Shown here: one piece after another, positions 1 through 13,459 of the stretch | Layout of the letters: every line of letters starts with the position of its first letter | Position numbering within the stretch: the stretch's first letter is position 1 | IMG/VR virus record: IMGVR_UViG_3300043399_000596 | DNA: 13,459 nucleotides | DNA from: a virus | Taxonomy: Duplodnaviria > Heunggongvirae > Uroviricota > Caudoviricetes | Direction: 5' to 3' (one strand) | Translations under genes and position numbers: made by a program | The notes under the pieces: generated by a model | What the model saw: only the letters and a program-made list of their open reading frames with translations | Database searches by the model: none | Told to the model about the DNA's origin: nothing

Positions 1-1803
1 CAGCGTAACAAAGAGCGTTGGGCAAAGCGTCAGGCTGATATGGTAGGTGATCCTGCTCCACAACATTATCGTGACGAGTTGGCTAAAGATGCCGCAGAGT
101 ATAGAAAAAAGCAAGGTGTGGCGGAAGAACAACTAGATGAAAAGTGCTGGGATACTCACAAGCAAGTTGGAATGAAAAAGAAGGGCGGCAAAATGGTGCC
201 TAACTGTGTTCCAAAAGAAAGTGTCGAAGAACTAGACGAGAATTTACGCAAATGGTTTAAAGAAAAATGGGTACGATTTGGTCCTGATGGCAAGATTCGC
301 GGTGACTGTGCTAGAGGTGATGATAGTGAAGGTAAGCCAAAGTGTTTGCCACAAGCAAAAGCACATGCATTAGGTAAAAAAGGTCGTAAATATGCAGCTA
401 GTAAAAAGCGCCGAGAAGATCCTAATCCAGAACGTAGTGGTAAAGCTATTAATGTTGCTACAAAAAAGAAAACAAATGAAAGTGCAGTCGAAGGAATAGA
501 AAATATGAAAATATTAGATATACAAGAATCCAATTTAGGAACTATGAATGAAGCAGCTAATCTAGCACAACAAGCAGCCATTGCTATCTCAATGAAGAAA
601 AAAGGTCAAAAGCCAAAAAATGAAAATGCAGAATACGATGACGAAGCTGGCATGGCTGAAAACAATCTAGAAACACTAGGCCGTGCAGTCGAGGGTATTG
701 ATGAGTTGATTCAATCAGGTGATAATTTACCTGAATGGTGCCAAGAAAAGATTGCTATTGCTAAATCTATGTTAGTGGCAGTTTGGGATTACATGTACAG
801 TGAGGAATCTAGTGATGAAGTAGATTCCGAAGTTGATGCTATGTTTGAAGCTATGGATATCTTTGTCGAAGAAACGGCTCTTAAAAACAATGTTAGTGTT
901 GACACAGTATGGGAAAGTTTCGAAGCCTTGTCAGATTATGAGTTGTGGAACACTGCACAGCATCAATTGCAACAACTAAACGAAGACTGGCAAAAAGTCA
1001 ACAAGAAAGATAAGACTGATGGCATGAGTCGTAAAGCTGTAAAAGCATACCGTAGAGAGAATCCCGGTTCTAAATTACAAACTGCCGTCACTACAAAGCC
1101 TAGCAAATTAAAGAAAGGCAGTAAGGCAGCAAAGCGCCGCAAATCATTCTGTGCTAGAATGAAGGGTATGAAGAAGGCACACGCAAGTGCCAAGACAAAG
1201 AGAAATCCCGATAGTCCAATCAACAAGGCACTACGCCGTTGGAATTGCGAAAGTGTTGAACAACTAGAAAAATTAGCAATGGTTTTAGAACAACAAGTTT
1301 TAGAAAAGAAACAATCTTTAAAAGAAGCAGAAAAGTATCCGGAACCTGAACAAGAAATAATTGACGTAACTCGTAAAGCTAGACTTGGTCGTGAGAGAGA
1401 AATTGCCGGTGGTGAAAAGATTGACGCACAATTAGCTAAGCAACACGCAGAACGTCAAGAGTATGAGAAGTCTGGTAAATTTTGGGTTAAGACTAAGCAA
1501 AATAATTATTTAGAAGGCCCGTTCACAGGTAAGCAGGCTGCAAATCAAGGAGCACTATCATTGTTAAAACGTGCCCCAGAGTTAAAAGGTAATTTATTAA
1601 TTACTGCTTGGGGACCAGACGAAACTCCTGTTAATGAAGCTGAACTTAGCGAAGAACAATTGTTAGCAAGAGAGTTAAAAAAACAATTAGAAATGTTTAA
1701 GCATGGTAAAGACAACGACTTAAGCAATAAACCAGTTGACCACGAGTTAGGTTCAACCCCGGCTGATAAAGAAGTACAGAAAAAGGGAGATAAAAACAAA
1801 TGA
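1..1803 (+). CDS. 5'-truncated modular virion/internal polyprotein (Lys-rich modules separated by x-x-E linkers; includes an SFCARM-type module)
   Basis: Frame 1 is open from base 1 (QRNKERWAKRQAD precedes the ATG at 40), so the true start is upstream of the window. Modules such as KCW..VPNCVP, WFKEKWVRFGP..KCLP, LPEWCQEKI and RRKSFCARMKGM..ALRRWNC are flanked by LDE/MNE/LNE/VNE. The SFCARM module resembles the phage DUF6321 family from memory; not searched. Confidence 0.8.
   Translation, partial: QRNKERWAKRQADMVGDPAPQHYRDELAKDAAEYRKKQGVAEEQLDEKCWDTHKQVGMKKKGGKMVPNCVPKESVEELDENLRKWFKEKWVRFGPDGKIRGDCARGDDSEGKPKCLPQAKAHALGKKGRKYAASKKRREDPNPERSGKAINVATKKKTNESAVEGIENMKILDIQESNLGTMNEAANLAQQAAIAISMKKKGQKPKNENAEYDDEAGMAENNLETLGRAVEGIDELIQSGDNLPEWCQEKIAIAKSMLVAVWDYMYSEESSDEVDSEVDAMFEAMDIFVEETALKNNVSVDTVWESFEALSDYELWNTAQHQLQQLNEDWQKVNKKDKTDGMSRKAVKAYRRENPGSKLQTAVTTKPSKLKKGSKAAKRRKSFCARMKGMKKAHASAKTKRNPDSPINKALRRWNCESVEQLEKLAMVLEQQVLEKKQSLKEAEKYPEPEQEIIDVTRKARLGREREIAGGEKIDAQLAKQHAERQEYEKSGKFWVKTKQNNYLEGPFTGKQAANQGALSLLKRAPELKGNLLITAWGPDETPVNEAELSEEQLLARELKKQLEMFKHGKDNDLSNKPVDHELGSTPADKEVQKKGDKNK
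110..127 (+). repeat. 18-bp direct repeat copy 1 (AGCAAGGTGTGGCGGAAG, encodes QGVAE)
   Basis: Exact match to 2482-2499, read in the same frame phase in both genes. Confidence 0.9.
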
Positions 1804-1922
1804 AATATACATATAAATTTACTGCGTTATGCAAAAGTGGAGCAGAAAAGTACGTTGAAATTGAAGCAAACAATTTCAGAGAAGCAAGAGCACAACTAGC
1901 ATTGTTTATAGAGAGTAATTAA
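1800..1922 (+). CDS. Small hypothetical protein, 40 aa (MKYTYKFTALCKSGAEKYVEIEANNFREARAQLALFIESN)
   Basis: Not in the ORF track. ATG 1800 overlaps the TGA of the previous ORF (ATGA). TAA at 1920-1922 is 3 nt before the next ATG, so it fills the gap exactly. Confidence 0.75.
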   Translation: MKYTYKFTALCKSGAEKYVEIEANNFREARAQLALFIESN

Positions 1923-1925
1923 TTT

Positions 1926-3566
1926 ATGAAAATTCAGCAGTTATTCGAAGGTGCTTCTCCTAAGTTACCGGGTGCAGTAAAAGGCATCCAAGTTATGTCA
2001 CCTCAACAATTCGTTGCTAAGAGTCAAGAGGGCGAAGAACCTGGCTCGGACCAATCAGTAACAGAAGGCCCGGCTTTCGATAAGTGGGCAGATGATAGAG
2101 CAGCATCGCAACTATACAAACTCAAGAGTTTAAAGAGCTACCAGGTTGTTATCATGAACAACTACTATAGAGGGAAGTATCCTGACTATAGCGGTCGTTA
2201 CTACTATGTATTAGCCAGAAGCCCAGAAGAAGCCAAACAAGTTGTATTAGATAATGCAGATGCTATCCTACAAGATTTGCTTTCTATGAAGGCGCATAAC
2301 GGTAGAAAAATATTACCACGAAACAGTGCTGTTCGTATTACTGCTGACCGTATCGGTGATGTTAGAGACGGCACAGAACATGGTCGCATGAGCACAGCTG
2401 GATTCAAGCGTATGTTTGGTCCAGACGGCGTTATGATGGTTAAGTTAAGCAACGGCGCTGTTGCTGATGTCCAAGGTCAAGAGCAAGGTGTGGCGGAAGC
2501 AACCAAACTTCCTGCACAAACCCGTGAACTAAAGGGTAAAGAGTTAGAAGATTACTTAGACAGAATTCGTACTCAGTCAAAGACAAAAACTGACAAGTAC
2601 AAGATGCCATACATTCACCGTAGTTCTGTAATGGGCTACTACAACGAAGAAGGCAAGAAGTATGATGTTGATGCAATAAAGAATGCGTTAAAAGAAAGAC
2701 CTAAAAAACTTTTAAAGCAAAATGAAAAGATGAAGCACAGCAACGGAGAATTAGAACAGTTCTTTAACATTGGGTTTGCTGCTTTAACTGGCGTTGCATT
2801 AGACGAAAATACAAATGAAATTATTATCGTAAACACTTGTCCAGGTGCCGGAAGTTGTAAAGTCGATTGCTTTGCAATGAAAGGTGGAAAGATTCAATTC
2901 CAAGGTCCTTGGTTAAGTGATGGTAGAATTTTAACATATCTATTGAACGATCCTGAGGGATTTATGAGTCAGTTAAGTTCTGAAATTGCTAAAGAAGAAA
3001 AGAAAGGTGACAAAGGTGGTTACACTGTTACGATTCGTTGGCATGATGCCGGTGACTTCTTTAGCCCTGAGTATGTAGACTTGGCAATGAACTTAGCAAA
3101 AGCACACCCGGGTGTTATGTTCTATGCATATACTAAAATGGCTGATGTTGCTTTAGCAGAAAAGCCAGCTAACTTCATGATTAACTGGAGTGAAGGGGCT
3201 CATACTAGCCAAGAGAAGAAAGTAAAAGCGCAAGATCCTGAATTAGAAAAAACTAAAAACAGTCGAATTGTTCCATCAAGTCTATTCTATGACTTATTAG
3301 TTAAGGACGAAAAGAAAAACTTAGTTAAGGGTCCTGAAGGCCAATGGCAAGTGATACCTGACAAGTTACCTGAACTAAAACAAAGATTAGCTAAAGAGTA
3401 TGGAATTAGTCCAAGTAGTATTCTTAGTTATTCTGAGTGGGACAGCAAAACAAATGGTGGTAAAGTACAAACTCCAGTTAAGTACAATGTTATTATCACC
3501 CCAGGTGAACCTGATATCACTGCCAAGAGTGCAGGAGTACTAAGTACGTTATTATTAAAACACTAA
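1926..3566 (+). CDS. gp88-like protein (CxxxxxCxxxC, IRWHDAGDF, YAYTK) with N-terminal MKIQQLFE tag and an inserted module of about 144 aa
   Basis: Motifs NTCPGAGSCKVDCFAMKG, IRWHDAGDFFS and YAYTK match my recollection of the phage 'gene product 88' family; not searched. Confidence 0.65.
   Translation: MKIQQLFEGASPKLPGAVKGIQVMSPQQFVAKSQEGEEPGSDQSVTEGPAFDKWADDRAASQLYKLKSLKSYQVVIMNNYYRGKYPDYSGRYYYVLARSPEEAKQVVLDNADAILQDLLSMKAHNGRKILPRNSAVRITADRIGDVRDGTEHGRMSTAGFKRMFGPDGVMMVKLSNGAVADVQGQEQGVAEATKLPAQTRELKGKELEDYLDRIRTQSKTKTDKYKMPYIHRSSVMGYYNEEGKKYDVDAIKNALKERPKKLLKQNEKMKHSNGELEQFFNIGFAALTGVALDENTNEIIIVNTCPGAGSCKVDCFAMKGGKIQFQGPWLSDGRILTYLLNDPEGFMSQLSSEIAKEEKKGDKGGYTVTIRWHDAGDFFSPEYVDLAMNLAKAHPGVMFYAYTKMADVALAEKPANFMINWSEGAHTSQEKKVKAQDPELEKTKNSRIVPSSLFYDLLVKDEKKNLVKGPEGQWQVIPDKLPELKQRLAKEYGISPSSILSYSEWDSKTNGGKVQTPVKYNVIITPGEPDITAKSAGVLSTLLLKH
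2482..2499 (+). repeat. 18-bp direct repeat copy 2 (AGCAAGGTGTGGCGGAAG, encodes QGVAE)
   Basis: Exact match to 110-127. Confidence 0.9.
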
Positions 3567-3569
3567 ATA
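3564..3569 (+). promoter_or_regulatory. Putative T4-like late promoter core TAAATA
   Basis: TAAATA overlaps the upstream stop and ends 5 nt before the Dps ATG (3575); no Shine-Dalgarno present. Confidence 0.55.
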
Positions 3570-3574
3570 AAGCT

Positions 3575-4015
3575 ATGTTAACCGATAACTTAAAAATATT
3601 ATTAGCCAGCACTCAGAGTTTTGCAATCAAAAGTCAAAACTTTCACTGGAATGTTGAGGGAAGTAATTTCCCTCAATATCATGCCTTCTTTGATACGTTG
3701 TATGGTGATGTAGCAGACACGATTGATAAGATTGCTGAGTATATCAGAATATTAGGTCACTATACACCAGGTAGCTTATCCCGATACTCAGAATTATCTA
3801 TTATTCAAGACCAAACAAAGATTCCACGTGCTGAGTTGATGTTTGTAGAAACACTACAAGATTGTACAAAGATGATAGAATTAGTTGCCACAATGTTTGA
3901 TGAGGCAACAGCGGATCGTCAACAAGGCATTGCTAATTACATGGCTGAATTGCAAGACTTATATGCAAAGAAAGCATGGTTCATTCGTAGCATTCTTAAC
4001 ACAAGCCGTGAATAA
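3575..4015 (+). CDS. dps: Dps / ferritin-like DNA-protection protein
   Basis: 146 aa with FHWNVEGSNFPQYHAFF and DKIAEYIRILG, the Dps ferroxidase-centre signature (HWNVxG..H; D..AE). Confidence 0.92.
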   Translation: MLTDNLKILLASTQSFAIKSQNFHWNVEGSNFPQYHAFFDTLYGDVADTIDKIAEYIRILGHYTPGSLSRYSELSIIQDQTKIPRAELMFVETLQDCTKMIELVATMFDEATADRQQGIANYMAELQDLYAKKAWFIRSILNTSRE

Positions 4016-4710
4016 TGAGAGCAAACGAATTTATTGCAGTAACTCAATTTAATGAGCAAGTAGTTGCTGAAATGCCATTGCCCGCTGACTGGGATCCTGC
4101 TCAATATGGTCGCGGCACAACATTCAAACAAAGATTAGCATACGCATTAGAAAGAGCAAAGAAACTAGGTACCGGTTCTAGTCGTGTCGCTACTACAATC
4201 GAATATCAGGGTCGTCCTACAGTGTTAAAGATTGCCAAGAATCAAAAAGGTCTGGCACAGAATAGTGTTGAAGCAGATATTCTTAGTGATGGATACGCAA
4301 GTCAGTTAGGTATATTAATTCCTATCATTGATTATGATGAACAGAATCGTGAACCTACTTGGGTTCATACTGAACTAGCACAAAAAGTAAACGAAAAGCA
4401 ACTATGCAACACGATGAAGTGTGAGAGTTTAAACTTTTTAGTAAACGCAGCGCAAGCCATTACAGGTAGAAAAAAGTTTATGGGTCCGTTTCAGGGTTAT
4501 ATTGATAGAATGAGAGAAGCAGGAAAATCAGACCAAGACATTGATACCTTCACTGAATATGCTAATGTGCTAGCAGATTTAAATTCTCAGTTTGATGTGG
4601 AGTTAGGTGATTTTCGCAGACCTGCAAACTGGGGATTATATAACGGCAAGCCTATCATCGTTGATGTTGGCTTCAACAGTAATGTTTTAACTCAGTATTA
4701 TAAAAAATGA
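4015..4710 (+). CDS. Protein kinase-like fold protein with MRANEF N-terminal tag
   Basis: Gly-rich loop LGTGSSRVA, beta3 Lys (VLKIAK), alphaC Glu (QNSVE), catalytic-loop-like GDFRRPANWG and DFG-like IVDVG occur in the correct order. TAATG overlap with dps. Confidence 0.7.
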   Translation: MRANEFIAVTQFNEQVVAEMPLPADWDPAQYGRGTTFKQRLAYALERAKKLGTGSSRVATTIEYQGRPTVLKIAKNQKGLAQNSVEADILSDGYASQLGILIPIIDYDEQNREPTWVHTELAQKVNEKQLCNTMKCESLNFLVNAAQAITGRKKFMGPFQGYIDRMREAGKSDQDIDTFTEYANVLADLNSQFDVELGDFRRPANWGLYNGKPIIVDVGFNSNVLTQYYKK

Positions 4711-5168
4711 GAGCTACCGAATTTTTAGCAGAACTATTCAAGCCAGGTAAAAACTGGGAATGGGCCTTTCGTGGTAGTGAAGAAGCGATGGCTACTTTTA
4801 CCGTAGGTGATGTTGATTATTTGTGGTATGCTTACACATATTTGAAGCACAACCCTACTAAATGGGAAATCATATTCCGTGTCAAGCGTGACGATGACCA
4901 CGAAGGTAAAAAAGACTTGTTCGGTAAAACGGGTACAGGTAATTCAGCAGAAGTTATGTCTACCGTAGTGGATATCACAAGAAACTTCTTAGAAGAATAC
5001 GGTAACAAAGTTTTAGAAATCACATTTTCGTCTAAAGGTGATTCACGCACCGGGTTGTATGCAAAAATGGCCAAGCGTTTATTACCTAACTGGGATATGA
5101 AAACTAGAGAAGGTGTTAATGGAACTGATTTCTTATTAATAAACCCCAAAGCATACGAGATTAAATAA
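4707..5168 (+). CDS. Hypothetical phage protein with MRATEFLAE N-terminal tag
   Basis: 153-aa ORF with ATGA overlap. The C-terminal SRTGLYAKMAKR motif is of a type I recall in large-phage hypotheticals; function unknown. Confidence 0.8.
   Translation: MRATEFLAELFKPGKNWEWAFRGSEEAMATFTVGDVDYLWYAYTYLKHNPTKWEIIFRVKRDDDHEGKKDLFGKTGTGNSAEVMSTVVDITRNFLEEYGNKVLEITFSSKGDSRTGLYAKMAKRLLPNWDMKTREGVNGTDFLLINPKAYEIK
5162..5167 (+). promoter_or_regulatory. Putative late promoter core TAAATA
   Basis: Ends 4 nt before ATG 5172; no Shine-Dalgarno. Confidence 0.55.
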
Positions 5169-5171
5169 CAT

Positions 5172-5246
5172 ATGAATGAATATCCAGTATTTCCAGAACA
5201 AGAAGGTGAGTGGGATAGACCCGTAAATCCTTATAGCCCTGTATGA
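5172..5246 (+). CDS. 24-aa micro-ORF (MNEYPVFPEQEGEWDRPVNPYSPV)
   Basis: Not in the ORF track. Preceded by TAAATA-4nt-ATG; its TGA overlaps the desaturase ATG (ATGA at 5243-5246); fills the intergenic gap exactly. Confidence 0.7.
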   Translation: MNEYPVFPEQEGEWDRPVNPYSPV

Positions 5247-5959
5247 TAGCATTAATTTATACTCTAATAGTAACACACATTACTATCATATGTGTGACTG
5301 TTTTCCTACACAGAGGACAAGCACACAAAGGATTAATTTTCAATCCTATACTAAGTCACTTTATGCGTTTTTGGCTATGGCTAACGACAGGCATGGTTAC
5401 CAAGCAATGGGTAGCCATACACAGAAAACATCACAAAGACTGTGACACTCCAGGAGATCCTCATAGTCCGTTAATTTACGGATTAAAACGTGTATTGTTC
5501 GGTGGTGCATTCTTGTATCACATTGCCAGCAAAGACACAAAAATGATTGAAAACTTCGGAGTGGGGACACCTGATGATTGGATAGAAAAACATGTTTATA
5601 GTAAGCATTCCAGACTAGGTATAGGTTTGATGCTATTGATTAACATAATCTTGTTTGGTCCTATAGGATTATTAATTTGGGGTATTCAAATGATATGGAT
5701 TCCGTTCTGGGCTGCAGGTGTTGTCAATGGAATAGGACATTGGTGGGGCTACCGAAACGGTGTCACCAAAGATAATAGTCGCAATATTAGCCCCCTTGGT
5801 ATCATTATCGGTGGAGAAGAACTCCATAATAATCATCATTTAGACCCTGCAAGTCCTAGGCTAAGCAAGCGCTGGTTTGAACTAGATATGGGTTGGATTT
5901 ATATTCAATTGTTCAAAATTCTTGGACTGTTGAAATTACGAAACACACTACCTTCGTAA
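5243..5959 (+). CDS. Membrane fatty acid (acyl-CoA/acyl-lipid, delta-9 type) desaturase
   Basis: Three His boxes (HRGQAH, HRKHH, HNNHH), hydrophobic transmembrane segments and the C-terminal WFELDMGW motif. Confidence 0.92.
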   Translation: MIALIYTLIVTHITIICVTVFLHRGQAHKGLIFNPILSHFMRFWLWLTTGMVTKQWVAIHRKHHKDCDTPGDPHSPLIYGLKRVLFGGAFLYHIASKDTKMIENFGVGTPDDWIEKHVYSKHSRLGIGLMLLINIILFGPIGLLIWGIQMIWIPFWAAGVVNGIGHWWGYRNGVTKDNSRNISPLGIIIGGEELHNNHHLDPASPRLSKRWFELDMGWIYIQLFKILGLLKLRNTLPS

Positions 5960-5968
5960 GATAGTGTG
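5944..5968 (+). other. Stem-loop CACACTA-(11 nt)-TAGTGTG spanning the desaturase stop codon
   Basis: Perfect 7-bp inverted repeat (5944-5950 / 5962-5968) with an inner CTT/AAG pairing; no U-tract follows. Confidence 0.5.
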
Positions 5969-5974
5969 ACAGGC

Positions 5975-5981
5975 ATAAATA
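5975..5981 (+). promoter_or_regulatory. Putative late promoter core ATAAATA
   Basis: Ends 4 nt before ATG 5986 of the endonuclease. Confidence 0.6.
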
Positions 5982-5985
5982 CTAC

Positions 5986-6591
5986 ATGTATTACATTTAT
6001 GCTTATATTGACCCTAGAAATGGTGCACCGTTTTACGTGGGTAAAGGAAAAAATAATCGCAAATCCGACCACCTCAGGGAGCACTTAGGAAAAACGGATA
6101 ATGCAGATAAAGTAAGGATTATCCAAGAACTTGCAGAACTAGGGTTGTTACCTACAATAGTTGAGTTAGAAAATAATATAGCTGATGAAAACTTAGCGTA
6201 CAACCGAGAAACATATTTTATACTGAAATACGGTAGAATGGGATTTGAAGAAGGTGGAATTCTAACTAACAAGGCACTGCATGGTCATCCACCTAAGCCT
6301 ATATGGGATAATGCTCGGAAAAAGCAACACAGCGAATGGAATAAAAAATACTGGACACCCGAACGAATTAAAGAACACAAAGAAAAGAATTTAGTCCCCC
6401 TGACGGAAATCGGCAGAAACAAAATTAGAGATAGCAGTTTAGGTACAGTTTCTGTAGTAGATATAAATGGTAATGGCATGCGAATATCAAAAGAAGTGTA
6501 CGCTGAGGTGGATAGGTCTGGTCCGATAAATACACATATGTATGTTTCAGTTTCATCATCGGAAGCTAAACGTAGAAGAAACACACCTTAG
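5986..6591 (+). CDS. GIY-YIG (LEM-3/Seg-like) free-standing putative homing endonuclease
   Basis: N-terminal YYIYAYIDPRNGAPFYVGKGKNNR (GIY-YIG hairpin plus conserved Arg), downstream catalytic Glu (AYNRE) and LTN motif; basic C-terminal DNA-binding tail. Confidence 0.85.
   Translation: MYYIYAYIDPRNGAPFYVGKGKNNRKSDHLREHLGKTDNADKVRIIQELAELGLLPTIVELENNIADENLAYNRETYFILKYGRMGFEEGGILTNKALHGHPPKPIWDNARKKQHSEWNKKYWTPERIKEHKEKNLVPLTEIGRNKIRDSSLGTVSVVDINGNGMRISKEVYAEVDRSGPINTHMYVSVSSSEAKRRRNTP
6526..6532 (+). promoter_or_regulatory. Putative internal late promoter ATAAATA within the endonuclease 3' end
   Basis: ATAAATA-CACAT-ATG has the same geometry as the gene-start boxes and lies about 50 nt upstream of the structured element. 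Confidence 0.35.
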
Positions 6592-6675
6592 GACCGGTAT
6601 TAAGTTACCGTAGTGTGAGCCGGCTGCTGGCTTTAGGAGTAACGATTCGCTACCGTGAAACTATAAAGTGAGCTT
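6580..6675 (+). ncRNA. Candidate structured non-coding RNA (unclassified)
   Basis: GC-richer intergenic island with nested helices: CACAC 6582-6586/GTGTG 6613-6617, CGGTA 6595-6599/TACCG 6606-6610, AGCC 6618-6621/GGCT 6629-6632 or GCTTTA 6630-6635/TAAAGT 6664-6669, and GTAACG/CGCTAC 6639-6653. No covariation data available. Confidence 0.5.
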
Positions 6676-6687
6676 TTGCCATTTCTG

Positions 6688-6694
6688 ATAAATA
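6688..6694 (+). promoter_or_regulatory. Putative late promoter core ATAAATA
   Basis: Ends 5 nt before ATG 6700. Confidence 0.6.
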
Positions 6695-6699
6695 TTAAT

Positions 6700-7497
6700 A
6701 TGAGAGCATCAGAATTAGAAGAATCCGCGGTTGATGAGTTAAAGCGTAAACTCCCTAGTCTTAATAAAACAGACTATGACACCATTGACCATCTAATGCG
6801 CCGAATAAGTAAGCGACACCATATTACCGGTAAAAAGTTACATGACATGTTTGTCGCAAAATACAAGCATACTCCGGATCATTGGATTAAGAAATATAAA
6901 GAAAAACTCAAAGAAACTGACAAAGTAGAGGAAGGTAATCCTAATTTAATGGTAAATCCTAATCCAGCTAAGGTGTATATAGTATACGGAAATGGTAAAC
7001 CAGTTGTCAAGTTTTCTAATCCAAAAGACGCAGATTCAGCAGCACGAAGTCTTAGAAGTAAATTTAGGGATATCACTTACACTATAGTTACAAAAGATGA
7101 ACACGGTAGGGTGTTTGAAGATTCCTTAAAGCCTGAAGACGAAAATGATAGAATAAAACACTTTATTAACTGGGCTTACAAAATTGTAAACCTACAGAAA
7201 CCATATCCTAAATTTACATTTAGTGCAGATACTGAAGAAGCACAGCAAGGGAGCCATACTGGAAGACACTCTCACGACGGTACAAGAGGTGAGATATGGG
7301 TATATACTGCTAATCGTAATCTAATTGACATTCTACGTACGGTGTTTCATGAAATTGTACATGAAAAACAAATGCAGCTAGACATGATAAAACCGGGTGA
7401 TAGTTATCCCGGAAGCCCGATCGAAGTTATGGCAGACATGCTAGCTGGAAAGTATATAAAAATATACGGCAAAAAGCATCCTGAGATATTCCAATGA
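6700..7497 (+). CDS. Multi-module protein with C-terminal HExxH zinc-metallopeptidase-like domain; MRASELEE tag
   Basis: Start moved from TTG 6676 to ATG 6700 (late box plus MRAxE tag). The C-terminus carries NRNLIDILRTVFHEIVHEKQ and a downstream SPIEVMAD, a possible third Glu ligand. Confidence 0.7.
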   Translation: MRASELEESAVDELKRKLPSLNKTDYDTIDHLMRRISKRHHITGKKLHDMFVAKYKHTPDHWIKKYKEKLKETDKVEEGNPNLMVNPNPAKVYIVYGNGKPVVKFSNPKDADSAARSLRSKFRDITYTIVTKDEHGRVFEDSLKPEDENDRIKHFINWAYKIVNLQKPYPKFTFSADTEEAQQGSHTGRHSHDGTRGEIWVYTANRNLIDILRTVFHEIVHEKQMQLDMIKPGDSYPGSPIEVMADMLAGKYIKIYGKKHPEIFQ

Positions 7498-8156
7498 GAT
7501 TTTCTGAATTTGCTACTGAGGATTTAAGCCGTCGAGGCTTTTTACGAGGTGCAGCTGCCGCAGCAGGTGCAGCTGCCGCAGGATACCAACTAACAAAAAA
7601 CACAACTCCTCCCACCGAAAATCCCCCACCAGTTCAAAAACAGTTTATACCGTTAAGCAGCAACCCTAGCTTAGAAACTTTTTTGTTTAATCAAGCTAAG
7701 GCTGCAGGTTTAAAAGGTCTTGAGTTAGCGCAGTTCATGGCGCAAACAATGCACGAGACCTGGAACTTTACTAAACTAAAAGAAAAGCCAATGGGACCTA
7801 AGTATTTTGCTAAAAAATATGATCCCAAATACGCACCCAAGACAGCTAAAATTATAGGAAATACTAGAATAGGTGATGGCGAGAAGTTTCACGGTAGAGG
7901 ATTTATTCAATTAACTGGTAGAGAAAATTATGCACGTGCTAGTAAGTCATTAGGAATTGATTTACTCAATAATCCTGAACTAGCAGCAGATCCAAAAGTA
8001 GCATCACAAATTGCTACATGGTATTGGAACACAAGAGTTAAACCCAATGTTAGTGATTTTGCTGATACTCGCCAAGTTACTCGACAAATTAATCCTGCGC
8101 TTCATGGTTTAGAGCGTAGACATAATAAATTTTTAAAGTACGAAAAAGTTGTATGA
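7494..8156 (+). CDS. Glycoside hydrolase family 19 (chitinase-like lysozyme) with MRFSEFATE tag and a twin-arginine-like segment
   Basis: GH19 motifs AQFMAQTMHET, GDGEKFHGRGFIQLTGRENY, LLNNPELAA, ATWYW and TRQIN. Confidence 0.9.
   Translation: MRFSEFATEDLSRRGFLRGAAAAAGAAAAGYQLTKNTTPPTENPPPVQKQFIPLSSNPSLETFLFNQAKAAGLKGLELAQFMAQTMHETWNFTKLKEKPMGPKYFAKKYDPKYAPKTAKIIGNTRIGDGEKFHGRGFIQLTGRENYARASKSLGIDLLNNPELAADPKVASQIATWYWNTRVKPNVSDFADTRQVTRQINPALHGLERRHNKFLKYEKVV
7547..7581 (+). repeat. Tandem duplication AGGTGCAGCTGCCGCAG x2 (period 18) encoding the Gly/Ala run
   Basis: 7547-7563 is identical to 7565-7581. Confidence 0.85.
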
Positions 8157-9436
8157 GAGCGAAAGAATTTCTATTAGAATATAGTCGCCAAAAGACCGTT
8201 CAAATGATGGGTCCACAAATTGTCAATGCTTTCATGACAGGTGGTGATAAGCGTACATACGAGTTGCATAGTGACACATATAAAGACCAAAACGGAAATC
8301 CTAATACTGATAAAATTCTTAATGATGTACTAACAAATTTAGAAAATTCAGATCCGACGCCTAACAAAATTTATACACCTTGGATTGCACGTGAGTATGC
8401 TAAAGGTAATATTAAACGTATTGAAGATGCTATTGTTTGGTTGCCTACATACTTAGCTAGATACGATAAAGCAAAACGTAGACAAGATTTTAGACAAGAC
8501 GCTAAAGATATTATGCGTTTGAACTTTACACAGTTCTTTAACATTATCTCTAATTATGAGCCGCCGCCGGAACCAATCAAAGATAGAGGTCAAGCAAAAC
8601 AAGTTTTCAAAGACGAGAATGTAAGAGTAATTGTTCCTGAAGATCAACAAGCTGCTTGTTATTATGGTCAGGGTACAACTTGGTGTACGGCAGCAACACA
8701 AAGTAGTAACTACTATGAACGTTATGCACGTCAGGGAAAGTTGTATATATTATTGCCTACAAAGCCTCGATATGATGGTGAAAAATATCAACTACATTTT
8801 GCAACTGGTCAATTCATGGATGAAACCGATGAACCCATTGATATTGCAGATTTGTTGACAGTACGCTTTCCTGAGTTACTACCTTTCTTCAAAGAACATG
8901 AGCCAGAAATTAATAATTTGGTAGTTTTCGCTGACGATAAACTTTTAGAAACTATTGGCAACAAAATACAAGAATTAGCACTAGACCATATTTCTGAATT
9001 ATTCAGTGATTGGGAAGTAAATGATGATTCATTCCGTGAATGGCAGTGGGAAGAGGCTGAACGAATGGGTATCATTGATCCTGAAACAATGGATGAAGAC
9101 GAAATTTGGGATATCATAAATAATAACGACAAGTTAAATGATTACAGTGACTATAATCCTGAAGCTAGATATTCATACAAGTTGCTGCAAAATTCTATAA
9201 ATTTATCTGCTAGAGAAATAAAAGCCTTTGCTGAAAGAATGGCAAATCAAGATGACGGTAACGGTGAGGCTATAACCATTTCTGGAATGGATAGTTTATA
9301 CAGTTTTGCTGTACATGATTATTTTGGTATGGATAGTGGCCGCAGAAGTCGAGGAAATGATGACTTTGGGTTAAGTGAGTGGATATACAAACATATCTCT
9401 GTCGGTACAGACGGAACGGTAAAGTATCACCAATAA
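8153..9436 (+). CDS. Hypothetical protein with PcfJ-like 'AACYYGxGTxWC' domain, acidic C-terminus and MRAKEFLLE tag
   Basis: 427 aa with ATGA overlap. Motif VIVPEDQQAACYYGQGTTWCTAA..YYERY..GKLYI..KYQLHF. The PcfJ-like assignment is from recollection only. Confidence 0.6.
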   Translation: MRAKEFLLEYSRQKTVQMMGPQIVNAFMTGGDKRTYELHSDTYKDQNGNPNTDKILNDVLTNLENSDPTPNKIYTPWIAREYAKGNIKRIEDAIVWLPTYLARYDKAKRRQDFRQDAKDIMRLNFTQFFNIISNYEPPPEPIKDRGQAKQVFKDENVRVIVPEDQQAACYYGQGTTWCTAATQSSNYYERYARQGKLYILLPTKPRYDGEKYQLHFATGQFMDETDEPIDIADLLTVRFPELLPFFKEHEPEINNLVVFADDKLLETIGNKIQELALDHISELFSDWEVNDDSFREWQWEEAERMGIIDPETMDEDEIWDIINNNDKLNDYSDYNPEARYSYKLLQNSINLSAREIKAFAERMANQDDGNGEAITISGMDSLYSFAVHDYFGMDSGRRSRGNDDFGLSEWIYKHISVGTDGTVKYHQ

Positions 9437-9450
9437 ATTACGCAAAATAG

Positions 9451-9479
9451 TTGACTTACTTGCGAAGTACATATATACT
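9451..9479 (+). promoter_or_regulatory. Sigma70-type promoter TTGACT-17-TATACT
   Basis: -35 at 9451-9456, 17-nt spacer, -10 at 9474-9479, followed by SD AAGGAG (9491-9496) and ATG 9502. Confidence 0.8.
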
Positions 9480-9501
9480 AATTACTTCACAAGGAGAAAC
9501 T

Positions 9502-9765
9502 ATGTCCGACACAAAAACATTTAACGGCGATCAAAAAATCAAACTAACCCAACTTATCAACGAAGGAATGGCAGTACTTCATGAAATTGAAACACTTCAA
9601 GGTGGTTTGAGTGACACTGTTAAAGCAGTTGCAGAAGAACTTGAAGTCAAACCTAGCGTTTTAAAACGCGCCATCAAAATTGCTCATAAAGCTAAATTGA
9701 GCGAAACCAACAAAGAAAACGAAGAACTCAACACTATTTTGGAAACTGTTGGCAAGACCCTATGA
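9502..9765 (+). CDS. Small dsDNA-binding protein, T4 DsbA / GapR-like, 87 aa
   Basis: Start reassigned to ATG 9502 because of the SD AAGGAG. Helical pattern LSDTVKAVAEELEVKPSVLKRAIKIAHK resembles DsbA/GapR, and T4-like phages carry such a gene near replication genes. Confidence 0.6.
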   Translation: MSDTKTFNGDQKIKLTQLINEGMAVLHEIETLQGGLSDTVKAVAEELEVKPSVLKRAIKIAHKAKLSETNKENEELNTILETVGKTL

Positions 9766-12473
9766 GTTATGTGGACGCAGTACATAGCCGGGACGAAGAC
9801 CGTATCTATGTAGTTGAACGTGGGCCAGACGGCAAGCGTCACTATAACGAATTTGCTGCAAACTATGTGTTTTATTACCCAGATCCTAAAGGAAAACATC
9901 GTAGTTTGTTCAACGAACCTGTAACTAGATTCAGTACTCGCAAGAGACAAGAATTTGAAAAAGAGCGCAGGATTTATTCCGGTAAACAATTATACGAAAG
10001 TGACGTTAACGTCATATTCCGTTGTTTGAGCGAAAATTATTTGGGTGTCGAGCCACCTAAACTTCATACATGCTTTTTCGACATTGAAGTTGACTTTGAT
10101 CCTGAAAAGGGTTTCAGTCCAACGGATGATCCATTCAATCCAGTAACTGCTATTTCCATGTACTTGGATTGGCAAGATACTCTAGTGACATTGTGCATGG
10201 CACCGAAACACATGTCATCAGAAACTGCAAATGAAATCGTAAGTCAGTTTGAAAATTGTTTGTTGTTCACATCAGAAAAAGAAATGTTTGATGCATTCTT
10301 CCAACTGATTGAAGACGCTGACATTCTAACTGGTTGGAACTCTGAAGGATATGATATTCCATATATGGTTAATCGTGTCACTCGTGTGATGAGTAAAGAC
10401 GATACTAGAAAGTTTTGCTTATTGGGTCAACTTCCTAAACCTAGAAAGTACGAACGTTTCGGTAAAGAAGAAACTACTTACGACTTAGTAGGTCGAGTAC
10501 ATATGGACTACTTACAGTTATATAAAAAATATAACTATGAAAGCAGACATAGTTACAAACTTGACTCTATTGGAGAAATGGAAGTCGGTGAGAATAAAAC
10601 TCAATATGAAGGAACACTAGACCAACTTTATAACAAAGATTGGCCTAAGTTCTTAGAGTACAACAGGCAAGATACTATGTTGTTGGTTAAAATCCACAAC
10701 AAACTAAAATTCCTTGATCTAGCCAATGCGCTAGCACATGAGAATACAGTGTTGTTACCCACTGTTATGGGTTCTGTTGCAATGATTGAAATGGCAATCT
10801 TCAACGAAGCACATGAAAGAGGTTTGGTAGTTCCAGATAAGAAACGAAAGGACGATCATGAAGATGAACAGCAAGCGGCAGGTGCCTATGTTGCTACGCC
10901 CAAAAAAGGAATGCACGAATGGGTCGGAGCAGTCGATATCAACTCGCTCTATCCCAGTACTATTCGGGCCCTTAACATGGCACCAGAAACAATCATTGGA
11001 CAAGTCAGACAAACGTTAACTGACAAATACATGAAAGAAAGGTCACTGAAATTAGGTGCGATGAAAAAGCGAGCCAAAGAAGGTGACGAAGTTACTGGTG
11101 CCATTTTGTGGGAAGGATTGTTTGGTTCACTCGAATATACAGCAATCATGAACCAAGAGCGTGGCACTATTCTTACTGTTGACTATGAAGATGGTCGCAG
11201 TGTAGAAATGTCTGCGGCTGAAATCTGGAAAATGATTTTCGATAGTCATAAGCCCTGGATGATCAGTGCAAACGGTACTATATTCACGTATGAAAAAGAA
11301 GGTGTCATTCCTGGTCTGCTGACTCGCTGGTACTCAGATCGTAAGAGTATGCAGAAAAAACTTAAAGAAGCAACAACCGATGCTGACAAAGAGTATTGGG
11401 ATAAGCGACAACTGGTTCGCAAGATTTTGCTTAACTCTGCATACGGAGCACTGTTGAATGAGCACTGTCGTTTCTACGATAAGCGTATTGGTCAAAGTGT
11501 TACTTTGTCGGGCCGACAGATTGTTAAACATATGATGAGTTACATTAACGAAACAATCACAGGTGAATATACGCATGAAGGTCCTGCAATTGTATATGGT
11601 GATACTGACTCGTGTTATTTTACTGCGTGGCCTATTCTTAAAGATCAAGCTAATGATGGTTCCTTGGCTTGGAATAAAGAAATGTGTATTCAACTTTACG
11701 ATAGCATAGGTGAGCAAGTTAACGATAGCTTTCCCGCGTTCATGGAGTTAGCATTTCATGCTCCTAGAAAAAACGGAGCTATTATTAAAGCTGGTCGTGA
11801 ACTTATTGGTGATAGAAGTATTTTTATCACCAAGAAACGTTATGCTATTAATATCTTTGATAAAGAGGGTAAACGTAAAGATAAAGAAGGTAAAGCAGGT
11901 GATATCAAGGCAATGGGTCTTGATTTGAAACGTGCAGATACTCCCAAGCAAGTTCAAGACTTTTTAATGAGCATATTGAGTATGGTCATTCAAGGTGGTC
12001 AAGGACGAGAGGATGTTATTGAATCTGTAAAAGATTTTAAACGAAAACTAGCCGCACAAGATTCTTGGACTAAAGGATCGCCCAAAGGTGTTAACAACTT
12101 AACGTATTATGGTGATTTAGAAGCCAACAGTAAAACTGGTAAAGCTAACATGCCAGGACACGTTCGTGCAGCACTCAACTGGAATTATTTACGAAGATTA
12201 CACGGCGATAACTATTCGATGAAAATAGTTGACGGTATGAAGATTGTGGTGTGTAAACTAAAATCCAATCCATTGGGATTTACTAGTATTGCATATCCCA
12301 CAGATGAACTGAGACTACCTGAATGGTTCTGTAATTTGCCGTTCGATGATGAAGCAATGGAAAAAACTCTAGTCGATGAAAAAATCGATAACCTCTTAGG
12401 GGTGCTAGATTGGAAATTACGTGAGAACACAGACGTTAAATCTGCGTTTGATGATTTATTTACATTCGGTTAA
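9762..12473 (+). CDS. polB: Family B DNA polymerase (gp43-like) with 3'-5' exonuclease
   Basis: ExoI FFDIEV, ExoII GWNSEGYDIPY, ExoIII YNRQD; motif A DINSLYPS, B KILLNSAYG, C YGDTDS; TKKRYA; C-terminal AFDDLFTFG resembles a clamp-binding tail. Confidence 0.97.
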   Translation: MSYVDAVHSRDEDRIYVVERGPDGKRHYNEFAANYVFYYPDPKGKHRSLFNEPVTRFSTRKRQEFEKERRIYSGKQLYESDVNVIFRCLSENYLGVEPPKLHTCFFDIEVDFDPEKGFSPTDDPFNPVTAISMYLDWQDTLVTLCMAPKHMSSETANEIVSQFENCLLFTSEKEMFDAFFQLIEDADILTGWNSEGYDIPYMVNRVTRVMSKDDTRKFCLLGQLPKPRKYERFGKEETTYDLVGRVHMDYLQLYKKYNYESRHSYKLDSIGEMEVGENKTQYEGTLDQLYNKDWPKFLEYNRQDTMLLVKIHNKLKFLDLANALAHENTVLLPTVMGSVAMIEMAIFNEAHERGLVVPDKKRKDDHEDEQQAAGAYVATPKKGMHEWVGAVDINSLYPSTIRALNMAPETIIGQVRQTLTDKYMKERSLKLGAMKKRAKEGDEVTGAILWEGLFGSLEYTAIMNQERGTILTVDYEDGRSVEMSAAEIWKMIFDSHKPWMISANGTIFTYEKEGVIPGLLTRWYSDRKSMQKKLKEATTDADKEYWDKRQLVRKILLNSAYGALLNEHCRFYDKRIGQSVTLSGRQIVKHMMSYINETITGEYTHEGPAIVYGDTDSCYFTAWPILKDQANDGSLAWNKEMCIQLYDSIGEQVNDSFPAFMELAFHAPRKNGAIIKAGRELIGDRSIFITKKRYAINIFDKEGKRKDKEGKAGDIKAMGLDLKRADTPKQVQDFLMSILSMVIQGGQGREDVIESVKDFKRKLAAQDSWTKGSPKGVNNLTYYGDLEANSKTGKANMPGHVRAALNWNYLRRLHGDNYSMKIVDGMKIVVCKLKSNPLGFTSIAYPTDELRLPEWFCNLPFDDEAMEKTLVDEKIDNLLGVLDWKLRENTDVKSAFDDLFTFG

Positions 12474-12480
12474 ATTCGAG

Positions 12481-12509
12481 TTGACTTACGTATTATATAC
12501 CATCATAAT
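12481..12509 (+). promoter_or_regulatory. Sigma70-type promoter TTGACT-17-CATAAT
   Basis: -35 at 12481-12486, 17-nt spacer, -10 at 12504-12509; SD-like AAGGAA just before ATG 12548. Confidence 0.7.
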
Positions 12510-12547
12510 ACACATTATATGTTTTTAAATACTTTAAAGGAACAAAC

Positions 12548-13279
12548 ATGAAAGACATTTTGCAGGATATTATTGCACACACTAGTGCATTAGGATTTAT
12601 TGATCTTATTAGAGTCGCAGGCACTGATAAAGAAACTACACTAAACGCTTTGGCACAAGATAGAAAAGTTGTGGTTAATGGTACATTTAAAAACCCACAC
12701 CCCGAATTTATTGGTGTCGTTGGTATGCCTAATCTAGGAAAGTTGAAAACTATCTTGGGTTTTGAAGAATACGATGATAAGGCTAAAATCTATGTGACAA
12801 AACAAAATCGTGACGGAGTAGATGTGCCTACAGCAATTCACTTTGAAACTGCTGCGGGCGATTTCGTTAATGACTATCGATTCATGTCTAAGTCAGTAGT
12901 AGAAGAAATGGTTAAGTCTGTTACTTTTAAAGGTACTAACTGGGACATTGACTTTGAGCCTAGTGTAGCTAGTATTCTACGTTTGAAGAAACAGAGTTCT
13001 GCAAACAGTGAAGAAGAAACATTTAGGACAGTTGTAGAAAACGGAAACTTAGTTATTAAGTTCGGTGATCCTAGCACACACAGCGGAAGTTTTGTATTTC
13101 AATCTGGCGTGTCAGGTAATGTATCTGCTAAGTGGCACTGGCCAGTTTCACAAATCAATAGTATTCTGTCACTACCTGGTGACAAAAAAATGAGAATTGC
13201 AGATGCAGGTGCAATGGAGATTACTGTTGATAGTGGTTTGTCAGTTTATCGGTATCTCATTCCAGGACAAACAAAATGA
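12548..13279 (+). CDS. Probable DNA polymerase sliding clamp (gp45/PCNA-like)
   Basis: 243 aa with an alternating helix/beta-strand two-domain pattern, located directly after a polB that has a hydrophobic clamp-binding tail. Size matches a gp45/PCNA subunit. Remote homology not verified. Confidence 0.55.
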   Translation: MKDILQDIIAHTSALGFIDLIRVAGTDKETTLNALAQDRKVVVNGTFKNPHPEFIGVVGMPNLGKLKTILGFEEYDDKAKIYVTKQNRDGVDVPTAIHFETAAGDFVNDYRFMSKSVVEEMVKSVTFKGTNWDIDFEPSVASILRLKKQSSANSEEETFRTVVENGNLVIKFGDPSTHSGSFVFQSGVSGNVSAKWHWPVSQINSILSLPGDKKMRIADAGAMEITVDSGLSVYRYLIPGQTK

Positions 13280-13459
13280 TTGACTACGTACATGGTGGCG
13301 AGTTCTTAACTGTAACTAGCAGTAAAGGTGCTCAGCCTTATATCAATATGTCTGGTAATCAACCGATGATCGGGGCATTAACATACGACCACAATAGTCA
13401 ACAAATGAAAGTCTATGATGGTAACAGTTGGATGACTATTGGCGGCGGCAGTGCTACTG
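13276..13459 (+). CDS. Hypothetical protein, 3'-truncated (MIDYVHGGEFLTVTSSKGAQPYINMSGNQPMIGALTYDHNSQQMKVYDGNSWMTIGGGSAT...)
   Basis: ATGA overlap with the clamp stop; the frame stays open to the window end. Confidence 0.75.
   Translation, partial: MIDYVHGGEFLTVTSSKGAQPYINMSGNQPMIGALTYDHNSQQMKVYDGNSWMTIGGGSAT

Follow-up and report, generated by a model that had tools for sequence, protein, structure and literature searches.

A nine-residue N-terminal tag on unrelated proteins of uncultured jumbo phages: a probable variant of the T4 capsid-targeting sequence

The window analyzed here, a stretch of 13,459 nucleotides, belongs to an 83.7-kb contig representing a ~23% fragment of an uncultured, T4-related jumbo myovirus with a genome of roughly 350 kb. 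The contigs of this clade come from freshwater samples. The genes and motifs considered below are as follows.

1..1803, + strand: 3' portion of a large, basic protein with several modules (DUF6321 and others), truncated at the contig end
110..127, + strand: QGVAE junction (V-A-E), also present at 2482-2499 in ORF 1926
1926..3566, + strand: GP88-domain ORF, 546 aa (PF17338, E=1.3e-24), beginning MKIQQLFEGA and including L-F-E
3575..4015, + strand: Dps/ferritin-like gene, untagged, its stop overlapping the start of the first tagged gene
4015..4710, + strand: tagged ORF, 231 aa, MRANEFIAV (tag 4015-4041)
4707..5168, + strand: tagged ORF, 153 aa, MRATEFLAE (tag 4707-4733), ending L-A-E
5243-5959, + strand: fatty-acid desaturase, untagged insert
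5986-6591, + strand: GIY-YIG endonuclease, untagged insert with its own ATAAATA at 5975-5981
6688..6694, + strand: ATAAATA late-promoter-like motif, 5 nt before ATG 6700
6700..7497, + strand: tagged ORF, 265 aa, MRASELEES (tag 6700-6726), L-E-E followed by S
7494..8156, + strand: tagged ORF, 220 aa, MRFSEFATE (tag 7494-7520)
8153..9436, + strand: tagged ORF, 427 aa, MRAKEFLLE (tag 8153-8179), ending L-L-E

Translation reproduced the N-termini given by the sequence-only reading for ORFs 4015, 4707, 6700, 7494, 8153, and 1926. The first five open with MR[A/F]xE[FL], and starts of the form MR..E[FL] occur only at these five ORFs in the entire contig. The tagged proteins are non-homologous, as had been claimed, with blastp among the window proteins detecting nothing past residues 1–9 (all E > 0.09); the shared start of five unrelated window ORFs is real and far beyond chance. 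The Ala codon varies among GCA, GCT, GCA, and GCG. Starts 4707, 7494, and 8153 form ATGA stop-start overlaps with the upstream gene and start 4015 overlaps the upstream stop as TAATG, while ORF 6700 carries the tag without such an overlap, being preceded by a 108-nt spacer. ATG 6700 lies inside a longer TTG-started ORF beginning at 6676 and is taken as the true start because the conserved ATAAATA sits 5 nt upstream. The [LIV]-x-E end of the tag is canonical in three of the five proteins (4707, 6700, and 8153); that of ORF 4015 has V at position 9 and so lacks the Glu, and that of ORF 7494 ends in a non-canonical A-T-E. The Dps, desaturase, GIY-YIG endonuclease, and DNA polymerase genes, which had been described as untagged, are so both in the window and in relatives (27–79 each), as are the clamp and an 87-aa protein (likewise 27–79 each). 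ORF 1926 had also been placed in the group; its MKIQQLFE start was read correctly, but its membership is uncertain. This start is tag-like in a looser sense only and is conserved in the ORF's own family, whose members begin MKITELYEGA or MKIKELYEGA.

A motif scan of the contig and its relatives found the tag recurring at the starts of diverse cargo genes. At least 120 IMG/VR stretches carry the pattern, compared with none for the reversed-pattern control. Each of the 101 matches inspected lies at the start of an ORF of 56 aa or more, and the cargo behind them falls into at least 21 unrelated clusters. The RA.EF[ILV].E core sits on a start codon in 189/189 cases (ATG in 186, GTG or TTG in three), and it follows the start in 30 of 34 cases at loci that were retrieved independently of the pattern. 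The consensus across relatives is M-R-A-x-E-F-[ILV]-x-E. In 42 tags, M1, R2, A3 (34/42), E5 (42/42), F6 (33/42), [ILV]7 (31/42), and E9 (29/42) are conserved, and conservation collapses beyond residue 9. A [LIV]-x-E motif is found at residues 8–10 in 37 of 42 distinct tags vs. 10% of untagged proteins. Spacers separate tag and body in L065 and P0200, and tagged proteins reach ~480 aa, or ~840 aa when tag variants are included. By this distribution, the nine-residue tag is an N-terminal module that can be separated from the unrelated cargo it heads. The proposed constraint at the protein level also held, with Glu, Phe, and Ile codons tracking genome usage (GAA/GAG 35/9 in tags vs. 77/23% in the genome; TTT/TTC 23/11 vs. 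68/32%). In five distant cultured relatives (Atu_ph07, XaC1, fHe-Yen9-04, BF, and Vibrio 2.275.O), the tag occurs at chance level (7 vs. 2 in the control). These phages do possess an S77 protease; since they lack the tag, they offer no proteome or experimental system that could stand in for this clade. No useful match came from a megablast search of the window against cultured phages.

The tagged genes of the window form part of a hyperplastic cassette between Dps and DNA polymerase. Dps is the conserved left anchor of a swap site, and the slot directly after it holds at least six non-homologous tagged genes across relatives. Tagged genes also occur at five further loci of the complete relative G001; none of these five has a nearby Dps, and a role of Dps as partner cage, suggested by adjacency, was rejected on this ground. 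Modules of the truncated protein at 1..1803 are found elsewhere as small tagged proteins, such as a stand-alone tagged DUF6321-like protein in L161. The QGVAE junction is a candidate cleavage and shuffling joint, and a phi-x-E motif also precedes the 4015-like domain in fused proteins.

Among the cargo, the body of ORF 4015 begins EMPLPADWD and forms a candidate kinase-like domain. The tag lies at the extreme N-terminus in 94 of 120 homologues of this ORF, which keep it before GNAT-like, HD, DUF6934, or no extra domains. The earlier kinase assignment was put too strongly and amounts to a lead, for which the sources are minority Pfam shares in the Atlas and a sequence motif; only weak kinase hints came from a Pfam scan and from searching PDB sequences with a profile, and the AlphaFold model was poor (pLDDT 58.7), with no fold match in the PDB. 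The ORF 4707 body is weakly DUF6934-like, and relatives carry this module as an upstream fusion to 4015-like or GH19 domains. ORF 6700 combines a helical N-domain with a C-terminal zincin-like domain, whose HExxH is invariant in the family and whose best PDB rows (SPRTN, Wss1, and abylysin) are all weak. The first residues drift among its orthologues and the phi-x-E-S is kept.

For ORF 8153, the PcfJ-like label was likewise put too strongly and is a lead, drawn from minority Pfam shares in the Atlas. The 120 homologues of this ORF include 72 strict and 35 loose tags, and the peptide is retained down to 36% identity. A search for relatives via ORF 8153 alone returned one match (L006), with an unrelated domain. 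EST35_0205 of phage PA5oct is homologous to ORF 8153 (blastp E=2e-20) and starts MKLFEVFTLYE. This protein was detected in PA5oct virions by mass spectrometry, in a list that also includes non-structural proteins such as an SSB-like protein (PMC7318152). The homologue may offer weak and indirect virion evidence for ORF 8153.

In ORF 7494, the tag is followed in turn by a twin-arginine signal (7521-7583), a linker rich in Pro, and a GH19 domain (PF00182, E=2.4e-17). Its residues 12–30, SRRGFLRGAAAAAGAAAAG, contain an S/T-R-R-x-F-L-K motif and then a weakly hydrophobic stretch, a signal that the Pfam TAT_signal model scores at 19.7 bits, under the cut-off of 22.7. The Tat motif is kept in 98 of 120 GH19 homologues, often far from the N-terminus, and where it is internal it directly follows [VIL]-x-E in 59/59 cases, against a background of 1.8% per position. 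The GH19 protein had been proposed as an injected effector; it does bear the tag, but the Tat export signal does not suit a simple cytoplasmic effector. Placed right after the tag, this Tat or SAR-like segment is no less fitting for a lysin exported late than for a packaged protein.

Head genes are absent from the window's own contig, which is a 23% fragment, and the protease of this phage is therefore inferred from relatives with 81–91% identical DNA polymerase. In G001, the portal, S77 protease, coiled-coil scaffold, and gp23-type capsid protein genes follow the T4 order. The protease (E=1.7e-28) is 35% identical to T4 gp21, and the scaffold holds 22 [LI]xE sites. An S77 protease is also encoded in 5/5 other large tag-bearing contigs, which contain 35 tags vs. 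5 in the control; the T4-type prohead protease and head module that a packaging role presupposes are thus present in the clade. A complex prediction for the G001 prohead protease and the first 40 residues of one tagged family, run with no controls, scored 0.00 and is uninformative.

The ATAAATA motif lies 4–6 nt upstream in 15/15 distinct starts of ORF 6700 orthologues. It precedes 62 of the 382 G001 genes, including those for terminase and baseplate wedge, and begins six of six tagged transcription units in that genome; in the window, it opens the 6700-7494-8153 unit. Its position and its likeness to the T4 motif TATAAATA make it late-promoter-like. A tblastn search with T4 gp55 found no match in G001 and G000, leaving T4-type late transcription unconfirmed there. 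Tagged units are led by ATAAATA and early and replication genes are untagged, a pattern that would fit the suggested enrichment of tags among late genes if ATAAATA is a late promoter.

T4 internal proteins bear an N-terminal capsid-targeting sequence (CTS), MKTYQEFIAE, which is removed by the prohead protease gp21 after Glu; gp21 is active mostly within proheads. This start is found in IPII and IPIII, and those of gp24 (MAKINELLRE), gp22 (MLKEQLIAEA), and Alt (MELITELFDE) also resemble the tag. F7, I8, and E10 of the T4 sequence align with F6, [IL]7, and E9 of the tag, whereas T4 Y4 is unmatched, Ala standing in its place here; nine residues are too few for a homology statistic. In the T4 CTS, residues 4 and 7 are required for targeting and residues 8 and 10 for processing (PMC9026906). 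The two systems share a short N-terminal propeptide on unrelated proteins with an E-F-[IL]-x-E core and an [LI]-x-E protease end, a homologous portal, S77 protease, and gp23-type capsid in the same gene order, and cargo genes in hyperplastic loci. They differ in that the tag has nine residues rather than ten and begins MRA rather than MKTY, that its phi-x-E motif marks inter-domain joints as well, and that the cargo includes large enzyme-like and multi-domain proteins and not just small basic ones; in addition, the present phage is an uncultured jumbo phage of ~350 kb known from sequence alone.

The tag is most likely a variant of the already known T4-type targeting principle with a different sequence. 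We assign a probability of about 60% to the reading that M-R-A-x-E-F-[ILV]-x-E is a capsid-targeting and cleavage tag for prohead-loaded proteins, the version of the T4 CTS in this clade. Docking, cleavage, packaging, and ejection are steps that we infer: tagged proteins would be made late in infection and docked by the tag to the scaffolding core while the prohead assembles; there, a gp21-type (S77) protease would cut after the Glu of [LIV]-x-E and probably at the same motif between fused domains. Cuts after the tag would leave new N-termini of LFKPGK in ORF 4707, SAVDELK in ORF 6700, DLSRRGFLR in ORF 7494, and YSRQK in ORF 8153. Once matured, the proteins would stay alongside the DNA in the head and be delivered to the next cell on infection. 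Because every cargo gene begins with the same 27 bases, the cargo genes are proposed to be exchangeable by recombination, and the hyperplastic cassette that separates Dps from DNA polymerase would be the outcome. If this reading is correct, T4-style head addressing would not be a peculiarity of the T-even phages but a delivery system, conserved and evolvable, of jumbo phages that are abundant and uncultured. The nine-residue signature would allow candidate injected proteins, with possible takeover or anti-defense roles, to be read straight from metagenomes, and phage heads engineered to deliver proteins would gain a second, sequence-distinct tag. Given the junction rule, the existence of cargo polyproteins cut by the protease, and of a masked export signal, could be tested directly.

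A broader version of this reading, which we consider rather doubtful, makes the head protease a general maturase of a modular payload. The MRAxEFIxE tag would load cargo as single domains or as phi-x-E-joined polyproteins, and inside the prohead the domains of the latter would be separated by cleavage. Within the GH19 family, a cut at …[VIL]-x-E / D-L-S-R-R-G-F-L… would unmask the buried Tat signal, and the wall-degrading enzyme, once injected into the cytoplasm of the next cell, would be re-exported to the periplasm by the host Tat system.

Of the explanations that dispense with capsid targeting, the one that survives best, though unlikely, is that the tag is some other N-terminal signal, such as a degron, a docking site for a protease or chaperone of phage or host, or a timed holding handle, and that the proteins never enter the head. 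A ClpP-like gene adjoins one tagged gene in G001, and the GH19 cargo is clearly periplasm-bound. However, no enzyme gene regularly neighbors the tagged genes across loci, the motif matches the T4 CTS and gp21 site and is, to our knowledge, unlike ClpXP or N-end-rule signals, and processing in the prohead would account for both the phi-x-E rule at junctions and the late-promoter-like context. Quite unlikely, as a full account, is the proposal that the shared start acts chiefly at the DNA level, as a recombination joint through which genes enter and leave the cassette in the manner of the PeSL cassettes of T4-type phages, and that the peptide has no targeting role. Different cargo genes do fill the slot after Dps with an identical stop-start overlap, and the tag Arg is encoded by AGA in 38 of 44 tags vs. 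27% genome-wide. Yet this bias is largely forced by the ATGA overlaps, while the Glu, Phe, and Ile codons of the tag vary synonymously just as they do genome-wide, the upstream bases are not conserved across loci, and tagged genes lie at the five other G001 loci. The retention of the peptide in the 8153 family at 36% identity also speaks against it, and a pure joint need not sit only at protein starts nor end in phi-x-E. Roles in recombination and in targeting are compatible and not mutually exclusive. It is highly improbable that the conserved start serves translation initiation, for example as a downstream box in leaderless or coupled translation: ORF 6700 and its orthologues, with ATAAATA only 4–6 nt ahead of the ATG, may have leaderless transcripts and most other tagged genes are translationally coupled, but the tag occurs in three start contexts (leaderless-type, leadered, and coupled), its codons show normal synonymous variation, and no evident reason at the RNA level explains why F6, [IL]7, and E9 are conserved. 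A role in leaderless translation was rejected, as 24 of the 25 leaderless-type G001 genes are untagged.

Beyond T4, the capsid-targeting reading may be compared with two other systems. Phages and conjugative elements reportedly encode polyvalent proteins, described by Iyer et al. in 2017, in which freely shuffling takeover domains, such as zincin peptidase, ParB-N-like, GNAT-like, and muramidase domains, are said to be co-delivered with DNA. The many anti-host or takeover domains and their free shuffling are common to both; the present cargo differs in being encoded mostly by separate genes with their own tags, or as putative protease-site-joined fusions, rather than as one giant polypeptide. 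In giant phages of the phiKZ/SPN3US type, ejected head-internal proteins are cut by a gp21-related prohead protease at x-x-E, and their propeptides are thought to target them to the prohead (PMC5694885, PMC7411985, PMC10052503). In contrast to the tag, those propeptides are 80–130 residues long and share no short tag, and the phages belong to a different, nucleus-forming lineage with a virion RNA polymerase (PMC5694885, PMC7411985, PMC10052503).

The window lies at the end of an 83.7-kb IMG/VR contig (G000), which is 23% complete according to CheckV, implying a genome of ~350 kb. The family-B DNA polymerase of G000 is nearest, among cultured phages, to those of the jumbo myoviruses Phosso and Atu_ph07 (48–50% identity), and shares ~43–44% identity with those of XaC1, Yersinia fHe-Yen9, Serratia BF, and Vibrio 2.275.O. 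All genes of the window are carried by the + strand:

1–1803, +: 3' part of a gene for a large basic multi-module protein (DUF6321)
between the 1–1803 gene and 1926, +: 40-codon ORF
1926, +: GP88-domain protein
3575–4015, +: Dps/ferritin-like gene
4015 and 4707, +: ORFs after Dps with the shared N-terminal tag
5243–5959, +: fatty-acid desaturase
5975–5981, +: ATAAATA, 4 nt before the endonuclease gene
5986–6591, +: GIY-YIG (LEM-3-like) endonuclease
6688–6694, +: ATAAATA at the head of the coupled unit 6700-7494-8153, 5 nt upstream of ATG 6700
6700, 7494 (GH19), and 8153, +: tagged ORFs after the endonuclease
after ORF 8153, +: 87-aa protein, DNA polymerase, clamp-like protein, and one further ORF

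Both the Dps/ferritin-like and the desaturase genes are phage-borne. The endonuclease gene, which follows the desaturase and precedes ORF 6700, is missing from the relatives inspected and hence probably represents a homing-endonuclease insertion.

The sequence-only reading had noted a common start on five ORFs, which was recovered as MRANEFIAV (4015), MRATEFLAE (4707), MRASELEE (6700), MRFSEFATE (7494), and MRAKEFLLE (8153). Residues 1–9 are the sole similarity among these proteins when the window proteins are compared with each other by blastp, and no further ORF of at least 40 aa in the whole G000 contig starts with MR..E[FL]. Across 80 related loci fetched via the DNA polymerase (80–91% identity), many differently sized ORFs upstream of the polymerase share this start. 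The conservation profile of 42 distinct tagged N-termini (M1 and R2 conserved; A3 in 34, E5 in 42, F6 in 33, [ILV]7 in 31, and E9 in 29) gives the consensus M-R-A-x-E-F-[ILV]-x-E, and conservation is absent from residue 10 onward. When all fetched loci were translated in six frames, the core RA.EF[ILV].E was preceded by ATG 186 times, by GTG or TTG three times, and by nothing else; in loci fetched independently of the tag pattern, a looser core coincides with a start in 30 of 34 instances. The varying Ala codons of the window tags (GCA, GCT, GCA, and GCG) had been taken as a sign of protein-level constraint, and this view is upheld, as the Glu, Phe, and Ile codons of the tag follow genome usage and no shared upstream bases precede the tagged starts across the loci compared. 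Arg is the only biased tag codon (AGA in 38 of 44), largely forced by the frequent ATGA stop-start overlaps.

A degenerate 27-base tag pattern matched at least 120 IMG/VR stretches, and the reversed pattern, used as a control, matched none. Each of the 101 matches inspected is the start of an ORF of 56–482 aa; stripped of the tag, these ORFs form 21 clusters, among them DUF6267, DUF6934-like, ParB-N-like, and GNAT-like bodies as well as a 125–141-aa family. The latter, with a YRFGVA motif, is the commonest tagged cargo; in the complete jumbo-phage relative G001, a tandem pair of its genes (G001:C1:16385–18032, locus L097) adjoins the large terminase and follows a baseplate-connector-like gene, to which the pair is translationally coupled. 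A tagged 358-aa gene of G001 (MRYTEFTRT; G001:C1:235252–237007, locus L108) is the divergent neighbour of a ClpP-like gene.

The tag is found on 94 of 120 ORF 4015 homologues as the extreme N-terminus, joined to the 4015-like domain directly or with a GNAT-like, HD, DUF6934, or other domain between. In the ORF 8153 family it is retained down to 36% identity, in some members with a few residues before the family's own LLEY...T start, and a 45-residue low-complexity spacer separates tag from body in one ORF 6700 orthologue. Dps, kept in 27 relatives, is the left border of a variable cassette. Directly after it, with stop overlapping start, comes a slot whose content differs between relatives, with at least six unrelated tagged genes seen there; as few as 0 and as many as 6 tagged genes separate Dps from the polymerase in a given relative. 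That the shared start is purely a recombination joint is a less well supported reading, which may coexist with a role in capsid targeting.

T4 capsid-targeting sequences (CTSs) are 10–20 residues long and cut off by gp21 (PMC5694885); the first ten residues of IPIII are enough for loading, with residues 4 and 7 serving targeting and residues 8 and 10 cleavage (PMC9026906). According to the T4 record, MKTYQEFIAE opens IPII and IPIII and MKTFKEF opens IPI, and the other gp21 substrates gp24, gp22, and Alt begin with MAKINELLRE, MLKEQLIAEA, and MELITELFDE, respectively. F6, [IL]7, and E9 of the clade correspond to F7, I8, and E10 of T4, and [LIV]-x-E at residues 8–10 closes 37 of the 42 tags versus 10% of untagged proteins. 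In ORF 6700 orthologues the initial residues vary (MRASELEES, MKINEILSES, MLTEHIIIES, MISDEILTES, and others), while this phi-x-E motif, followed by S, is retained. No head genes were found in G000, a 23% fragment; G001 (complete, 348.7 kb) carries them in T4 order, including a portal with 32% identity to T4 gp20, two small proteins of acidic or basic character, a Peptidase_S77 (S77) protease (35% identity to gp21; Pfam E = 1.7e-28), a coiled-coil protein of 366 aa in which [LI]xE occurs 22 times, and a gp23-type capsid protein (E = 4e-43) with four [LI]xE sites in its N-terminal 43 residues. An S77 protease is also encoded by all five other large tag-bearing contigs (191–525 kb, 3–10 tags each), which hold 35 tags in total versus five for a control pattern. 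In five cultured distant relatives (Atu_ph07, XaC1, fHe-Yen9-04, BF, and Vibrio 2.275.O), the tag occurs at chance level only.

Judged from sequence, the most likely explanation, with a probability of roughly 0.6, is that the tag is a clade-specific T4-type capsid-targeting and cleavage tag. A different N-terminal signal is less well supported as an account of the same residues. Systems of this kind have already been described in T4 and close relatives; new in the present case are the sequence of the tag, the clade carrying it, a cargo rich in enzymes and multi-domain proteins, and the junction rule, with its masked Tat signal.

Of the 382 G001 genes, 62 have ATAAATA no more than 40 nt upstream, and these account for 62 of the motif's 138 occurrences there; the spacing falls into two classes, 4–6 nt and 16–28 nt, the latter comprising leaders with GGA-type ribosome-binding sites. 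Among the genes behind the motif are those for the large terminase, for a baseplate wedge subunit, and for fibre-like proteins, and all six G001 transcription units with tagged genes begin with it. From these genomic positions and T4's TATAAATA, we infer that ATAAATA is a late promoter; a tblastn search with T4 gp55 found no homologue in G001 or G000. The short spacing, seen at 25 G001 genes and two window genes, suggests leaderless late transcripts. Since 24 of these 25 G001 genes lack the tag, it is no requirement of apparently leaderless messages, which speaks against the less well supported idea of a translation element.

The GH19 and gp88-like assignments of the sequence-only reading proved to be firm Pfam matches, and its HExxH protein (ORF 6700) indeed has an invariant HExxH, in a C-terminal domain. 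The ORF 6700 model (pLDDT 79.5) is nearest, weakly, to SPRTN, Wss1, and abylysin (best E = 0.014), and Atlas entries hint at M78-like domains. For ORF 4015, the idea of a kinase draws on a sequence pattern (a Gly-rich loop followed by Lys, D..N, and DVG), on a 17% share of Phage_T7_kinase in a related Atlas cluster, and on weak APH matches. The PcfJ idea for ORF 8153 comes from a 26% share in one Atlas cluster. EST35_0205 of Pseudomonas phage PA5oct, which is homologous to ORF 8153 (E = 2e-20) and starts with MKLFEVFTLYE, has a virion-protein annotation from ESI-MS/MS, in a list that also includes non-structural proteins (PMC7318152). Another homologue (P0175), filed under Daphnia sinensis in NCBI, is probably phage DNA within a freshwater animal assembly.

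In the GH19 protein, a twin-arginine signal directly follows the tag. Among its homologues the motif lies from residue 12 to beyond 180, behind varying N-terminal modules; in P0241–P0360 the Tat-like motif (window 7521–7583) is often buried 85–180 residues from the start, and some homologues have a Gly/Ala-rich SAR-like segment without twin arginine in its place. Given a Tat or SAR-like segment directly after the tag, the catalytic domain belongs in the periplasm, which would fit a late-exported lysin, and packaging would be consistent only if the protein were re-exported after injection. The second GH19 of G001 is untagged and without any signal.

A directly preceding [VIL]-x-E, leading into D-[LIM]-[ST]-R-R, was found at 92 of 98 twin-arginine motifs of the GH19 homologues and at all 59 motifs at least 20 residues from the start (background 1.8% per position). 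In fusions with at least six different upstream modules, the 4015-like domain likewise comes after phi-x-E, and the same motif, as V-A-E, ends an identical QGVAE-coding 18-mer at window 110–127 (1–1803 gene) and 2482–2499 (ORF 1926). Such a pattern would be expected if fused cargo, too, were cut apart by the head protease. As evidence it is circumstantial, since the motif may be no more than part of the module that follows it. The 1–1803 gene is truncated by the contig end and encodes a very basic protein, whose DUF6321 and KWF...GKKKKGG modules are also encountered at other loci (L161 and L118) as small tagged proteins in their own right. Its full-length relatives begin MSNILKGIINES, possibly a variant of the tag.

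What the first reader, a model, noticed from the sequence alone, without database searches (positions are those of the whole stretch)
6580..6675. Unclassified structured RNA candidate with an internal 45-nt-period repeat and switchable pairing
Seen: the longest SD-free intergenic stretch in the late block, GC-richer than its flanks, with several nested helices. It contains TTAGGA-N12-TACCGT twice at exactly 45-nt spacing (6588-6611 and 6633-6656), and each N12 participates in a hairpin (CGGTA/TACCG; GTAACG/CGCTAC). CGGTA (6595-6599) can pair with either TACCG copy (6606 or 6651), and GGCT (6629-6632) has two mutually exclusive partners. It matches no tRNA, ribozyme or riboswitch consensus I can recognise. 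The next gene has its own late box, so a stand-alone sRNA or a processing element seems more likely than a 5' UTR. It could also be a two-site DNA-binding element.
Basis: partly seen in the sequence, partly recalled or inferred. Interest (0 to 1): 0.7.

Follow-up and report, generated by a model that had tools for sequence, protein, structure and literature searches.

The report
New phage RNA with anti-ribosomal-RNA loops
The flagged gap holds one copy of a small folded RNA that is shared by at least about 150 large uncultured phages and one cultured Pseudomonas phage, is absent from RNA catalogues, and has conserved loops that are exact complements of one of the most conserved stretches of bacterial 23S ribosomal RNA.

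Summary
The bases are as described, but the 45-nt repeat and the "switchable" pairings are not the real feature. Only 2 of 119 relatives have the repeat.

The real feature is a conserved, phage-specific structured RNA on the + strand, about 6578-6674:
- P1 closes the near-invariant loop L1, CCUUAGGAC, with an optional hairpin P1a.
- P2 is a GC hairpin with the core CGGCUGCUG.
- P3 is capped by loop L2, AUUCGCUAC.
- The 3' tail is AAGUGAGC.

Two covariance models found one copy in each of 86 and 67 loci. Covariation was strong in both sets (score 0.50-0.52, against 0.16-0.18 shuffled). Whole phage records carry 1-2 copies. Rfam 15, ARAGORN and the literature searches gave nothing. Other agents of this scan found the same family on other DNA.

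L1 and L2 are exact complements of adjacent 23S rRNA stretches, 1920-1931 and 1929-1937. Two other L2 variants complement 23S 1968-1979. P2 complements 16S 517-527.

My best reading, at about 35%, is a loop-mediated antisense RNA aimed at host rRNA. A self-contained pseudoknotted or protein-binding RNA is nearly as likely.

A GIY-YIG homing-endonuclease family inserts precisely at the element's 5' edge.

The parts
6578..6674 (+). Whole structured RNA element, from the 5' flank GAAAC through to the tail
   Evidence: Covariance-model hit at 6574-6674: 51.6 bits with R1 and 71.0 bits with R2. Homologous copies were aligned.
6582..6617 (+). Helix P1 (CACAC 6582-6586 with GUGUG 6613-6617). It encloses L1 and P1a.
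   Evidence: Compensatory variants exist: ACUCG/CGAGU, AUUUGG/CCAGAU and CACUA/UAGUG. About 78% of cells are paired, and every P1 pair changes on both sides.
6586..6594 (+). Loop/junction L1, CCUUAGGAC. With its neighbours, 6585-6596 is a 12-nt exact complement of 23S rRNA 1920-1931. It contains the TAG stop of the upstream gene.
   Evidence: The match was checked against the E. coli rrnH sequence supplied by a tool. The same 12-mer is found in Marinomonas and in two Bacteroidota. When L1 was not part of the search pattern, only single-base variants appeared.
6595..6610 (+). Optional hairpin P1a (CGGUA, loop UUAAGU, UACCG)
   Evidence: It covaries: CGCA/UGCG, CGUAAC/GUUACG and CCGUUA/UAACGG. 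It is absent in short forms of 79-84 nt.
6618..6632 (+). Hairpin P2 (AGCCGG, loop CUG, CUGGCU), with the conserved core CGGCUGCUG and an invariant G.U. Positions 6621-6631 complement 16S rRNA 517-527.
   Evidence: 98.5-100% of cells are paired, and the three outer pairs covary as GC/CG/AU. The 11-nt complement was found.
6634..6663 (+). Helix P3: outer UAG 6634-6636 with CUA 6661-6663, inner ACG 6642-6644 with CGU 6654-6656
   Evidence: The inner three pairs covary strongly: 84% of cells are paired in the second set of loci, with GC/CG/AU/UA types. The length of the outer stem varies.
6645..6653 (+). Loop L2, AUUCGCUAC. Positions 6646-6654 are a 9-nt exact complement of 23S rRNA 1929-1937.
   Evidence: 84 of 119 members keep at least 8 nt of this complement. 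Alternative loop types complement 23S 1968-1976 and 1971-1979.
6666..6673 (+). Conserved 3' tail AAGUGAGC, a possible pseudoknot partner of L2 (UUCGCU with AGUGAG)
   Evidence: The tail is conserved across all L2 types in the main family, but it was required by my selection patterns. L012 has a different tail, AAAACGACC, that matches its own L2 through three compensatory changes. PA5oct has no such tail.
5986..6591 (+). GIY-YIG homing-endonuclease gene. Its last codons (N T P stop) are the P1 5' strand and the start of L1.
   Evidence: Pfam PF22945, E = 1.8e-8. Homologues in L010, L011 and L012 end at the same TAG of CCUUAGG.
5940..5985 (+). Duplicated, degenerate 5' part of the element (GAAACACACUACCUU, short loop, UAGUGUG), followed by the TAAATA box at 5976-5981 of the endonuclease gene
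   Evidence: repeat family D3. The same layout lies upstream of the endonuclease gene in L010, L011 and L012.
6689..6702 (+). TAAATA box (6689-6694) and ATG (6700) of the next gene. They lie outside the RNA.
   Evidence: The same box sits 10-11 nt before the ATG of the genes at 3575, 5986 and 6700.

Best explanation
Shown. Positions 6578-6674 (+) are one copy of an uncatalogued, phage-specific structured RNA family. The fold has these parts: P1 closing the single-stranded L1 CCUUAGGAC, with or without hairpin P1a; the GC hairpin P2; the long hairpin P3 capped by the 9-nt loop L2; and the tail AAGUGAGC. The element lies on the coding strand, directly after a stop codon and before the next gene's own promoter box. 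Each whole phage record carries 1-2 copies.

Also shown. L1 and L2 are exact complements of two adjacent stretches of bacterial 23S rRNA, 1920-1931 and 1929-1937, at the base of H69 and just after it. Two other L2 versions complement 23S 1968-1976 and 1971-1979.

Inferred, at about 35%. The RNA is made as the 3' part of the upstream transcript. It acts in trans as a two-loop (kissing-type) antisense RNA. The loops seed pairing with this 23S segment while it is unfolded, in nascent or immature 50S subunits, or exposed on free 50S subunits. This would interfere with or redirect host ribosome maturation or use. The cis partners seen in some lineages (the tail for L2, CCUAAGG for L1, GGCGU for the variant L2) would mask the loops until the target displaces them.

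That this is a real conserved structured RNA I put at about 0.9. The confidence given here is for the whole statement, including the anti-rRNA mechanism.
For: Family and structure:
- One covariance-model hit in each of 86 loci, and 67 hits among 97 further sources.
- 81% of cells are paired against 57-59% in shuffles. The covariation score is 0.50-0.52 against 0.16-0.18 (0 of 500 shuffles reach it). Slid controls score 0.02-0.11.
- 1-2 copies per whole phage record, 2 in a complete 352,754-bp genome.
- One copy in the cultured phage PA5oct, followed directly by an intrinsic terminator.
- 69 of 72 copies are co-oriented with the flanking genes.
- P2 holds an invariant G.U, and G.U pairs number 179 against 66 A.C.

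rRNA complementarity:
- Exact complements of 12, 11 and 9 nt to 23S 1920-1931, 16S 517-527 and 23S 1929-1937, using the E. coli rrn sequence supplied by a tool.
- Only 12 of 5,000 dinucleotide shuffles reach the two best matches.
- The matches fall on the conserved blocks, and two of them abut on the 23S.
- All 119 members have the L1 and P2 matches, though both motifs were part of the pattern that selected them. 84 of 119 have the L2 match, which was not selected for.
- The variant L2 loops ACGCCAUUC and AUUACGCCA share a core and extend the 23S complement in opposite directions, to 1968-1976 and 1971-1979.
- L1 and type-1 L2 match Gammaproteobacteria, Bacteroidota and Actinomycetota rRNA.
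- L037 and L086 carry CCUAAGG in cis, opposite L1. This shows that L1 is a pairing element whose partner has the 23S sequence.
Against: - There is no expression, end-mapping or binding data. The PA5oct RNA-seq paper lists four ncRNAs, none at this locus.
- About a fifth of members have a type-2 L2 (AGUCGUGCC) with no convincing rRNA complement.
- The outer bases of the L1 match are paired in P1 or P1a in many members, leaving 7-9 free nt.
- The L1 variant CCCUAGG puts a C.A mismatch in the middle of the 23S duplex but keeps a self-complementary CCUAGG.
- The P2 complement is buried in a stem, and on its own has a chance probability of about 0.02.
- Cis partners for L2 (the tail, or GGCGU) could explain its conservation without any trans target.
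- The target region is folded in mature ribosomes (own knowledge).
- L1, P2 and the tail look invariant partly because my search patterns required them.
Confidence: 0.4

Rival explanations
1. A self-contained pseudoknotted RNA. It would work in cis as a 3'-UTR or intercistronic element (protecting or processing the transcript end, or insulating transcription units), or as the binding site of a phage or host protein. On this reading the rRNA complementarity is a by-product of the loops' own internal partners.
For: - The element always lies just after a stop codon and before the next promoter or terminator.
- L2 has cis partners. The tail pairs as UUCGCU with AGUGAG, and L012 shows three compensatory changes there. 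GGCGU lies 5' of P2 in the UACGCCAG subfamily.
- L1 pairs in cis with CCUAAGG in L037 and L086.
- Type-2 L2 has no rRNA match.
- Another agent of this scan reached this reading on other DNA (e1-5321392).
Against: - With only 1-2 copies per genome of about 300-350 kb, it is not a general stabiliser or terminator.
- The cis partners cover only 4-6 nt, whereas the 23S matches run 9-13 nt and sit next to each other on the 23S.
- PA5oct keeps L1 and L2 but has no tail.
- No neighbouring gene is conserved that could encode a protein partner.
Confidence: 0.3
2. A ribosome-tethering element within the mRNA. Pairing with rRNA would hold the terminating ribosome so that it can restart on the next, Shine-Dalgarno-less gene. 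This would be a bacterial analogue of the calicivirus TURBS.
For: - The upstream stop lies within 18 nt of L1 or is the UAG inside L1 in 41 of 71 cases.
- The next gene in the window has no Shine-Dalgarno sequence.
- The loops complement rRNA.
Against: - Many copies are followed by a complete sigma-70-type promoter plus a Shine-Dalgarno sequence, or by a terminator (L122; PA5oct).
- The distance to the next start varies from 0 to more than 80 nt, and the downstream genes differ.
- The main complement is to 23S rRNA, not 16S.
Confidence: 0.08
3. A DNA-level element: the homing site or recombination boundary of mobile gene cassettes (PeSL-like), or a two-site protein-binding DNA.
For: - A GIY-YIG endonuclease family sits at the same edge of the element in four different phages, with the P1 5' strand duplicated.
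- In the window, two genes have been inserted between the small ORF and the element, relative to L007.
- CCTTAGG is nearly palindromic.
Against: - Compensatory changes keep four helices paired while their sequences drift. There is an invariant G.U, and G.U pairs exceed A.C. This points to selection on a + strand transcript.
- PeSLs occur many times per genome; this element occurs once or twice.
- Homing endonucleases target conserved genes, so their presence fits an important RNA gene rather than replacing that explanation.
Confidence: 0.07
4. One reading: a riboswitch-like RNA in which a 45-nt internal repeat gives mutually exclusive pairings that switch.
For: The repeat is exact and rare in shuffles, 7 of 20,000. 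Alternative pairings can be drawn on the sequence.
Against: - Only 2 of 119 members have the repeat.
- P1a, one arm of the proposed switch, is absent in about a quarter of members.
- No covariation supports the alternative helices.
- The element lies downstream of a gene, not in a 5' leader.
Confidence: 0.03

Closest known systems
Loop-mediated (kissing) antisense RNAs, such as OxyS-fhlA with two loop contacts, or CopA/CopT (own knowledge)
   Same: A small structured RNA whose conserved hairpin and junction loops carry the complementarity. Two separate loops address one target.
   Different: The presumed target here is rRNA rather than an mRNA or a plasmid RNA, and no binding has been shown. 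The RNA is encoded by lytic large phages and is probably a 3'-UTR-derived transcript.
Group II intron EBS2/EBS1 loops reading IBS2-IBS1 (own knowledge)
   Same: Two loops, in 5'-to-3' order, pair with two adjacent target stretches in the same 5'-to-3' order. This is the arrangement of L1 and L2 on 23S 1920-1937.
   Different: There is no intron core, no domain V, no reverse transcriptase and no exon context. The whole element is only 80-120 nt. The resemblance is an analogy, not membership.
Viral mRNA elements complementary to rRNA: calicivirus TURBS motif 1, and the BYDV-like 3' translation element (own knowledge)
   Same: A virus-encoded structured RNA next to a stop codon or in a 3' region, with a conserved stretch complementary to rRNA.
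   Different: Those elements are eukaryotic and address 18S rRNA. This one is bacterial, mainly anti-23S, and is often separated from the next gene by a promoter or terminator.
T4 small stable RNAs rnaC and rnaD (species 1 and 2) (own knowledge; also named by e1-5373058)
   Same: Low-copy small RNAs of unknown function encoded by T4-type phages.
   Different: The T4 RNAs lie in the tRNA cluster. Sequence or structural similarity to them was not tested here.
PeSL (promoter-early stem-loop) cassettes of T4-type phages (named by e1-5389782 and e1-5321392)
   Same: A stem-loop followed by a promoter at gene-cassette boundaries. In the window, genes have been inserted next to the element.
   Different: PeSLs are simple hairpins repeated many times per genome. 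This is a multi-helix RNA with conserved loops, present once or twice per genome.

Membership tests
Any Rfam 15 family (ribozymes, riboswitches, sRNAs, guide RNAs) | Covariance-model score at or above the family's gathering threshold | tested here: not met
   No hit in the whole window. Nothing relevant at E <= 10 in 6450-6800. No hit in 12 diverse family loci, 96.8 kb.
tRNA / tmRNA | Cloverleaf or tmRNA detected by ARAGORN | tested here: not met
   No genes in the window.
Intrinsic terminator | GC-rich hairpin followed directly by a U-run | tested here: not met
   No terminator-like site in 5800-6900. In PA5oct a separate terminator follows the element.
PeSL cassette boundary | Many near-identical copies per genome, each a simple stem-loop next to an early promoter | tested here: not met
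   There are 1-2 copies per whole record. The element has four helices with conserved loops. Promoter adjacency is seen only in some loci.
Kissing-loop antisense RNA | Unpaired loop sequences complementary to a defined target RNA | tested here: met
   L1 and L2 lie in loops of the covariation-supported fold. They complement 23S 1920-1931 and 1929-1937 exactly.
Kissing-loop antisense RNA | Demonstrated duplex formation with the target, and a regulatory effect | not testable with these tools
   This needs cross-linking, gradient or genetic experiments.
H/ACA or C/D guide RNA | Box motifs, and guide strands arranged as a contiguous antisense interrupted by a hairpin (H/ACA) or placed next to box D (C/D) | tested here: not met
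   No meaningful Rfam snoRNA hit: only chance-level hits of 13-15 bits elsewhere in the region. L1 and L2 lie in the same order as their targets, the opposite of a pseudouridylation pocket (read from the sequence).
Group II intron (EBS loops) | Domain V/VI catalytic core and an intron-encoded protein | tested here: not met
   The element is 80-120 nt, has no Rfam group II hit, and has no reverse-transcriptase gene nearby.

The most novel reading that the evidence does not exclude
A natural, phage-encoded trans-acting RNA that base-pairs with universally conserved host rRNA (23S H69-H71 region, 1920-1937 and 1968-1979, perhaps also the 16S 530 loop) to disable, stall or re-purpose ribosome maturation or function. 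As far as I know and could find, this would be the first anti-rRNA riboregulator described in bacteria or their viruses. It would be host-range-independent, because its target is invariant.
Probability: 0.3. Interest if true: 0.9.

Novelty: new variant of a known kind. Interest (0 to 1): 0.75.

Why it matters
It is strongly constrained, it is absent from Rfam 15, and I found no description of it in the papers I could search.

Its conserved loops read like universal rRNA probes. If they do pair with rRNA, this would be a new way for a virus to touch the ribosome, and a natural template for antisense agents directed at rRNA.

Even if the loops serve only an internal pseudoknot or a protein, the family is a new RNA class with a dedicated homing-endonuclease lineage. 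That implies the RNA is important to the phage. PA5oct makes the question directly testable.

Tried and rejected
- Rfam at gathering and permissive thresholds and ARAGORN gave nothing.
- Single-sequence folding gave z = -0.5 on both strands. It is uninformative, and the MFE differs from the conserved fold.
- Megablast and blastn of the region against 50,697 phage records gave no match or only chance matches.
- RNAalifold on the raw MAFFT alignment recovered only P2, because P1 and P3 differ in register. A hand-seeded covariance model solved this.
All 80 listed stretches failed the model, so they are chance matches. I found no cellular copy.
- The model found nothing in Phosso, Atu_ph07, XaC1 or RaK2. 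The first-look filter limits sensitivity there.
- Searching the own contig for targets complementary to L1 or L2 found none.
- Type-2, type-4 and L009-type L2 loops have no convincing rRNA complement in E. coli, Marinomonas, Arcticibacter, Aureicoccus or Streptomyces rRNA. The G.U-tolerant scan has too high a background to help.
- The tail AAGUGAGC against 23S 1099-1105 matches only 7-8 nt, which is not significant on its own.
- Ideas considered and dropped: a tRNA-like fold, an anticodon-loop mimic for P2, a nut/boxB-like site, a group I intron remnant, and capture of an antisense rDNA fragment (the order of the blocks is permuted relative to the 23S).
- The supplements of the PA5oct paper and of the IMG/VR structured-RNA catalogue are not held. 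I could not check terminator lists, or whether the motif is an unnamed DNAVirus_X candidate.

Full report
**Setting**

The window is the end of an 83.7-kb IMG/VR viral contig that CheckV rates 23% complete, so it comes from a large phage. Its family-B DNA polymerase is 43-50% identical to those of Phosso, Atu_ph07 and the RaK2-like jumbo phages.

All genes around the finding lie on the + strand:
- A 24-codon ORF at 5172-5246.
- A fatty-acid-desaturase-like gene at 5243-5959.
- A GIY-YIG homing-endonuclease gene at 5986-6591 (Pfam PF22945).
- The 108-nt gap that holds the finding.
- An unknown late gene starting at ATG 6700, then a GH19 endolysin.

**Checking the observation**

The bases are as described. 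TTAGGA-N12-TACCGT occurs at 6588 and at 6633. The small hairpins can be drawn. GC is modestly raised. There is no tRNA and no Rfam family.

Such a bipartite repeat is rare in shuffles, 7 of 20,000. However, the region folds no better than shuffled sequence on either strand, with z about -0.5. Judged on this sequence alone, the finding would be weak.

**Homologues change the picture**

The same element lies upstream of orthologues of the 6700 gene in other viral contigs. It also lies downstream of homologues of the endonuclease.

I built a covariance model from 19 short forms with a hand-set structure. It found exactly one copy in each of 86 loci. A second model, built from those hits, found 67 copies among 97 further sources. 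Apart from the window and L012, none of those sources had been used to build either model.

Covariation results:

| Measure | First set | Second set |
|---|---|---|
| Cells that form a pair | 81.0% (59.0% shuffled) | 81.4% (56.8% shuffled) |
| Covariation score | 0.501 (0.177 shuffled) | 0.519 (0.161 shuffled) |
| Shuffles reaching the observed score | 0 of 500 | 0 of 500 |
| Score with partners slid by 1-3 columns | 0.02-0.11 | 0.02-0.085 |

Both alignments are fitted to the model, which leans the counts towards the structure. The slid controls and the compensatory changes visible by eye argue that the signal is real. Examples are ACUCG/CGAGU, AUUUGG/CCAGAU and CACUA/UAGUG in P1, and AGCC/GGCU, GGCC/GGCC, GCGC/GCGC and GCCC/GGGC in P2.

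**Anatomy in the window**

- P1: 6582-6586 with 6613-6617.
- L1: CCUUAGGAC, 6586-6594.
- P1a: optional hairpin, 6595-6610.
- P2: 6618-6632, six pairs including an invariant G.U, with a CUG loop.
- P3: outer 6634-6636 with 6661-6663, inner 6642-6644 with 6654-6656.
- L2: AUUCGCUAC, 6645-6653.
- Tail: AAGUGAGC, 6666-6673.

This fold scores -18.0 kcal/mol. The MFE of -24.0 kcal/mol uses a different, non-conserved 3' half.

About a quarter of members lack P1a. It occurs only in the window and in L007.

**Copy number, strand and context**

A complete 352,754-bp genome with terminal repeats has two copies. One is canonical and precedes a terminase-like gene. The other is diverged and lies near the DNA polymerase gene. 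The other large records, and this contig, have one copy each.

Of 72 copies with long flanks, 69 are co-oriented with the surrounding genes. The upstream ORF ends within 18 nt of L1, or at the UAG inside L1, in 41 of 71 cases. The next ORF starts 0 to about 80 nt after the tail. The element is often followed at once by a TAAATA box or by a TTGACA/TATACT promoter.

G.U pairs outnumber A.C pairs 179 to 66. The + strand RNA is therefore the selected molecule.

The cultured Pseudomonas phage PA5oct has one copy at 115463-115561 (30 bits with R1, 38 bits with R2). It lies between two hypothetical genes, is unannotated, and is followed directly by an intrinsic terminator. It is not one of the four ncRNAs reported for that phage.

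No copy was found in Phosso, Atu_ph07, XaC1 or RaK2. None was found among the pattern hits in cellular genomes.

**Complementarity to rRNA**

Earlier notes of this scan, made on other genomes, pointed to rRNA. I tested this with the E. coli rrnH sequence supplied by a tool:
- Positions 6585-6596 are an exact 12-nt complement of 23S 1920-1931.
- Positions 6621-6631 are an 11-nt complement of 16S 517-527.
- Positions 6646-6654 are a 9-nt complement of 23S 1929-1937.

Only 12 of 5,000 dinucleotide shuffles reach the two best matches. The sense orientation and a reversed rRNA control give nothing above 9 nt.

The matches coincide with the conserved blocks, and the two 23S sites abut. All 119 members have the L1 and P2 matches, but both motifs were part of the selecting pattern. 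The L2 match was not selected for, and 84 of 119 members have it. The L1 and L2 matches hold for Gammaproteobacteria, Bacteroidota and Actinomycetota rRNA.

Most telling are two other L2 types, which share the core ACGCCA:
- ACGCCAUUC complements 23S 1968-1976.
- AUUACGCCA complements 23S 1971-1979.

Each extends the complement in a different direction.

**What weakens the trans-target reading**

- About a fifth of members have a type-2 L2 (AGUCGUGCC) with no convincing rRNA match.
- The ends of the L1 match are paired in P1 or P1a in many members.
- The L1 variant CCCUAGG weakens the 23S duplex but keeps self-complementarity.
- The P2 match lies inside a stem.
- Several lineages have cis partners for the loops. 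The tail can pair with L2 (UUCGCU with AGUGAG), and L012's different tail matches its type-2 loop through three compensatory changes. GGCGU sits 5' of P2 wherever L2 is UACGCCAG. L037 and L086 carry CCUAAGG opposite L1.

These cis partners could be pseudoknots that explain loop conservation. Equally, they could be weak internal mimics of the real target. I cannot separate the two readings with sequence alone.

**Mechanism: what I commit to**

That this is a real, conserved, uncatalogued structured RNA: about 0.9.

That it acts as a two-loop antisense RNA on the H69-H71 region of host 23S rRNA: about 0.35. I take this as the single most likely mechanism for three reasons. It explains why the loops are conserved across phages from very different habitats. 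It explains why variant loops still land on the same 23S neighbourhood. And it explains why the matches exceed the length of any cis partner.

A self-contained pseudoknotted or protein-binding RNA, or a cis-acting 3' element, is nearly as likely (0.3).

**The homing endonuclease**

In the window and in L010, L011 and L012, the GIY-YIG gene is laid out the same way:
- It is preceded by a degenerate copy of the element's 5' part, (G)AACAC..UACCUU, a short loop and the complementary strand. In the window this is 5940-5968.
- A TAAATA box follows.
- The gene ends with codons that rebuild the P1 5' strand and the UAG of L1.

This endonuclease lineage therefore inserts at the CCUU|AGG edge and keeps the RNA intact. 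That is what one expects if the RNA gene is conserved and important.

Compared with L007 and L008, where the 24-codon ORF directly precedes the element, the window has gained both the desaturase-like gene and the endonuclease gene at this spot.

**Novelty**

No Rfam 15 family matches the window or 12 diverse members. Five literature searches found no description.

The IMG/VR catalogue of 8,495 unnamed candidate structures (PMC10690425) may contain it. Its files are not held, so I could not check.

Other agents of this scan independently found the same family on other DNA. It is therefore new to the literature as far as I can tell, but not new to this scan.

Noticed in passing
window 3564-3577, 5976-5988, 6689-6702: A TAAATA box sits 10-11 nt before the ATG of three genes (starts 3575, 5986 and 6700), none of which has a Shine-Dalgarno sequence. 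If this is a T4-type late promoter, transcription would start at or next to the AUG, giving leaderless late mRNAs.
   Followed up: partly
window 5172-5246: A conserved 24-codon ORF (MNEYPVFPEQEGEWDRPVNPYSPV). Its stop overlaps the ATG of the next gene. In L007, L008, L010 and others it lies directly upstream of the RNA element or its remnant. It may form a unit with the RNA.
   Followed up: partly
window 5243-5959: A fatty-acid-desaturase-like membrane protein gene (PF00487, E = 5e-15) in a phage. Relative to L007 it has been inserted between the small ORF and the RNA. It ends in a P1-like hairpin.
   Followed up: no
window 6522-6540 vs 6684-6702: The motif 'GATAAATA..ATATG' of the next gene's start is repeated inside the 3' end of the endonuclease ORF, in frame at Met185. 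It could be an internal late promoter about 40 nt upstream of the RNA element.
   Followed up: no
window 6700-7497 and 4707-5168; L140, L141: Several genes start with MRA.EF/MRAxEL-type N-termini. Earlier notes of this scan (e1-5370072, e1-5370080) read this as a T4-like capsid-targeting tag on cargo proteins. The RNA element often precedes such genes.
   Followed up: no
window 7494-8156: A GH19 (chitinase class I fold) endolysin whose N-terminus resembles a twin-arginine signal (below the Pfam cut-off).
   Followed up: no
G001:C1:76939-77016 (L141 4940-5017): A second, diverged copy of the RNA in a complete 352,754-bp phage genome. P2, L2 (GUCGCUAC) and the tail are kept, but L1 has degenerated to CCUUAAAC and is partly paired.
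   Followed up: partly
L271, L277, L294, L295, L300, L307, L311, L312: A larger subfamily (104-123 nt) with one or two extra hairpins after L1 and no obvious P1. Its L2 is UACGCCAG, matched by GGCGU just 5' of P2, a likely pseudoknot.
   Followed up: partly
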